In this document: piece by piece, positions 1 to 64,000 of the stretch | How the letters are laid out: every line of letters starts with the position of its first letter | Numbering within the stretch: the stretch's first letter is position 1 | IMG/VR virus record: IMGVR_UViG_3300021399_004696 | DNA: 64,000 nt | Reading direction: 5' to 3' (one strand) | From: an uncultured virus (IMG/VR IMGVR_UViG_3300021399_004696) | Lineage: Duplodnaviria > Heunggongvirae > Uroviricota > Caudoviricetes | Notes under the pieces: generated by a model | What the model was told of the DNA's origin: nothing | Seen by the model: the letters and a program-made list of their open reading frames with translations, nothing else | Databases searched by the model: none | Position numbers and translations under genes: made by a program

Positions 1-6
1 AAGAAA

Positions 7-243
7 ATGAGGAAGCATAATGTCGATGAAATTCATCTGTCTGTAGATAAGGTTGAGATAGTTAATGATACGGTTATCATTAGCTGGAGCTCGGATATTG
101 GATTCGGCGAGTACGAAATCTGTTGGTCTGAGGAAGCACAGGAATGGTGTGCATACACAGAATGTATGGATAGGGACGACGATAAGGCGTTCGGAGCCAA
201 ACTTTTGGCACTGTGGATGGAGCAGATAAAGATAAGGGATTGA
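7..243 (+). CDS. hypothetical protein
   Basis: 78-aa ORF co-oriented with neighbours, ends just before the tRNA array. Confidence 0.6.
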   Translation: MRKHNVDEIHLSVDKVEIVNDTVIISWSSDIGFGEYEICWSEEAQEWCAYTECMDRDDDKAFGAKLLALWMEQIKIRD

Positions 244-250
244 TCAAGAC

Positions 251-325
251 GGCCGTGTAGTGTAAACGGTAGCACAGCAGACTTTGACTCTGTTAATGTG
301 GGTTCGATCCCCGCCACGGCTGCCA
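251..325 (+). tRNA. tRNA-Gln(TTG)
   Basis: GGCCGTG/CACGGCT acceptor stem, anticodon arm GCAGA-CTTTGAC-TCTGT, GGTTCGATCC T-loop, encoded CCA. Confidence 0.9.
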
Positions 326-348
326 CATAGCAAATAATTTTTGAATAA

Positions 349-425
349 GCGCCCGTAGCTCAGACGGTAGCAGCACTTGACTTTTAATCAAGGGGTCATG
401 GGTTCGAATCCCATCGGGCGTACCA
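349..425 (+). tRNA. tRNA-Lys(TTT)
   Basis: GCGCCCG/CGGGCGT stem, CTTGA-CTTTTAA-TCAAG anticodon arm, GGTTCGAATCC, CCA. Confidence 0.95.
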
Positions 426-492
426 ATATGAAGAATCTTGGCAAATCTGAAGTTGTACTTTGGATCAGTCAAATATACTGGAGAATGTTGAA

Positions 493-792
493 ATGAAAAA
501 ACTGCTGATCTTAGCTACTATGCTGTTTATGGTACTTGCTACTTTACTGGGCATTTGGTGCTATCGTGAATATAGGGCTGAGGAGAATGCCAAGGGCATT
601 TGCATCAGTTATCGTGATCTTGATGTAGGGAGTACGTACGGGTTAGATGTTACATTCTATTCAGACGAAGAGCAGGTCGTAGGAACAGGGTATGTAGAAT
701 TTCAGCCTGAGACAAAAGATTCATCTTGTTGCTTGATAGACTGCGATGTTCCTGAAGGAGCCACACACGCATCTTTCAATATAGTAGAGTAA
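493..792 (+). CDS. membrane-anchored hypothetical protein inside the tRNA array
   Basis: MKK followed by a hydrophobic N-terminal segment. Confidence 0.6.
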   Translation: MKKLLILATMLFMVLATLLGIWCYREYRAEENAKGICISYRDLDVGSTYGLDVTFYSDEEQVVGTGYVEFQPETKDSSCCLIDCDVPEGATHASFNIVE

Positions 793-808
793 ATAGGTTT
801 TATAATAT

Positions 809-882
809 TGCGAGGAGGGTCTGGTTCCCAAGAAGCTCTCATAAGGCTTCCTATCCGAGTTCAAGTCTCGGCTTCGCAACCA
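809..882 (+). tRNA. tRNA with CAT anticodon (Met or Ile2), atypical D-arm
   Basis: TGCGAGG/CTTCGCA stem, GAAGCT-CTCATAA-GGCTTC anticodon arm, GTTCAAGTC T-loop, CCA. Confidence 0.75.
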
Positions 883-887
883 CATAC

Positions 888-978
888 GACGGGGTGGCGG
901 AGTCCGGTCTAACGCGCCGGTCTTGAAAACCGGAGGCCTCGCAAGGGTCCGTGGGTTCGAATCCCACCCCCGTCGCCA
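888..978 (+). tRNA. tRNA-Ser(TGA)
   Basis: GACGGGG/CCCCGTC stem, CCGGT-CTTGAAA-ACCGG, long variable arm, G73, CCA. Confidence 0.95.
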
Positions 979-982
979 TTAT

Positions 983-1058
983 GCTTCCATAGCTCAGTAG
1001 GCAGAGTGCATCCATGGTAAGGATGAGGTCGTCGGTTCGATCCCGACTGGAAGCTCCA
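983..1058 (+). tRNA. tRNA-Thr(GGT)
   Basis: GCTTCCA/TGGAAGC stem, CATCC-ATGGTAA-GGATG, CCA. Confidence 0.93.
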
Positions 1059-1063
1059 ATTAT

Positions 1064-1138
1064 AGCCCGATCGTATAACGGCTAGTATAGCGGTCTCTGG
1101 AACCGCGGATGAAGGTTCGATTCCTTCTCGGGCTGCCA
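1064..1138 (+). tRNA. tRNA-Gln(CTG)
   Basis: AGCCCGA/TCGGGCT stem, GCGGT-CTCTGGA-ACCGC, CCA. Confidence 0.9.
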
Positions 1139-1150
1139 AACTTTTACTAT

Positions 1151-1241
1151 GCCGTGGTACCTTAGTGGGGAGGAGGCGCGGTTTCGAAAACCGTCGGTCG
1201 TGAATAACGATCTGTGAGTTCAAATCTCACCCACGGCGCCA
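1151..1241 (+). tRNA. tRNA-Ser(CGA)
   Basis: GCCGTGG/CCACGGC stem, GCGGT-TTCGAAA-ACCGT, long variable arm, CCA. Confidence 0.88.
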
Positions 1242-1274
1242 GGAATATGAAAGACTATTTAATTGTATAGAAAT

Positions 1275-1363
1275 GTCGTCATGGGGTAATGGTAGCCCAA
1301 GAGCCTGCTAAGCTCTCCAACCCATTACGGGTTGTCCGAGTTCGAGTCTCGGTGGCGACGCCA
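1275..1363 (+). tRNA. tRNA-Ser(GCT)
   Basis: GTCGTCA/TGGCGAC stem, AGAGC-CTGCTAA-GCTCT, long variable arm, CCA. Confidence 0.9.
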
Positions 1364-1369
1364 GATCTG

Positions 1370-1398
1370 AAAGCACTCTCTTCGGAGGGTGTTTTTGT
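1370..1398 (+). terminator. intrinsic terminator after the tRNA array
   Basis: AAAGCACTCTC-TTCG-GAGGGTGTTT hairpin with T-run. Confidence 0.8.
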
Positions 1399-1430
1399 TA
1401 TGTTGCAAAGAAAAAGCGGTGGTCGTAATG

Positions 1431-1461
1431 CCGGGCTTTTTTAGGAGCTGCTGAGTAATAT
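1431..1461 (+). promoter_or_regulatory. CCGGG-N20 promoter
   Basis: CCGGG 1431, TAATAT 1456. Confidence 0.7.
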
Positions 1462-1493
1462 GAAGACATAATACAGAAAAAGGAGTGTTTATC

Positions 1494-2231
1494 ATGCACA
1501 ATTTTAAGAAAGTTATCGGAATGTCGGTTTTAGCAAGTATTTTGCTTATGGGCTGCAGTGCAACCGAACCTACAGCTTCATTGGCGCCAACAGACTCTTC
1601 TGCTGGGGTAGAAGGGACAGCAATCGAGACAAGCGCAGTAGCAGAGACTACAGGGGTAGAGAACGTATCTGACTTGTCAGGTTATACCTTAGATGAAGGG
1701 TTTATGCCGTTCAGCTCAATTACTATTAACGGGACTGAGTACGCGTTCCCTGCAGCTTACAGCACGCTGGCAGAAGTTTTTCCTCTTAACGCCGAAATTA
1801 TGGGTGAATTTGCTCCTAACGGGTTGTACCCCGGAATGGAAGTAGCGTCTTATGTAACGTCTGATGACGGAGCAACACCGATCTATCCCGGTATTACGAT
1901 CTCTGTCGGAAATTATTATCAGGATATGTCCGGCGGCGACACTATCGCTATAGAGGATGGTCTGGTAAGGCATATTATCATTAATACGTGGGGAGACGAG
2001 GGTACCGATTTCGAGATCATCATTCCAGGCGGCGGAAGCTTGGGCATGTCAGTTGATGAGATCGTAGAGCTTTACGGCGAGCCTTCTGAGGATAATATCC
2101 ACGATTACGAAGAGGGCGGTTGTGTATATTGTTATCCCGTATATTCCGAAGCTGACGAGAATCGTGCGATTTTTACTACTTTTACGTTCTTGAACGATCA
2201 GGTCGTAGGCATTGATCTTGAGTGGGTTTAA
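1494..2231 (+). CDS. lipoprotein, paralog of 5360..6064
   Basis: Lipobox LLMGC; shares PGGGxLGMS..EIVxLYGE and VVGIDLEW with 5360..6064. Confidence 0.75.
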   Translation: MHNFKKVIGMSVLASILLMGCSATEPTASLAPTDSSAGVEGTAIETSAVAETTGVENVSDLSGYTLDEGFMPFSSITINGTEYAFPAAYSTLAEVFPLNAEIMGEFAPNGLYPGMEVASYVTSDDGATPIYPGITISVGNYYQDMSGGDTIAIEDGLVRHIIINTWGDEGTDFEIIIPGGGSLGMSVDEIVELYGEPSEDNIHDYEEGGCVYCYPVYSEADENRAIFTTFTFLNDQVVGIDLEWV

Positions 2232-3465
2232 CATTCAGATACCGACCACTGTTCGAAGTGCTATGACGGCGTTAAAGAAGCAGGGGTATCAGGTATACGT
2301 GGTAGGTGGTGCAGTCAGGGATTGCGTTTTAGGTAAAGAGCCCCATGACTGGGACCTTGCTACTAATGCTGAGCCCGAACTTGTTAAAGAATGTTTTTCT
2401 AAAACCATTGACACAGGGTTAAAGCATGGTACGGTTACAGCGGTTATTGACGAATCACTTATTGAGATCACTACCTTCAGGACTGAAGGTAAATATTCAG
2501 ACGGCAGACATCCTGATTATGTTCGTTTTGTCGGAGATATTAAAGACGATCTGTTCAGGAGAGATTTTACTATCAACGCAATGGCTATTGATTATCAAGG
2601 GCGAATTGTCGACCCGTACGGAGGTCTGACCGACATTGAAGCAAAAAGGATTCGTTGTGTAGGCAATCCTCACGATCGATTTAGGGAAGATGCGCTTCGT
2701 ATGTTGAGAGCGCTAAGATTTGAGTCGACTTTGGGCTTTTCTCTTGACGATTCGGTAAAGGCAGCGATCAAACAGGATTTATCGCTTCTCAGTGCTACCG
2801 TATCTAAGGAAAGAGTCAGGGAAGAGCTTTGTAAGATGATCAAGGCTCCTAAGGCTTCGACCGGGTATAAAGATGCTGCCGAGCTTGGCGTGTTAAGCGA
2901 AATACATCCGATACTGGGGCGTTTGAGCAGCAATAGCCCGTGCCTGAAATATTTGGATGAAGCTCCCGAGGATCTTCAGATCCGTTGGGCAATACTTTTA
3001 CAAGAGCTTTGTTTTGCATATTCGGCTAAGGACGTACTGGCCTGCCTGCGTTTTTCATATGAAGATATGCACGGAGTTTGTGAATATATAAAATATTGCG
3101 ATTGTGTTGACATGTCTCTAAAAGAGGCCCGAAGATTTGCAGCTGACCACAACAAAGATTTTCTGCGCGGGCTGGCAGTCACACAAAGAGCTCACGGGCT
3201 TGTAACTACCCCCGGATATTGCAGTCAGGCTGTCGCAAAAGCTTGGGCGGCGATAAAAGACCACACAGCCATTAAGATGAAAGACCTGCTCATTGACGGG
3301 AATGACCTGATACAAATGGGTTATCAGGGCAAAGAAGTAGGGGATATGCTGAAGGATCTGTATGACGATTGTCTTGAAGAGCCTTCACACAATGAAAGAG
3401 AGTATCTGCTTTCTGTCGCAGAGGCGTGCCGTAAAAGGCCGGCAGAGCCTGACAGAACTTTATAA
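2212..3465 (+). CDS. cca: class II tRNA nucleotidyltransferase (CCA-adding enzyme family)
   Basis: VGGAVRD, DWDLAT, RRDFTINAM, DPYGG, EDALRMLRALRF motifs; start uncertain; ends in DRTL. Confidence 0.9.
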   Translation: MILSGFNIQIPTTVRSAMTALKKQGYQVYVVGGAVRDCVLGKEPHDWDLATNAEPELVKECFSKTIDTGLKHGTVTAVIDESLIEITTFRTEGKYSDGRHPDYVRFVGDIKDDLFRRDFTINAMAIDYQGRIVDPYGGLTDIEAKRIRCVGNPHDRFREDALRMLRALRFESTLGFSLDDSVKAAIKQDLSLLSATVSKERVREELCKMIKAPKASTGYKDAAELGVLSEIHPILGRLSSNSPCLKYLDEAPEDLQIRWAILLQELCFAYSAKDVLACLRFSYEDMHGVCEYIKYCDCVDMSLKEARRFAADHNKDFLRGLAVTQRAHGLVTTPGYCSQAVAKAWAAIKDHTAIKMKDLLIDGNDLIQMGYQGKEVGDMLKDLYDDCLEEPSHNEREYLLSVAEACRKRPAEPDRTL

Positions 3466-3574
3466 GATCGCAATCAAGCGACCTTTTTACCATGATCTCG
3501 TGTACCATGTGTACAAGGAGTTTTCGAAGACGTTCGGAGTAATCCGGGCGTCTTTTGTTGTTTTGTTTACTATT

Positions 3575-3605
3575 CCGGGCTATTTGTTTTGTTTATCAGT
3601 ACAGT
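3575..3605 (+). promoter_or_regulatory. CCGGG-N20 promoter
   Basis: CCGGG 3575, TACAGT 3600. Confidence 0.65.
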
Positions 3606-3638
3606 TAACTGTAAATAAAGATACAAGGAGGGGCAATC

Positions 3639-4292
3639 GTGCTTCGGCTACCCGATTTCAGCTACAATATTTTTGAACAGACGTTTGATCAGTTTAAATC
3701 GACGGTGAAAGATAAGTATCAGGAAGAGTTTGATCGTTGGCTGGGCCTCCGACGTGATATAACGGAGTATATCGTCTTTTTTATTGTCAGCATCATAATA
3801 CTTCTGCCGATGCTTGCTTTATTTGCTCTTATCAATCATTTTGTCCTGGGCGTGCTTGCTGTTGTCGGGTGTGTATTAGGGGTATGCATTAGTTGGAAGG
3901 TAATGCTTTATGCAGAACGCCGGTTGAAGACAACAGTGGAATGCATCAAAAACGAGTTTTCCTGGTTTTCTTCTGTAGGATACTGGACAGACGTATCTGC
4001 AGATAAGATCTTTAGTTGGATGACAGGTAAAAAAGATCCGGAGCAGTTCAGAAATTATCTTAATAAGGCCCAATCAGAGTTAACAGTAATTGAAAAATTG
4101 AAGGATTGTCCTTGTAACAAATATTATCAGGGTGGAGCAGTAATTGTAGATCAGAGGGTCCTTTTTGAAAACGCGCCTTTGTTAATGAATGTTAACAGTT
4201 CAGATAAGGTCTACGAATGTTCAGCGGAGTATAGCCGTGCGATGAACTATATGAAGGAATATATAACAAACATAAGTTTGTTAGCGAGTTAA
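3639..4292 (+). CDS. membrane protein (two TM segments)
   Basis: GTG start after AGGAGG; two hydrophobic helices. Confidence 0.65.
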   Translation: MLRLPDFSYNIFEQTFDQFKSTVKDKYQEEFDRWLGLRRDITEYIVFFIVSIIILLPMLALFALINHFVLGVLAVVGCVLGVCISWKVMLYAERRLKTTVECIKNEFSWFSSVGYWTDVSADKIFSWMTGKKDPEQFRNYLNKAQSELTVIEKLKDCPCNKYYQGGAVIVDQRVLFENAPLLMNVNSSDKVYECSAEYSRAMNYMKEYITNISLLAS

Positions 4293-4318
4293 AAAGAAAA
4301 CAGCGGGTGGCAGGGATT

Positions 4319-4750
4319 ATGAAAAAGATAAAAGATGAAGAGTTGATTGATTGGTTTCGCGATAACTATATCTGCAATCACGAGATTCCGGAAGAACTTC
4401 GATCTAACATTGAAGAGCTGGTGGTCAGATTTTGTATCACACAAGATGTTCTTGCAGATCAGCGTGAAATGATGGAGGAGATGAAGAGCGAGCATTATAA
4501 AGATGCAGAACTTGCCAGGGTAGGGAAGGAGAATCGCAGATTGCGAGAAGAAACCCGTAACAACTTTGGCATATCTGATGTTCAGAAGAAAGAGATCGAA
4601 GACTGGGTTGAAAAACATGCAAAGGAGTGCCCCGATAAGGAGGGGAAATTTTTGACCTATCAGCTTACTCCGATCGGCCCGCACGTATGCTGTTTTGTAA
4701 AAGTCATCTGTTCTTGCGGAGCCAGACATCAGATCGCTCACATAAAGTAA
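4319..4750 (+). CDS. hypothetical protein with C-terminal CxC
   Basis: ORF with a coiled-coil segment and TPIG...CSCG ending. Confidence 0.65.
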   Translation: MKKIKDEELIDWFRDNYICNHEIPEELRSNIEELVVRFCITQDVLADQREMMEEMKSEHYKDAELARVGKENRRLREETRNNFGISDVQKKEIEDWVEKHAKECPDKEGKFLTYQLTPIGPHVCCFVKVICSCGARHQIAHIK

Positions 4751-4800
4751 CACAGGGTTTTGTATAATACCGGGCTTTTGAAAGACTCAGCGATTATAAT
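4747..4800 (+). promoter_or_regulatory. GTAACAC box plus CCGGG-N20-TATAAT promoter upstream of tRNA-fMet
   Basis: GTAACAC 4747, CCGGG 4770, TATAAT 4795; tRNA starts at 4813. Confidence 0.8.
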
Positions 4801-4812
4801 AGTAATAGACAC

Positions 4813-4889
4813 CGCGGAGAGGTGCTAATGGTGGCATTCCGGGCTCATAACCCGCGAGGTTGCAGGTTCGAATCCTGCCTCCGCAACCA
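4813..4889 (+). tRNA. initiator tRNA-fMet(CAT)
   Basis: C1:A72 mismatch, GGG/CCC anticodon stem with CTCATAA loop, GGTTCGAATCC, CCA. Confidence 0.9.
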
Positions 4890-4890
4890 A

Positions 4891-5108
4891 GTGCTTTGTA
4901 CGGAAGGTTTCGTCACCCGTACATAAAAACCTGAGGACAAGGTCTTAAGTAAAACGAAACTGCTTAAGAATATTGTGGGGCTGATCGTCCAGGTGTGGCC
5001 TATTCTCCGAGGAGATATAAAGCCCGTGCTTACATTCCGCCACATCCTTATAAGACTTCGTACTGATTTTCCCCACCTCTAGCAGGACAGTGCGAAGTCT
5101 TATTTTTG
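4891..5108 (+). ncRNA. candidate structured RNA downstream of tRNA-fMet
   Basis: Four hairpins, loop-loop complementarity GTTTCGT/ACGAAAC, terminal 16-bp hairpin with T-run. Confidence 0.45.
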
Positions 5109-5119
5109 TTTATTGATTA

Positions 5120-5150
5120 CCGGGAGTTTTGAAAATTTTTGTGCTTTAGT
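5120..5150 (+). promoter_or_regulatory. CCGGG-N20 promoter (weak -10)
   Basis: CCGGG 5120, TTTAGT 5145. Confidence 0.5.
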
Positions 5151-5156
5151 AAAGGT

Positions 5157-5363
5157 ATGAGTATAGATTGGCGAAATGTCAAGTTGTCAAGCGCGGATTA
5201 TGGCAGGCTTCGTTCATCCTTGGGGAAGCCAGATGAATCGGCGCTTCAAATAAGAGATAAAGTGATGGCTGAATTTGATGCTAACGTTACGACTGTAAGC
5301 AGGGAAGACGGAAGTATTGAATTAACTGTTACAGATGATTATATAGGAGGTTTTAGTAAGTGA
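5157..5363 (+). CDS. hypothetical protein, possibly leaderless
   Basis: ATG 6 nt after the -10 box; stop overlaps the next start. Confidence 0.55.
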   Translation: MSIDWRNVKLSSADYGRLRSSLGKPDESALQIRDKVMAEFDANVTTVSREDGSIELTVTDDYIGGFSK

Positions 5364-6064
5364 AAAAGGAAATTGCGTGTTTGCTGGCTTTCAGTGTTAT
5401 TTTCGGTATCGCAGCTTGCAGTAAGGATACGGAAGAGACGACAGGAGCGCCCGAGATCGTTACCGGCTATGAGGCAATCGAGGAAAGTGAAACAACGGCT
5501 ACGGAGTTAGAATCTTTGCCGACTTCTCCCTATTTAGATCTGATGGACAGTGAACAGCTTACCTATAACGGGGAACTTTACAGTATCCCCGCACCTTATC
5601 AGGCACTTCAGGATCTGCTTCCTTTAAGTGATGCGGATGCAGCAAGTTTTTTAACTTCAGAATTGAATGTAAATGAAGAATATATGATAACAGTTTTGTC
5701 TGATCACGATCCTGAAGAGTATCCGATGGTCATGTTTACTGTAGGCAACTATACTGCCGGTACACTTGACGAAGGGCCTGTTGCTTTTATGGATGCACCT
5801 GTAAGGCATTTGGTTATAGAGCAGGGCGGTGTTGAAGCAACGGATTTTGATTTTCAGGCGCCCGGTGGCGGAGCTCTCGGCATGAGTTCTGACGAGATAG
5901 TCATGCTTTACGGTGAAGTTGACGGGGAAAATTATGTAGAGTTTGAAAACGGCGGATATCAGTATACGTATTGTACGTATTCAACAGATGGAATCCACGC
6001 CGTTTATAAGACATTCAGTTTTTATAACGACGTAGTAGTCGGGATCGATCTGGAGTGGTGCTAA
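5360..6064 (+). CDS. lipoprotein, paralog of 1494..2231
   Basis: Lipobox IAAC; shared C-terminal domain ending VVGIDLEWC. Confidence 0.75.
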   Translation: MKKEIACLLAFSVIFGIAACSKDTEETTGAPEIVTGYEAIEESETTATELESLPTSPYLDLMDSEQLTYNGELYSIPAPYQALQDLLPLSDADAASFLTSELNVNEEYMITVLSDHDPEEYPMVMFTVGNYTAGTLDEGPVAFMDAPVRHLVIEQGGVEATDFDFQAPGGGALGMSSDEIVMLYGEVDGENYVEFENGGYQYTYCTYSTDGIHAVYKTFSFYNDVVVGIDLEWC

Positions 6065-6370
6065 ATGAATAAGACAGTCACAGTAAAAGCAATAAAAGAC
6101 GATGATAAGATAGAGCCGGCAACCCCTTGGATCTATTTACACGGTGCAATAGAAAAGGAGAACGGTTTTGATCTGGTATACATACCCGATAAGCCCGATA
6201 AAGACGGTGTGTATGAGGCTAACATCTTAGTAAACGATGACAGCGTCGCAGGTGTACTGTTCTACTGGAAAGCCGGAAAGATAGATCGCGGGCTTGTGGT
6301 AAAGAAGGGGGACAAAGAGTTTTTAAACGATGCTTTGGCAAAGTTTAATAAGAGAACACCATATCTATAA
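6065..6370 (+). CDS. hypothetical protein
   Basis: Abuts both neighbours. Confidence 0.65.
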   Translation: MNKTVTVKAIKDDDKIEPATPWIYLHGAIEKENGFDLVYIPDKPDKDGVYEANILVNDDSVAGVLFYWKAGKIDRGLVVKKGDKEFLNDALAKFNKRTPYL

Positions 6371-6385
6371 GTGGGAGGAAGGCAT

Positions 6386-6985
6386 ATGAGCTATTATTAT
6401 TCTTATTATCTTGGATATAAAGACAATAAAGGGAAAATCATACCTCTGGGGCCTTATGATAACGAAGGCAAATTGAAGGCTGTGATCGAAAGATCCCGTA
6501 GCTTTGCATCGGATCTTCATGAGGACTTCAGAGAAGTTCAGAGAAAAGAGGTTTCAGAGCAGTTCAGAAAAGAGTTTGAATATACTGACTGGGACGGGAA
6601 GAAAACCCTTGCTATGGTTGGGGTTTTACCCGTAAAGGAGCTGCCTTCCGGCAGTTATATCAAGAAGGGGTACTTTTTGATATCTGATGTTCAGGCTTAC
6701 GAAAAGGACCATGATACTTGGGATCTTTTTTATGATCGCTTGACTCCCGAAGTGTATGCGCAGATGGTTCAAAACGAACTTACTTTCGGGCCTCCTAAGA
6801 AAGAAGTAGATTGTGAAGGCGAAGATATCACGCCTCACAGCGCCAGGGATTATATGTATTATGCGTATCCCGATTATAGCAGCAGAGAATATGAAGCGTC
6901 TTTTATACGTGATGTGGCATATTTGTATTTGGATTACAGCAAGGTCAACGAAGACAACCTTTATGTCATAAAGACAGAGGGGTAA
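6386..6985 (+). CDS. hypothetical protein
   Basis: GGAGGAAGG SD, 199-aa ORF. Confidence 0.7.
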   Translation: MSYYYSYYLGYKDNKGKIIPLGPYDNEGKLKAVIERSRSFASDLHEDFREVQRKEVSEQFRKEFEYTDWDGKKTLAMVGVLPVKELPSGSYIKKGYFLISDVQAYEKDHDTWDLFYDRLTPEVYAQMVQNELTFGPPKKEVDCEGEDITPHSARDYMYYAYPDYSSREYEASFIRDVAYLYLDYSKVNEDNLYVIKTEG

Positions 6986-7015
6986 AAAATAAGAACAACG
7001 TCGAAAGGAGAAACA

Positions 7016-7195
7016 ATGAAGAAAGCAGACGTTAACACAATGTACACTAAAGAGGAAAAGATCGGTATTGTAAGGGAGTATTTGATGTCGGATACCAGCC
7101 TTGGCGAGTTGTCCAGAAATTATAATATCCCCAAGAATACGATCCTTAGCTGGGTTACTAAGTTTAGGGCTTTCGTTAAGACAGAAAACGCTTAA
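7016..7195 (+). CDS. small helix-turn-helix protein (not in the ORF track)
   Basis: AAGGAG SD; MKKADVNTMYTKEEKIGIVREYLMSDTSLGELSRNYNIPKNTILSWVTKF resembles a transposase-type HTH. Confidence 0.65.
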   Translation: MKKADVNTMYTKEEKIGIVREYLMSDTSLGELSRNYNIPKNTILSWVTKFRAFVKTENA

Positions 7196-7225
7196 AAATC
7201 CGGCTTATAAACAGAAAGGAGCAAC

Positions 7226-7723
7226 ATGCGCAACCCTAACGTTAATAAATATAACAAGGGGCTTTATTCAGTAAGGACATTAAAGCCTGATGCAGATCCT
7301 GTTTGTTTGCCAAACGCAAAGACAGACTATTTAAAGATGAGTAAAAAGCGCAGGGCTCAACTGGAAAGTCAAAAGAGGCGATTTGGATTTACTGATACCG
7401 AAACGTGGGAGCTGGATTATACAGCTTCCGTTTGGCTCTATTCCCATATCAAGATGATGCTCGATATCGGCGGTAAGATCGTTAATTATGAGTGGGAGGG
7501 CGGATGGTCAGATGATCTGAGAAAAGATCTTCAGGATGTAGGGGTTGATACAGAGATATATCATAATGACAAACTTGTGTTCGGTTATATATGTGAACTT
7601 TTGGAAAAGGCTGATAAAATGTTCGCCACATCTGCAGATATACAGGAGGATGTAACGGCAACAGAACTTCGTGTAAAAGCCTTCAAAATTTTTGCAGTAA
7701 TGTTGCCGAGGGCTTGGTGGTAA
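7226..7723 (+). CDS. hypothetical protein
   Basis: AAGGAG SD; RFGFTDTETWELD...WW ending seen in phage orphans. Confidence 0.7.
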   Translation: MRNPNVNKYNKGLYSVRTLKPDADPVCLPNAKTDYLKMSKKRRAQLESQKRRFGFTDTETWELDYTASVWLYSHIKMMLDIGGKIVNYEWEGGWSDDLRKDLQDVGVDTEIYHNDKLVFGYICELLEKADKMFATSADIQEDVTATELRVKAFKIFAVMLPRAWW

Positions 7724-7779
7724 TATTGCCCTGAAAGAAGGGTAGATGTTATTATAAAAACACAGAAAAGGAGCAGATT

Positions 7780-8769
7780 ATGTACAGATCAATAGACTTA
7801 TTTGCGGGTATTGGCGGTATCCGCAAAGGTTTTGATAATGCTTTTGGGAAAGACATCAAAACCGTTTTTGTCAGTGAATGGGATGAACACGCCCAGAAAA
7901 CATATAAACTGAACTATCAAGATGACTTTGATATAGCAGGGGATATAACCAAGATCTCAGCAGACGAAGTCCCTGAGTTTGATATCTGTCTGGCCGGATT
8001 TCCATGTCAGGCGTTCTCGATGGCGGGGTCGCATATGGGGTTCAACGATAATTTTAAAGGCATGACCCGAGGTACCTTATTCAGGGAAGTTGTCCGGATA
8101 TGTGAACAACACAAGCCGAAAGTGATCTTTTGTGAGAACGTTAAGGGGCTGGTACACCACGATAAGGGCAGAACATTCAAAGTTATCAAAGGAGCTTTTG
8201 AAGAGATAGGTTATACCCTTTTTTGTAAGATCCTGAACAGCAAGGATTTTGGGGTGCCTCAGAACCGTGAGCGTATATACATGGTCGCGTTTAGAAACGA
8301 TCTGGGCATAAATGATTTTCATTTCCCTGAAGGTAGCCATAAAAATGTTTGTATCAGAGATATCCTTGAAGAGGCTCCGATCGACCCGAAGTATTATCTG
8401 TCTGATGTATATGTGGAAACATTGAAAAAGCATCGCGCAAGACATGAGGCTGCCGGACATGGTTTCGGGTATGTTATCCGCGATCTTGATGATATTGCCG
8501 GAACGATTGTTTGTGGTGGTATGGGTCGTGAAGGTAATCTTATCATAGACCATCGTGAACATAGCATGATTCCTACAACGCACATCAAAGGCGAGATCAA
8601 TAAAGAAGATATCAGGAAGATGACACCGAGAGAATGGGCCAGACTTCAGGGTTTTCCTGACGATTTTAAGATCGAACTTGCAGATACTCACATGTATAAG
8701 CAGTTTGGTAACAGCGTAACGGTCAATGTTATCGAGGCCATAGCAAAAGAGATAAAGAAAGTCTTATGA
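7780..8769 (+). CDS. C5-cytosine DNA methyltransferase, M.HpaII-like (predicted CCGG)
   Basis: FAGIGG, GFPCQ, ENV, QNRER, YKQFGNSV; variable region HGFGY...GGMGRE...PTTHIKGEIN...RKMTPREWARLQGFP resembles M.HpaII as recalled. Confidence 0.9.
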   Translation: MYRSIDLFAGIGGIRKGFDNAFGKDIKTVFVSEWDEHAQKTYKLNYQDDFDIAGDITKISADEVPEFDICLAGFPCQAFSMAGSHMGFNDNFKGMTRGTLFREVVRICEQHKPKVIFCENVKGLVHHDKGRTFKVIKGAFEEIGYTLFCKILNSKDFGVPQNRERIYMVAFRNDLGINDFHFPEGSHKNVCIRDILEEAPIDPKYYLSDVYVETLKKHRARHEAAGHGFGYVIRDLDDIAGTIVCGGMGREGNLIIDHREHSMIPTTHIKGEINKEDIRKMTPREWARLQGFPDDFKIELADTHMYKQFGNSVTVNVIEAIAKEIKKVL

Positions 8770-10037
8770 ACTGGAGATTAAACAAAGGCGATTGGGCGGA
8801 AGCCTACGTGTTCTGTAAGCTTTTAGCTGACGGGCGTATATATGCGGGTGACAAGGATCTGCAAAAGATCGCTGATGTTTATATGGACATAATCAAAGTT
8901 ATAAGAAAAAATGCGGGCAAAGATGCGGAATACCTGCGTCAGGCCCGCTATGTCGTGGCCTCCGAAGACGGCGTTGATTTTGTAACAGTTGCTTTAGATG
9001 AGTTTGAAAACGCCACGCAAAATCTCAAAGTCCGTATCACCGAAGGTGGGCAGAGCAGAGCTTTTGATATCCCTGAAGCCCAGGATTTTCTTTCTAATAA
9101 ATTACATATTAATAATATAAAAGAGAAGTGCGTTGCTGACGCGTCTGATGATAAGACAGACATCTTGGTAGAAGTTTTGAACAGTACGGACGGCAGCAGG
9201 GAGAAGGTCGGATTTTCCATAAAATCCCATTTCGGAAGTCCTGCTACGTTGTTTAATTGTTCTCAGGCGTCTAAGCTGGTGTATAAGATAAACGGGTGCG
9301 ACGAACATACAATGTACTTGCTCAACAGCATGAAAAACTCAGCGGGAGGGGCCGATGTGGACGCCAGAGTGCAATACATAGCCCAAAGCCCTTCTTTATC
9401 TTTAGAATTTCTCGGAAGTAAGATCATAAAGAATCAGTTTTACGGTGATCAGAAAGAGACTGGCGAGTTCTTCAGATGGAATCTGGAGCATTATGACGGG
9501 CGTATGCTCGATGTTTTCAGTTCCATGCTTTTATCAAGTTATGGGTATTACGGCGAACGGTCCGGCTCGTCTATGAACGAAGTGGTTGAAGCCGTAGCAA
9601 GCAGAAATCCGCTTCAGGTGCATAACCCCCGTTCAGTATATGAAGCAAAGTTTAAGGACTTCCTTTATAATGCTTTTGCGGGATTGACCGCATCTAAGAA
9701 GTGGAACGGGGTCCGTAAGATAAACGGCGGTTATATAGATGTTAAAAAAGACGGAGAGATCCTTTATTACAGGGCTGTCTCAGATGACCAGTTTACATCA
9801 TATCTTTTTAACAGCGTCCGTTTAGAACGTCCTGAACACGGGTGCATCTGTAAATTGAAGATCGCAGAGGCCGAGCAAAAACTTTCAGGTATTCCTATTC
9901 CGGCGACAGTTTTAGAGGAAGCTTCCAGGAGTGCCAGAAAGAAAGGCGATTACGGGTATGTCTATAAAGATACCGAATGGTATGACGGGAATCCGTATTG
10001 TATAGACCTTAATTATTCCTTCCGTTTCAAAAAGTGA
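8766..10037 (+). CDS. HpaII-family type II restriction endonuclease
   Basis: N-terminal NKGDWAEAY..KLL.DG.IYAGD, KTDI...GFSIKS...TLFN motifs; 4-nt overlap with the MTase gene. Confidence 0.8.
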   Translation: MNWRLNKGDWAEAYVFCKLLADGRIYAGDKDLQKIADVYMDIIKVIRKNAGKDAEYLRQARYVVASEDGVDFVTVALDEFENATQNLKVRITEGGQSRAFDIPEAQDFLSNKLHINNIKEKCVADASDDKTDILVEVLNSTDGSREKVGFSIKSHFGSPATLFNCSQASKLVYKINGCDEHTMYLLNSMKNSAGGADVDARVQYIAQSPSLSLEFLGSKIIKNQFYGDQKETGEFFRWNLEHYDGRMLDVFSSMLLSSYGYYGERSGSSMNEVVEAVASRNPLQVHNPRSVYEAKFKDFLYNAFAGLTASKKWNGVRKINGGYIDVKKDGEILYYRAVSDDQFTSYLFNSVRLERPEHGCICKLKIAEAEQKLSGIPIPATVLEEASRSARKKGDYGYVYKDTEWYDGNPYCIDLNYSFRFKK

Positions 10038-10148
10038 ATTATTAGTGAATTATATTTAGTAAAAAGCTAAATATCAATAACGTTTTATTGTAATTTTTAT
10101 GCCCCGGTGCTATTATCCGGATAAGAAAAAGCAAAGGGGAAATTGCTT

Positions 10149-10541
10149 ATGAAACAGGAGCCGGAGGGTAGCTACATCGATAATGATAATATCGGTGAAG
10201 TGATAAGACAACTAAGGCAGGAGAGAGGCCTCAGCATACAGGAATTGGCTTCCTTGACAGAGTATTCATATAATTACATAAACGGTATCGAGACCGGGCG
10301 TTATCAGCGGATCTCACTAAAATGCCTCAAACGGATTGCTACGGCACTCGGCGTGGAATATGTTGAACTTTTATCTCCCGAACCGTCTGCAGCGGAAGCT
10401 CCCGAACAGCTAACGACATTAACCTTGACTCAAGTGTTAGCCTTGCTTACATCCTTAAATGATCTGGATCTTCAGATCGTTATCCAGAAAGTAAGAGAAC
10501 TTCAGACTCTCCGAAAAAGAGAACGAGAGAACGGGCAATAA
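10149..10541 (+). CDS. XRE-family HTH regulator
   Basis: IRQLRQERGLSIQELA...IETG...SLKCLKRIATALGV. Confidence 0.85.
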   Translation: MKQEPEGSYIDNDNIGEVIRQLRQERGLSIQELASLTEYSYNYINGIETGRYQRISLKCLKRIATALGVEYVELLSPEPSAAEAPEQLTTLTLTQVLALLTSLNDLDLQIVIQKVRELQTLRKRERENGQ

Positions 10542-10616
10542 CATAACTGATGTACCAAAAAAGCCTCAAAACCCGATAAAAAAGAACAAAGCTCTAAACA
10601 AATATTCGAAAAACCG

Positions 10617-10935
10617 TGGCGTAAAAATGGCGTAAAGTACAAACGTTCTGTTTTGTAAACGCTTTATTTGCAGGCGTTTCCAGCTCCGCTTTTTATTTTA
10701 TGAACATTATGAACAAAGAACAAATGTTCTATTCTTGATGATCTTCGGCGGGTCTTTATAATTTGTTATTGGCCGATGTATCTTGGTATTTCTTTATTTT
10801 GCAAGGATTTAGAGTTTTTAGAACAATTTTGCCAAAAGTCCGTAAATTACCATATTTTATTATACTTTCACGGGTAGATGGCGTAAAAATGGCGTAAAAG
10901 TTATCTACATTCTTATTAACATTATTTTGGCGTAA
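10617..10935. repeat. integrase arm-type direct repeats (attP-like region)
   Basis: TGGCGTAAAAATGGCGTAAA at 10617 and 10879, TGGCGTAA at 10928, in non-coding DNA beside the integrase 3' end. Confidence 0.65.
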
Positions 10936-11146
10936 TTTTTCGAGGTCACAGCAAAAAGCCATTTTTGAAAAAAGTGAAACAATTGTCCTTGCTGCGTTTA
11001 TGGCAGATCTTTGCTGAATATCTGTTCAGTATATTACGTTCTTAGCCGAATAATGTTCATAAATTTGTTTCTCACAAAATTTTCCGCAAAAATAAGGCCG
11101 GAGATCTCCGACCTTACGGGCAAAATTTTTCGTTTCTTCTGATGCG

Positions 11147-12358
11147 TTACGACAGCTTTCTTCTTTTCTTTGCGGGCAGGGGTTCCGCTCCGAACAGGTT
11201 CATTGCGTCAAAGAGGTCCTTGTCATCGACATGGACATACAGATCCATCGTAACCGCGAGGGAGGAGTGACCGAGGATCTTTTGGAGAACTTTCGGTTCA
11301 ACGCCTTTCTTGATCGCTCTGGTAGCAAAAGTGTGTCTCAGATCGTGCAAGCTCAACCTGTCTATCCCCGGGATATCTTTGATTATATTTTTCAGCACGC
11401 TGTTATATGAGGCACTGGTTGCGGGGGCTTTCCCATCATTTCTTACAAATAGCAGCGAGTCGCCCTTAAAAGTAACTTTACCTCTGTTATAGTCCAGATA
11501 TGTGAAAGTTTCTTGACTGAGAGGGCCGTCCTGCATATACCTTGATAAACGCTCATCAGAGATCTTTTTAGCTATCTCGTACGCCCTTTGAGTCATCGGT
11601 ACGACACGATTGCCGGCGGGCGTTTTAGGGCCGTTTACGACCCATTTCTTGCACGCCGTATCATAATACAGATTTTTATTGACACGGATCGTTCGGTTAT
11701 ACAGATCGACATCCGCGAAGGTCAGTCCGCGAAGCTCGCTTATACGAAGCCCCGTATCGAGCAGGAATATAAAATGTTCATAGTAGTTACTATATACAGC
11801 CAACTCTTCAAACATTTTCTGCTGGGATTCATTCATATATCTTACCTTAAGCGGATTAGTCCTCAGAGCTGTAGGGAGGTACAGGTTAGCAGCGGGGTCA
11901 CTCTGGATCACGCCGTTTGAACGCGCAGCTTCAAACATCATCCGCCCCGTAGTCAGGATACCTGACACGGTACCGGACGAGAGACGCTCTGCGCACTGTT
12001 TAAGGATCTGCTGCAAGTGGATCGGTTTTACATCTTCCATCTGCATATCTCCGATCGCGTCGTGATAATAATTCTTATAGCGGGAGCGGTGCTGATTTAT
12101 CGTTTGGGGGCGTCTTCCGTAAAGGTGGTATTCCACCCAACGGTCAAACCACTCATCGACGGTCATGGCAGTAAAGGAACCTTTTCGGAACTCCGATTCT
12201 TTCTGAGCATCATAGAGCCATCGGGCAGCTTCGGGAAGGGAACTGAAGTACTTACTGATCCTCTTACCGTACGGAACGACCAAGCGGGCGCAGTACCGGC
12301 CGTCTTTTCTTTGAGACAGCCCGGGGCCGAGTTCCTTTCCTTTAAGATTCTTTCCCAT
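11147..12358 (-). CDS. int: tyrosine recombinase / integrase
   Basis: TGLRISE, KT, HDLRHTFAT, LGHS and Y catalytic motifs; N-terminal arm-binding domain. Confidence 0.95.
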   Translation of the reverse strand: MGKNLKGKELGPGLSQRKDGRYCARLVVPYGKRISKYFSSLPEAARWLYDAQKESEFRKGSFTAMTVDEWFDRWVEYHLYGRRPQTINQHRSRYKNYYHDAIGDMQMEDVKPIHLQQILKQCAERLSSGTVSGILTTGRMMFEAARSNGVIQSDPAANLYLPTALRTNPLKVRYMNESQQKMFEELAVYSNYYEHFIFLLDTGLRISELRGLTFADVDLYNRTIRVNKNLYYDTACKKWVVNGPKTPAGNRVVPMTQRAYEIAKKISDERLSRYMQDGPLSQETFTYLDYNRGKVTFKGDSLLFVRNDGKAPATSASYNSVLKNIIKDIPGIDRLSLHDLRHTFATRAIKKGVEPKVLQKILGHSSLAVTMDLYVHVDDKDLFDAMNLFGAEPLPAKKRRKLS

Positions 12359-12457
12359 ATTTCAAAAAGACCTCCTTATTTTGCGTGCATTTAACAAGGC
12401 CTGCAGTTCTGCACGCTTTTGAAAAAGTTTTTGGTTTTAATAAAAATATTAAAAGGG

Positions 12458-12661
12458 TCAGATAACCAGGTGCTTACTTATAAAGGCTTCGAACTCTTTC
12501 CTCTTAACGAGCTTTTTCGTTCCGACGAACAGGACGAAGGGGCAGTTCGGGGCCCTCAGCATATCGTTCAGTTTGTTGATCCCTATATTACTGTACAGGG
12601 AAGCCTCTTTAATAGTCAGAGTCAGCTTCTGCGGGATCGGTATAATCTCGGTAGCCATCAA
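12458..12661 (-). CDS. xis: excisionase-like protein
   Basis: KLTLTIKEASLYSNIGINKL...VGTKKLVKRKEFE, directly upstream of int. Confidence 0.8.
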   Translation of the reverse strand: MMATEIIPIPQKLTLTIKEASLYSNIGINKLNDMLRAPNCPFVLFVGTKKLVKRKEFEAFISKHLVI

Positions 12662-12905
12662 GCGTATACCTCCTTAGCGTTTTCCACCAGGATATACCAT
12701 CTCCGAACAAAACACCCGGTATTTGAGACATGTATGATAATTCGGATGATATACCGAAACAGAATGGTTTGCAATCGAAATAATTTTAAGGTTTTTGAGC
12801 AAAATTTTAGCAAAAGCATAGTGAAAAAATAATGTAAAAACAGTGAAAATTCACTACTGTCTTTACGGTCTCTCAAAGCTTCTTCCTTTCCAACATCTTT
12901 CATCA

Positions 12906-12949
12906 GTAACACGTGATTCCGGGCGTTAGCGGTTCTTTATAACTAATAT
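12906..12949 (+). promoter_or_regulatory. GTAACAC box plus CCGGG-N20 promoter
   Basis: GTAACAC 12906, CCGGG 12919, TAATAT 12944. Confidence 0.75.
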
Positions 12950-13003
12950 TAAAAGAGATAAAAACGATCGTTGATCGGTACTTTTCGGAGGTAGTTAAAG
13001 ATT

Positions 13004-13774
13004 ATGGGACAGAGACTTGTTATTACACCCTATGCGGAAGAAGATTTTGCAACACCGATCTGTAAGATGTATTTTCACTGGTCGGCATACACGGCATCAG
13101 CGATCTATACGGCATCAGAAGTGCTCTCGTATTTTTACGGCGATACCAAAGGCAATCTGGTAACTTTTGCGAAGAGGCATACGGCATTCGACAGCAGGGA
13201 TTATAACCCCGATAACGGTGCGTGGGTCCCTCAGTATATAGATAAGACATTAAAGCCTCTTTTTGATAAAGACGGTAATATCGACTTTTCTCAGATCCCC
13301 GATTATACGCTCAGGCTCATAAGGATATGTGAATATCTGGGTGGCGGTATCCGCGGCGGTAAGCCTATTGAAGAAAGTGACGATCCCGAGATATGCGAGT
13401 GGGATTTTATCAATAAGAAGTATCCTAACGAGTTCTTTAAGCCCTATATGATGGACAGGAACGACGGACTTATCGCCGTATCCGAAGAGGGTATGGGCAG
13501 CTTCGATCAATGGAGCGAGGGCGATATGGATATAAGACTGACTGAAGATCCTTCAGAATGTCTGGTCTATAATTCCGTTTTCTTTAATGAAGGTACAGAA
13601 GAAGAGCAGGTAAGGGAGTTTAATGAGCTTGAGGATGACGAAAAGATCGAGGAATTCGACCTTGATCTTAACGAGCCTATTCCTTATAAGGATCTTGCTA
13701 AAGTTGCTGAGAAGCTTGAAGAAGCGCCCGGACTTTTTAAGTGTAACGGTTCGTACTATTCGCTTATCGCATAA
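13004..13774 (+). CDS. hypothetical acidic protein
   Basis: GGAGGT SD; MGQRL...YFHWSAYT N-terminus. Confidence 0.75.
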   Translation: MGQRLVITPYAEEDFATPICKMYFHWSAYTASAIYTASEVLSYFYGDTKGNLVTFAKRHTAFDSRDYNPDNGAWVPQYIDKTLKPLFDKDGNIDFSQIPDYTLRLIRICEYLGGGIRGGKPIEESDDPEICEWDFINKKYPNEFFKPYMMDRNDGLIAVSEEGMGSFDQWSEGDMDIRLTEDPSECLVYNSVFFNEGTEEEQVREFNELEDDEKIEEFDLDLNEPIPYKDLAKVAEKLEEAPGLFKCNGSYYSLIA

Positions 13775-13818
13775 AAGGTTTCAGGAATAAAAGAACAGGA
13801 CAGGAGTTTAACAAAAGC

Positions 13819-16572
13819 ATGATTTGTATCTTAACGGAGAAATTTTCGGCAGCCCAGAACTTTGCTAAAGCTTTCGGCGGCATGGAAGGTATTTATAAAG
13901 GCAGCAAGTATAAGATAGTCCATTCGGTCGGGCACCTTTTCAAGTATCCCGACCCGCAGGACATGCTCAAGAACAGAGCTTTGGCCAAGAGGTATGAGAC
14001 ATGGTCTCTTGAATACCTGCCTTGGGATGAGAATGACTTTACGTGGAAGCGCCAGCTTTGTGCCGATAAGAAGGATGTCTTTGATGAGATAGCCTCGGCA
14101 GTAGATGAATGTGACGAGGTCATAATCGCAACTGATGACGATCCTTCCGGTGAAGGTGACCTTATCGGCTGGGAGATCCTTGACGCGATCGGGGTCGACG
14201 ATAAGGAAGTTACGCGTATGCGTTTCGTTGACGAGTCTCCCGCGAGCATTTTAAAAGCATTTGACCGCAGAGACGGCGTTGTTTCCATGAGATCCAGTAA
14301 GCATTATCAGAAGGCTGAGTTCAGGACGCGTTGGGATTATATGTCGATGCAACTTACCAGAGGCGCTACGATCTGCGGTGGTGGTGTTATTCGTCTTCGC
14401 GAAGGCCGTCTCAAGACCTATATGGTCAGAAAGGTCGGCGATCAGTATAAGCTCATTGATGAGTATAAAGAGATCCCGTTCTATGAAAATCGTTTCCGTG
14501 ATGACCACGGCATCGTATATATCAACAAGGACGCCGAACGCTACGAGAAGCCCGAGCAGGTTCCGCAAAACCTTCACGCTTCGGAGGTCGTGCTTGATAA
14601 GACGGAGCGCAAACACTCGTCCCCGCCTAAGCTTTTGGACCTTTCAGCTCTGTCGGCTTTCTGCGAGGAGAAAGGGTTTAAGGCGTCTTTGGTTCTGGAC
14701 ACATATCAGAAGATGTATAATGACCAGATCGTATCGTATCCCCGTACAGAAGATAAGACTATCACGCATGAACAGTTTAACGAGCTCCTGCCTCTGGCTA
14801 ACAAGATAGCCGCCGTGGTCGGAGTCGATCCTGCTATATTGACTCACAGGGCGCCGAGGCCGACGCACGTTAAGAACACAGGTTCGCACGGAGCTAACAG
14901 ACCGGGGCCTGTTGTACCCGCATCTAAAGAAGAACTCAAGGGTAAGTACGAGCACGGTGCGGTCGCAGCTCTTATCTATGAGATCGTAGCAAGAAATTTC
15001 CTGGCCCTTCTTGCAGAGGATTATGAGTACGATAAGCAGACAGGACATATCAAGGATTTTCCCGAGTATATCGGTTCCTGTAATATCCCCGTCAAGCCCG
15101 GATTCAAAGCTATATTCAGTCTGAAGGATGATAAGGACAAAGATACCGAAAACAAAGAGGGGCTTGGTACTAAGGCGGAGCCGTTTGTACATGAAGGATT
15201 CCCTCCGAAGCCTCAGGTACCTACGTGGAAGTGGCTTCAGAAAGATCTGGAGAAGAATGATATCGGTACAGGTGCCACAAGGACAAGTACGTATGCCGAC
15301 GTGACTAATGACGAGTCTAAAAAGGGTAAGAAATTCCCGCTTCTTAAGTCCGAAAAGGGTAAGATAACCATGACCGACTACGGTAAGATGAGCTATGTCA
15401 TCTGCCAGAATACTCATATAAGCGAGCTTGATCTGACTAAGAAGGTTCAGAATCAGATGCAGGCCGTCTTTGAGGGCAACGGTGATGCCAAAGCGTTCAT
15501 TCATGACATTCAGACTCTTGTTAAAGAGGATATCGCGACTATGGCCGAGAACGGTAGGAGCGATGCTTTTAAGGCTGTATGTGTTGCAGGCCCTGAGTTT
15601 GTGGAAGGTAACTGGAACGGAGCGCCCGTTAAGTTCAGGAGAACTTATGACGGATACCGCTTTACCGATGAAGAGTGCGACATGCTTCTTCGTGGCGGTG
15701 AGATAACCATCAAGGTTGTAAAGTCCAAGCACGAGTCGTATATGTGCAAAGGAAAGCTCGAACGTCAGACATGGACTGACAAGAAGACAGGGGAGACCAA
15801 AGAGGGCGTAGGCTTTACCCGTTTAGCATATGTTGATGATCCTACCGTATATTGCCGTGGTGTCTGGAACGGCGAGAACGTACGGTTCCGTCGTGATATG
15901 AAGGGACATTACTTTACTGACGAAGAGTGTGAGCAGCTTCTTAACGGTGAGACTATTACTATTGAAGTCAAGAAGAGCAAGACGGATTCTTATACCTGTG
16001 AAGGCAAGCTTGCCCATCTTACATATGAGAAGGACGGCAAGACGATCGAGTATGTCGGTTTCTCTAAGACCAGCATCCCCATTGATACGGATAAGTATTG
16101 TGTAGGAATGTGGAACGGCGAAGAGATCAAGTTTAAGAGGGTCTGGAAAGACTATTCATTCAGTGAAGAGGAGTGCAGAAAACTCCTTGCCGGCGAAAAG
16201 ATAACTATTTCCGGACAGTATAAGGGTAAAGACTTCACGGCCACAGGCGAACTCCGTCGTCAGGTTTTTGAGAAGAAGGAAGGCAAGAAGGTAACGCAGA
16301 TACCGTTTATCGGGTTCTATGACCTTAACGGCCCTACTGACGATGATTATTATCACGGCACATGGAAGGGCAAGCCTATGAAGTTTAAGAAGAAGTGGTC
16401 CACATATGAATTCAGTCCCGAAGAGGCCGAGAAACTTTTTGCGGGCGAGAGCATTACGATCACTGCCATGAAGAAAGACGGTTCGGGAACTTATACTGCC
16501 GAAGGTTCGCTTCAGAATTATACATATAACGGCCGGAAGCAGTTCGGGTTCCAGCTCAATAAGCGTTCGTAA
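13819..16572 (+). CDS. topB: type IA DNA topoisomerase (TopB-like) with four C-terminal repeats
   Basis: TOPRIM (ILTEK, ATDDDPSGEG), active-site SYPRT, IGTGATR; repeats GxWxG..FxR...FxxEExxxLxxGExITI. Confidence 0.9.
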   Translation: MICILTEKFSAAQNFAKAFGGMEGIYKGSKYKIVHSVGHLFKYPDPQDMLKNRALAKRYETWSLEYLPWDENDFTWKRQLCADKKDVFDEIASAVDECDEVIIATDDDPSGEGDLIGWEILDAIGVDDKEVTRMRFVDESPASILKAFDRRDGVVSMRSSKHYQKAEFRTRWDYMSMQLTRGATICGGGVIRLREGRLKTYMVRKVGDQYKLIDEYKEIPFYENRFRDDHGIVYINKDAERYEKPEQVPQNLHASEVVLDKTERKHSSPPKLLDLSALSAFCEEKGFKASLVLDTYQKMYNDQIVSYPRTEDKTITHEQFNELLPLANKIAAVVGVDPAILTHRAPRPTHVKNTGSHGANRPGPVVPASKEELKGKYEHGAVAALIYEIVARNFLALLAEDYEYDKQTGHIKDFPEYIGSCNIPVKPGFKAIFSLKDDKDKDTENKEGLGTKAEPFVHEGFPPKPQVPTWKWLQKDLEKNDIGTGATRTSTYADVTNDESKKGKKFPLLKSEKGKITMTDYGKMSYVICQNTHISELDLTKKVQNQMQAVFEGNGDAKAFIHDIQTLVKEDIATMAENGRSDAFKAVCVAGPEFVEGNWNGAPVKFRRTYDGYRFTDEECDMLLRGGEITIKVVKSKHESYMCKGKLERQTWTDKKTGETKEGVGFTRLAYVDDPTVYCRGVWNGENVRFRRDMKGHYFTDEECEQLLNGETITIEVKKSKTDSYTCEGKLAHLTYEKDGKTIEYVGFSKTSIPIDTDKYCVGMWNGEEIKFKRVWKDYSFSEEECRKLLAGEKITISGQYKGKDFTATGELRRQVFEKKEGKKVTQIPFIGFYDLNGPTDDDYYHGTWKGKPMKFKKKWSTYEFSPEEAEKLFAGESITITAMKKDGSGTYTAEGSLQNYTYNGRKQFGFQLNKRS

Positions 16573-16589
16573 GGAGAGTTTTGGTAGTT

Positions 16590-16949
16590 ATGGAAGAAAT
16601 GTCTGATATCAGGATAGTCGTTAATGAAGAGTTTAAAACGTTTCGGCCCAATTCCGAGACGGAATATGGTGAGCCTCAGATCTGGATCTATATGTCTGAC
16701 GGCACTTCGGTCGAAGTCTGTTATGAGCAGTACGGGCTTGAGGCTTCTGACTTTTTCTTTTCTGTAAGAAGACACTGTTCTGACGAGGATTTTGACAGCG
16801 ATAAATATCGGGGCACGATGGGTATTATGGAGCACTATACATACAATACCCGTGACGATCTCGAACGCGGACTCGGTATATTTTTGCAGACCCTGAGCGG
16901 TAAAGGCGTTGCGATCAGTGAAGAACTCGGGAAAGAAGGGGGTTTATAA
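16590..16949 (+). CDS. acidic orphan, C-terminus EGGL
   Basis: AAGGAG SD. Confidence 0.7.
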   Translation: MEEMSDIRIVVNEEFKTFRPNSETEYGEPQIWIYMSDGTSVEVCYEQYGLEASDFFFSVRRHCSDEDFDSDKYRGTMGIMEHYTYNTRDDLERGLGIFLQTLSGKGVAISEELGKEGGL

Positions 16950-16957
16950 AAGGTATT

Positions 16958-17737
16958 ATGGCAACAAATTACAGCTATGACTGGAATAAGATCCCTATAG
17001 AGATAAGTAATTACTATCAGGGCAATCTGAATTTTTATGATATTGACGGTGAGCATAACCCCAAGGAGTATATGGATGTTATGATCAAACTTGACTCTGC
17101 ATATAAGTGGGGTGAAGGGTGGACGGAGCCCGGGCAGCGCGAGAAGTTTCGTAAAACAATGTATGACATTTTCCGCAATATGGGTTGGTTTATCAAGGAG
17201 AGCAATATTTCCGGCGGGTGCCCTACGGCGTATAAAATCGGGACCGGAGCAAATCTGTATCTTCATCCGATGGAACTTACGGGGCTTATACCTAAGACGG
17301 AGCTTGCTAACGTATTAAAGACGCTGAAAGAGAACGAGAGCAGTGTTTATAAGATCCGCAGCGTTATGTTGAGAAGGGAGTTTTTTGATCTTTCCGAAAA
17401 GGCTTATGTCAAGTATCTGGTAGAATCCGGTGACGAGATCAAGAAGGCCATCTGCGAGGCGTGGGAAGGCAATAAGAAGGCATCTTTTGCTGATATTATA
17501 AGAGACGCAGTACAGATGATCGCCATTCCCAGAGTAGGAGATCCCGATGACTGTTCAACGAGCGTAGCACCGTATGAGGGGCTTACATACGGTTATATTC
17601 AGGCTCAGGCACTTCTTATGATCAATCAGGGCGAGATAAAGCTTGCGAACGATAAGGATGCGGATTTTGCGTATCAGAACAGTTTTTTGGCCCGGATCGA
17701 GTCAGTCAACCCTGTATTTTTAGACAGGGGGCTGTAA
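16958..17737 (+). CDS. orphan, C-terminus DRGL
   Basis: 259-aa ORF in an operon. Confidence 0.75.
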   Translation: MATNYSYDWNKIPIEISNYYQGNLNFYDIDGEHNPKEYMDVMIKLDSAYKWGEGWTEPGQREKFRKTMYDIFRNMGWFIKESNISGGCPTAYKIGTGANLYLHPMELTGLIPKTELANVLKTLKENESSVYKIRSVMLRREFFDLSEKAYVKYLVESGDEIKKAICEAWEGNKKASFADIIRDAVQMIAIPRVGDPDDCSTSVAPYEGLTYGYIQAQALLMINQGEIKLANDKDADFAYQNSFLARIESVNPVFLDRGL

Positions 17738-17740
17738 GAG

Positions 17741-17974
17741 ATGGTAACTAAGACAAAGAGCGGAAGAGTTTTCTCTTCGGATGAGGATTGTGATATCACA
17801 ACAGTCGGAGGCTTGATAAAAGTCCTGCGTCAGTTCGGTTCGGACAAGAAGATCCAGTATCGCTGGGTAACCGACCCCGAGATCGTTAATGATATGTCCG
17901 AGGATGTCTTGAAGATCGTGTCTATAGAAGATGCGAGTAAATTGATGGAAAATTCCGGGGCAAACGAAAAATAG
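17741..17974 (+). CDS. hypothetical protein
   Basis: Coupled to the upstream gene. Confidence 0.55.
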   Translation: MVTKTKSGRVFSSDEDCDITTVGGLIKVLRQFGSDKKIQYRWVTDPEIVNDMSEDVLKIVSIEDASKLMENSGANEK

Positions 17975-18184
17975 ATGAATATAATAAAAGAGTAAATGAA
18001 TCTGAATCAAGTTCATTTGCGGTATATAACTTCCTTGATAGAGGCTCCCGGACCATGGTTTTTTGGTGTGTTTTCCATCGGTCTGGGGGTCTTGTCTTGT
18101 TTAGGCGACGGAGTAACACAAAACATAACGGCGCAGGTCTTATAGAGGCTAAGATAAAGAAAAACGAAGGAAGGTCTTATTTAT

Positions 18185-18868
18185 ATGGGAACAAGACATC
18201 TTATAGCAGTTCAGAAAGATAATGAATATAAGTTTGCTCAGTACGGGCATTGGGACGGGTATCCCGAAGGCGTCGGTTCCGATCTTTTGGGCGTTTTGCA
18301 AAAGATCACACCTGAAGAGCTTGCGGAAAAGATTAAAAGATGTAAGCCGTTTAATGCGCCCGAATATTTTGCCGATTACGGTATCCCCATGTCGGCCTTG
18401 GATGAAAACGGGGATATAGACCGCCGGAACCTTTCGGCAGAGGAAGCCGATAAATATACCGACATCTATAACAGGTATAAGCCCTCGGAAGTTGATGCTT
18501 ATGCGATAGATGCCATTACGTCGCTTGCGGAAGCAAAAGACAACGTTCTCGGAGATTTTTACTATCACGATTCTCTTAAGTTTGCCGGTGATTCGCTGTT
18601 TTGTGAGTGGGCTTATGTAATAGATCTGGATAAGAACACTCTGGAAGTATATAAGGGCTTTAATCAGGAGCCTTTGACAGAAGGAGACAGGTTCTATCCG
18701 TTGCAGCAGGAAATGTTCGAAGGTTCACTGCTGCAGAAGGAGCCTGAGACGAATATATATTATCCCGTTAAGCTCGCGGCCACTTTTGACCTTCAGGATC
18801 TTCCTGATCCTGATACTTTTGTTGACCGGATATATAACGGCGGGTTGTCCCAGACTTTGGATATTTAA
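18185..18868 (+). CDS. conserved phage/plasmid hypothetical, C-terminus TLDI
   Basis: MGTRHLIAV...QYGHWDGYP and FCEWAYVIDLD motifs. Confidence 0.8.
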   Translation: MGTRHLIAVQKDNEYKFAQYGHWDGYPEGVGSDLLGVLQKITPEELAEKIKRCKPFNAPEYFADYGIPMSALDENGDIDRRNLSAEEADKYTDIYNRYKPSEVDAYAIDAITSLAEAKDNVLGDFYYHDSLKFAGDSLFCEWAYVIDLDKNTLEVYKGFNQEPLTEGDRFYPLQQEMFEGSLLQKEPETNIYYPVKLAATFDLQDLPDPDTFVDRIYNGGLSQTLDI

Positions 18869-18896
18869 TAATTTAATAAGCAGGAGGGAAGGTATT

Positions 18897-19526
18897 ATGG
18901 AAGGATATAAGAATTACGGCGATAAGAATTTTCTTGAATACGGTATCCTGGTTTCGGAAGAGTCCGCGACTGAATTTCGTATCGTTATGTGCAGACCGTA
19001 CAGTGATGTAGATCCCGAAGACGGCCAGATACATTATCAGTTCAGTGAAAACTATGTTGATATCAACGATTCGTGGATCGATAAAAAAGCGGTCGAGAGT
19101 TTTTGCGGGAGTTATGCTAAAAACGATCCCGTCCATTTTGCGATCGCCTGCATAGAATATTACGGGCCTGAAAATTTCGGTGCCGACGGTAATTCATATC
19201 AGTACGACTGGCGTAACTGCACTAAAGAGGATGTATATGCTCAGATCGGAGCTTACGTTATGGATTCTTATGACGACATCAATTTTGACGGGATTCCTTA
19301 TGATCTGTCAAAGCTTAACGGAAACGAATATATAACGGATATGCCCGAATTTGTCCGAAACCATTTTAAAGAGGCTTTGGTAACGCTCGATCTTTCAGGT
19401 GACCGTATTGACGAGCTTATGGACGGCAGACTTGACGGGCTTAGCGAGATAGGGATAAATTTCCGTGCGTATACAGACAATCTGGGTATCGACGGCAGAC
19501 GTTTTTCTAAAGATCACGAATTGTAA
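18897..19526 (+). CDS. acidic orphan, C-terminus DHEL
   Basis: AGGAGG SD. Confidence 0.75.
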   Translation: MEGYKNYGDKNFLEYGILVSEESATEFRIVMCRPYSDVDPEDGQIHYQFSENYVDINDSWIDKKAVESFCGSYAKNDPVHFAIACIEYYGPENFGADGNSYQYDWRNCTKEDVYAQIGAYVMDSYDDINFDGIPYDLSKLNGNEYITDMPEFVRNHFKEALVTLDLSGDRIDELMDGRLDGLSEIGINFRAYTDNLGIDGRRFSKDHEL

Positions 19527-19567
19527 ACGGTTATTCCTATGCTGTTGAAAAAGGAGTTATTAAGAAA

Positions 19568-20008
19568 ATGTTTGATAAGAGCGATTTTTGGATAATGTTT
19601 GACATTAAAGATAAAACGGAAGATGACCGCCTTACGTTCGGGAAGGGTACGGGTTCCTGTTTTATCCACATTACCGAAGGTGACGGGGGCCAGCTTTTAG
19701 ATGAGGATATCAAAGAAGGCTATAGCTGGTATATCAACATCGATTGCGGTTCAATAGACGAAGAGTGGTCACCCGAGAAGCTCAAGAGCATCTTGAAAAA
19801 CGATCAGATCATCGTTGAATGTCTTGAAGGTGACGGCGGAATGTTCCTGTATAAAGAGGATCAGGACCCTTCTGTCGAAGATCTCATTAACGACGCCATA
19901 GGCCAGATGGTCAGGCCGTCTCAGGAAAGCTATTTTAATGACTCCATAACGGCTATTATGGACTGGAAAGGCAACGAGTATCAGCCTGAACTCGGTGTCG
20001 GGCTTTGA
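19568..20008 (+). CDS. acidic orphan, C-terminus GVGL
   Basis: AAGGAG SD. Confidence 0.7.
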   Translation: MFDKSDFWIMFDIKDKTEDDRLTFGKGTGSCFIHITEGDGGQLLDEDIKEGYSWYINIDCGSIDEEWSPEKLKSILKNDQIIVECLEGDGGMFLYKEDQDPSVEDLINDAIGQMVRPSQESYFNDSITAIMDWKGNEYQPELGVGL

Positions 20009-20090
20009 CGTTTTTGTAACACAAAACTCAGGTTTTAATGCGCAGTACCCTCAATAATATTTATAAGAATATTATCGGGGGTATAAGCAT

Positions 20091-20519
20091 ATGACCATTT
20101 CTGAATATTTACAACTTGAAAGACGCGACATGGACATTGCGGATTCTGTTTTTGATATGACTATAACGGCTTGCTATGACGAGTCGATTTTTGCCGAGGA
20201 GATCACAGATCCGTTTACTCTTTTTAATGCCCAGTTTCTAAGCAAGGTTAATCTGGCTTCCGGCGGAGACTATCCCGTTGCGGATTTTTATCAATTTATC
20301 GAGAATAACTTCGATCTTTTTAAAGATTTTACAAAGAATCATTGGATAAGGGATTATCCCGATAAAGATGATTTTATCGAACAGTGGATCTTGGAACTTG
20401 ATCAGTATATGGCAGGCAATGTTTCGGAAAGTTTTTATCAGACTATCTGTGACGAGCTTACAAGTAAGTGTGAGCCTTGCCTCGGGCCTTCAAAAGAGAT
20501 AGGGGATGACAGGTTATGA
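20091..20519 (+). CDS. acidic orphan, C-terminus DDRL
   Basis: GGGGGT SD. Confidence 0.7.
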   Translation: MTISEYLQLERRDMDIADSVFDMTITACYDESIFAEEITDPFTLFNAQFLSKVNLASGGDYPVADFYQFIENNFDLFKDFTKNHWIRDYPDKDDFIEQWILELDQYMAGNVSESFYQTICDELTSKCEPCLGPSKEIGDDRL

Positions 20520-20872
20520 AAAAAGATTATGGCGGTGCTTTTGATATAGACCCTGAGACCTATTGGAGCAGATCGGACCTTGATGAACTTCAAAGTGCGA
20601 TCGAGGACGAACTTAGCAAGATGGGTTATAACAAGCTTGGCAATAACAATGTTGTTTTAGAACGCATGTATTGCGATTCCGATAATAAGTTTGAACTGGA
20701 CTGCAGGGTCGAAGACTGGGAAGACTTTACCGTTGAGGTAAAAGTCGATCTCCGCAGAGCAAAAACACTGCAAGATCTTATACGAGTGTATGCACCTCAG
20801 TTTGTCGAGGAGATCATAACAAAGCAAGAGGAAGTTTCAAACGCGATCGAAGAACAGGAGAGAGGTTTATAA
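20516..20872 (+). CDS. acidic orphan, C-terminus ERGL
   Basis: ATGA overlap with the upstream gene. Confidence 0.7.
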   Translation: MKKDYGGAFDIDPETYWSRSDLDELQSAIEDELSKMGYNKLGNNNVVLERMYCDSDNKFELDCRVEDWEDFTVEVKVDLRRAKTLQDLIRVYAPQFVEEIITKQEEVSNAIEEQERGL

Positions 20873-20873
20873 G

Positions 20874-21686
20874 ATGGGCTACACTAAAGATTGGGAATTT
20901 GATATGTATGACATGGACGGCGTCAAGATGGCCATGCAAAAGTATGCCGAAAAGCCTTCCCGCAGTAATTTTGTTGAGATGATGGAAGAGGTCAGGATCA
21001 ACGTTCTCGAAGAAGACTCTCCTGATTATATCGGCTTTTGGCTGAACCCCGAAAATTCTGACTTTTTATGTGTCTGCGGAGTATCCAGCGATCAGGTCAG
21101 GGGCTTTTTAGAGGAGATGTATGAGAAAAGCTACAATGCACCTTATAACGGCGAAGGCACGACTTTTATTTTTCAGGTCGACGTTCATCGCGGGTTTATC
21201 CGGAACGATCTGGAATCCAGAACAGTATTTTTTGATCCCGACCGCGAAAGTAAGATCAAAGACGGAGCTTCGGCGAACATGATGATGAATAACGTCTCTT
21301 TCCCGGGCGGTACCGCAAAAGCGCGTATTTTAAGCAACATTGAAGACGTTCTGAACGACCCCACAAAAGCAAATATGAAAAAGTTTTTGAGGGATGTTTC
21401 ACAGTTGGTGGAGACGCCGAATGAGACCCGTTTTCACATTATAGATAATTCTCAAATATATATCGCCTTTGATATGGAAGAATTGAAGGCTCTTGGCAAG
21501 CTTTGGGAAGTTGAACAGAACTATCTGGACTATCATCACTGCGATGCCGATATAGATAAACACGCGGTCGCTGAAGAAAGCTTCAGAAAATTTGTTTCTT
21601 TGGGATCGGGTATGGCTTATATCGACAAGGTTGCAAAAGAGGTTATCGTATCGGGGCCCGAAATAGGCGAAGACAGAGGATTATAA
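20874..21686 (+). CDS. acidic orphan, C-terminus DRGL
   Basis: 270-aa ORF. Confidence 0.75.
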   Translation: MGYTKDWEFDMYDMDGVKMAMQKYAEKPSRSNFVEMMEEVRINVLEEDSPDYIGFWLNPENSDFLCVCGVSSDQVRGFLEEMYEKSYNAPYNGEGTTFIFQVDVHRGFIRNDLESRTVFFDPDRESKIKDGASANMMMNNVSFPGGTAKARILSNIEDVLNDPTKANMKKFLRDVSQLVETPNETRFHIIDNSQIYIAFDMEELKALGKLWEVEQNYLDYHHCDADIDKHAVAEESFRKFVSLGSGMAYIDKVAKEVIVSGPEIGEDRGL

Positions 21687-21701
21687 AGAAGGAGAAAGAT
21701 C

Positions 21702-22184
21702 ATGGGAAACTTTTACGGTATTGAAGGGGTAAAGTTCATAGGTCACGGCGAGTGGTCCGACCCTGAGGTCGAGTATGCCGGCGCCCGCTTTAATTACTAT
21801 GACCTGGAAGGCCCTCTTTTCGAAGAATACAGCGAAAAGTGCAAGGAAGAAGGGAAGGACCCCGATGCGGATTTTGCTTCAGGGTTTTCCGATTATCTGG
21901 CCGAGAACACCGACAAGGTATATGAGCAACTCGACTATTTGAAAGAAAACGCTATGGAAGGCGACCCGCTTGTGCTCAAAGAACCTTATTTCCAGCATGT
22001 TTATGAGAATGAGGATCTGGACCGGGAACTTGTTAAATGTTTTTCTCCCTATGCGGTTTCCCAACTTGTTGTTGAAGAAAGTCTGATTGAATACAGCATG
22101 TTTAGAAAAGCTACGGCAGCAGAGATAGAACAATACGGCGTGATCAAAGACATTACCGAGTTAAGAAAAGAGCCCGAGCTTTAA
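21702..22184 (+). CDS. acidic orphan, C-terminus EPEL
   Basis: AAGGAG SD. Confidence 0.75.
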   Translation: MGNFYGIEGVKFIGHGEWSDPEVEYAGARFNYYDLEGPLFEEYSEKCKEEGKDPDADFASGFSDYLAENTDKVYEQLDYLKENAMEGDPLVLKEPYFQHVYENEDLDRELVKCFSPYAVSQLVVEESLIEYSMFRKATAAEIEQYGVIKDITELRKEPEL

Positions 22185-22199
22185 CAGGAGGTGGGATGT

Positions 22200-22811
22200 A
22201 TGGCTAATATTTGTGATTTTGAAATGTTTATCAGAGGAGACGCTAAAAGTATTGATGAGTTTTTAGACGTTCTTTCTTATCAGGCTCCCAAAGAGAAGTT
22301 TTGCAGGATGTGGGACTTTGATTGTCATACATACGGCAAGGTTGTTGATTCAGATGAAGATTATGCCTTCATTTCAGGTAACTGTGCTCATTCTGTATAT
22401 TGTTGCATGGTTGATAACGGCGATGATTGTGTCACCTTGCAAGAGTTGAGTAAGCGTCTCAACTTGTTTATTACCGTAGAATCTTATGAAGGCGGGATCG
22501 GGTTCTCTGAATATTATGTATATGATCACGGGAACGAGCTTATCAACAATTGTGTTGATTATGTAGAAGTCGAACCTAACGAACTCAGAGAGTTTTCAGA
22601 GGATGAAGATTTCAGCGGTAAAGATCCCGGAGACATCATAAAAGAAGTAAAAAGGCAGTTCTTTAAAAACCATCCCGACATTACTGAGGATGATCTGGAC
22701 GTTATCAGCGATGATTATGATGACCTGCGTTTCAGGATCAAGGATGAAGCATTCGAAAAATACAGACCCGATCCTTCAACTCTTGAGCCGAGCGTAGATC
22801 ACGAGCTGTGA
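22200..22811 (+). CDS. acidic orphan, C-terminus DHEL
   Basis: AGGAGGT SD; MANIC N-terminus. Confidence 0.75.
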   Translation: MANICDFEMFIRGDAKSIDEFLDVLSYQAPKEKFCRMWDFDCHTYGKVVDSDEDYAFISGNCAHSVYCCMVDNGDDCVTLQELSKRLNLFITVESYEGGIGFSEYYVYDHGNELINNCVDYVEVEPNELREFSEDEDFSGKDPGDIIKEVKRQFFKNHPDITEDDLDVISDDYDDLRFRIKDEAFEKYRPDPSTLEPSVDHEL

Positions 22812-22815
22812 TTTT

Positions 22816-22846
22816 CCGGGTGTATTAAACGGGTTTTCGATAAACT
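22816..22846 (+). promoter_or_regulatory. CCGGG-N20 promoter
   Basis: CCGGG 22816, TAAACT 22841. Confidence 0.7.
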
Positions 22847-22872
22847 AAGGAGTGTAGGGAGGGCGTTAACTA

Positions 22873-23358
22873 ATGAGCAGAGATTGGACACCGTATGAAT
22901 TGCATCGGGCCGACTTAGAATTCGGTTTTTCTAAAGATACGCTTGAAATGTATATTCCTCAGGAAGACGGTTCCAAAACTTTTGTCGGTTTTTTCTACAA
23001 TCCTGAAGACCCTATTACAAAACAGTATCCCAACTTGGCTTTTCTTTGGGGGCAGAACGAGCTTACCAGATTTATAAGCGGATTGGCAGATAATGCAGGA
23101 GAAGCTTGTGAAGCCGTGTTGTCTGATATAGAACAAATACTTGCGGAAGTAGTTGCTCATTACGATAAACCCAAAACAGAACGAAAGAACGGGCTGTCTT
23201 CTTCGAGTGATTGGACTACCATAGTAAACGATTGGTATTTGGGCAGGTTAGATCCGAATTTTTATTACAATACCGAAAATAATGAACGTTTCGAGTTGTA
23301 TATACTCGACCAGATCCATCAGTTGGATTGTATTACTAAAAGCGGGCGCGATCTGTAA
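22873..23358 (+). CDS. orphan, C-terminus GRDL
   Basis: GGGAGG SD. Confidence 0.75.
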   Translation: MSRDWTPYELHRADLEFGFSKDTLEMYIPQEDGSKTFVGFFYNPEDPITKQYPNLAFLWGQNELTRFISGLADNAGEACEAVLSDIEQILAEVVAHYDKPKTERKNGLSSSSDWTTIVNDWYLGRLDPNFYYNTENNERFELYILDQIHQLDCITKSGRDL

Positions 23359-23372
23359 AGGAGAACAGAGGT

Positions 23373-24032
23373 ATGAAAAACGTTAGAATCTATCAGATAG
23401 ACCTGGACAAACACCCTGAAGCTCCGGCATTTCTTCCTTTTAATGAAAAGAGACTGCCCGACCCCGTAAACTATCATAAAGTTTTTGATTCGGAGCTGGA
23501 ATTTAATAATATCGAAGACCTTTATCGGCAGTTTAATTTCGAAAAACACCCGCTTTATAACGGCTGGTCTATGTCTATGTCCGATATAGTTGTTTTTGAT
23601 AATAAGGCGTTTTATTGCGACCAGATAGGCTTTAAGCAGGTAGATTTTGATGAAAATAAAGTCGATAACTCCAACCAGATCAGGATACTCTTTGTAGAGC
23701 CCCGAAAGGAGCCGTACGAAGCTTGGATTCCCAACACGCTTAAAGCTAAACAGATCGCGGTTGACGGGTATATCGAGTTTGTTTACAACTCTGACGAAAC
23801 GGCCTTAGTCGGAGACGAAGAGGCCAAGATTAAAGGTAAAGAAGGTAACCGCTATCTAAACGGTGGCGGAGTCATGGCCGGAAATTTCTTTGTAATCGGC
23901 TTGAGTGAAGAGGATTGCAGATCTTTAACAGACGCGGAAATTGAAAAGTATAAGAAGATCTACAGTGATCCTCCGACGATAACAAAAGAAGAAGTAGAGA
24001 ACGATACAAAATTCGGATTCATCGGATTTTGA
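23373..24032 (+). CDS. YodL-like plus DUF3846-like domain protein
   Basis: IYQI...FN..HP..SMSMSDIV...FYCD.IGF (YodL-like); VEP.KEPY...DGYIE...EE.K...NR...AG.FFV (DUF3846-like). Confidence 0.75.
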   Translation: MKNVRIYQIDLDKHPEAPAFLPFNEKRLPDPVNYHKVFDSELEFNNIEDLYRQFNFEKHPLYNGWSMSMSDIVVFDNKAFYCDQIGFKQVDFDENKVDNSNQIRILFVEPRKEPYEAWIPNTLKAKQIAVDGYIEFVYNSDETALVGDEEAKIKGKEGNRYLNGGGVMAGNFFVIGLSEEDCRSLTDAEIEKYKKIYSDPPTITKEEVENDTKFGFIGF

Positions 24033-24047
24033 CCTGGGGGGAATAAT

Positions 24048-24395
24048 ATGGACAGCGATAATTTGAAAAAGTATGCGGATTCGATCGATATAATCGCAAG
24101 AAGTCTTCTTGATATAGCGGATCGTACCCTGGATAAAGATCCCGGAGACCAGTTAGGGCTTACGACAAAAGGGCTCGTAGATCAGTTGCTGGATCTTCGC
24201 GATAACATGCAGGCAGATATGCAAGCTTATGTCCCATATAATGACCTGGTTTCTTTTATCCAGAACTATATAACTAAGGACATGGAAGCAGCTGAACCTG
24301 ACTATGTAAGAGAACAGTGTGCCGAGTGCGGCATGACACCGGATATTTTGGAAAAACTTGGTATGGGTTGGATAAACCCGGAACCTGATTTATAA
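24048..24395 (+). CDS. acidic orphan, C-terminus EPDL
   Basis: G-rich SD. Confidence 0.7.
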   Translation: MDSDNLKKYADSIDIIARSLLDIADRTLDKDPGDQLGLTTKGLVDQLLDLRDNMQADMQAYVPYNDLVSFIQNYITKDMEAAEPDYVREQCAECGMTPDILEKLGMGWINPEPDL

Positions 24396-24408
24396 GGAGG
24401 AAGTGTTC

Positions 24409-24825
24409 ATGAATTTCGAACAGTTGGCAAAGAAGTACAACGGTAAGGGCATTGAAGATTGCGGTGCTTATACCGGAGACGAGTTCGCACAGTTTTCTAA
24501 GGATTTCAGATCGGCTTTGAAGGAGTTTGCACATTCTTTCGACGGCCAGTGCGTTAATTACTCCAAGGGTCACTATGACGTAAGCGGGTTTATCGAGCAT
24601 CCCGCCGGATATGTATATGTTTCTTATAGTGTTCCCCGTGGCGAATATCCGATCAACGCTTCCAGAAGAGACCCTATGGAAGGTGTTTTATATCGTAAGG
24701 CAGAAAGCATGACCGATTATCACGGCGGGCCTAATCAGTTTACTTCTCTGAAGGAGTTTACTGAAGACGTAGGTAATTTTATCGATCGCGAGATCAGCAG
24801 ACAGATAGGCAACAGAGGACTTTAA
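24409..24825 (+). CDS. orphan, C-terminus NRGL
   Basis: AAGGAGG SD. Confidence 0.75.
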   Translation: MNFEQLAKKYNGKGIEDCGAYTGDEFAQFSKDFRSALKEFAHSFDGQCVNYSKGHYDVSGFIEHPAGYVYVSYSVPRGEYPINASRRDPMEGVLYRKAESMTDYHGGPNQFTSLKEFTEDVGNFIDREISRQIGNRGL

Positions 24826-24843
24826 GAAGAAAGGATTTTGTAC

Positions 24844-25056
24844 ATGTTAAAGGAGCTTAAAGTAAAAAACTATTCGATTCAGTACGACGACAGCAAGGTG
24901 GATCTGCATCACGAAGCGGTCAAGCGCGAGATCAGGGCTTTTGAAGAGTTGGTCGAAACCCGCCCCGATTTTGTAGAAAACAATATGAACGCAGCAGACG
25001 GATTAACTTTGTGGGTCGCCGAACAGAAAGGGAAACTGGTGGCGTGCATTGATTGA
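24844..25056 (+). CDS. hypothetical protein
   Basis: AAAGGA SD; overlaps the next ORF. Confidence 0.55.
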   Translation: MLKELKVKNYSIQYDDSKVDLHHEAVKREIRAFEELVETRPDFVENNMNAADGLTLWVAEQKGKLVACID

Positions 25057-25606
25057 CTCGTTTCGAAGATCCGATACAGCGGAGCATTTTAACCCTTCAG
25101 GTTTAGCCTACGGCAGGTTAGACCCGGGGGTTATCTTGTTTGGAAAGATGCATTTTCCTGACGGTACCGTGTCAGACAAGGTCAGGTATTACATCGTCGA
25201 GGAAGTTACCCGCAAACACGAGATCTGGGTATATGACATTACCAGCGTGCGCATGTATGAAGAGCACGGGCGCATGATGATAGATCAGGCGCATCTGGAT
25301 AAAAAGATGCAGTATCCCGGCAGCTTCTATCTGCCTAAACAGTACAGCGGGCCTTTTTCCAGACCTTCCGTTATTAAATGTGCGTCCCTTCGCAGGGTTA
25401 CACCTGAAGAGATGTACGATCTGGATATAGCCTTCTGGGGGAACGGACTGTCAAACAGAACGATCCAGATACTCAGGCAGAAAACCGTTGAAGGACTTAT
25501 AAATAATGAATGGGAAAACGTCGAAGGCTGGGAGCTTCCGCATATCATATATGAAATGAAACGCAGGGAAGAGAGAAGGATCGAAAGAGACAGCAGAGAG
25601 CTGTAA
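25049..25606 (+). CDS. possible PemK/MazF-fold protein, C-terminus SREL
   Basis: PGVILF..HFPDG..SDKVRYYIV...DITS...RPSVIK pattern; start uncertain. Confidence 0.45.
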   Translation: MIDSFRRSDTAEHFNPSGLAYGRLDPGVILFGKMHFPDGTVSDKVRYYIVEEVTRKHEIWVYDITSVRMYEEHGRMMIDQAHLDKKMQYPGSFYLPKQYSGPFSRPSVIKCASLRRVTPEEMYDLDIAFWGNGLSNRTIQILRQKTVEGLINNEWENVEGWELPHIIYEMKRREERRIERDSREL

Positions 25607-25632
25607 TTATTTAATACAAGGAGGGAAAAGAG

Positions 25633-26163
25633 ATGTTTACAGTAGAAGTGAGATCCTATATAGACGGAACGATAGCGCAACTTACTTGCCAAAACGCTAA
25701 AGATTTTCTCACTAAAATAACCGGAGAAACGAGTCTGGATAATCTGGAGTATAATTCCGACCCTGCGCTGATCTTGGACAGTCGTGACGACACTGATAAG
25801 ACTATATGTGCAGGTGACGTTGTGGAAAGCTGGAACGGCGGGCCCGAATTTAACAATGTTACATATAATGAGGCCAGATTGGAATCTTTCGGGATCTATA
25901 CGTTACAAGACCTTATCCTGCATACCGCTAATCAGATCCTTACGATCCCCGAAAAGCTGGGTAAAGATTACCGCGACATCATTCTTGTAGATGACTCCGG
26001 CGATATAGGCGGTATAAGCCACGAAAACGAAACTCTTGGTGAGTTTATGGATACGGTAGACTTGACCGCAGAAGATTCTTATGCAGACCTGAAATTGGCG
26101 ATGGTAGATTGCGGAGTCGCACTTCCTGGCACACAAATGTTTGATCCGGAATTGGATATTTGA
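25633..26163 (+). CDS. acidic orphan, C-terminus ELDI
   Basis: GAGGG SD. Confidence 0.7.
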   Translation: MFTVEVRSYIDGTIAQLTCQNAKDFLTKITGETSLDNLEYNSDPALILDSRDDTDKTICAGDVVESWNGGPEFNNVTYNEARLESFGIYTLQDLILHTANQILTIPEKLGKDYRDIILVDDSGDIGGISHENETLGEFMDTVDLTAEDSYADLKLAMVDCGVALPGTQMFDPELDI

Positions 26164-26228
26164 TCTGAGGCATGATAGAATAGGTTAGATATTTTAGTTG
26201 CTTCTACCCGTGTGGCTGAAATATTCAG

Positions 26229-26258
26229 GAGAGGTCCAAGTCGGGCCTCTCTTTTTTT
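26229..26258 (+). terminator. intrinsic terminator
   Basis: GAGAGGTCC-AAGTC-GGGCCTCTC followed by T7. Confidence 0.75.
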
Positions 26259-26261
26259 CTT

Positions 26262-26292
26262 CCGGGACTTTTCTTTTTCAATGTGTGAATAT
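26262..26292 (+). promoter_or_regulatory. CCGGG-N20 promoter
   Basis: CCGGG 26262, GAATAT 26287. Confidence 0.6.
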
Positions 26293-26317
26293 TATGGAAA
26301 AGGAGGTTCTTTTTTAT

Positions 26318-26761
26318 ATGGGCTTGAGTCAGCAACTAACCGGAACGCCCTGGCATAAAGAATACGGGCGTATGGCTGGTAACGATACGCGCAGAAACAA
26401 GAGCAAATGTGTTTGGTACAACAAAGAGACCAAGCGTTGTTCATACTTGTGTATTAAGTGTTTTGGCAGTACGCATTGCGAAAAGTATTCTACAAGAAAA
26501 AGGGTTCCCGATGAGCCTTCCGATTTCACTCCTGCTGTTAAGGAAAGATCAAACAGACCCAGGATAAAGGTTAAGTCGGCGGCGGAGTTTGTTAATGCTT
26601 TAAAGCCGTTTCAGGCAGGAGACCGAGTTAATCTTAAAAAGTACGGTATGGGCAAGATCGTTGCCGTTAATGGTGACCTTATAAAGGTAAAGTTCAAGTG
26701 GGGCGAGAAAGAGATCAGATATTTTGATCTGGTAGCAAGTCAAAGAAAGAAGAAAGGGTAA
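26318..26761 (+). CDS. basic Cys-rich hypothetical with SH3-like C-terminal segment
   Basis: AAGGAGG SD; GDRVNLKKYGMGKIV. Confidence 0.65.
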   Translation: MGLSQQLTGTPWHKEYGRMAGNDTRRNKSKCVWYNKETKRCSYLCIKCFGSTHCEKYSTRKRVPDEPSDFTPAVKERSNRPRIKVKSAAEFVNALKPFQAGDRVNLKKYGMGKIVAVNGDLIKVKFKWGEKEIRYFDLVASQRKKKG

Positions 26762-26820
26762 TACGTTACTAAAGAGGAAGATAATCGAAAATATCGAATA
26801 AGTGGAGAAGAGGAGTGCAT

Positions 26821-27510
26821 ATGAAGATCATATATCCTGAAACGTCTTATAGTGGCGCAAAGAGTCTTCTGAAAAACGAGTGGAATGTCAGATATTCGGC
26901 TTTTATCGGGTCTGACGAATATAAAACAGCAGTCCGTAAAGATGAACAGACCACACTGATCGTCAGAACTCTTGCAATAATTTCGTTTTTGGCACTCGGG
27001 TATGCTTTTTGGAGTGTAATACACGCAAATGGCGGAGAGCTTGTTGTTAAAATAATTGTAGGGAGCATAGTCGCTGTTTTTACACTTGCCTTGATCGAAA
27101 TGCTCTTAGGTGCCATTGTTGGAGACGCAAAGCGCGTCGATAAGCTGAAAATCGCGTTTGTGAAGCGCTTGGAAGAGGACGGTCTTTATCTTCGGGATGT
27201 TGTTGAACTTGCCGAGATCGACGAGAGTACTGAGATCGATGTCGATAAATGGGGGCATATAACTCACGCACTTTGGGGGCTGGAGAGCCTTAATAGCAAT
27301 TGTACTGAAATTTCGGTATCTGTTAAGAACACGCAGGAGATATTGCTTAAAGGAAGCGTCAACGGATATTCACATGACAGCTGTACGATTCATGTAGATG
27401 ATGTAGAAGATTTCAAAAAGATCACGGCACAGACAAATGCCGGAATTTATGATTTTTCATATATAGATGATTATTTTGCAGCTATGAAGAAAAGAGGAGG
27501 AAAGGTATGA
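26821..27510 (+). CDS. membrane protein (two TM segments)
   Basis: GAGGAG SD; two hydrophobic helices. Confidence 0.7.
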   Translation: MKIIYPETSYSGAKSLLKNEWNVRYSAFIGSDEYKTAVRKDEQTTLIVRTLAIISFLALGYAFWSVIHANGGELVVKIIVGSIVAVFTLALIEMLLGAIVGDAKRVDKLKIAFVKRLEEDGLYLRDVVELAEIDESTEIDVDKWGHITHALWGLESLNSNCTEISVSVKNTQEILLKGSVNGYSHDSCTIHVDDVEDFKKITAQTNAGIYDFSYIDDYFAAMKKRGGKV

Positions 27511-28292
27511 GCAGAATTTTTATAACCGGTGATACGCACGGCGATTATGACACTTGGTCTGTTGAGGCTCGTTTTGACCCCGAGATCGGCGAGACTCTTA
27601 CTAAAGACGATTACTTGATCATAGTCGGGGATGTTGGTTGTTGCTGGGTAGGCAAGCACGAAAAGGGAACCCGGATCTACTATCAGCTTGAAGCAGCTGG
27701 CCTTTTGGATCACGATGATGAAATACAGAAGTATTGGGAAGATAAGCCCTATACCGTTTTGTTTATCGACGGGAATCACGAGAATCATGCGCAGCTTGAC
27801 AGCTATCCTGTTGAAGAATGGCATGGCGGTAAGGTGCATTTTATAAAGCCTCATCTGATCCATTTGATGCGTGGTCAGGTATATGACATAGCAGGGAAGA
27901 CCTTTTTTACTATGGGCGGGGCACAGAGCACCGATAAAGCATATCGCGTTGAAGATCTTTCTTGGTGGGCACGCGAGATGCCGTCTAAAGAGGAGTTGGA
28001 CGAAGGCATTGAGAACCTGAAGAAACATAACATGAAAGTCGATGTTGTACTGACTCATTGTGCGCCTGAAAAGACCGTTAATAAGTTTATGCAGCGTATG
28101 TATTACAGGAGCGATAATCAGCTCACAGACTATCTTGAGGAGCTTATCCACGGTTATGATCTGAAGTTTAGGGACTGGTTCTTCGGGCACTATCATTCTG
28201 ATGAGGATACAGGCTATTTTAATCCATACTGGTCTCCTGAGGCAGAAGTGCAGTTTCATTTAATGTATCACAAATTTAAGGAGGTAGAGTAA
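27507..28292 (+). CDS. calcineurin-like metallophosphoesterase
   Basis: GDTHG, GDVG, DGNHEN, THC, FGHYH. Confidence 0.9.
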   Translation: MSRIFITGDTHGDYDTWSVEARFDPEIGETLTKDDYLIIVGDVGCCWVGKHEKGTRIYYQLEAAGLLDHDDEIQKYWEDKPYTVLFIDGNHENHAQLDSYPVEEWHGGKVHFIKPHLIHLMRGQVYDIAGKTFFTMGGAQSTDKAYRVEDLSWWAREMPSKEELDEGIENLKKHNMKVDVVLTHCAPEKTVNKFMQRMYYRSDNQLTDYLEELIHGYDLKFRDWFFGHYHSDEDTGYFNPYWSPEAEVQFHLMYHKFKEVE

Positions 28293-28598
28293 ATGGTTCG
28301 CGGAATAGATGTAATACTCGAAGAAACAAGGCAAAAGAGTGCCAAGCGCAGAAAGATCACAGACATTCTTTTAGGTGTCATAACGGGTCTTTTAGCCGTA
28401 GCGTTTGTTTTAATGCTGGTCATGATGCATGCGGAGGCAAAAGAACGTGCAAGGCAACGCGCGGAACTGGACGAACAGCGTGCCGGATATACAATGTTTC
28501 TTGATGGCCGGGAAGTAGATAACTCGACAATAGATTTCCACCTGTATAATTACACGGTTGACGACAAAAACCAAGTGATCTTTATGTCTTCAAATTGA
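28293..28598 (+). CDS. membrane hypothetical
   Basis: AAGGAGGT SD; one TM segment. Confidence 0.65.
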   Translation: MVRGIDVILEETRQKSAKRRKITDILLGVITGLLAVAFVLMLVMMHAEAKERARQRAELDEQRAGYTMFLDGREVDNSTIDFHLYNYTVDDKNQVIFMSSN

Positions 28599-28618
28599 CC
28601 AGAAGGGAGTGATCAGCA

Positions 28619-28975
28619 GTGTTTTGGTTAGGTCATGGTTGGGCTTTAGCAGCAGTCGGATGTCTTCTTGCGATCGTGATCGTTTGGGGTTTGGTATTTA
28701 ACCGTGCTTGTAACAAGGCGGACGGCATTAAAAACTGCAATATAATCTTGTTAACCGGTATAGTTATCGTTATTGCTTTTGTGGTCGGAGCAGACTTACT
28801 TCGAGACTGGCAGGTAAAAAAGGAAATCTCGACGGATGCTTGGGTCTGGTATCTGGAAAAAGACGAAATTACAGATAAAGAGTCTTATGATCTCGATAGC
28901 TATGAGATTGAGGTAAACATTACAAGAAATACAGTCACGCTACACGAAAAAGGCGACAGGATCGTAACGATCTAA
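28619..28975 (+). CDS. membrane hypothetical
   Basis: GGGAGT SD, GTG start; two TM segments. Confidence 0.65.
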   Translation: MFWLGHGWALAAVGCLLAIVIVWGLVFNRACNKADGIKNCNIILLTGIVIVIAFVVGADLLRDWQVKKEISTDAWVWYLEKDEITDKESYDLDSYEIEVNITRNTVTLHEKGDRIVTI

Positions 28976-29004
28976 GCCCGATATTTTCAGCATTTTGGCT
29001 CTGA

Positions 29005-29049
29005 GTAACACCCGTTCTCCGGGTGTTTTTCAGTGTCCCCTTGTATCAT
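29005..29049 (+). promoter_or_regulatory. GTAACAC box plus CCGGG-N20 promoter of nrdD
   Basis: GTAACAC 29005, CCGGG 29019, TATCAT 29044. Confidence 0.75.
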
Positions 29050-29086
29050 ATAACTAAAGATAAAAGTAATTTTGCGGAGGTGTCCT

Positions 29087-31291
29087 ATGAAGGTTATCAA
29101 GAGATCCGGAAGAGAGGTTGAGTTTGACCTTTCTAAGATAGTAAATGCAGTAAGTAAGGCTAATGCAGCTTGTCCCGATCCTGAGGCAAGACTTCTTGAT
29201 TCTCAGATCCAGACGATCGCTGAGAAAGTTAAGAGAGCAGTAGAGGATATGCCTCATACGGCTCAGATCGAGGAGATCCAGGATCTTGTAGAGAAGGCCA
29301 TTATGGGTCAGCAGGCTTTTACAGTTGCAAAGCTCTATATGGAGTATCGTTATCAGAGAACTCTTGCTCGTAAGGCTAATTCTACTGATGACGCAATCCT
29401 GTCCCTTCTCGACCAGAACAACGAGGAATTGAAGCAGGAGAATTCCAACAAGAATCCGATGATCGCTTCTACTCAGCGTGATTACATGGCCGGTGAAGTT
29501 TCCAAGGATATCACTAACAGACTTCTTCTCCCTCGGGAGATCGTAGAGGCTCATCAGCAGGGAATCATCCATTTCCACGATGCTGATTACTTCGCCATGC
29601 ACATCCATAACTGCGACCTTGTCAATCTTGAAGATATGCTTCAGAACGGTACGGTCATTACTGATACTATGATCGAGAAGCCCCATTCTTTCGATACGGC
29701 CTGCAATATCGCAACACAGATCGTAGCTCAAGTAGCGAGCAATCAGTACGGCGGCCAGACGATCTCTTTGGCGCATCTGGCACCTTTTGTTGAGGTTTCC
29801 AGACAAAAGCACATCAAGACCATTCTTAAAGAAGGTGAAGAGATCGGCGTTACTTATACTGATGAGCAGGTCAAGAAGATCGCAGAGGGGCGTGTTAAGG
29901 AAGAGATCGCTCGTGGTGTTCAGAAGATCCAGTATCAACTTATCACTCTTATGACCACAAACGGTCAGACCCCCTTCGTATCTGTTATGATGTACCTCGA
30001 TGAGGTTCCTGAAGGTCAGGCCAGAGATGACCTCGCTATGGTCATTGAGGAAGTTCTTAATCAGAGAATCCAGGGCGTTAAGAACTATAAGGGTGTTTGG
30101 GTAACTCCCGCGTTCCCTAAGCTTCTCTACGTTCTTGATGAAGATAACATCCATCCTGACAGCAGGTATTACGATCTTACAAGACTTGCAGCCAAGTGTA
30201 CGGCCAAGAGAATGGTTCCCGATTACATTTCCGCTAAGATAATGAAGGAGCTTAAGGGCGAAGTATATCCTTGCATGGGTTGCCGTTCCTTCTTAACACC
30301 AGATCGCTTTACGGATAAGGGCATAGGCAATATCGCAAATGCCATGAACTACAAAGAGGGCGAGCATAAGTACTACGGCCGCTTCAACCAGGGCGTTGTT
30401 ACCATCAATCTTGTTGATGTAGCTTGTTCCTCCGGCGGTGATATGGATAAGTTCTGGCAGATCCTTGACGACAGGCTTGAACTTTGCCACAGAGCACTCC
30501 GTATCCGTCACGAAAGGCTCCTCGGAACTGTTTCCGATACAGCACCTATCCTTTGGCAGTACGGCGCTCTTGCAAGGCTTAAGAAGGGCGAGACAATCGA
30601 TAATCTTCTTTATGACGGTTATTCCACGATCTCTCTCGGCTATGCCGGCATCTATGAGATGACCAGATACATGACAGGGGAGAGCCATACAGAAGAAAAC
30701 GGTAAGCAGTTTGCTCTTAAGGTTATGCAGGCTCTTAATGACGCTTGCGGTAAGTGGAAGGCTGCAGAAAACATTGATTATTCTCTTTACGGCACGCCTA
30801 TGGAGTCCACGACCTATAAGTTCGCTAAGGCCCTTCAGAACCGCTTCGGCATCATCCCTGAGGTTACAGACCATAACTACATCACTAACTCTTACCACAT
30901 CAACGTAAGAGAAGAGATCAACGCTTTTGAAAAGCTTACTAAGGAAGCTGAATTCCAGAAGCTTTCTCCCGGCGGTGCTATCTCCTATGTAGAGGTTCCC
31001 GACATGAAGAACAACCTTGACGCTGTTATGGCAGTGCTTGACCACATCTATAACACGATCATGTACGCAGAGCTGAACACCAAGTCTGATTACTGTCAGG
31101 TTTGCGGTTATGACGGCGAGATCGCAGTTCTCGAAGACGAGCATAAAAAGCTTATCTGGAAGTGCCCTAATTGCGGTAATACCAACCAGTCCAAGATGAA
31201 CGTAGCAAGACGTACTTGCGGTTATATCGGCACTCAGTTCTGGAATCAGGGCAGGACACAGGAGATTAAAGACAGGGTGCTGCACCTTTGA
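29087..31291 (+). CDS. nrdD: anaerobic (class III) ribonucleoside-triphosphate reductase
   Basis: ATP-cone MKVIKRSG, HNCDLV, MGCRSFL, CxxC...CxxC, glycyl-radical motif RRTCGYIG. Confidence 0.97.
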   Translation: MKVIKRSGREVEFDLSKIVNAVSKANAACPDPEARLLDSQIQTIAEKVKRAVEDMPHTAQIEEIQDLVEKAIMGQQAFTVAKLYMEYRYQRTLARKANSTDDAILSLLDQNNEELKQENSNKNPMIASTQRDYMAGEVSKDITNRLLLPREIVEAHQQGIIHFHDADYFAMHIHNCDLVNLEDMLQNGTVITDTMIEKPHSFDTACNIATQIVAQVASNQYGGQTISLAHLAPFVEVSRQKHIKTILKEGEEIGVTYTDEQVKKIAEGRVKEEIARGVQKIQYQLITLMTTNGQTPFVSVMMYLDEVPEGQARDDLAMVIEEVLNQRIQGVKNYKGVWVTPAFPKLLYVLDEDNIHPDSRYYDLTRLAAKCTAKRMVPDYISAKIMKELKGEVYPCMGCRSFLTPDRFTDKGIGNIANAMNYKEGEHKYYGRFNQGVVTINLVDVACSSGGDMDKFWQILDDRLELCHRALRIRHERLLGTVSDTAPILWQYGALARLKKGETIDNLLYDGYSTISLGYAGIYEMTRYMTGESHTEENGKQFALKVMQALNDACGKWKAAENIDYSLYGTPMESTTYKFAKALQNRFGIIPEVTDHNYITNSYHINVREEINAFEKLTKEAEFQKLSPGGAISYVEVPDMKNNLDAVMAVLDHIYNTIMYAELNTKSDYCQVCGYDGEIAVLEDEHKKLIWKCPNCGNTNQSKMNVARRTCGYIGTQFWNQGRTQEIKDRVLHL

Positions 31292-31340
31292 TCTCGATCA
31301 TCACTACGCACAAAAACTTAAACCTCATACTTTTATCTTT

Positions 31341-31373
31341 GCGGAACGCCCTTCTTCGGAGGGGCGTTTTCGC
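31341..31373 (+). terminator. intrinsic terminator
   Basis: AACGCCCTTC-TTCG-GAGGGGCGTT hairpin. Confidence 0.75.
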
Positions 31374-31443
31374 GTGTCTGATGTAACACCCTAAAACCGT
31401 TTTCTTTTCCAGAATCTTTATACTTAAAGCAATATAAGGAGAA

Positions 31444-32283
31444 ATGCCTATGAACCGTTTAACCGTAGATAAGATGCAACAAAGCTCGATAGAGTTGAAT
31501 TCTTTACTTTTTGAAGAGCACCCCGAGGTGTTTTCAAAATATTATTCGGTTGTTTTTCTTGATACGGAAACGACCGGGCTGGACCCCAAGAAAGACAACA
31601 TTATCGAATTGGCTTGTCTGGTATATCACAGGATCAACGATCCGCTTCATCCTTATCCGGCCCCCAACTTTGAGTTGACCGACTCATTATCTACTTTAAT
31701 AAAGCTGCCGGAAGGGAAGAGCGTTCCTGATTTTATCACGAATATCAATCACATTACTGATAAGGACTTGCAGGAAAGAGGTAATGAGGCCCATACGGTA
31801 TTTCAATACCTGACTAACAATCTGACCTTCGCAAATCACGGTAATGCTTCTCTTGTAGTTGCTTATAACGCAGATTTCGATCTGAGGTTTTTATTCTCGG
31901 AATTTCAGAACAGGGGCCGTGAAGGTAACCTTCGTATATTGCAAGAAGTAGATGTTTTAGATCCTTTAACAGTTATGAGGGCCAGATATCCGAACGAGCA
32001 TCATAAACTTGGTGAAGCTTTAGCTAAGTTCAATATAGAAGGCGCCGTAAACGATCATACAGCCCTGCACGATACAGAGGCTTTGTTAAAGCTTACGCAG
32101 GCGTTACAGAAAGAAAAGCCCGACCTTAACGAGTACATTAACGAGCTTACATACAGAGCAAAGTATGGAATCCCTGACTCTGATAATCGGTTGTCCGATC
32201 CTAAATTCAGGTATTTTGATGAAGATGAGATAGTTGGCTGGCATTATGGCTTAAATAACCCTACAGAGGGAAAGGAGATATAA
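31444..32283 (+). CDS. DEDDh 3'-5' exonuclease (DnaQ-like), C-terminus GKEI
   Basis: FLDTETTGL, AYNADFD, HTALHD. Confidence 0.9.
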   Translation: MPMNRLTVDKMQQSSIELNSLLFEEHPEVFSKYYSVVFLDTETTGLDPKKDNIIELACLVYHRINDPLHPYPAPNFELTDSLSTLIKLPEGKSVPDFITNINHITDKDLQERGNEAHTVFQYLTNNLTFANHGNASLVVAYNADFDLRFLFSEFQNRGREGNLRILQEVDVLDPLTVMRARYPNEHHKLGEALAKFNIEGAVNDHTALHDTEALLKLTQALQKEKPDLNEYINELTYRAKYGIPDSDNRLSDPKFRYFDEDEIVGWHYGLNNPTEGKEI

Positions 32284-32286
32284 CTT

Positions 32287-32754
32287 ATGATAATGAATAA
32301 CAGCGACATTGATTTTTTGAAAGGAATTCAGGAACAGATGATCTCGCGTTTAGAGGATCTGAAAAACGAAGATGTTTCTTTACGCGTTTATGAGGTTCCG
32401 GCCAAGCTCATAGAAGACGAGCTTAATGCAGGTTCCTGGTATAGTAACGCGCTCGAACCCAAAATTGACATTAGTAATCACTATGCCGTGTTTGACGCGA
32501 TGTATACGCATCTGAAAGATACCACAGGCGTTGAATATAATCCGTTCGAAGATCCTGAAGGGTTCCATCTCGAAGTGTTAAAAGAGTTGTTTTCTGTTGC
32601 ATATGTCGGTGCGATCGATCAGGCCGGCTTGACTCCTTCTTGGGACTCCTTTGTTGATATAGACAATACCTTTGTTGAAAAGGTTAAAGAGGGGTCGGAA
32701 CATTTTGATCTGTCTATATGGGTCAGAAATATTTCTAATGGCCCGTCTTTGTGA
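32287..32754 (+). CDS. acidic orphan, C-terminus GPSL
   Basis: AAGGAG SD. Confidence 0.7.
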   Translation: MIMNNSDIDFLKGIQEQMISRLEDLKNEDVSLRVYEVPAKLIEDELNAGSWYSNALEPKIDISNHYAVFDAMYTHLKDTTGVEYNPFEDPEGFHLEVLKELFSVAYVGAIDQAGLTPSWDSFVDIDNTFVEKVKEGSEHFDLSIWVRNISNGPSL

Positions 32755-32814
32755 ACATTCTCCAGAATAGGTCAAAGATGTTGCTGGTGTTTTATCTGGT
32801 ATGGAGATGAAATT

Positions 32815-33714
32815 ATGAGAAAACTTGTGTATTTAATGTTTGTATTTGTTTTCGTTTTTGCTTTATGTTCATGTGAAACGGATCACACTGAGACATCTGA
32901 AATTTCAAATAACAGCATTACAAGTAGTGATGACGTAAATGCTTCGGATTCAAGCGAAAGTGTTGAATCTGAGACGACGCTTACCTCTGATAATAATATA
33001 TCAAGTACTACATCATCGGATGAAGGGTTTGTAGTTCAGGATTATATGGTCATGAACTATGTGGGCCTTACATATGATGAAGTCAAAGATGAGCTGGACA
33101 GGAACGGTATCAGCTATGAGGTAGTCTATGAGACTACTGATGATTATGAGCCGGGTGTCGTATTGGATCAGAGCATTGCGGAAGGCGTTGTCATCGCCGC
33201 TAATTCGAGCATTCACACGATCGAGCTTACCATATCAGCCGAAGAAGACCTTATTACTCTCGCCGATTACTATAACCTTGATTACCAGCAGGTATATCAG
33301 TCGCTTCAGGGCCTCGGACTTTCCGTAAGCGTACTTGATGAGGTGAGCGAGGATGTTGAACCTAACCACGTTATCAGAACTGAGCCTCAGGCCGGAACCT
33401 CTGTTGCTCCTGGCTCTTCTGTCGTTATCATCTATTCGATAGAGCCTACCACGAGCGTAGTTTCTAATCTCTGCGGTATGAACCTTACAGGGGCGAGAGC
33501 CACAGTCGAGGAGGCTGGCCTTACTGTTGGTACCATCGAGGGCGCCGATGAAGTAGTCGCACTGCCCGAGAGCCAACAGTACATAATTCTTACAGATCCG
33601 CCTGCAGGCGCAACCGTTCCCAGAAATTCTTCCGTTAAGATCTATGTCGGCACAGTGGAAGATGTTCAGCGCGGCGGTACGCCTACTCCCACACCTATAC
33701 CTGTTGTTGAATAG
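32815..33714 (+). CDS. PASTA-domain lipoprotein (three PASTA repeats, no kinase)
   Basis: Lipobox LCSC, Ser-rich linker, repeats NYVGLTY..VLDQS / VIRTEPQAG / TDPPAG. Confidence 0.8.
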   Translation: MRKLVYLMFVFVFVFALCSCETDHTETSEISNNSITSSDDVNASDSSESVESETTLTSDNNISSTTSSDEGFVVQDYMVMNYVGLTYDEVKDELDRNGISYEVVYETTDDYEPGVVLDQSIAEGVVIAANSSIHTIELTISAEEDLITLADYYNLDYQQVYQSLQGLGLSVSVLDEVSEDVEPNHVIRTEPQAGTSVAPGSSVVIIYSIEPTTSVVSNLCGMNLTGARATVEEAGLTVGTIEGADEVVALPESQQYIILTDPPAGATVPRNSSVKIYVGTVEDVQRGGTPTPTPIPVVE

Positions 33715-33797
33715 ATGGCATAAAGTAACACACCTGGTGCTAAAACTGGCATTAGTAATTATTATATCTCAAACCCTGATAAAGCTCGGTTCTGATG

Positions 33798-33828
33798 CCG
33801 GGCTTTATCTTTCTTAACGTGGGATAAT
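33798..33828 (+). promoter_or_regulatory. CCGGG-N20 promoter overlapping a hairpin
   Basis: CCGGG 33798, GATAAT 33823. Confidence 0.7.
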
Positions 33829-33862
33829 CTAAGTATCAAAAGAGAAAGAGAGGATATCGGTT

Positions 33863-34123
33863 ATGTCACTTAGTCCCAAAGCATTGGAAATCGGAAAAGC
33901 TTTTAATTGTGGCCCACTCGGTAACGAAGTTATCGATGAGCTTGCACACGAGCACAGAACCATTCAGCAGAACATGATGAGATTTTGCGTTAAGTACATC
34001 AAGCGCATAGCTCAGGAAACCTACTACGATGATCGTAACGCAGCTTCAGTAGAACTGGCAAAGGCTCTGCTTAACGTTCCCGGAGTTGAAGAGATCTTGG
34101 ATCGTCCGCTCCCGTTCATTTGA
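33863..34123 (+). CDS. hypothetical protein
   Basis: GAGGA SD; EHRTIQQ..DDRN motif. Confidence 0.7.
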   Translation: MSLSPKALEIGKAFNCGPLGNEVIDELAHEHRTIQQNMMRFCVKYIKRIAQETYYDDRNAASVELAKALLNVPGVEEILDRPLPFI

Positions 34124-34208
34124 CGGGGGCAGAAAAAAGGGGCTTCATACCTAAAAGTTCCGAGAGCAAGCTACAAGAGCAAGAAACAGAGAGGATCAAA
34201 CCCACAGT

Positions 34209-34252
34209 GTAACACCCTTTACCGGGTGTTTCTGTTTGTAAAGAAGGATAAT
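34209..34252 (+). promoter_or_regulatory. GTAACAC box plus CCGGG-N20 promoter
   Basis: GTAACAC 34209, CCGGG 34222, GATAAT 34247. Confidence 0.75.
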
Positions 34253-34282
34253 AAAGAAGAGAAAAATCGGAGGTGTTTTATT

Positions 34283-34942
34283 ATGAAAGACAATTATCTT
34301 CCTAAAGAGCCTATAACAGACGAGCAGGCATGTAATTTCTTGAGTGGAACAGATGATTGGTCCACTTTCGAACACCTTGCTTATGACCGTTATCAGGAAG
34401 TGAAAGATTCGATCGGCATGGATTTCCGCGCCGGTACTTTTGATGATTTCATTAAAGCGACCAGAGATCTTGACTTGATCGATAACGACCTTGTTGCTGA
34501 GGCTTGTAAAATGATACAAGAAGAGGGCAAGATTCCCGAGACACTTGATAAGGAGTTTATGGCGCGTTTGTTTGACCGTACAGTTCCTATCTGGAAAGAA
34601 AACATAATCGAATACTTTTCTTCTGAGTACGGCGATGAGATCAAAAGGATCTACGATGATCAGGTTGATCGTGATAAGTGCGGGGATGCCGGATATCCGT
34701 TTACGGAAAGTGCTTTCTGTGACTTCTGTCCTAATACGGATACTAAACCTATCGTCAAAGCTTGGGTTGAAGAATGTAAGTACAACCTGGACGACATAAC
34801 AGACTCTAATCAGTATGAACAGTGGATCGCCGATAGAATCTGGGATTACTTTGATTTTGATGAAAACGCGTTTAATGATGCCTGGAGAGAGTCGGAAGAA
34901 GAAAGGGCCTATATCGACAGTATGAGGTACGGACCGCTGTGA
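34283..34942 (+). CDS. acidic orphan, C-terminus YGPL
   Basis: GGAGGT SD. Confidence 0.75.
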   Translation: MKDNYLPKEPITDEQACNFLSGTDDWSTFEHLAYDRYQEVKDSIGMDFRAGTFDDFIKATRDLDLIDNDLVAEACKMIQEEGKIPETLDKEFMARLFDRTVPIWKENIIEYFSSEYGDEIKRIYDDQVDRDKCGDAGYPFTESAFCDFCPNTDTKPIVKAWVEECKYNLDDITDSNQYEQWIADRIWDYFDFDENAFNDAWRESEEERAYIDSMRYGPL

Positions 34943-35127
34943 TGGATAGGCCGGACATCAAAACGTATTTGATAATACTCGCGTTCATACTGATATTTGT
35001 TTTTCTAATATGGTATGAAGTCCACTACGTAACAACGTACGACTATACACAAAACACAACACCTTCAAGGTCGGTTCAGACCATTCAGGTGATGGAGGTA
35101 ACAGATGAATCAGATCAGCAATCCTGA
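34939..35127 (+). CDS. small membrane protein
   Basis: One TM segment; overlaps both neighbours. Confidence 0.5.
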   Translation: MMDRPDIKTYLIILAFILIFVFLIWYEVHYVTTYDYTQNTTPSRSVQTIQVMEVTDESDQQS

Positions 35128-35593
35128 TATAAAAGAGGCTTTTTTAAAGGATATCGTAAAGCATGTAGAAGATTTTGTTGTTACAAGGATGTGCAATCTT
35201 GATCTGAATAAAGACCGAGTTATGGCGCTTAAGAGAGAAGACCCCGACGAAGTTGCTCTTATATATGGTGAAGACTACGGGGATCTGTCTGAAGTGTTCA
35301 GAAAAGATATTGTCAATGAAGGTTTTTGTAACTATATGTTGACCGCCGATGCGGACAAAGCTGATTTTGATATTAAGGAAGATGATTGGCCCGAATTTTT
35401 AGGTGAGATGATCGATCTGTTGGAGGATTTTCTTTCTGAAGATGACAGACTTGGTGATATCGCAGGCAGGGAACCCACCACATATTTTGATGATAGGCTT
35501 ATATTTACGCAAACCGAGCGGGAGACGCTTATATGCGCATATGACAAGCTTCTTACGGCTTGGGGCATTATTGCCCCCGAACCGGAGCTTTGA
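35105..35593 (+). CDS. acidic orphan, C-terminus EPEL
   Basis: GGAGGT SD. Confidence 0.75.
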   Translation: MNQISNPDIKEAFLKDIVKHVEDFVVTRMCNLDLNKDRVMALKREDPDEVALIYGEDYGDLSEVFRKDIVNEGFCNYMLTADADKADFDIKEDDWPEFLGEMIDLLEDFLSEDDRLGDIAGREPTTYFDDRLIFTQTERETLICAYDKLLTAWGIIAPEPEL

Positions 35594-35614
35594 TGAAGGG
35601 AGGACATACATAGA

Positions 35615-35851
35615 ATGTCTAAGCAGATAACTATTGAGCCTGAGCTTGAGCGAGCTATCGTTGATATGTGTGATGATGAACTTAATTATCATATTAAGGA
35701 GTCCGGCTGCGCAGAAGAATATGCAAGCGAAATCAGCGTTCAGATAAGGCTTTTGGAAAAGCTCGGGTACAGCCAAAAAGCAAAGCAGTATCAGGAGCAA
35801 TTTCAAAATTACATGACAGAATTAGGCGACGGAAGATTTAGGAGGCGGTAA
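35615..35851 (+). CDS. hypothetical protein
   Basis: GGGAGG SD. Confidence 0.65.
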   Translation: MSKQITIEPELERAIVDMCDDELNYHIKESGCAEEYASEISVQIRLLEKLGYSQKAKQYQEQFQNYMTELGDGRFRRR

Positions 35852-35852
35852 A

Positions 35853-36011
35853 ATGGATATTTATTTTAGTGATTTAAACACCGATGCACAGAAGAGACTT
35901 ATGGAAGAAGCCGGGATCTCGGACCCCAAAGAAGCTAACTGGGATGTTGATATCGTTCCTATCGCAAGCATAGAGTTCGAGCTTGAACACGAAGATTCTA
36001 TCGCGGATTAA
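35853..36011 (+). CDS. 52-aa acidic protein (not in the ORF track)
   Basis: AGGAGG SD; MDIYFSDLNTDAQKRLMEEAGISDPKEANWDVDIVPIASIEFELEHEDSIAD. Confidence 0.65.
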   Translation: MDIYFSDLNTDAQKRLMEEAGISDPKEANWDVDIVPIASIEFELEHEDSIAD

Positions 36012-36023
36012 AGGAGGATTTTT

Positions 36024-36326
36024 ATGGATCTGGAAAGAAATTTCCCCGCTTTCGAGCTTGGTCAGACAGTTATGACTATCGGTATCAGCGCTGCTATCGA
36101 ACAAGATCCCGATTTTAGAAACGAGATTGAAGAAGCATTGGATCGTTATAAGAAGTGTGACTGGGGAGACTTGGACCCTGATGATGCTGCTATGAATGAT
36201 GCAGCTCTTGACCCTGATACACCTGACAGGATTCTGGCGGCTTATCAGACCAGCCATAATAAGATCTGGATCATTACCGAATGGGACAGGTCAGCAACAA
36301 CGATACTGTTTCCTGATGAGTATTAA
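36024..36326 (+). CDS. conserved plasmid-associated hypothetical
   Basis: CDWGDL...NDAAL...RILAAY...IWIITEWDRSATTILFPDEY, a family typical of plasmids/ICEs. Confidence 0.8.
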   Translation: MDLERNFPAFELGQTVMTIGISAAIEQDPDFRNEIEEALDRYKKCDWGDLDPDDAAMNDAALDPDTPDRILAAYQTSHNKIWIITEWDRSATTILFPDEY

Positions 36327-36393
36327 CATCAAGACATAAATCAACACCGAAAGGAAAGAGGCGGCTGTTTATATGGCGGTCTCTTTTCTGATT

Positions 36394-36424
36394 CCGGGAA
36401 TATAAAGCGGAATTTTTTTAAAAT
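36394..36424 (+). promoter_or_regulatory. CCGGG-N20 promoter
   Basis: CCGGG 36394, TAAAAT 36419. Confidence 0.75.
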
Positions 36425-36455
36425 CATTATAGATAAAATGAATATGAGGTGTAAT

Positions 36456-37142
36456 ATGCGCAGGACTATAGAATTACCCAGAATCGATTTTGAGGGTAAA
36501 GGTAAGCCGAGGAATCGTGTTGATGCGACATTATCCTTGGTTGACCTTCCCGATGGTAAATATCAGTTTACGGCTACAGCCCGTGTCTGGTCTGTTTTTC
36601 ACACAAAGATCTTGAAAGCGGGTACTTGTTTCGATATCTTGGATCAGTTTAACGAGCTTAGAAACGATCCTATTTATAAGAACATTTCGCATTTCTATCA
36701 CGAGCATCAGTCCAATGACAAAAGACCCGGAACAGCCGAACAGGAGGAAGCTGTTAAGGAATACTTCAGGGAAAGCGGGGAAACGTACAGTTTTGAAAAG
36801 GCTGTGCAGATCTTGCAGGACAGAGGGCTTTACATAGTCGACCTGCCTTCCGGCGAGAAGTATCGCTACGGCGATAGTTTTATATATCACGAGATCCCTA
36901 AAAACGATATCGACAGCATTAAGCTCCTTATCGAGAGCAATGCTCAGACGGTAACAAATACGGGCAAGCCTATCAAAGAAGCTAAAAAAGGGAAGAAGGC
37001 TCCTGTTCCCGTGCCGAGTGAAGATATTACTGCAGAACAGCCCGCAGATGAGGCCGTAGAGGTTTTTGAAGATGGTGTATCGGAAATGTCCGAAACTGTT
37101 GAAGGGCATGAGCTTTTTGAACCTATTGAAACGGATGACTAA
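36456..37142 (+). CDS. hypothetical protein
   Basis: GAGGTG SD. Confidence 0.7.
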   Translation: MRRTIELPRIDFEGKGKPRNRVDATLSLVDLPDGKYQFTATARVWSVFHTKILKAGTCFDILDQFNELRNDPIYKNISHFYHEHQSNDKRPGTAEQEEAVKEYFRESGETYSFEKAVQILQDRGLYIVDLPSGEKYRYGDSFIYHEIPKNDIDSIKLLIESNAQTVTNTGKPIKEAKKGKKAPVPVPSEDITAEQPADEAVEVFEDGVSEMSETVEGHELFEPIETDD

Positions 37143-37162
37143 GCAAAACAGAGGTAAAGTAT

Positions 37163-38221
37163 ATGAAAGACTGTGTATTGAACGAATTTGTATGTTTAGT
37201 AGGTATACCGGGCTCCGGAAAAAGCACTTGGGCTAAGAATAAAATAGCTGAAGATCCTTCGTATGTCTGGCTGTCCTCCGATAGCATAAGGCAGGAGCAT
37301 CCGACTTGGGACAACGGACAGATCTTTGAATACATGAAAAAGATGTCCATTAAGCTTATATGCGAAGGGAAATCGGTTATCTACGACGCGACTAACCTGA
37401 ACTTTAAGCTCAGGCACGCTTTAAGAAAGACTTTAGATAAGGCTTATCATAAAGGTGCGTTGTTTGGTACCAGATGTATCCTATTTGCAACACCTGAATA
37501 TATCTGCAGGGAGCGTAATAGTATGCGGGAAGGTAACGCCCGTGTTCCTGAAAATGTTATTACAAAATATCTCAAATGTTTTACTCCGCCTATGTCTTTT
37601 GAGGGCTGGGGGCGTATTGAGATCGAATATACGCACAATAAAAAAAATGAATGGGCCGACTTGTTTTGTAATGAAAACGGGATACTGGACACGTTTGATC
37701 AAGAGAATCCGCATCACGAGCTTTCTTTAGGCGAGCACATGAACGAAACTGCCAAAATCGCTTCGCATTTATCGTCTCTTTATGCGGAGACCGACAGTCA
37801 AATTCGCACCCCCGAAATTTTTTTGGCCGCCTTATATCACGACATAGGTAAGGTCCCGACTAAGACTTTCATTAATTGCAAAGGTGAAAAGACCGAAGAA
37901 GCGCATTATTACGGGCATGAGGGTTATGGAGCGTATATGTATGTAATACATATGCTTAAAAACTGGGAATACGCAGCCAATTCCATACCGAGCGGCCCTA
38001 ATACAACTACCATAGTAGATAAAGAGATTGTTGATCACATACTCATACCGGCTTTTTATATAAGCCAGCATATGAGACCTTACATAGCTTGGGAGACAAG
38101 TGACAAAGCTAAAGACAGAGACTCGAAGATCATCCCCGAATGGGATATGAAGGCGTTGGAGATACTGCATGAAGCAGATGTTAAAGCACATAGGCTCGGA
38201 GGCCCGGAACGTGACTTGTAA
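37163..38221 (+). CDS. P-loop polynucleotide-kinase-like domain fused to HD domain, C-terminus ERDL
   Basis: GIPGSGKST, SSDSIR, YDATNL; NPHH..LGEH, LYHDIGK, HYYGHE, LHEAD. Confidence 0.85.
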   Translation: MKDCVLNEFVCLVGIPGSGKSTWAKNKIAEDPSYVWLSSDSIRQEHPTWDNGQIFEYMKKMSIKLICEGKSVIYDATNLNFKLRHALRKTLDKAYHKGALFGTRCILFATPEYICRERNSMREGNARVPENVITKYLKCFTPPMSFEGWGRIEIEYTHNKKNEWADLFCNENGILDTFDQENPHHELSLGEHMNETAKIASHLSSLYAETDSQIRTPEIFLAALYHDIGKVPTKTFINCKGEKTEEAHYYGHEGYGAYMYVIHMLKNWEYAANSIPSGPNTTTIVDKEIVDHILIPAFYISQHMRPYIAWETSDKAKDRDSKIIPEWDMKALEILHEADVKAHRLGGPERDL

Positions 38222-38591
38222 TAATGATAAGATCGGCAGAAACTATCTTCAGGTTCAAAAATTTTCATTGATCCCGAAATATTATTACATCTTTGTGGAT
38301 ACCGTTGAAGACGAAGGTGCCCGAGTGTTAAGCGCCACAGACGGGCTGCGGTACCATTTGATCGGTTGTTTTGCAAGTGAAGAACAGTCTCCTTATGTCT
38401 ATTCGATCGTTAAGATCCCTAAAAACAAAAAGACCCAAAATCTTTTTCTGTCGGCTATGAACAGGTTATATAACAGTATGTGTTTGGCCGACGGTTTAAC
38501 ATATTGTGAAGTTTGCAAGACTTTTCATAACATCCTTCAAACGCCCGACCGGTTCCCTGAGATCAACGACATTCTTGAAGGCAACGAGTAA
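38169..38591 (+). CDS. hypothetical protein
   Basis: ORF between neighbours; true start probably downstream. Confidence 0.5.
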   Translation: MKQMLKHIGSEARNVTCNNDKIGRNYLQVQKFSLIPKYYYIFVDTVEDEGARVLSATDGLRYHLIGCFASEEQSPYVYSIVKIPKNKKTQNLFLSAMNRLYNSMCLADGLTYCEVCKTFHNILQTPDRFPEINDILEGNE

Positions 38592-38650
38592 CACATTTCT
38601 TGTTTTAGCACTGAATAGATACCGTATGCTAAAAGAAGGAGGAGACGTTT

Positions 38651-39319
38651 ATGGACGATACTAAACTGCATGATAAATATGACGTAGTCCGCTATGAAGA
38701 AGTAGAGTGGGAAAAGCGTTATAAGGTTATTGATAAAGTTACCGGTGAGACGATCGACAATGCGAATGGTGCCGGATTTACCAGCAGGCACGCAGCTTGG
38801 GCAGCCATAACATATAAAGAGCACGCCCGAATTAGAAACGAACGTTTCGATAAGATCAAAGCATTTAAAGAATATCAGGATCAAGAGCGGCCTAAATATT
38901 TTGAAGAATTGCGCAAAAGGGCTAATCAGGTTCGCAAATGCGCTCCTCGCATTAACGAAATATTCAGTCTGGCGGCAGAGTGTGAAAAAATAGGTATAAT
39001 TCTACCTAATTCATTTACGATCGATGATGCAAACGGGCAGACTTATACTTATAAGTTCCATATCGATAAGAAGTGTGTTGAGTTTCTTGCTAATGAAGAT
39101 CAAGCGTTTGTTTTCAATCTCGATACGCAAAAGGCGGTATATCCGACTAAAGGGTTTGCTACTAAGGCTGAGTGGATAAAAGCTATAGAAGATGCAAAAG
39201 CTTTTGTACGGAATTACGGTGGAGCAGAAGAGCAATTTTATAAATCTTTTGACACCAATCTTCAGATACCTAAGCAAAGAAAAACACGGAACGAACCTAA
39301 CGACGATAAAGGCCTCTAA
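38651..39319 (+). CDS. orphan, C-terminus DKGL
   Basis: AAGGAGG SD. Confidence 0.75.
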   Translation: MDDTKLHDKYDVVRYEEVEWEKRYKVIDKVTGETIDNANGAGFTSRHAAWAAITYKEHARIRNERFDKIKAFKEYQDQERPKYFEELRKRANQVRKCAPRINEIFSLAAECEKIGIILPNSFTIDDANGQTYTYKFHIDKKCVEFLANEDQAFVFNLDTQKAVYPTKGFATKAEWIKAIEDAKAFVRNYGGAEEQFYKSFDTNLQIPKQRKTRNEPNDDKGL

Positions 39320-39336
39320 CGGGGCCTTTTGTAATT

Positions 39337-39367
39337 CCGGGTGTTTTTGGTTTTTGTTTGCTACGTT
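39337..39367 (+). promoter_or_regulatory. CCGGG-N20 promoter of the RNA ligase operon
   Basis: CCGGG 39337, TACGTT 39362, just after a hairpin terminator at 39308-39330. Confidence 0.65.
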
Positions 39368-39385
39368 ATAGGTGGAGGTGAATTT

Positions 39386-40510
39386 ATGAATCAGAACTCA
39401 AAACTATGCGTGTTCATTTCTGAGCACCCGAACAATTGGGGAAAACTACTTTCAGAAAAAAGGATAAGATCGAGAATTAAAGGCAATCTCTGCATTTTTA
39501 ATTATCTTGCTGGAGCGGATTTCTTTGACGAGATCGTAAGAGAAGCGCGCGGGATCATCATTGACCTCGACAGTCTTGAAGTAGTCTGCTGGCCGTTTAC
39601 AAAGTTCGGCAACTGGAACGATCCGTATGTCGATAAGATCGACTGGGCATCAGCTAAGGTGCAGGAAAAGATCGACGGGTCTATCGTTAAATGTTATTTT
39701 TATGGAGGGGAATGGCATTGGGCGTCAAATGCTCATATCGACGCGGCAGATGCTCAGATTGACGGCCTTACAAATCATTCATTTCAGGATCTGATTGAGT
39801 GGGCCGTTAACTATCCCGAAGTTCAGAAGGTGCTGAGCAACACTGAAGATACCTATATTTTCGAGTTGACTTCGCCTTGGAACAGGGTCGTCATACCCCA
39901 GACTAAGACTCTGTTGACTCTTACCGGCATCAGGAATAATAAGACCGGTGAGGAGTATACATATAACGGAACTTTTAATAAGCCTGATGAGTATCCTCTT
40001 ACTTCTTTTGAGGATTGTGTCAAGATGCTCGCTACTTTTAACAAAGGGGCTGACATCAAACACGAAGGTTTTGTAGTTGTCGATAAGGACTTCCATCGCA
40101 TTAAGATCAAGACTGCCGAATATTTCGAATGGCATCACGTTTGGAATAACGGGCTCGGTATATCAAAAAAGCGTGTTGTTAAAATGCTGATGGAAGAAGA
40201 TGCGGATATGATCGAACGTGTAAGTAAGGTTTATCCTCATGCGCATCCTGTAATAGAGCACTATAAAAGTAGCATAGTGGGTCTTACGGAAAAGATCCAG
40301 GCTTTAATGAACGAAGCACGTGCGCTTTATACGGGCGACAACAGGAGAGAGCTTGTTGAAAAGTATAAGGGCAATAGCTTTACGGAGTTTATCTTTCTGG
40401 CTTTAGACCACCCCGAAGAAACCGCATCGGATTTTTTAAGCAAGCTTACGATCGGCAAGCTTTGCGATCTGATCCCCGATTATGAAACAGGAGGTGCCGA
40501 TAATGCCTGA
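39386..40510 (+). CDS. T4 Rnl1-family RNA ligase
   Basis: EARGII, PFTKFGN, EKIDGS (motif I), YIFELTSPWN, EGFVV, RIKIK. Confidence 0.88.
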   Translation: MNQNSKLCVFISEHPNNWGKLLSEKRIRSRIKGNLCIFNYLAGADFFDEIVREARGIIIDLDSLEVVCWPFTKFGNWNDPYVDKIDWASAKVQEKIDGSIVKCYFYGGEWHWASNAHIDAADAQIDGLTNHSFQDLIEWAVNYPEVQKVLSNTEDTYIFELTSPWNRVVIPQTKTLLTLTGIRNNKTGEEYTYNGTFNKPDEYPLTSFEDCVKMLATFNKGADIKHEGFVVVDKDFHRIKIKTAEYFEWHHVWNNGLGISKKRVVKMLMEEDADMIERVSKVYPHAHPVIEHYKSSIVGLTEKIQALMNEARALYTGDNRRELVEKYKGNSFTEFIFLALDHPEETASDFLSKLTIGKLCDLIPDYETGGADNA

Positions 40511-41729
40511 TAACAGTGCCATCCCGATCCCAAACAAAAAGATCACTGCAAAAGATATTACAGGCATCCGCGTAGAATCCGTTCAGAGTCCTGTTAATGT
40601 TCTGACCCCTTCGACAGACAACACCGATATTTTTTATCAGCAGATAGAAGAGTTGAAGACAAGCAAGCGTTTTAACAGGCTGGTCGAAAAGACATATAAT
40701 ACTGTTTCTGCATACATGAAACAAGCCGAGTGTTCCGGCGACGTTTATAATCTGGCGTTTATGTATATAAATGACAACATCTCAAGCCAAGAGATATTTG
40801 ATGCGTGTACGCAAACTTTGCTCAATCCCGGTTTTACCGGTTATGGCGGAGACTATATCATGAATGTAGACGAGCTTCGAGCGTTTATTAAGGCTAAGCC
40901 CGAATTAGCTGCCAAGGTCTCGGCAGAAGCGTTTAGCGATACGGTTTTTCAGCGTGTTAATCTGTTCTTCCTCGATAACGGGTTTGATCAAGAGAGTTTT
41001 GTTACTAAATGTACATTACCATCCGATAATCAAAGTGTTGAAAAATTTATAGAAGACTATATCAATATATGTTGCCTCGAACTACAGGTTGCTTGTGCGC
41101 TCAACAGCTCAGGCGTCAGAACAGTAGTTAAGACAACGGCTCCCGATAAGGATAAAACAGACGCTAAAATAACACAGCTTGAGCAGGTAGTTGCCAAGAC
41201 CAGATCCGAACTTAATGCTAAAGACAATAAGATAAAGGAACTGGAGCAGGTTATTGCAGATCTGGAAAGTCACGACGAACAGATCGCAGATCTGGAAAGG
41301 CAGCTTCAAAAGGCAAAGCAGAGGGAAGAAAAGCTTACCGAGAAGTATAACGCTCTTAAGGCTAAAGCGGGCGAAGGCAATAACTCTGACGGCGAGTCTG
41401 AAATGGAAACGAACGCCCCTGCTTTTTCTTCAGAATCCAAGGTCCTTTTTGTTTGTGATGAGCCTACTAACAGTGGGGAGGAGCGTTCCATCAGTAAGAT
41501 CGTAGCCAAATTCCCGAACGGGAAGTGGTGTTCTGACATTGAAAAAGTGTCTTTGGATCTATATGAGATCGTAGTTATCTTGACTAAGTATACTTCTCAC
41601 GCCACTTACTACAAGATCATTAACGTGTGTAACAGAAAGAAGATGGAAATACTTCATATACCGCATGTTAACGCGGATCGAGTAATGCAGGAAGTTATCA
41701 ATAAAGAGTCTTTCACCAGCTATGACTAA
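40503..41729 (+). CDS. coiled-coil protein with C-terminal DUF2325-like domain
   Basis: Heptad repeats; IVVILTKYTSHA..YKI...C motif. Confidence 0.65.
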   Translation: MPDNSAIPIPNKKITAKDITGIRVESVQSPVNVLTPSTDNTDIFYQQIEELKTSKRFNRLVEKTYNTVSAYMKQAECSGDVYNLAFMYINDNISSQEIFDACTQTLLNPGFTGYGGDYIMNVDELRAFIKAKPELAAKVSAEAFSDTVFQRVNLFFLDNGFDQESFVTKCTLPSDNQSVEKFIEDYINICCLELQVACALNSSGVRTVVKTTAPDKDKTDAKITQLEQVVAKTRSELNAKDNKIKELEQVIADLESHDEQIADLERQLQKAKQREEKLTEKYNALKAKAGEGNNSDGESEMETNAPAFSSESKVLFVCDEPTNSGEERSISKIVAKFPNGKWCSDIEKVSLDLYEIVVILTKYTSHATYYKIINVCNRKKMEILHIPHVNADRVMQEVINKESFTSYD

Positions 41730-41747
41730 AATTAAAGGAGATATATC

Positions 41748-42779
41748 ATGAAGATCGTTAATGCATCGGCAAAATATTTAAACGCAAGCACACTTCATCC
41801 GTATGCTTTTATGGAGATGGCCGGGCGTACCTGCTATAAGTCTAATGACAACATTACGGATACGAGCGCGGTTAAGTTTGTTCAGGGACTTCAGAAGTCC
41901 GGGCATACAGCTATGCTCGAACATGCACATATCATTCTTAATGTAGGGCGTACGACCCTCATCAGATTCTTGGATGAACTGAGGATCAATGATGTATTTG
42001 CCGGTACTTGTCTCAGCGGGTTCGAGAACGATTTTACGCCGATCCGTTCCGGTAATTATCTGTCTTTCACGATCGACGCGCATGTTTCTGTTATTTCGGG
42101 GTCTTTCCGTGCTTTTTTGAATCTGTATGATCTTGATAAGTATTCATATTCTTTAGCTATAAAGAGCGTTTTAGGGGCCCTGCACGATTATTACCCCGAA
42201 ATCTTTGATAAAGATTACGGTTTAAATGAGATTGATCGGAAGTGTATAAATCTTATGTCTCGTCAGGACTTTGTTGATTATGTACACAAGCGCTGTTCGG
42301 ATAAAGACAGGGCTGACGCCATTATCAGAAAGCATCTAACGCATACGATCCTGTTTACTTGTGACAGAGGTGTCAGCCATGAATTCGTAAGACATCGCGT
42401 ATGCAGTTTTGCTCAGGAGTCGACTCGTTACTGTAACTACAGTAAAGATAAGTTCGGTAACGAGATAACAGTAATTGAACCCTGTTTCTGGGAAAAGGGA
42501 AGTACTCAGTATGCCTTATGGGAGCAATCCTGCAAGGAATCTGAAAAGGCGTATTTCCAGCTGATGGCCGTAGAGGGCGTTAAAGCTCAAGAGGCAAGGA
42601 GTGTCCTTCCTAATTCTCTCAAAACCGAGTTGATCATTACGGCGACTGAAGAGGAATGGCAGCATATTATCAATCTTCGTTATCACGGAACTACAGGGGC
42701 GCCCCATCCTCAGATGGTAGAAGTTATGGCAAAGGCGTATCCGATGTTACAGGGTTTTTCGGACGGCAGGCTGAAGTAA
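41748..42779 (+). CDS. thyX: FAD-dependent thymidylate synthase
   Basis: GHTAMLEH, RHRVCSFAQESTRY, ARSVLP, HPQM. Confidence 0.93.
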   Translation: MKIVNASAKYLNASTLHPYAFMEMAGRTCYKSNDNITDTSAVKFVQGLQKSGHTAMLEHAHIILNVGRTTLIRFLDELRINDVFAGTCLSGFENDFTPIRSGNYLSFTIDAHVSVISGSFRAFLNLYDLDKYSYSLAIKSVLGALHDYYPEIFDKDYGLNEIDRKCINLMSRQDFVDYVHKRCSDKDRADAIIRKHLTHTILFTCDRGVSHEFVRHRVCSFAQESTRYCNYSKDKFGNEITVIEPCFWEKGSTQYALWEQSCKESEKAYFQLMAVEGVKAQEARSVLPNSLKTELIITATEEEWQHIINLRYHGTTGAPHPQMVEVMAKAYPMLQGFSDGRLK

Positions 42780-42806
42780 TCGATAATAAAGAAAGGGTAT
42801 ATATCA

Positions 42807-43148
42807 ATGAAAAAGATAATCAACAGTATTTTGACCGCAACGCTTATCGCTATGTCAATAGCAGGGTGTACAACAGGGAACTCGTTAAATGACAGAGAAC
42901 CCGAGGTTACAGAAGAGGCGATCGAATCTATTGCCGTTGGGCATGAAGTCATTTCAGAGCATACAGATCCTCACTCTGAAGAGCCGAACCTGGAACCCAG
43001 ACACTCCCGCTTTGAAGAACATTATAATGAGCCTGAAAGCGAAGAGGAAGAAGCAACAGGCAACGACGCCGAAACGGAAGCCGCAGTTTGTGCATATTTT
43101 GCACAGCTCATTAAACCCGAAAAGATGCCTGTGCCCAGAAAACTTTAA
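42807..43148 (+). CDS. putative lipoprotein
   Basis: Lipobox IAGC. Confidence 0.6.
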   Translation: MKKIINSILTATLIAMSIAGCTTGNSLNDREPEVTEEAIESIAVGHEVISEHTDPHSEEPNLEPRHSRFEEHYNEPESEEEEATGNDAETEAAVCAYFAQLIKPEKMPVPRKL

Positions 43149-43160
43149 GGAGGGAAGATA

Positions 43161-43517
43161 ATGAAGATCAAGGAATATAAGAGTCGCACGGCCTGGTGGA
43201 TTGCAGCACTGAGCACCGTTATTTACGGATACTGGGTAATACTGTCTATCGCAGCATCGGTATTTGCGGTCATATCTGTTAAGCAAAAATATGATGAATA
43301 CCAGCATCTGGTAGCACAGTATGGAAAGGAAGCATTGGAATACTACAAGATCAGCGCTGTTACCACGCAAACCGTTGCTACCGATATACTCTATATAGCG
43401 ATCGCAGCAATATCGTCTTTGTTTATTTCAACACTATTGTTTTTGGCAATGCGCGGATTTACGTTAGTCGTTGAAGATCACTATAGAAATCTGACAAGCA
43501 AGAAGGAAACGAAATGA
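43161..43517 (+). CDS. membrane protein (two TM segments)
   Basis: AAGGAGG SD. Confidence 0.65.
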   Translation: MKIKEYKSRTAWWIAALSTVIYGYWVILSIAASVFAVISVKQKYDEYQHLVAQYGKEALEYYKISAVTTQTVATDILYIAIAAISSLFISTLLFLAMRGFTLVVEDHYRNLTSKKETK

Positions 43518-44155
43518 TCACTATTCCTATTGATAAGTATCCATACTACGAAGATCAGAAGATGTATGATACCGAGGAAATTATTTTAAAGCCCGGCATC
43601 AACAGTCTGGTCGGTTGTAACGGGTCGGGCAAAACCACTTTTATAGACGAGATGTTACAATCGGAGCTAAAGAAAAAACAGATTGATTATCATCTATATA
43701 ACGATCGCAGACAGGGTGGCACAGGCCTTGCGGAAAAGCGCATGTTGTATGACGATATCTCCGGTTTTGCACGGATGATGACCGCATCTGAAGGGGAGAG
43801 GCTGGTAGAAGGTCTTGCGGATCAATTGGATAAACTTCGAGGCTTTTTTCATCGCAATCAGGGCAAAAATTTTGTCTTGATCTTTGATGCGATCGATTCC
43901 GGAATGTCGGTAGATGAGATCATCGAAATTCGTGATCTGTTTTTAGATCTTGTTATTCCGGACGCCAAACAATCTTTTGATTGTGAACTTTATATAGTAG
44001 TGGCAGCCAATAATTTTGAATGGTGTAACAGCTCGAAGATCAATAATATTGACATTATCACCGGAAAAATCTTGGGTGAAATGACCTATGATCAGTATGT
44101 CAAACAGATCATTGATTCCAGAGAATATAAAAACACCAGGTCGGAGGGGGACTAA
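43514..44155 (+). CDS. ABC/AAA-type P-loop ATPase
   Basis: GCNGSGKT, SEGE signature, LIFDAIDSG Walker B. Confidence 0.8.
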   Translation: MITIPIDKYPYYEDQKMYDTEEIILKPGINSLVGCNGSGKTTFIDEMLQSELKKKQIDYHLYNDRRQGGTGLAEKRMLYDDISGFARMMTASEGERLVEGLADQLDKLRGFFHRNQGKNFVLIFDAIDSGMSVDEIIEIRDLFLDLVIPDAKQSFDCELYIVVAANNFEWCNSSKINNIDIITGKILGEMTYDQYVKQIIDSREYKNTRSEGD

Positions 44156-44157
44156 GC

Positions 44158-44571
44158 ATGGGCGTTTGTTTACACAGCGAAGATCGCGCATATGAAATGG
44201 ATATGGGGTATGGAACATTTTTCCATTTAAGGTCGGTTATAGCAGGCAAACTTGACAGCGAGTTCGGGGCCTTATATACGTCAATACCTAAGTGCCGTTC
44301 AAAGGATGATTATGATGAATTAAACGCTAAAATGAATCAGGTAATAGCCGATAAAAAATTAGAAGCTGTTGCAGACGTGCTGGATTTTTTGTTCGCTTCG
44401 GATTGCGAAGGAGAGATTTCAACTCAAGCTTGCGGTAAAATATTTGAGTTGGTTAAAGACTATTCCGATAATATGATGTACGGGTATCAGGGTACTAACA
44501 ACTCTTTTGAAGATTTTAAGCAGATGCTTAAGGAATGTAATGATACGGGGCAAAAGGTAATATGGAGCTGA
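44158..44571 (+). CDS. hypothetical protein
   Basis: GGAGG SD; FLFASDCEG motif. Confidence 0.7.
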   Translation: MGVCLHSEDRAYEMDMGYGTFFHLRSVIAGKLDSEFGALYTSIPKCRSKDDYDELNAKMNQVIADKKLEAVADVLDFLFASDCEGEISTQACGKIFELVKDYSDNMMYGYQGTNNSFEDFKQMLKECNDTGQKVIWS

Positions 44572-44583
44572 TCAAAACAGCTT

Positions 44584-44614
44584 CCGGGACTTGGGGTTCT
44601 TTTCGTGTGATAAT
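44584..44614 (+). promoter_or_regulatory. CCGGG-N20 promoter
   Basis: CCGGG 44584, GATAAT 44609. Confidence 0.75.
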
Positions 44615-44641
44615 CGAATTAACAGAAAGGAGACAAGCCCT

Positions 44642-45088
44642 ATGATCAAGATTAGACTTAAAAGAGCAGGCGTAAATCCCGGGCGTTGGGATGATGAGCT
44701 TTTTGTAGATTTTACATATCGTGCTCCGGCAATGGCGATCCTGGATCTGGATCGTATCGTTCGTACTTTCAATTTAAGAGATTATTCGAGCGTTTCCATA
44801 TATAACGTTAACGACAACAGGGTAGAAGCCATAATTCCGATCCACGAAGGACGTAAGCTTCCCGTAATCATGGAGGGGGCTTTGGTTAAATACAGCGAGC
44901 CTACAACCGAATACGAAGAAAACCAGATCTTTTTAGTTCGTAATATCAGTGATGTTACCGGATCGGTTCAAATAGAAAATCTTACATCTCCTCTAAGTAT
45001 AGGCCGGCCGATAATGACTGTTCATCTATATGATGTCGAACCTTATGTCGATGTCGATAAAAAGATAGAGATCTATACGACCGCTTAA
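44642..45088 (+). CDS. hypothetical protein
   Basis: AAGGAG SD. Confidence 0.7.
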   Translation: MIKIRLKRAGVNPGRWDDELFVDFTYRAPAMAILDLDRIVRTFNLRDYSSVSIYNVNDNRVEAIIPIHEGRKLPVIMEGALVKYSEPTTEYEENQIFLVRNISDVTGSVQIENLTSPLSIGRPIMTVHLYDVEPYVDVDKKIEIYTTA

Positions 45089-45169
45089 GTTCTTCAAAGT
45101 AAAGTAACACTATCAAGGCGTGTGATGAGCACGCCTTTTATACAATCTGTAAAAAGGAGGATTTGTTAT

Positions 45170-45523
45170 ATGAGTCTGGTTTTACAATTTCGTTGTACGG
45201 TTAATATGGACGTTACCGAACCCTATATCGACAAGCTTATTTTCGAAAAAGATGACGGAACCTTCTTAAAAGTCGGCAGCACATACCACGAGAGTGAAGT
45301 GTTTAATGATATCTGTTATTCCAATTGGAACGGGTTGTATTATCTTAATGGTAAGAACGAATTCTGTGATATTACCTCAGCACAGATGTTTGAAGACGTA
45401 ACTCTTATCGGGGTTGAATATAACGAAAATGCCCCTAATGGATATAATGTTGAAATGTCTCGTTGCGGAGTGTTTTCCGATTACCATCCGATTAACGTCA
45501 GAGTTTTGGATAGGGGGCTTTAA
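45170..45523 (+). CDS. orphan, C-terminus DRGL
   Basis: AAGGAGG SD. Confidence 0.75.
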   Translation: MSLVLQFRCTVNMDVTEPYIDKLIFEKDDGTFLKVGSTYHESEVFNDICYSNWNGLYYLNGKNEFCDITSAQMFEDVTLIGVEYNENAPNGYNVEMSRCGVFSDYHPINVRVLDRGL

Positions 45524-45600
45524 TATGGAAGAATGCGGAAAACTTTTGATGGTTGCACAATACTGAAGAACTTGGAATGAATTAAAGAGTGAGGTTTACT

Positions 45601-46110
45601 ATGAGCAACAAAAAGTACAAGGATATTTTTGATAAAGAGCTTTCAACCTATTTAACTGAAATATTTAAAAGTGCCGATAAATTTATCGCACTGACAGGCA
45701 TGAGAGGGCGCGCGGATGATGAAGATATCGGTGAAGATGAAGACTTAGGTTACGTTCTTCCTAACGTTAAAGAAGTGGATTGTGACCACGATCTTTTAGA
45801 GGATCTCAGTTGTATTCAAGGGGACCTTGGTTATTATTTGCAGGTAGGATATGCAGAACCTGAAGACAGATCGTATGAGACCATATATTCGAGTAATGAA
45901 CTGTTTGAGCTGCTGATGAATGTGTACAATAATGCAGAGAGGTTTATCCAGGCAACCGGATTGGAGTATCGGGTTGATATGGACTTTGAAGGATATGTAG
46001 TCCCCAATGTCGAAGATTGCGACGGGTACCACGACGTATTTGAAGACATCCGATGTGCAAGAGACGATATTAAGTTCTTTTTGAGGATATCTCCTGAACA
46101 CGAAATATAA
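45601..46110 (+). CDS. acidic orphan with internal duplication, C-terminus EHEI
   Basis: Two copies of A.xFI..TG...GYV.PNV...D..HD..ED..C. Confidence 0.75.
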   Translation: MSNKKYKDIFDKELSTYLTEIFKSADKFIALTGMRGRADDEDIGEDEDLGYVLPNVKEVDCDHDLLEDLSCIQGDLGYYLQVGYAEPEDRSYETIYSSNELFELLMNVYNNAERFIQATGLEYRVDMDFEGYVVPNVEDCDGYHDVFEDIRCARDDIKFFLRISPEHEI

Positions 46111-46136
46111 GTAGCCTTATTCTTTAATGCGTTTTG

Positions 46137-46167
46137 CCGGGCTTCGCTTCTTTTAGTCTGCGATAAT
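46137..46167 (+). promoter_or_regulatory. CCGGG-N20 promoter
   Basis: CCGGG 46137, GATAAT 46162. Confidence 0.75.
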
Positions 46168-46209
46168 CTAAGTATAAGAAGAACACAAGATATTAAAGGA
46201 GGCGTTTTC

Positions 46210-46416
46210 ATGGGCAAGATTGCCGATATTATTTATAGAGAACTAAGCTATATGTACTGCGATAATTGCAGACATAGTAAGAATCCGATTGACGAATACG
46301 GTGTTGATCACTGTGAAGATTGCCATCGAAAGCATAACGGTTGGGGTGTTTCAAAGGCCGAAGCTGACCGTATCGAAAAGCTGTGTGAAGAAGAGGAGGG
46401 TAAAGCAGGTGAGTAG
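46210..46416 (+). CDS. small Cys-rich protein
   Basis: AAGGAGG SD; two CxxC motifs. Confidence 0.65.
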   Translation: MGKIADIIYRELSYMYCDNCRHSKNPIDEYGVDHCEDCHRKHNGWGVSKAEADRIEKLCEEEEGKAGE

Positions 46417-46606
46417 CTATATCGCCAACATTCATTGTGAAAAGTGCGGTAAACTTTTAACTTCGATACGCGCTTTTCATGAACCCTCGTCCGCATGGTT
46501 TGTACCGCAGGACATTGTGGAAAAAGATTTTAGGATCGACAGCCAGTTTTGTCAGGGTTGTTTAAACGGCAGAGGAGAAAACGATGGAAAAGAAAAGGGT
46601 TCTTGA
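46409..46606 (+). CDS. small Cys-rich protein
   Basis: GTG after GAGGAGG; two CxxC motifs. Confidence 0.5.
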   Translation: MSSYIANIHCEKCGKLLTSIRAFHEPSSAWFVPQDIVEKDFRIDSQFCQGCLNGRGENDGKEKGS

Positions 46607-46784
46607 TAAGTCTAAGAAGTCAAACATTAAGTGTGAGAATTGTAAATACTACCAGCCGGCGGATAGCGGTAAAAACTATTTCGGCTACAACGATTCCTAC
46701 GGCTGTGTTCACGCGGAAAGCCCTAAGTATAACAGACCGGTTAATTACTGGAATCGCTGCAAGCATTTTGACTGGAAAGCGTAG
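46584..46784 (+). CDS. small Cys-rich protein
   Basis: GAGGAG SD; CENC...C...C. Confidence 0.65.
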   Translation: MEKKRVLDKSKKSNIKCENCKYYQPADSGKNYFGYNDSYGCVHAESPKYNRPVNYWNRCKHFDWKA

Positions 46785-46805
46785 GTAGATCGCATAACCC
46801 CATTA

Positions 46806-46836
46806 CCGGGATGCGTTTTGTGGCTTTGGGTACAAT
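46806..46836 (+). promoter_or_regulatory. CCGGG-N20 promoter
   Basis: CCGGG 46806, TACAAT 46831. Confidence 0.75.
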
Positions 46837-46868
46837 CTAATCAATAAATAAGTTAGAGAGGTGTTAGT

Positions 46869-47123
46869 ATGGCAAATGAAAATCTTAACAACAAGGCAGT
46901 AGATCATCCTTCGTATTATGGTGGGGATAACAACCCGTATGAAGCCATTAAGGTCATCGAAGCGTGGGATCTTGGCTTTTGTTTGGGGAATACGGTCAAA
47001 TATATTTCCAGAGCAGGGAAGAAGAATCCTGAAAAAGAAATAGAGGATCTGGAAAAGGCAGCTTGGTATTTGAACAGACACATCGAAGGACTTAAGAAAA
47101 ATCGTTCTTCGGATGCTGTTTAA
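46869..47123 (+). CDS. DUF3310-family protein
   Basis: VDHPSYY...FCLGNTVKYISRAGKK...EDLEKAAWYL. Confidence 0.85.
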   Translation: MANENLNNKAVDHPSYYGGDNNPYEAIKVIEAWDLGFCLGNTVKYISRAGKKNPEKEIEDLEKAAWYLNRHIEGLKKNRSSDAV

Positions 47124-47166
47124 AGCACAAATATCCCGCCTCCCCGGAAAAGAAAGGAAAGGAATA

Positions 47167-47736
47167 ATGCAGAAGTTTTATATTGCTGATACCCACTTCG
47201 GACATCAGAACATTATCAGATTTGATAACCGTCCTTGGTTTGATACTTCATCCATGGAAGACGACATGATCGCTTTATGGAACGAGAGGGTCACCAAAGC
47301 CGACGAAGTATATATCCTCGGCGATTTCTGTTGGGGAACCGCAGAGGACTGGAAGAGGATCTTACCAAAGCTTCGAGGTAAGAAGCACCTTATCAGGGGC
47401 AACCACGACCTGAGACAGATCCCGCAGGATGTAAGGTGTTTCTTTGTCAGCGTCTCTGATTACAAGGAGACGCGCGACGGGGATCTTTCCATTTGTATGA
47501 GTCACTATCCGATGCTGTCGTATCGACACGACCGCAACCCTGATATTCATATGTTTTACGGCCATGTCCACAATACTGCCGAATACAAGGCTATCAGGGA
47601 AGCAGCTAAGACCTTCAAGGATACTTGTATCGCTTCGGGGTTTGACTCTTATCAGGGCAATCTTCATAACTGCTGGTGCGGTTTTTACGGCTGGGCGCCG
47701 GCGACTGCAGAAGAGATCATCAACAGCGACCATTAA
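47167..47736 (+). CDS. calcineurin-like metallophosphoesterase
   Basis: ADTHFGH, LGDF, RGNHD, SHYP, YGHVH. Confidence 0.88.
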   Translation: MQKFYIADTHFGHQNIIRFDNRPWFDTSSMEDDMIALWNERVTKADEVYILGDFCWGTAEDWKRILPKLRGKKHLIRGNHDLRQIPQDVRCFFVSVSDYKETRDGDLSICMSHYPMLSYRHDRNPDIHMFYGHVHNTAEYKAIREAAKTFKDTCIASGFDSYQGNLHNCWCGFYGWAPATAEEIINSDH

Positions 47737-47839
47737 GCTTTAGCCCGAACTGAAATTTTGCCGAAAGCACCTTGCTTTTTTCCGACATCTCTTTCTCTTT
47801 TTCTCGTAACTTGTCGGAGGAAACAAGGTGTTTTTGTGT

Positions 47840-47883
47840 GTAACACATGGCTCCGGGTGCTTTCTTATTATTTATTTAATAAT
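47840..47883 (+). promoter_or_regulatory. GTAACAC box plus CCGGG-N20 promoter of the RecD2 gene
   Basis: GTAACAC 47840, CCGGG 47853, AATAAT 47878. Confidence 0.75.
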
Positions 47884-47889
47884 AAAGCC

Positions 47890-50427
47890 ATGGATAACAG
47901 CTTAAAGACAATCAAGGGGAGGATCACCCGCATATTTAACGGCTATCCGAAAGCGGACGGTTTGTACGGCTTCGGTCTTGAAGTTGACCCCCAATACGCT
48001 AATCTGGTTGAATACAATCAGTACGGAAACATTACTTGTTTCGGGCGTACTACTCTGGATCTTGATACCGGAGATCAGGTAGAGCTTACCGAGGTCTCAA
48101 AATCCAAAAGCAAGACTTATCAGGGTACCTACAACTTCGGGCATCTTGACATGGTCTTAGACGAACGTCCGCAACTTATCAAATTCCTGCAAAATTTTCA
48201 CGGGATCGGACCCGTAGCTGCTACCCGTATCGTTAACGGTTTCGGTATGGATGCCAGAGAATATATCAAACAAAATCCTGAACTGGTCAAAAATACCTGC
48301 CGTCTGACAGACAAGCAGATCCAGGCTTTGCACGGCGGTCTTATCGCCAACGACGAAAAGGCAGTCCTGTCCCAGTTCCTTTACGAGCTCAGTTCTAAGA
48401 TGATCGACAATATCCTTGAGCATTTTATAGGGAAGAATAAGGATTATCAGACGGTTAAAGGCCTTATGAAAGCCATTGAAGATAATCCGTACATCTTATG
48501 TAAGGTGCCCAGGATATCTTTCCTGAAAGCAGACCCCGTTGCTTTACGACTGGGCATTGACCGATATTCAGAGCTTCGTCTTTCGGAGGCTTTGCTGTAT
48601 TACATGAAACAGAACGGGGTTAAAAACCTGTATATCAACCTGTCAAATAAGTATGAATATACCAGACTGATAAATGATATGAACAAGCTTCTGGGCATTA
48701 CTTTTAATTCAGGAGCTGAATGCTCGCACTTTTACGCGAGCTTTATCAAGAGCTGTCATTCTCCCGATCCCGAGGACGACGCTTATTTTACGCTGGATTA
48801 TTACAAGAATCCGCAGACAGGAAATTCGGAAGCGCATCTTTATTTGAAAGATATCTTTATTGCTCAACAGCACTGTCTTCATTTTTTACAGAATAAGGCA
48901 GTCATCAGCAACCGTAATCCGCAGCCCTTCGATTTTGAAGATTTCAAGTATACTATCCAGGATTATCAGGACGCCAAAAATCTGACTTTGACAGACGAGC
49001 AGATCAAAGCGGCTCAGAATGCTCTGGCTTCAGAAGTGAGTATCATTACGGGGGGCCCTGGCCGTGGTAAGACCTGCATGATCGATTTTATTGCCTCAAC
49101 GTGGGAAAATTACAGCAGTTTCAACCGGGTTATATTGTTGGCGCCTACCGGAAAAGCCATGAATAAACTGAAAACGGTAACGCATAACGACTACAATACT
49201 ATGACGGTCGACCGTTTTATCTGTCAGCTTAAATTTGCAGATCAGGGAAGCCGTTCTGATGTTGACGACAGGCATACTTTTATTATCATAGATGAGAGTT
49301 CTATGATCGACATATGCAAAGCATCGGAGCTGTTTAAGATAGCCCCTCTTTGCCGTTTCTGTTTTGTCGGGGACGCTGATCAGTTGCCTCCGATAAGCCC
49401 GGGGGACTTTTTTAAAGATCTCATTGAATCTGATAAATTCCCTGTCAGCCGATTAACTACACCTCTTCGAAATCACGGGTTGATCTTGCAGAATGCTGAA
49501 AAGATAAACGCAAAGAACACGCAACTGGAGTTTGATAACAAGGAAATGTCTTTCATCAAGACAACAGGCGATTCCCAAGAAGTAACGGAGCAGATAATCG
49601 ACAAGTATCTTCAAGAAGTCGCAGAAATCGGAGATCCTTCTTCTGTAGCGTTATTGTGTCCGGTAAAGAGCGGGGAGACCGGAGTTGCAGACCTTAACAT
49701 AATCGCACAAGACCGTTTGTGCCCCAAATCAGGATCGGGGGTTCCTGTTAAGATTCATCCGTTTGGTGAGTCCGCGATCGTAGAAAAAGGCTTTGAGCTT
49801 GATAGTTGGTATGGCTGCAAAGGCAAGGCGACCAAGTTCCGCATAGGGGATCTTGTTATGAATACTGAAAACGACTACGAAGCACAGCTTTACAGTCAAA
49901 AAGATCCCGTTGATGAATATGTTTATAAGAAAGCCGAAGATCAGGGTATCTTTAACGGAGAGTGGGGTTTTATCACTTCTTATATCCCTACTTTCCAAAA
50001 TCCTGAAAACGATCAGACTATAAGTCTTGTCGGTATAAAAATGTACAACAACATGACGGTCTTTGTACCTTTACAGGAGCTGTCTGAAAGATTCGATCTC
50101 GGGTATGCTATAACGGTACACAAAGCACAGGGCTCGGAATATAAGTCTGTTATCTATGTATCGCCTCATCGTATGGCGGCCTGGGCGAATACATCATCAG
50201 ACATCGGGGGTTTTGTAACTAAAAACCTTATCTATACCGGCGTTACCAGGGCACAGGAGAAAGTGCTGATCGTAGGGTCTGAAAAATCGGTAGCGGCTTG
50301 TATCATGCACGACTATCCAAAATATAACAGTACTTTCCTTTCAAGGCTTCAAAATGATGTTGAAAAAACAATTCCGATTGAAGAAAAATACGATTTCGAA
50401 GAACTGAATTACAGGGATGATCTGTAA
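47890..50427 (+). CDS. recD2: RecD2/TraA-like SF1B helicase, C-terminus RDDL
   Basis: HhH GIGPV.A, GGPGRGKT, APTGKA, DESSM, GDADQLPP, YAITVHKAQGSEY, YTGVTRA. Confidence 0.9.
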   Translation: MDNSLKTIKGRITRIFNGYPKADGLYGFGLEVDPQYANLVEYNQYGNITCFGRTTLDLDTGDQVELTEVSKSKSKTYQGTYNFGHLDMVLDERPQLIKFLQNFHGIGPVAATRIVNGFGMDAREYIKQNPELVKNTCRLTDKQIQALHGGLIANDEKAVLSQFLYELSSKMIDNILEHFIGKNKDYQTVKGLMKAIEDNPYILCKVPRISFLKADPVALRLGIDRYSELRLSEALLYYMKQNGVKNLYINLSNKYEYTRLINDMNKLLGITFNSGAECSHFYASFIKSCHSPDPEDDAYFTLDYYKNPQTGNSEAHLYLKDIFIAQQHCLHFLQNKAVISNRNPQPFDFEDFKYTIQDYQDAKNLTLTDEQIKAAQNALASEVSIITGGPGRGKTCMIDFIASTWENYSSFNRVILLAPTGKAMNKLKTVTHNDYNTMTVDRFICQLKFADQGSRSDVDDRHTFIIIDESSMIDICKASELFKIAPLCRFCFVGDADQLPPISPGDFFKDLIESDKFPVSRLTTPLRNHGLILQNAEKINAKNTQLEFDNKEMSFIKTTGDSQEVTEQIIDKYLQEVAEIGDPSSVALLCPVKSGETGVADLNIIAQDRLCPKSGSGVPVKIHPFGESAIVEKGFELDSWYGCKGKATKFRIGDLVMNTENDYEAQLYSQKDPVDEYVYKKAEDQGIFNGEWGFITSYIPTFQNPENDQTISLVGIKMYNNMTVFVPLQELSERFDLGYAITVHKAQGSEYKSVIYVSPHRMAAWANTSSDIGGFVTKNLIYTGVTRAQEKVLIVGSEKSVAACIMHDYPKYNSTFLSRLQNDVEKTIPIEEKYDFEELNYRDDL

Positions 50428-50467
50428 ATATAAAAAGTCTGAAAACGCCGTGTTTTAGCGTGTTTTG

Positions 50468-50498
50468 CCGGGCTTACAACCTCTTATTCTGCGATAAT
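50468..50498 (+). promoter_or_regulatory. CCGGG-N20 promoter of the PARP gene
   Basis: CCGGG 50468, GATAAT 50493. Confidence 0.75.
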
Positions 50499-50537
50499 CT
50501 AAGCATAGAAGAACAGAAGATATTAAAGGAGGTTTTT

Positions 50538-52040
50538 ATGCGCAACATCGTTATCAGCAGCCAGAATAAAGGTGAGCTTTATCGCGGAACTGTCGAGTTT
50601 GAAGAGAGTGCTATCTATCATCTTATCGGTGAGCAGCTTCTTAAGGTAGCGGATAAGTTGCCTGATACTGTAAGCGTAGATCTCGGAGAGGATTCCATGA
50701 CATTCAAGTGTGGTGTCAGGGGCCATTACACAAAGAACGGTGTGGAAATGCCTTCCATGTATGTTACCGAGACTTGGAACTCTACGTGGCGCATTCCCAG
50801 AAACGAGATGTACGAGGATAAGTATCTTACTTGTGTCAATCCCGAATCAAACAATTATAAGTTTTATTGGCTTAGGCCCGACACTAATGGTGTGGGTGCT
50901 ACATACGGGCGAATCGGAAGTGAGAGGGGAGAGGCTTTCGGAACAAAAGACCTGATGACTCCTTATCCGCTTCACATGTTCTGGATTAGATATTTTGAAA
51001 AGATCTCTAAGGGTTATATCGATCAGACGGATGTATATCTCAACTATGAAAAGCCGGAAGAGGTCAAGCCTGCAGACAAGGCCGAAGAGGAAGTTAAGAA
51101 GGTTAAGGTAAATGAGGCGTCTCGTAAGCTTTATGATATCCTTCGTGCTTGCAGCCGTCAGTACGTCAGTGAGAGAGTTGCAGTTGATGTAGATAAGATC
51201 ACATATGCACAGTATAAGAAGTCCAGAGAGCTTCTTGACGATCTTAAGGCTAAGAATGGCAATGCAGACGATCTTATGAAAGTGGACGAGTTTAACAAGA
51301 TCTTAACTGAACTCCTGGCAGTCGTACCCAGAAAGACCAGAGATGTAAGATTGCAGTTAGCCAACCGCGCAAAGGATTACACTTCTATCCTTGACAGAGA
51401 AGAAAATCTCGTTAACGCTATGCAGGCCGTTGTAGGGTCGGTAAACGTTAAGACAACAGACGAGGAAAGCTTTGAGGGTATGGGTATCAAAGTATATCCT
51501 GCTACCGATAAGCAGAAGGAAGAGGTCTATAAGCACCTTGGAGACGGTCTTAAGGGCAAGGTAAAGAACGTATACCGTGTTATCCACAAGGCACAGAAGG
51601 CACGTTTCGACAAGTATCTTAAGGATAACAACATTCATCACGTCAAAGAGCTTTGGCATGGGTCCAGAACAGAGAATTGGTATTCGATCATCCTGAATTC
51701 TTTGTCTTTAACACCTAATGCCGCTATCACAGGTAAGATGTTTGGTAAGGGTATCTACTTTGCCCCTTCCGCACAGAAGTCTTTCGGATATACGTCTTGC
51801 TACGGTACTTATTGGGCGCATGGCCACTCAAATAGCGGATATATGGGGCTTTTTGCCACCGCATACGGAAAGCCTTATGACACATCATCAGCGCTTCCGC
51901 ACTTTGATAAGAGCGCTCTTCACAGGACAGGAAAGGATTGTGTTCATGCACATGCCGGAGCGAGTCTTAGGAATGACGAAATCATCTTCTATGATGAAAA
52001 TGCATGTCTTATAAACTACATTGTCGAGTTCGTAGCTTAA
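50538..52040 (+). CDS. WGR-like plus PARP catalytic domain ADP-ribosyltransferase
   Basis: NNYKFY...YGRIG (WGR-like); LWHGSR, GKMFGKGIYFA..AQKS.GY, LRNDEIIFY giving an H-Y-E triad. Confidence 0.88.
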   Translation: MRNIVISSQNKGELYRGTVEFEESAIYHLIGEQLLKVADKLPDTVSVDLGEDSMTFKCGVRGHYTKNGVEMPSMYVTETWNSTWRIPRNEMYEDKYLTCVNPESNNYKFYWLRPDTNGVGATYGRIGSERGEAFGTKDLMTPYPLHMFWIRYFEKISKGYIDQTDVYLNYEKPEEVKPADKAEEEVKKVKVNEASRKLYDILRACSRQYVSERVAVDVDKITYAQYKKSRELLDDLKAKNGNADDLMKVDEFNKILTELLAVVPRKTRDVRLQLANRAKDYTSILDREENLVNAMQAVVGSVNVKTTDEESFEGMGIKVYPATDKQKEEVYKHLGDGLKGKVKNVYRVIHKAQKARFDKYLKDNNIHHVKELWHGSRTENWYSIILNSLSLTPNAAITGKMFGKGIYFAPSAQKSFGYTSCYGTYWAHGHSNSGYMGLFATAYGKPYDTSSALPHFDKSALHRTGKDCVHAHAGASLRNDEIIFYDENACLINYIVEFVA

Positions 52041-52043
52041 CAG

Positions 52044-52075
52044 ACGAGGCCCTTCTTCGGAAGGGTCTTGTTTTT
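52044..52075 (+). terminator. intrinsic terminator
   Basis: GAGGCCCTTC-TTCG-GAAGGGTCTT followed by T-run. Confidence 0.8.
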
Positions 52076-52076
52076 G

Positions 52077-52107
52077 CCGGGCTTTTACCCTTTGGTTGTG
52101 AGACAAT
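52077..52107 (+). promoter_or_regulatory. CCGGG-N20 promoter
   Basis: CCGGG 52077, GACAAT 52102. Confidence 0.7.
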
Positions 52108-52137
52108 GATCATAGAAGTATATAAGGGGGAGTGTTT

Positions 52138-52455
52138 ATGGATGACAGAACGGTTATATTTTGTAATTTGTTGGCCCTTTTAGAAGCTTTGAAAGAAAAA
52201 CCGGATGTAGATCGCAAGACCCAACTTGCAGGCATTATAGATATTTTATCAGGTGTTTCCTTTGATCTGGACGATTGTGTTGATTGTATGGAACTTCTTC
52301 AACAAAGCGAAATAAATAAAGCTGAAAAAGAAGGGGCAGATAATAAGTGCTTGATTGAATTTCTTGGTGAAACACGGGAACAGTGCATATCAATTTTAGA
52401 CCAGATAGACGATCTGATTGAAAGGCTCGTTAACAAGCTTGACGATTTAATGTAA
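52138..52455 (+). CDS. hypothetical helical protein
   Basis: GGGGAG SD. Confidence 0.65.
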   Translation: MDDRTVIFCNLLALLEALKEKPDVDRKTQLAGIIDILSGVSFDLDDCVDCMELLQQSEINKAEKEGADNKCLIEFLGETREQCISILDQIDDLIERLVNKLDDLM

Positions 52456-52472
52456 CAATTCACGTTCTGGTG

Positions 52473-52501
52473 TTGAAAAGGGTAAAATCGTGTGTTAATA
52501 C
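52473..52501 (+). promoter_or_regulatory. SigA-like promoter upstream of the divergent sigma gene
   Basis: TTGAAA-17 bp-TAATAC. Confidence 0.45.
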
Positions 52502-52560
52502 AAAGACGTAGTGTAATAGTTTAAGGAATTGTTTCGACTAATACAAGGTGTGTGAACCAA

Positions 52561-53598
52561 ATGACATTAAATTGTAATGTTGCTTTACAGGACATCGAAA
52601 AACTGGTTGCGGTCAGTAAGAATGGAGAAATATCGGAGAAGGACTTTAACAGCGTAGGAGAACTGCGTAATCTTTCTCCTGATGAGTTGGAAGAATTATA
52701 CGACGTTGTTTCTCAGAAGTTTACTATCGTTTCAGACCCGGGTACAACAGAGGATGAATCAGATCTTGCTGACGGCAGCCTGGACAGTGTTACTATGTAC
52801 TTTAAAGAAATCGCCGGCTTCCCCTTATTGACCAGAGAGCAGGAAAAGGAGTATTTTACCCGCTATAGAGAGGGAGAGAAGGACCTCAGAGAGCTCCTTA
52901 TTACATCAAACTTAAAGCTCGTAGTGCCCGTAGCTAAGCAGTATCTTAATAACGGAGTCCCGCTGAACGATCTCATTCAGGAGGGCAACTGCGGACTTAT
53001 GACGGCTGTAGATAAATTTGATGTCAGTAAGGGTTTTAAGTTTTCGACGTATGCTCGTTGGTGGATTGTCCGCTATGTGAGGACATGTATTGCTGAAGCA
53101 GGCCGAACCATAAGGATTCCTCTTAACGTAGGAATTCTTTTAAATAAGATCAAATACGCAGAGCGTATGTTAACGCAGGAGTTTAACCGCCAGCCTACCG
53201 AAGAGGAATTGTCAAACAAGACCGGTATTCCGGAGGAAAAGATTCGTCTCATAAAGCAGAGTACCTTACAACCGCTGTCATTAGACACCCCCTTATCAGA
53301 TGAAGAAGGAGCCTGTACTATAGCTGACTTCATTCCGTATGACGGGGAAGAGCCTGACCAGGAAGCTAATCTTTATATATATAATCAGGATATGTCTGCT
53401 TTGTTAAGTCTGTTGACCGAAAAGGAATACGAAGTCCTTAAATACAGACTCGGTCTTGAAGGCGAGACGCCTCACACTTTAAAAGAAATAGGGAATTTGG
53501 TTGGTTTGAGTAACGAAAGAGTCCGTCAGATCGGGGCTAAAGCTATAAGAAAGCTTGGCAGATCTTCTTTAGCTAAAAGGCTGAAAGACTCTTATTAA
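52561..53598 (+). CDS. sigma-70 family sigma factor, divergent
   Basis: DSVTMYFKEI, SNLKLVV, DLIQEGNCGL, FSTYARWW, RTIRIP, TLKEIG..SNERVRQI. Confidence 0.92.
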   Translation: MTLNCNVALQDIEKLVAVSKNGEISEKDFNSVGELRNLSPDELEELYDVVSQKFTIVSDPGTTEDESDLADGSLDSVTMYFKEIAGFPLLTREQEKEYFTRYREGEKDLRELLITSNLKLVVPVAKQYLNNGVPLNDLIQEGNCGLMTAVDKFDVSKGFKFSTYARWWIVRYVRTCIAEAGRTIRIPLNVGILLNKIKYAERMLTQEFNRQPTEEELSNKTGIPEEKIRLIKQSTLQPLSLDTPLSDEEGACTIADFIPYDGEEPDQEANLYIYNQDMSALLSLLTEKEYEVLKYRLGLEGETPHTLKEIGNLVGLSNERVRQIGAKAIRKLGRSSLAKRLKDSY

Positions 53599-53613
53599 GC
53601 CCGCATTTTTTTG

Positions 53614-53644
53614 CCGGGCACTTTGATTTCAGAGTTGCTATCAT
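53614..53644 (+). promoter_or_regulatory. CCGGG-N20 promoter
   Basis: CCGGG 53614, TATCAT 53639. Confidence 0.75.
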
Positions 53645-53681
53645 ATCTCCAGAACACAAGATATGGAAAGGAGATACCGTT

Positions 53682-54017
53682 ATGAAGGCAACAACAATTT
53701 CTAAGAGGGAAGATAGAATACTTCGCAGAATGCGTAAAGTCGTCCGTGGAATCGAATCGCTTGCAGATTACGAGGGCGGCGGTCTTGTTATGATGTTTAT
53801 CGGAGTGTCGCTTACATTCATTACTTTCTTAGCATATGCTTATGAGCTGATCCATAATATGGCTCTCGTGCTTGTTCCCAGTTTGTCGGCTATATTCCTG
53901 TGGTATGTATGCTACACGATCACATTCGTTCTTTCCAAAGTAGAAGATAAGGTCAGGAGCGAAAAGCTTCGTGAGGCTTATTTTAAGGCGGTAGCCGAAG
54001 GAAGGGTACGTAAATAA
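53682..54017 (+). CDS. membrane protein (two TM segments)
   Basis: AAGGAG SD. Confidence 0.65.
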   Translation: MKATTISKREDRILRRMRKVVRGIESLADYEGGGLVMMFIGVSLTFITFLAYAYELIHNMALVLVPSLSAIFLWYVCYTITFVLSKVEDKVRSEKLREAYFKAVAEGRVRK

Positions 54018-54018
54018 A

Positions 54019-54603
54019 ATGCAGTATTTTATCTCTGATACACATCTGGGTGATTTCGGTATTGCCAAATATCAAAGTGATTTTTCATCCCTGAAAGAGC
54101 GTGATGAAATGATCATTTCTAATTGGAATTCGATCGTTAAGCGTCAAGATGATGTATATATAATCGGAGATCTGATATCTCATCAGTACGGAGATTTTTA
54201 TCATATCCTTCGCAGGCTTGAAGGTCAGAAACATCTTATAATCGGCAATCATGACCATGATCTCATATTAAACAGAAAGGCCCGCACTTATTTCGTCTCT
54301 ATTGATGACATTAAATTCATAAGAGATGAGGAAACGGGGCAGGGGCTTGTTCTGTGTCATTATCCCATGGCCGAATGGAACGGATATCAGCGCGGAGTAG
54401 ATCACATCTACGGTCACATTCACGAAAACTCCAAGGATGTGTTCAGATTCATGTTCGAAAAAGGTATGAATGAACCGGATAAGGGCCGAGCTTATAATGC
54501 TTGCGTTATGATCAATAATAATAAGCCTTGTACTCTGGAAGAGATAAAAGCAAATAATCTCATTTACTATAACAGCCTCAATGTAACACCAAAAGAGCTG
54601 TAA
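54019..54603 (+). CDS. calcineurin-like metallophosphoesterase, C-terminus PKEL
   Basis: SDTHLG, IGDL, IGNHD, CHYP, YGHIH. Confidence 0.88.
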   Translation: MQYFISDTHLGDFGIAKYQSDFSSLKERDEMIISNWNSIVKRQDDVYIIGDLISHQYGDFYHILRRLEGQKHLIIGNHDHDLILNRKARTYFVSIDDIKFIRDEETGQGLVLCHYPMAEWNGYQRGVDHIYGHIHENSKDVFRFMFEKGMNEPDKGRAYNACVMINNNKPCTLEEIKANNLIYYNSLNVTPKEL

Positions 54604-54656
54604 TCCGGATTTTTTCGTGATAGACGGTAGTTAAAACAGTTTGGAGGTTATCGTCT

Positions 54657-54932
54657 ATGACAAACGAAGAAATTGATATGCTCCTGGCAGGGCAGGGAAG
54701 TATCGAATGCTATGGAGATACTTATATCTGTTTAGGCCGTGTAGGGGATATGGATTTTGATTCATTCAAAAAGGATATTAAAGAAAAAAGCGGAATCCGT
54801 GTTCCCGATCTTGCGGAAGAGATGATCGTGCTGCAATGCGAGGCCGATGACGTTCCTGTTTATTTCAGTGAGCAGGCTTTAAAACAGAAAAGGGACTTCC
54901 GGTTTGTGCCACATATTGAGAAAAGCCTGTGA
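54657..54932 (+). CDS. orphan, C-terminus EKSL
   Basis: GGAGGT SD. Confidence 0.7.
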   Translation: MTNEEIDMLLAGQGSIECYGDTYICLGRVGDMDFDSFKKDIKEKSGIRVPDLAEEMIVLQCEADDVPVYFSEQALKQKRDFRFVPHIEKSL

Positions 54933-54967
54933 CAGTTTTGTTTCCAGGTTTTTGTTAATGCGTTTTG

Positions 54968-54998
54968 CCGGGTGTTTTACATAAAGACCGGCTATACT
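54968..54998 (+). promoter_or_regulatory. CCGGG-N20 promoter
   Basis: CCGGG 54968, TATACT 54993. Confidence 0.78.
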
Positions 54999-55029
54999 TT
55001 AAGTATCAAATAACAAAGGAGATTTTTAT

Positions 55030-55617
55030 ATGGCACTTACAACAGAGCAGATGGAAGCTAACAAGAAGGAGTTTATTGACCTTCTCAAGAGCAGCAATAG
55101 AGCCGGAATCGATAAGCTCATTACTTGGCTTGAGTCAGGTAGCGACTTCTTTACAGCTCCCGCATCTACTAAGTATCACTCATCTTATGAGGGTGGGCTT
55201 GTCAGGCATTCCCTGAACGTTTACGAGTGTTTGAAGGCTAAGGTGGACTCCGGACTTATCGATCTTAAGCCTGACGTAGTTATCATCACGGCGCTTCTTC
55301 ACGACATTTGCAAGGCAAACTTTTACGAGAAGCAGACTAAGAACAAGAAGATCGACGGTGTATGGCACGAGGTCCTTGAGTGGGGCGTTAACGAGAAGCT
55401 CCCTATCGGTCACGGTGAGAAGTCTTGCTATATCGCATCTCTTTTTATCAGGCTTTCCCCCGAAGAGTTTGCAATGATCCGCTTCCATATGGGAAGAGAG
55501 TCACAGGATTACAACGATTATTTTTCCAAGAGCGCAAAGCTCTTCCCCGGAGTAGTGGCGATCCACGCAGCAGATCTTGAGGCTGCGTATATAAAGGAAA
55601 TCGAAGTCGACCAGTGA
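55030..55617 (+). CDS. HD-domain hydrolase
   Basis: FFTAPASTKYH...GGLVRHSLNV, LLHDICK, GHGEKS, IRFHMG, HAAD. Confidence 0.88.
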   Translation: MALTTEQMEANKKEFIDLLKSSNRAGIDKLITWLESGSDFFTAPASTKYHSSYEGGLVRHSLNVYECLKAKVDSGLIDLKPDVVIITALLHDICKANFYEKQTKNKKIDGVWHEVLEWGVNEKLPIGHGEKSCYIASLFIRLSPEEFAMIRFHMGRESQDYNDYFSKSAKLFPGVVAIHAADLEAAYIKEIEVDQ

Positions 55618-55633
55618 GAGGAGGTCAGGTTTC

Positions 55634-56578
55634 ATGAAGGTCATCAAGAATAATAAGAAGGGCTTTACTCTTATAGAGATAATGCTTGTTATTGCTATAA
55701 TTGTTATCCTGTCCGCGGGCGTTCTGGTTGGTGTTACGGACCGTATCCGTGCAGCCAGAGAAAAGCAGGCGGCCCTGCAGGCACACGAGAACTATTGGGA
55801 TATCGCCTATAGGCAGGTTGATGAAATCTTGAGAAGGCCGACAGACACTCCCGGTGGCGGAGGCGGTGCCGGCGGTGGTGGCGGTGCCGGTGGCGGAGGC
55901 GGTATCGGCGGCGGTGGCGGTACTAGTTCGGAGGATGACGATTACTGGTATCAGCAATATCTTAATCTTCTGAATGACCCTAATATTGTCATCGACTATG
56001 TAAGTGACGATTATCGTACGGTTCTCTGGCATTACAGATCGTCAGAGCCTACAAGCGCTCCTACATCAGCACCTACAAGCGCTCCTACATCAACACCTAC
56101 AAGTGCCCCTACATCAGCTCCTACGACTGCACCTACAAGCGCTCCGACATCAGCACCTACAACTGCTCCTACGAGTGCTCCCACAAGCGCTCCTACATCA
56201 GCTCCTACGACCGCACCTACGGTGGCTCCTACGGCGGTTCCTACGACAGCACCTTCGGACGATGATACACCCGTAACATATGACGGTGAGTTTGTTACAA
56301 GCGGTGGTACGACAGGTGTAAGAGGCATTACTCCGAATTCTGACGGTACCGTTACTCTTGAACTGCAGTATCAGTACAACACAGGTACTGTAAAGATCCG
56401 CCAGAATGATGACGGCACATACAGCATGTGGATCAATCCCGGTGATACAAACTTTATCGGTGCCGTTATCGGATATAACGCAGACAATCAGTGGTGCGCC
56501 ACTAACAGGTGGGTAAATCTCTCACCTACGGCCGTATCTCAGATGGAAGATGCATACGGCGTTTCATTTAGCGGGTAA
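55634..56578 (+). CDS. prepilin-type (type IV pilin N-terminal) protein with Gly-rich and Pro/Thr/Ser linker
   Basis: NNKKG|FTLIEIMLVIAIIVILS class III signal peptide. Confidence 0.85.
   Translation: MKVIKNNKKGFTLIEIMLVIAIIVILSAGVLVGVTDRIRAAREKQAALQAHENYWDIAYRQVDEILRRPTDTPGGGGGAGGGGGAGGGGGIGGGGGTSSEDDDYWYQQYLNLLNDPNIVIDYVSDDYRTVLWHYRSSEPTSAPTSAPTSAPTSTPTSAPTSAPTTAPTSAPTSAPTTAPTSAPTSAPTSAPTTAPTVAPTAVPTTAPSDDDTPVTYDGEFVTSGGTTGVRGITPNSDGTVTLELQYQYNTGTVKIRQNDDGTYSMWINPGDTNFIGAVIGYNADNQWCATNRWVNLSPTAVSQMEDAYGVSFSG
56048..56251 (+). repeat. 12-bp tandem repeat encoding 17 PT[S/T]A-like units
   Basis: Degenerate units such as CCTACAAGCGCT and CCTACATCAGCA. Confidence 0.9.
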
Positions 56579-56603
56579 GTTTGCCATATAGATTACCTCT
56601 TGG

Positions 56604-56640
56604 GAAAGGACGCTCTCGGTTTCGGGGGCGCCTTTTCTTT
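56604..56640 (+). terminator. intrinsic terminator
   Basis: AAAGGACGCTCTCG...CGGGGGCGCCTTT hairpin with T-run. Confidence 0.7.
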
Positions 56641-56665
56641 ATTTTATAAATACTTTAAGACCATT

Positions 56666-56696
56666 CCGGGTGTTTTGCATTTCCGCGGCTCATAAT
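56666..56696 (+). promoter_or_regulatory. CCGGG-N20 promoter
   Basis: CCGGG 56666, CATAAT 56691. Confidence 0.75.
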
Positions 56697-56734
56697 GTGT
56701 ATGTTATCTATATATCAGTATAAAGGAGGGACAT

Positions 56735-57190
56735 ATGAGCAACGTTACACCGATCGAACAGTATCTGGATGATCAGGCAGACCAGTCTAAAAATCCGTAT
56801 AATATCCAGCATTTGATAGAATTCTTCGCTTTTAAACAAATGCTCGATGACTTGGCCCGCAAGACCGGGGGCGGGTTTAAAGACATATCCAAGGTGTATA
56901 AGTATGATAAAGATTCTTTGTTTGTAGCATATGATCCCGAAATATATAAAACCGTTGTTGCCGGCGTTAATCATGATCGTGTTGTTTACCATAGGATCGT
57001 GAAAAGTGCCGTGAAACAGGAAGATGGAGCACACGCAATAGTCGAGTTATTTCCGAATTATGAAGATTTCATGACTTTATGCGTAATTCCTGATGACAAG
57101 GGTCAGGAGCCCTGGATCGAAGTCACACTTAAATCGGAACAGAGAAATGTAAGAATAGTGATCGAAAATGCAGTGTGGAGGGTAGTGTAA
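56735..57190 (+). CDS. hypothetical protein
   Basis: AAGGAGG SD. Confidence 0.7.
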   Translation: MSNVTPIEQYLDDQADQSKNPYNIQHLIEFFAFKQMLDDLARKTGGGFKDISKVYKYDKDSLFVAYDPEIYKTVVAGVNHDRVVYHRIVKSAVKQEDGAHAIVELFPNYEDFMTLCVIPDDKGQEPWIEVTLKSEQRNVRIVIENAVWRVV

Positions 57191-57501
57191 TGGAAAACGT
57201 TTATTACGTCACCGAAGATAAACAGGGCGGATATTTCGGCATGGGACGTTTATATACCGCTAAAGAGTGGCTAGACCAAACAGTTGAATGGCATGACCAC
57301 GATGATTACTGGGATTACGATACAGAAAGACAGGAGTTTATCGATAAATGGACAAAGGTTATCGAAGAGGGTAATGAACAGGATTTTATCGATTATATTG
57401 CAGGTTGCTGGGAGCTTGAGTTTGTGAAAGGAGATCCTGAAGTCGGTATTCCCGCAGAATACGACCCGGATGAATTGCAGTATCCCGATGAAAGTTTATA
57501 A
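57190..57501 (+). CDS. acidic orphan, C-terminus DESL
   Basis: GGAGG SD; TAATG overlap. Confidence 0.7.
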   Translation: MENVYYVTEDKQGGYFGMGRLYTAKEWLDQTVEWHDHDDYWDYDTERQEFIDKWTKVIEEGNEQDFIDYIAGCWELEFVKGDPEVGIPAEYDPDELQYPDESL

Positions 57502-60040
57502 AAATTGGTTAAGCATACTGGTTTGCGCCTGTTTGACAGCAAACATTTTTGCCGTAAACGTTTATGGTGACGTTGATGATACCACGGAATCTTCAGGGGA
57601 GGGTCAGGAGACAACGCAGGAACTTGTTCAGGCAGAGCTGCCAGACGATCCCGAAGATCCTGATAATACAGCCGAGATGTCGGAAGATCTGTCGGATTCT
57701 TCGGAAGATCAAGACAATTCCGATGTTTCCGAATCGTCAAGCGATGTTGAAAATAATGAAGAGGGCAATCCTGTCGAATCACCATCAGACGATAACACAG
57801 AGGGTTCAGATGAGCTTATGCCGGATAATGCTGTTTCGGAGGATCTGCCTGAGCCCGAGATTAATTCGGATGAGATCGAGTCGGAAGTAACCGAGTCAGG
57901 CGCGACAGCATCAGTCCAGCCTTTGGATTTTGTTGATGCACCTTTAACTCTTTCCAGAAACGCAACTCTGATTGAACTTTCATATGTCAACGGGAAATAT
58001 GTATATAACAACGAAGAGCACAACAGCTTCCCAACGTCAGGCTCTTATATCTTGATGTCAGATATGCCCATTTCCGCTCAGGTTGCCGTAAACGGGGAAC
58101 TGAGTATTGATCTGGGCGGATTCACTATTACAGACACTATTACGACCAGCAAGCAGCCGTTTTCGGTTCAACAGAATGATATTCTTAACATAAGCGGTAC
58201 GGGGACGATTCAAGGTAACTCTAATGTTTCTCATTGTTGCATTTTTATAAACAACGGCGGCGTAGTTAACATGTCCGGAGGCACTATTGACGGATTCCGA
58301 GCTACCGGAGTCGGCGGTGGTGTCAGCGTTAATCATAAAGATGACGTATTTACAATGTCGGGCAACGCCACCATTCAAAACTGCGGTGTAACGAACAACG
58401 GCCACGGCGGAGGTGTTGGTGTACGTCGCGGTACTTTTTATATGACCGACAATGCATGCGTTACCGGTTGCTATATATTAGGAACACCAGCTGAAAAGAA
58501 CGGGAACGGGGCAGGAATTTCTATAGGTGAAAGCGCCACAATGTATCTGTCAGGGAATGCAACGGTTACCAATAATACCGGAGTAGGATACCATGGTGCC
58601 GGCATCGACTTATGGAGCAACAGCCATCTTTATCTTTCAGGATCGCCTACGGTTCTGAATAACACTAACGGCAGGAATGAACCATGTAATCTCTATGTCG
58701 GCCCGACTCTTACCATAAACGGGCCTCTTACCGGAGCGCCTAATTCTATCGGCATCTCCATTCAGACTTATCCGACTTTTACTTCAGGGCTGTTAGCTAA
58801 CAACCCGGGTTCCACTATAGATGATCTTCTTGCTATATTTGATGCAGACCGTTATCACTGGACTTCTATTCCGAGAGCTTCTGAATATGAGATCATAGAT
58901 GACAACGGGACGGAAGCTAAAGTAGCGCCTACCATTACCGTTTATTACATGACTAACTATGGCAACAATACGGTTTGGAAGACTCAGGAAATGGCCCCCG
59001 GCGGTCAAGCGGTCAGTCCGGGCAACCCTACGCGTACCGGCTATAATTTCGGAGGCTGGTATCGCACCCCGCAAACAACAGGCAGTGCTTGGAGTTTTAG
59101 CAATAACAATGTTCCGCATGATGCTGATCTGTATCTATACGCAAAGTGGACCTTAAAGACGTATAACATGACGGTAACCGTTACAGGAGATTCGGACCAA
59201 GTAGTTGCATCGTCTTCCGCTACGGTAAATTACGGTTCTGACTGGACGTTCTCGGCTACGGCTAATCAAGGCTATAAGATCGTTTCTGTAAAGATAGACA
59301 ATGTAACTCAGACTTTAACGGATGATCCGACAACCGATTATACGCATCTTTTCAGTGCCATTGACAGAGCACACTCGGTTACGATCGACATTGCGCCGAT
59401 AACTTACACAGTTCAGGCAACGGTAGTCAACAATGCTGATGCGGCGCACTGGACCTTCTCAAATTATACTGCACCCGTTCAAGTGCAACACGGGTCTGGT
59501 CTGAACATATCGGGCAGTGTAGATGCTCAATATTATCTCGTTTCGGCGACGCTTAACAATCAGCCATTAACGCTTTCCGATTACGCTGTTTCCGATACTG
59601 ACTATTCCTTTGATCTGACAAACATTACTGAAGATACAACATTGGAAATCGAGGTAGGGCAGATGGTACCCATTACCATTACTGCTTCGGGGGAGCCGAC
59701 AGCTCTTTCTGTATCTTCGACACCTTCGCATTATTCAGTACCGAACAGTTCAGAGCAGATAACGATTCAGGTCGAACAGGGATATATTATCGAGGCCATT
59801 TATATCGACAACGTACTTCTGCCCACTCCTTTAGGTTTAGATGTCTATACCTGGGAACAGAATGTAGGGGGCAGCGGGCACTCTATTGAAGTCCGGATCA
59901 CACAGGCCCGAGTTATCATTCCGGAGGCCACAGGTTTTGCTCAAAACAAAGCTCCGATCATTGCGTTGTTAGCAGTTGTCGGAACGCTTTTCGGGCTTGC
60001 ATTAAAGACAAAAAGGCGCGGTAACACTACAGAACAGTAA
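57488..60040 (+). CDS. cell-surface protein (signal peptide, beta-helix-like GGG repeats, InlB B-repeat-like domain, C-terminal anchor)
   Basis: PTRTGYNFGGWY...LYAKW; IPEATG followed by a TM segment and KTKRR. Confidence 0.8.
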   Translation: MKVYKNWLSILVCACLTANIFAVNVYGDVDDTTESSGEGQETTQELVQAELPDDPEDPDNTAEMSEDLSDSSEDQDNSDVSESSSDVENNEEGNPVESPSDDNTEGSDELMPDNAVSEDLPEPEINSDEIESEVTESGATASVQPLDFVDAPLTLSRNATLIELSYVNGKYVYNNEEHNSFPTSGSYILMSDMPISAQVAVNGELSIDLGGFTITDTITTSKQPFSVQQNDILNISGTGTIQGNSNVSHCCIFINNGGVVNMSGGTIDGFRATGVGGGVSVNHKDDVFTMSGNATIQNCGVTNNGHGGGVGVRRGTFYMTDNACVTGCYILGTPAEKNGNGAGISIGESATMYLSGNATVTNNTGVGYHGAGIDLWSNSHLYLSGSPTVLNNTNGRNEPCNLYVGPTLTINGPLTGAPNSIGISIQTYPTFTSGLLANNPGSTIDDLLAIFDADRYHWTSIPRASEYEIIDDNGTEAKVAPTITVYYMTNYGNNTVWKTQEMAPGGQAVSPGNPTRTGYNFGGWYRTPQTTGSAWSFSNNNVPHDADLYLYAKWTLKTYNMTVTVTGDSDQVVASSSATVNYGSDWTFSATANQGYKIVSVKIDNVTQTLTDDPTTDYTHLFSAIDRAHSVTIDIAPITYTVQATVVNNADAAHWTFSNYTAPVQVQHGSGLNISGSVDAQYYLVSATLNNQPLTLSDYAVSDTDYSFDLTNITEDTTLEIEVGQMVPITITASGEPTALSVSSTPSHYSVPNSSEQITIQVEQGYIIEAIYIDNVLLPTPLGLDVYTWEQNVGGSGHSIEVRITQARVIIPEATGFAQNKAPIIALLAVVGTLFGLALKTKRRGNTTEQ

Positions 60041-60093
60041 TGGGTTTGGTGTAAGGGTATACTAAGCATAAATATAGTCGGAGGTACATTAGT

Positions 60094-60714
60094 ATGGGAC
60101 AATTTTCATGGCTTGATTGTGTAACGGGCGAACAGATATTTGATGATTACGAGAGGGATTCGTATGTTTTAGTTCCCAGAGAATTCCGTGATACATACGG
60201 GGTGGCTATTACCGAGGATTGTTATGATGGTTATGGTCGTTTCGGAGGTTATGACATATATGATCTCGTTGCAGACTGGAACAAAAAATATATCGATCCG
60301 GATAATTTTACCAGTCGTTGCCTTAATGTCGGATCGGAAGATAATTACGGCGGTTTATGGCCTGACGAAAAGGAAGATCTTAAAAAACAGGGGATGAGTG
60401 CCAAGGAAATAAACGCTTTGGATAAGGCTAAAAAGCATGAACATTGGCAAAATGCCGTTAACAGAGCTAATAAATCTATAGCCAAGATCAGAGATTTTTG
60501 TGAGGGTAGATCCGATGAGTATATGAAGACGATGTACGGCGCGGAATATAAGCGCAACATCGGCATTACTTTAGCTTGTTATGACGAAGATAACGAGAAG
60601 CTCCACTATCCGATAAAAATTACCTATCAGCAGGGCTATACGTATGAACAGTGTGATCCTTCTCCTTCAGACCCTGACCAGGGCTGGAATCTTGGCCACA
60701 ATAGAGGAATGTGA
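60094..60714 (+). CDS. conserved hypothetical, C-terminus NRGM
   Basis: MGQFSW...YDGYGRFGG.D.Y...DPDQG. Confidence 0.75.
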   Translation: MGQFSWLDCVTGEQIFDDYERDSYVLVPREFRDTYGVAITEDCYDGYGRFGGYDIYDLVADWNKKYIDPDNFTSRCLNVGSEDNYGGLWPDEKEDLKKQGMSAKEINALDKAKKHEHWQNAVNRANKSIAKIRDFCEGRSDEYMKTMYGAEYKRNIGITLACYDEDNEKLHYPIKITYQQGYTYEQCDPSPSDPDQGWNLGHNRGM

Positions 60715-60723
60715 GGGTAATAT

Positions 60724-61080
60724 ATGAGAATTATACCCGCAGACAAATATCGCGGTCTTCCGTGTTCTTATGTCGGCACCGGCTGTGCTTATGAAGATAT
60801 TACAAAGAAAGAGTTTGATGTCGATCTGCCAGACAGTTTGAGATCTGACGGTTACATGACACTGGAAGGCGAGAATAAATTTTTAAGGCAGTTTTTGCCC
60901 GTTAAAAAGAAAGTTTATTATAAAAGGTCCGAACGCATTTTGTTAAGAGACTTTTTACGTTCTAACACAGACTGTTGCTGCATCTGTGTCTTGGGGCATT
61001 TTATCTATGCTAAGGGCGGAGACTATTGGTCGTTTTTTAACAATGATAACGATCCGGTCGTATGTGTCTGGTATCTGTAA
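60724..61080 (+). CDS. hypothetical protein
   Basis: GAGGGT SD. Confidence 0.7.
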   Translation: MRIIPADKYRGLPCSYVGTGCAYEDITKKEFDVDLPDSLRSDGYMTLEGENKFLRQFLPVKKKVYYKRSERILLRDFLRSNTDCCCICVLGHFIYAKGGDYWSFFNNDNDPVVCVWYL

Positions 61081-61119
61081 ACAAAGGGGGTTCAACCTCC
61101 TTTTTTATTGCGCGTTTTA

Positions 61120-61150
61120 CCGGGTGTTCTTGATTTAATCGTGAAATAAT
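61120..61150 (+). promoter_or_regulatory. CCGGG-N20 promoter
   Basis: CCGGG 61120, AATAAT 61145, after a terminator at 61083-61106. Confidence 0.75.
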
Positions 61151-61181
61151 AGAGTTAAGAAGAACACAGGAGGTGATCGGA

Positions 61182-61667
61182 ATGTTATATTTCGGCAGCT
61201 TTAAAGATATTGATACAACTAAATATTATAAGGTTGTATTGGCAGTTCGCCATCTTCAGCATCCTGTAAAGGGGGATAATGTTATTCACGCACCTGTTCT
61301 TGCTCCGTCTGCGTATCTGGTTGCTAAGATCAGAAAGGAAAAAGAAGCCGGAACGTTTGATTATCCTATGTGGCGTGCTGTTTTTGTTGCTGAGTATATG
61401 TCGGAACTGATTGCCAGTGTTAACGCTCAGAAGACCTTGATAAATCTTTATAAGGCGGGATGTGAAAAGGATATTCTTGTATGTTGCTACTGCCCTGATG
61501 ATACTGTATGCCACAGAAGCGTGATCCAGGGACTTATGCAGGGAAGAGGAAGAAAGCAGAACAACGATGTGGTTGTGTCAGATAAGGATTACAGCTATTT
61601 CTATGACGACTTCCGCAGGCTTGTGGATTACAAGATAAAGCAACATCAGATACGCCCGAATAGTTAA
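61182..61667 (+). CDS. DUF488-like protein
   Basis: LAPS..L, LVCCYCPDDTVCHRS. Confidence 0.65.
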   Translation: MLYFGSFKDIDTTKYYKVVLAVRHLQHPVKGDNVIHAPVLAPSAYLVAKIRKEKEAGTFDYPMWRAVFVAEYMSELIASVNAQKTLINLYKAGCEKDILVCCYCPDDTVCHRSVIQGLMQGRGRKQNNDVVVSDKDYSYFYDDFRRLVDYKIKQHQIRPNS

Positions 61668-61717
61668 TTCCGGGCGTTTTGCTTATTTATGTGGTTGATT
61701 TAAAGAGGAGAAAGCAA

Positions 61718-61981
61718 ATGAAAAAAGAAAAAAGACAGGCTTACAAAATAAGATATTTATCAAAGATCCAGAACAAAAGACTGAAGACCTTGTTGTTTGC
61801 GCACAGCAGACGAATGGTTGGAGGTTTTACTTTAGGAGATTGTTTAGGGTTGGAGTATTACGAAGACGATAAAGCTTCGATCGAGTTCGATCCTAAGACC
61901 GGGGAGCCGGTTTGTAAATTTGCAGACGGGGATTCGGCGATCTCATATTTAGAAGAAATCAGAAGGAGGTGTTCGAGATGA
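61718..61981 (+). CDS. hypothetical protein
   Basis: GAGGAG SD; overlaps the sigma start. Confidence 0.6.
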   Translation: MKKEKRQAYKIRYLSKIQNKRLKTLLFAHSRRMVGGFTLGDCLGLEYYEDDKASIEFDPKTGEPVCKFADGDSAISYLEEIRRRCSR

Positions 61982-62979
61982 CCGAGTTGGCTGAAATTTT
62001 AAAGAAGGTTGTCAATAACACAATTAAGATGAAGGATCTTGAGCCTTTCGTTGAAGGTTTGGATGAAAAAGATTCCAAGGCTTTGTTCGATCTGCTCGTA
62101 GACAGGGGTATTGACATTATTGAAGAGGATGAGCCTTTGACATATACAGGCAATGACAGCAGCGTAGCCCAATATCTGAAGGAAATGGCACGCTATCCTC
62201 TGTTGACCCACGAGGAAGAAATTGACCTGGCAAACAGAGTTCAGGCCGGGGATGAAGAAGCTAAGGAGATCTTAGTTTGCAGCAATCTTCGTCTGGTTGT
62301 ATCCATTGCTAAGAAATATACTAACAGGGGTCTGCCTATCCTGGATCTCATACAGGAAGGAAATATAGGTCTTATGAAGGCTGTTTCTTACTTTGATCCA
62401 GAAAAAGGATTCCACTTCAGTACTTATGCTACCTGGTGGATCAGGCAGTCTGTTACCAGAGCTATTGCGGACCAGGCCAGAACGATCAGGATTCCTGTTC
62501 ATATGGTAGAGCAGATCAATAAGCTTGCCAGAACACAGAGAACTTTAACGCAGACCCTCGGCAGAGAGCCTACGATCGAAGAGCTTGCTGAAGCAACAGG
62601 GCATTCAATAGAAAAGATTCAGGACATCCAGAAAGTGTCTCAGGACCCCATCTCTTTGGATATGCCGGTCGGGGAAGACAAAGAAACACCTCTTTCCGAG
62701 TTTTTGAGTGTAAACGAAAGCACTTACAGTGCTCCGGATGAAGAAGCAAATCGAGAGGCGTTCAGAGAGGCGCTCAGTAAGAGTATGACTATTCTGTCCG
62801 AAAGAGAACAGATCATACTTAATCTGCGTTTCGGTCTGGATGACGGCAGATCGAGAACTTTGGAAGAAGTCGGTAACAGACTTGGAATAACCAGAGAAAG
62901 AGTCCGTCAGATAGAAGCAAAAGCTCTTAGAAAGCTTGGCAAGAATTCTCACGCAAGAATACTCCAGGGGTTCTATTAA
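61978..62979 (+). CDS. RpoD/SigA-like sigma factor with canonical regions 2 and 4
   Basis: SNLRLVVSIAKKY, DLIQEGNIGLMKAV, FSTYATWWIRQ, RTLEEVG..TRERVRQIEAKALRKL. Confidence 0.95.
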   Translation: MTELAEILKKVVNNTIKMKDLEPFVEGLDEKDSKALFDLLVDRGIDIIEEDEPLTYTGNDSSVAQYLKEMARYPLLTHEEEIDLANRVQAGDEEAKEILVCSNLRLVVSIAKKYTNRGLPILDLIQEGNIGLMKAVSYFDPEKGFHFSTYATWWIRQSVTRAIADQARTIRIPVHMVEQINKLARTQRTLTQTLGREPTIEELAEATGHSIEKIQDIQKVSQDPISLDMPVGEDKETPLSEFLSVNESTYSAPDEEANREAFREALSKSMTILSEREQIILNLRFGLDDGRSRTLEEVGNRLGITRERVRQIEAKALRKLGKNSHARILQGFY

Positions 62980-63005
62980 GTTGAATTTTGCTTTAAGCAT
63001 TTCAT

Positions 63006-63059
63006 GTAACACGTATAAAAGCGTCATTCCGGGCGCTTTTATATTGTCATTTATATATT
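63006..63059 (+). promoter_or_regulatory. GTAACAC box plus CCGGG-N20 promoter
   Basis: GTAACAC 63006, CCGGG 63029, TATATT 63054. Confidence 0.72.
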
Positions 63060-63084
63060 GAGATCAAGAAAGGACGGTGTAACA

Positions 63085-63330
63085 ATGTTACAAACACTGA
63101 AAAATATATCATATGAGCGGTTCGGTTCCAATTTAAGACAGGCTTTGGCCAACAACAAAATGTCTGACGAAGATTTCGGAAGATATGTTTTTGATCGCTT
63201 ATATTTTGCCAACGATAAGAAAATATTGGCAGCTAGAAAAGAAATGGTAGAGAGGATGTGTGGGGTGTCCGTCGCAGAAATGGCCGACAAGTCCCGCAGG
63301 ACAGATTTGAATGCTTCGGAAATATCGTGA
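63085..63330 (+). CDS. hypothetical protein
   Basis: AAGGA SD. Confidence 0.55.
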   Translation: MLQTLKNISYERFGSNLRQALANNKMSDEDFGRYVFDRLYFANDKKILAARKEMVERMCGVSVAEMADKSRRTDLNASEIS

Positions 63331-63331
63331 C

Positions 63332-63805
63332 ATGGGTCTGGATGTCCAGGACATCATATTGACCATTATAGAAAAAGAAACAGACAGAGAGTTGTCGTAC
63401 GAGGAGGTTGTCAGCTTTTTACAGGATCAAGCAGATATTTTTTCTTTAGAATTAATAGATGAATTAAGTAACAGTTCCAATTCAAAAGTGAAAAAACTGG
63501 CCACAAAATGGCAAACAGTTTATAAGCAGATCGTTCGTGTGACGCCTGCTGTTTTTATTGCACGGATTTGGGGTTTGGCTTTGGGGCTTAATTATGAGTC
63601 TTACGAAGAAGAATGCTTGTTTTGTGACCTGGTAGGATATTTGATCTATGAAACTTTATTCCAAAACGGTTATGTTTCAGGAAATCTGCACCAAATAACA
63701 CCTCCGACAGCTAAAGATGAGAGACGCGACATTCAGCTGAAAGTTTATCAAAGAGCTTTTGAAATAGGAAAGCAGATTAAAAGTTTAGAGGAGGTAATTC
63801 GATGA
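63332..63805 (+). CDS. hypothetical protein
   Basis: ATGA overlap with dut. Confidence 0.6.
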   Translation: MGLDVQDIILTIIEKETDRELSYEEVVSFLQDQADIFSLELIDELSNSSNSKVKKLATKWQTVYKQIVRVTPAVFIARIWGLALGLNYESYEEECLFCDLVGYLIYETLFQNGYVSGNLHQITPPTAKDERRDIQLKVYQRAFEIGKQIKSLEEVIR

Positions 63806-64000
63806 AAATCAAAAAATTGGCCCCGGATGCGAAGATTCCGGTAAAAGCTACCAGCAGCGCGGCAGGAGTGGATCTGTGTGCATATCTTCCCGAATACGGA
63901 GATAAGGATATTGATATCGAAAGCCATCAAACCATTAAAGTCCCGACCGGGATTGCAGTTGCCATACCGGAAGGCTATGTAGGGCTTATTTTTGCAAGAT
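63802..64000 (+). CDS. dut: trimeric dUTPase, truncated by the window end (not in the ORF track)
   Basis: MKIKKLAPDAKIP...SAAGVDLCA...VPTGIAVAIPEGYVGLIFAR. Confidence 0.9.
   Translation, partial: MKIKKLAPDAKIPVKATSSAAGVDLCAYLPEYGDKDIDIESHQTIKVPTGIAVAIPEGYVGLIFAR

Follow-up and report, generated by a model that had tools for sequence, protein, structure and literature searches.

The DNA analysed here, a stretch of 64 kb that we call the window, carries two genes for RpoD-derived sigma factors, sigma-1 and sigma-2, and almost all of its ORFs lie on the + strand. We read it as part of a large phage-like element of the ruminant gut with a total length of at least 199 kb (a database copy of sigma-1 sits on a 198,822-bp contig). 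The gene content includes an array of nine tRNA genes along with a CCA-adding enzyme, a topoisomerase-like protein, NrdD, ThyX, an exonuclease, a RecD2-like helicase, a PARP-like protein, a pilin-like protein and, for RNA repair, a polynucleotide kinase/HD protein and a T4-type RNA ligase. Genes for an HpaII-type methylase and its endonuclease (Table 1) are adjoined by an XRE-type regulator and an integrase. Most ORFs belong to no known family, a Pfam match at E ≤ 0.001 being found for 30 of the 83. Sheep, cattle and rumen metagenomes contain DNA nearly identical to it, in 17 runs of 12 studies (four of the runs checked). We read the element as a putative large phage of a Clostridia-type host, the class of the host being taken solely from the names of the nearest sigma homologues; as no structural genes are found within the 64-kb window, the element may instead be a plasmid.

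Sigma-1 is a divergent RpoD-like protein with an alternative start at a GTG codon (52552). The database copy begins at ATG 52561 and is 345 aa long, and a related strain shows two differences in this stretch, at 52555 and 52556, both located 5' of that ATG. The Pfam domains Sigma70_r1_2, r2, r3 and r4 are present in order and all above the gathering score (PF04542, E 2e-17; PF04539, E 6e-17; PF04545, E 2e-13), including region 1.2 at residues 78-110 (PF00140, E 1.7e-9), and solved SigA chains align with it over 270-344 residues (8x6f_E, E 9e-66; also 7l7b_F and 7ckq_F). The SigA alignment shows the core-binding motif DLIQEGNxGL to be kept, as DLIQEGNCGL. It also bears out the original prediction that the DNA-melting residues Y430, W433 and W434 are retained (in FSTYARWW). 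Sigma-1 nevertheless lies below the curated RpoD cut-off (257.5 bits against 572 for the best NCBIfam model, NF006666) and under the cut-off in all 25 of the listed NCBIfam models. Region 1.1 gives no match (PF03979, E ≤ 0.01), the 75-residue N-terminus aligning loosely with the SigA N-terminus of 8x6f; PF03979 is also missing from many Clostridia homologues of ~350 aa.

Table 1. Features of the window that bear on sigma-1 and on the CCGGG promoters
Feature	Position	Strand	Basis or remarks
HpaII-type methylase and endonuclease (CCGG)	7780..10037	+	PF00145 E 8e-99, PF09561 E 3e-61
Best-consensus CCGGG promoter, TTTTGCCGGGCTT-N17-GATAATCTAAGTAT	46137..46172	+	near-identical boxes at 33798 and 50468
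CCGGG-N20-GACAAT promoter	52077..52107	+	TG at -15/-14; heads orf105 and sigma-1
orf105, small acidic protein	52138..52455	+	apparently co-transcribed with sigma-1
TTGAAA-17-TAATAC, weak host-type promoter candidate	52473..52501	+	TGTG at -17 to -14
sigma-1, divergent RpoD-like sigma factor	52561..53598	+	345 aa from ATG; ORF, Pfam, SigA structures
Region 2.4 codons of sigma-1, residues 166-181	53056..53103	+	T432R, R436V, Q437R, A438Y, I439V, T440R, R441T, others
Region 3.0 codons of sigma-1, residues 188-199	53122..53157	+	V454L, H455N, M456V, E458I, others
Region 4.2 recognition-helix codons of sigma-1, residues 316-325	53506..53535	+	V582L, T583S, R584N, I587V, E591G
CCGGG-N20-TATCAT promoter	53614..53644	+	just 3' of the sigma-1 stop; overlaps weak hairpin
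CCGGG-N20-AATAAT promoter	61120..61150	+	head of the operon holding sigma-2
sigma-2, second RpoD-like sigma factor	61969..62979	+	42% identical to sigma-1

Primary-type sigma factors read duplex promoter DNA with three segments: region 2.4 reads -12, region 3.0 reads -13 to -15 and the helix of region 4.2 reads -35. All three are altered in sigma-1 (residues are given in E. coli sigma70 numbering, which is the position in the 345-aa protein plus 266). Region 2.4 reads FSTYARWWIVRYVRT in sigma-1 and FSTYATWWIRQAITR in SigA and homologues, with ten columns changed that are at least 95% conserved among 119 homologues, plus T440R. Region 3.0 reads IRIPLNVGILLNK against IRIPVHMVETINK, giving H455N and E458I, and region 4.2 reads SNERVRQIGAKA against TRERIRQIEAKA, with E585, R586, R588 and Q589 retained. 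The motifs WWIVRYVRT (region 2.4) and SNERVRQ (region 4.2) named in the original prediction are thus both present in the SigA alignment, and its assignment of Q437R, T440R and R584N is correct; the changes in region 3.0 had not been part of it. At the reading positions Q437, T440, H455, E458 and R584, sigma-1 has R, R, N, I and N, so that among these five and E585 only the last is kept. Excerpts of PMC2613000, the source for the roles of these residues, describe H455 and E458 as reading the -14 G:C pair of the extended -10, by genetics and structure, and R584A as shifting base preference at -31, and according to excerpts of PMC8407463 promoter-reading residues are conserved across bacterial phyla even where promoters differ.

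In total, sigma-1 is changed at 48 of the 140 columns with at least 95% conservation among the 119 homologues, and the changes cluster where DNA is read: 24/36 such columns are changed in the three reading segments (regions 2.4 and 3.0 and the helix of 4.2) against 24/104 in the rest of the protein (odds ratio 6.7; Fisher p = 4e-6, a value somewhat flattering because the segments tested, residues 166-181, 188-199 and 316-325, were set after the list of changes was known). These segments are the textbook regions 2.4, 3.0 and 4.2 recognition helix. The same test on sigma-2 gives 5/36 against 18/104 (23 columns) and is not significant. Changes in regions 2.1-2.3 of sigma-1 include R385K, R397N, L402N and K414T.

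Among the best 120 matches of a word-index search, only the window's own protein has the sigma-1 pattern of region 2.4 or that of region 4.2. In the 119 others region 2.4 is identical to the usual form in 110, has S for T440 in seven and H for Q437 in one, and is unmatched by the pattern in one, while R584 is kept in 119/119. None of the 149 other best matches of an exhaustive phmmer search against 1.84 billion representatives has the sigma-1 pattern, the patterns being unmatched in 11 of these for region 2.4, 27 for region 3.0 and 30 for region 4.2. That search gives 759 bits for sigma-1 against itself and 271 bits for the next match, the nearest relative at 45% identity, and bacterial primary sigmas lie at 40-50%. 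Viral sigmas in IMG/VR have R or K at 584 in all 18 matches inspected (17 loci) and keep Q437 with one exception, where 437 is R and 455 is N; positions 440 and 441 vary among the phage sigmas of this collection.

Nothing closer emerges from the other collections searched. The best match to sigma-1 is 41% identical in IMG/VR and 45% in GTDB genomes, the best match to sigma-2 in IMG/VR is 49%, and the RecD2-like helicase has no match there. Phage records hold no DNA match to the window, and their protein matches are all below 60% identity (44% for the best listed); neither they nor IMG/VR returned the lineage of the element. Tree placement of the two sigmas, possibly as phage paralogues, is unsure, both branches being too long (10 for sigma-1 and 3.56 for sigma-2 against a median of 0.17, sigma-1 thus being at ~60x the median). 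The sigma-1 gene is found in strains from other ruminant studies at ~96-99% nucleotide identity; three of the five listed strain differences within it are synonymous, a sample too small to weigh; across three strain variants, 40 of about 900 differences are listed.

The genetic context of sigma-1 is compact, with a strong terminator hairpin (52042-52074) followed by a CCGGG promoter at 52077, orf105, a spacer of 96-97 nt and sigma-1. No Pfam match at E ≤ 1 is found for orf105, and no terminator lies between it and sigma-1 (52440-52560, z 0.30). The SigA-like promoter that the original prediction had placed immediately upstream of the gene is present in the spacer as sequence, and it is a poor one: its -10 matches TATAAT at 3/6 positions and has C rather than T at -7, and it is therefore absent from the results of two promoter scans. 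Four listed strain differences fall in the spacer, none of them in either hexamer, an outcome with a chance of ~59%. Sigma-2 is canonical in its reading helices (WWIRQSVTR, PVHMVEQ and TRERVRQIE), retaining Q437, T440, H455, E458 and R584, and its best relative is 66% identical.

The promoters in question share a CCGGG box at a single rigid distance from a -10 hexamer. On the + strand 27 sites fit CCGGG-N20-NAnnnT, against 0-12 (median 5) when the gap is set to any other length between 12 and 28. With the hexamer narrowed to NANAAT, CCGGG-N20 has 14 matches on the + strand and one on the - strand (mean of 0.4 and maximum of 4 in 100 Markov simulations), and CCGGG alone is found 53 and 37 times respectively (37 ± 5 expected). 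Most of the sites lie 7-60 nt upstream of a start codon, and 21/27 are outside ORF calls; those at 26262 and 47853 lie within doubtful 5' ORF extensions and four are inside genes (12321, 17130, 31574 and 56865). The CCGGG-N20 sites are a real bipartite promoter class, with fixed spacing, on the gene strand and before genes, and 21-23 transcription units of the window begin with one; in this respect the original prediction holds.

A matrix built from 23 of the sites gives the consensus T-N-CCGGG-Y-K-TTTT at -39 to -27, a fixed 20 bp and (T/G)ATAAT. T-39 is found in 21 sites and C at -38 in none; CCGGG occupies -37 to -33, with G-33 in all 23; C or T follows at -32 in 18, C is found at -31 in 3, and T in 14-17 at each position from -30 to -27. 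At -12 the sites have T (13), G (7), A (2) or C (1), and the A-T-A-A-T after this base is found in 23, 14, 17, 18 and 23 sites, A-11 and T-7 being imposed by the search pattern. TG is present at -15/-14 in 9 sites, and all but one of the seven sites with G-12 are among them. The box as a whole has its centre near -32, the position of region 4 on an ordinary promoter, and the CCGGG itself lies about 2.5 bp upstream of the centre of TTGACA. Every CCGGG box contains the CCGG site of the HpaII-type methylase.

Across 85 viral loci that carry other sigma genes, those inspected having R or K at 584, there are 5 single motif matches, which is background; the promoter pattern has 0 matches in IMG/VR and 1 in metagenome contigs, on a 4.6-kb piece of the same phage. 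Keyword searches of open-access literature text returned no description of a CCGGG promoter class, nor of an RpoD-like sigma rewired in three helices. In one RNA run, 16 assembled contigs match the window, 6 of them at ≥99%, with depths to ~5. One of these begins at the CCGGG box at 54967, which points to read-through or DNA carry-over, such contigs showing neither transcript starts nor strand.

GTAACAC, a second upstream element, has 14 copies on the + strand and two on the - strand. Ten of the + strand copies are followed, after 29-32 bp, by a hexamer of the type seen behind CCGGG; six of the ten have no CCGGG (18113, 20016, 31383, 38588, 45104 and 60021) and four have one. Two further copies lie 41 bp before a hexamer, with CCGGG, and two have no clear hexamer. 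GTAACAC was considered as a -35 element at normal spacing and rejected, nothing being conserved 17 bp downstream. Its presence before the same -10 with or without CCGGG indicates that other DNA-binding factors act there. No third upstream motif was found in the window by an unbiased k-mer search, which returned only CCGGG-related words and GTAACAC. Sites resembling sigma-70 promoters are no commoner than in shuffled sequence (55 against 41.8 ± 8.1 in 20 kb), and the best canonical non-coding promoters, at 7726 and 10088, belong to the restriction-modification island.

From the residues kept and changed we infer that sigma-1 is a working sigma factor with a new promoter specificity, the parts that bind core polymerase and melt DNA having been kept and the three duplex-reading helices rewritten. 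Its most likely target would be the phage's own class, T-N-CCGGG-Y-K-TTTT / 20 bp / (T/G)ATAAT, a reading to which we assign a probability of roughly 0.45. G-33 would still be read by E585 and R588, both kept, and it is invariant (23/23); -31 would be freed by the loss of R584, and C-31 is down to 3/23; the CC/GG at -37 to -34 would be read by new residues in and before the recognition helix; and arginines 437 and 440 would tolerate or prefer G at -12, where T 13 and G 7 are found. The fit that the original prediction had drawn between the substitutions and a promoter with a free -12 base and a non-TTGACA -35 holds in part: the promoters agree with it at -12, -31 and -33, and the TG found in 9/23 sites despite H455N and E458I speaks against sigma-1 as the reader. 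An asymmetric box at a rigid spacing suits one monomeric reader tied to the reader of the -10. Sigma-1 is the only protein seen in the window with an altered -35-reading helix, and with sigma-1 as the reader no other is needed; the background level of the motif in viral loci with other sigmas also speaks for it.

Several features sit less easily with sigma-1 as the reader of these promoters. TG persists although its readers H455 and E458 are gone from sigma-1, while sigma-2 keeps them and host SigA is expected to as well; the -10 half is near canonical TATAAT; CCGGG is displaced upstream from the place of TTGACA; GTAACAC implies further factors on the same promoters; and the window is 64 kb of a genome of at least 199 kb. 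The cascade proposed in the original prediction, in which host SigA expresses sigma-1 and sigma-1 then opens the CCGGG regulon, is opposed by the persistence of TG and by two features of the setting of the gene. With sigma-1 lying behind the CCGGG-driven orf105 and no terminator between them, a strict cascade would be circular, and with the host-type promoter being poor, a regulon served by sigma-1 only would have no clear starting point. The CCGGG promoter before orf105 and sigma-1 would rather give positive feedback, the first sigma-1 molecules coming from the weak host-type promoter or from read-through.

Alternatively, another phage protein, either a monomeric activator or a MotA/AsiA-like pair, would read CCGGG and SigA or sigma-2 would read (TGn)TATAAT, with sigma-1 being a product of the regulon that reads another class of promoters, probably late and outside the window. 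We regard this as possible, if somewhat doubtful. The canonical -10 half with its TG, the intact Q437, T440, H455, E458 and R584 of sigma-2 and the location of sigma-1 behind a CCGGG promoter without terminator, as befits a middle-to-late switch gene, all agree with it, and GTAACAC shows that extra DNA-binding factors exist. A hidden activator would also have room, with 30/83 ORFs having a Pfam match and 64 kb of at least 199 kb in view. Neither MotA and AsiA nor any other activator family turned up among 83 ORFs (Pfam) or 78 ORFs (PHROGs), a search that covers the 64 kb and would miss divergent forms, and the window has no third conserved upstream motif. G-12 in 7/23 sites would be unusual for a canonical sigma, the pairing of a kept G-33 with a kept E585 and of a lost C-31 with a lost R584 would become a coincidence, and one protein more would be required than if sigma-1 is the reader.

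It is unlikely that sigma-1 is no promoter-specific initiation factor at all, being either a decaying duplicate or a decoy that would bind host core polymerase, a host anti-sigma or a host regulator and in this way alter transcription with no promoter of its own to read. Such an origin could account for 48/140 highly conserved columns being changed, some of them in regions 2.1-2.3, for a branch ~60x the median and for a score short of all curated RpoD cut-offs (257.5 bits where 572 is required). Decay would not be expected to concentrate changes in the DNA-reading helices (p 4e-6) while leaving the frame open, four well-scoring domains in place and DLIQEGNxGL, Y430, W433 and W434 intact; the gene is also present in strains of other ruminant studies at ~96-99% nucleotide identity. 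Least probable is that the CCGGG box is the 3' arm of a terminator with its U-tract, or some other RNA-level signal, unrelated to sigma-1: the T-rich run after CCGGG (T in 14-17/23 at -30 to -27) and the upstream arms able to pair with it at 29019, 34222, 53614 and 63029 would fit, but most boxes have no complementary arm, those at 52077 and 61120 have a separate strong terminator upstream, and the fixed 20-bp gap to NAnnnT (27 against 0-12), the preference for one strand and the location ahead of start codons are properties of promoters.

If sigma-1 is indeed the reader, a further step can be envisaged, which we consider a long shot: sigma-1 and T-N-CCGGG-YKTTTT/(T/G)ATAAT would form a natural orthogonal pair derived from RpoD through the rewriting of its three duplex-reading helices, and maybe one coupled to methylation. 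In that case the -35 element would be methylated, with 5-methylcytosine at -36 and opposite -35, and sigma-1 would favour DNA so marked, which is the phage's own, making the promoters self-marked. The dependence of T4 on modified cytosine follows a comparable logic.

The presence of sigma-1 beside a canonical copy and a non-TTGACA promoter class offers a test of how -35, -12 and extended -10 recognition can be recoded, and possibly a sigma-promoter pair for orthogonal use in Firmicutes. The timing of genes in a large ruminant-gut phage, of a kind not yet cultivable, would also come into view. Should another factor read CCGGG, the window would hold an activator system and the promoters of sigma-1 would lie elsewhere. 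Sigma-1 matters because the reading residues of primary-type sigmas are near-invariant across bacteria, as seen in our own homologue counts and in excerpts of PMC8407463.

Compared with known systems, sigma-1 resembles bacterial SigA/RpoD (8x6f_E, 7l7b_F and 7ckq_F) in having regions 1.2, 2, 3 and 4 in order, and differs in the replacement of Q437, T440, R441, H455, E458 and R584 and in having no detected region 1.1. The cascade of the Bacillus phage SPO1, in which sigma-A transcribes the early genes and is followed by gp28 and then gp33/34, has the order that the original prediction proposes, with the host sigma first and a phage sigma next. The SPO1 sigmas take over with their own -35 and -10; they are small proteins distant from RpoD and use promoters that diverge at the -35 as well as at the -10, whereas sigma-1 is RpoD-like and the -10 of the CCGGG class stays near TATAAT. 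T4 middle promoters combine a MotA box with AsiA-remodelled sigma-70, and the CCGGG class is similar to them in joining a canonical -10 to a non-TTGACA box at a fixed distance in many promoters. In T4, however, the host sigma is re-used, while the present element encodes a sigma whose region 4.2 is altered, and MotA/AsiA were not detected in the window.

Excerpts of Iyer et al. 2021 (PMC7824862) cover both the role of AsiA in T4 sigma appropriation and RpoD-like sigmas of jumbo phages (group 2 phages). The other viral sigmas inspected have R or K at 584 and, with the one exception given above, Q437, whereas here one canonical and one rewired copy are found together. In engineered sigma-70, the substitutions R584A/C, E585Q, R588H, Q437H and T440I shift preference at -31, -33 and -12 (excerpts of PMC2613000); the positions are the same, but those are single laboratory substitutions and sigma-1 has ~24 natural changes. 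RpoD-like phage sigmas and specificity-changing substitutions are already known, while the changes in all three reading helices of one protein are found in no relative examined.

Besides the CCGGG box (the box which, after 20 nucleotides, is followed by a TATAAT-like -10 hexamer), the window has a second upstream promoter element, GTAACAC. This heptamer occurs 14 times on the plus strand and twice on the minus strand, and it is found both with and without a CCGGG box. At 10 sites a TATAAT-like hexamer follows 29-32 bp downstream of it, and at 2 others the distance is 41 bp. In the best promoters, conservation extends to the bases directly 3' of the -10 hexamer, which read CTAAGTAT, CTAAGCAT or TTAAGTAT and may represent a discriminator or start-site signal. 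The features discussed here are collected in the table.

Features of the window and of a comparison locus
Feature	Coordinates	Remarks
tRNA array with CCA-adding enzyme, kinase/HD protein and T4-type RNA ligase	251-1363, 2212-3465, 37163-40510	
HpaII-type C5 methylase and endonuclease, XRE-type regulator, integrase (island)	7780-12358	integrase on minus strand
GTAACAC, example sites	18113, 20016, 31383, 38588, 45104, 60021	among 14 sites
Conserved bases after the -10 hexamer	33829, 46168, 50499, 54999 and others	window promoters
PARP-like protein	50460-52040	just upstream of the sigma-1 operon
orf105	52138-52455	small acidic protein; adjoins the sigma-1 gene
Pilin-like protein	55634-56578	type IV pilin-like N-terminal methylation motif; Gly-rich and Pro-Thr/Ser repeats
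sigma-2	61969-62979	RpoD-like; reading residues canonical
Sigma gene of L017	2319-3134	unrelated viral contig

Each CCGGG promoter box of the window contains a CCGG site, the recognition sequence of the HpaII-type methylase/endonuclease pair encoded in the island. Such sites are commoner than expected in the window (209 vs 151 +/- 11) and are not avoided. The same island holds the two best canonical extended -10 promoters of the window, at 7726 and 10088.

The gene for the PARP-like protein is preceded by a CCGGG promoter at 50468, which is among the best-consensus members. If the open reading frame is taken to begin at its first GTG, this promoter falls within it; translation therefore probably starts at a later codon. 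The next gene, orf105, apparently shares one transcript with that of sigma-1, the divergent RpoD-like factor; its product matched no known family in Pfam (E up to 1), and 13 of the 21 listed differences between strains change an amino acid. Strains also vary in the length of the repeat region of the pilin-like protein, through indels of 3-24 nt. Elsewhere, the array of 8 tRNA genes (a further one lies at 4813) and the enzymes grouped with it resemble a set of genes for supplying and repairing tRNAs.

The second RpoD-like factor, sigma-2, is 42% identical to sigma-1 and 66% identical to its own best relative, which is carried by a 283-kb contig. Some of the alterations of sigma-1 recur in the sigma factor of L017, a viral locus used for comparison: region 2.4 (WIRRNIMNY) has R at 437 and region 3.0 (IPNN) has N at 455 (E. 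coli sigma70 numbering), both like sigma-1, whereas region 4.2 is, unlike that of sigma-1, the canonical SRERVRQ.
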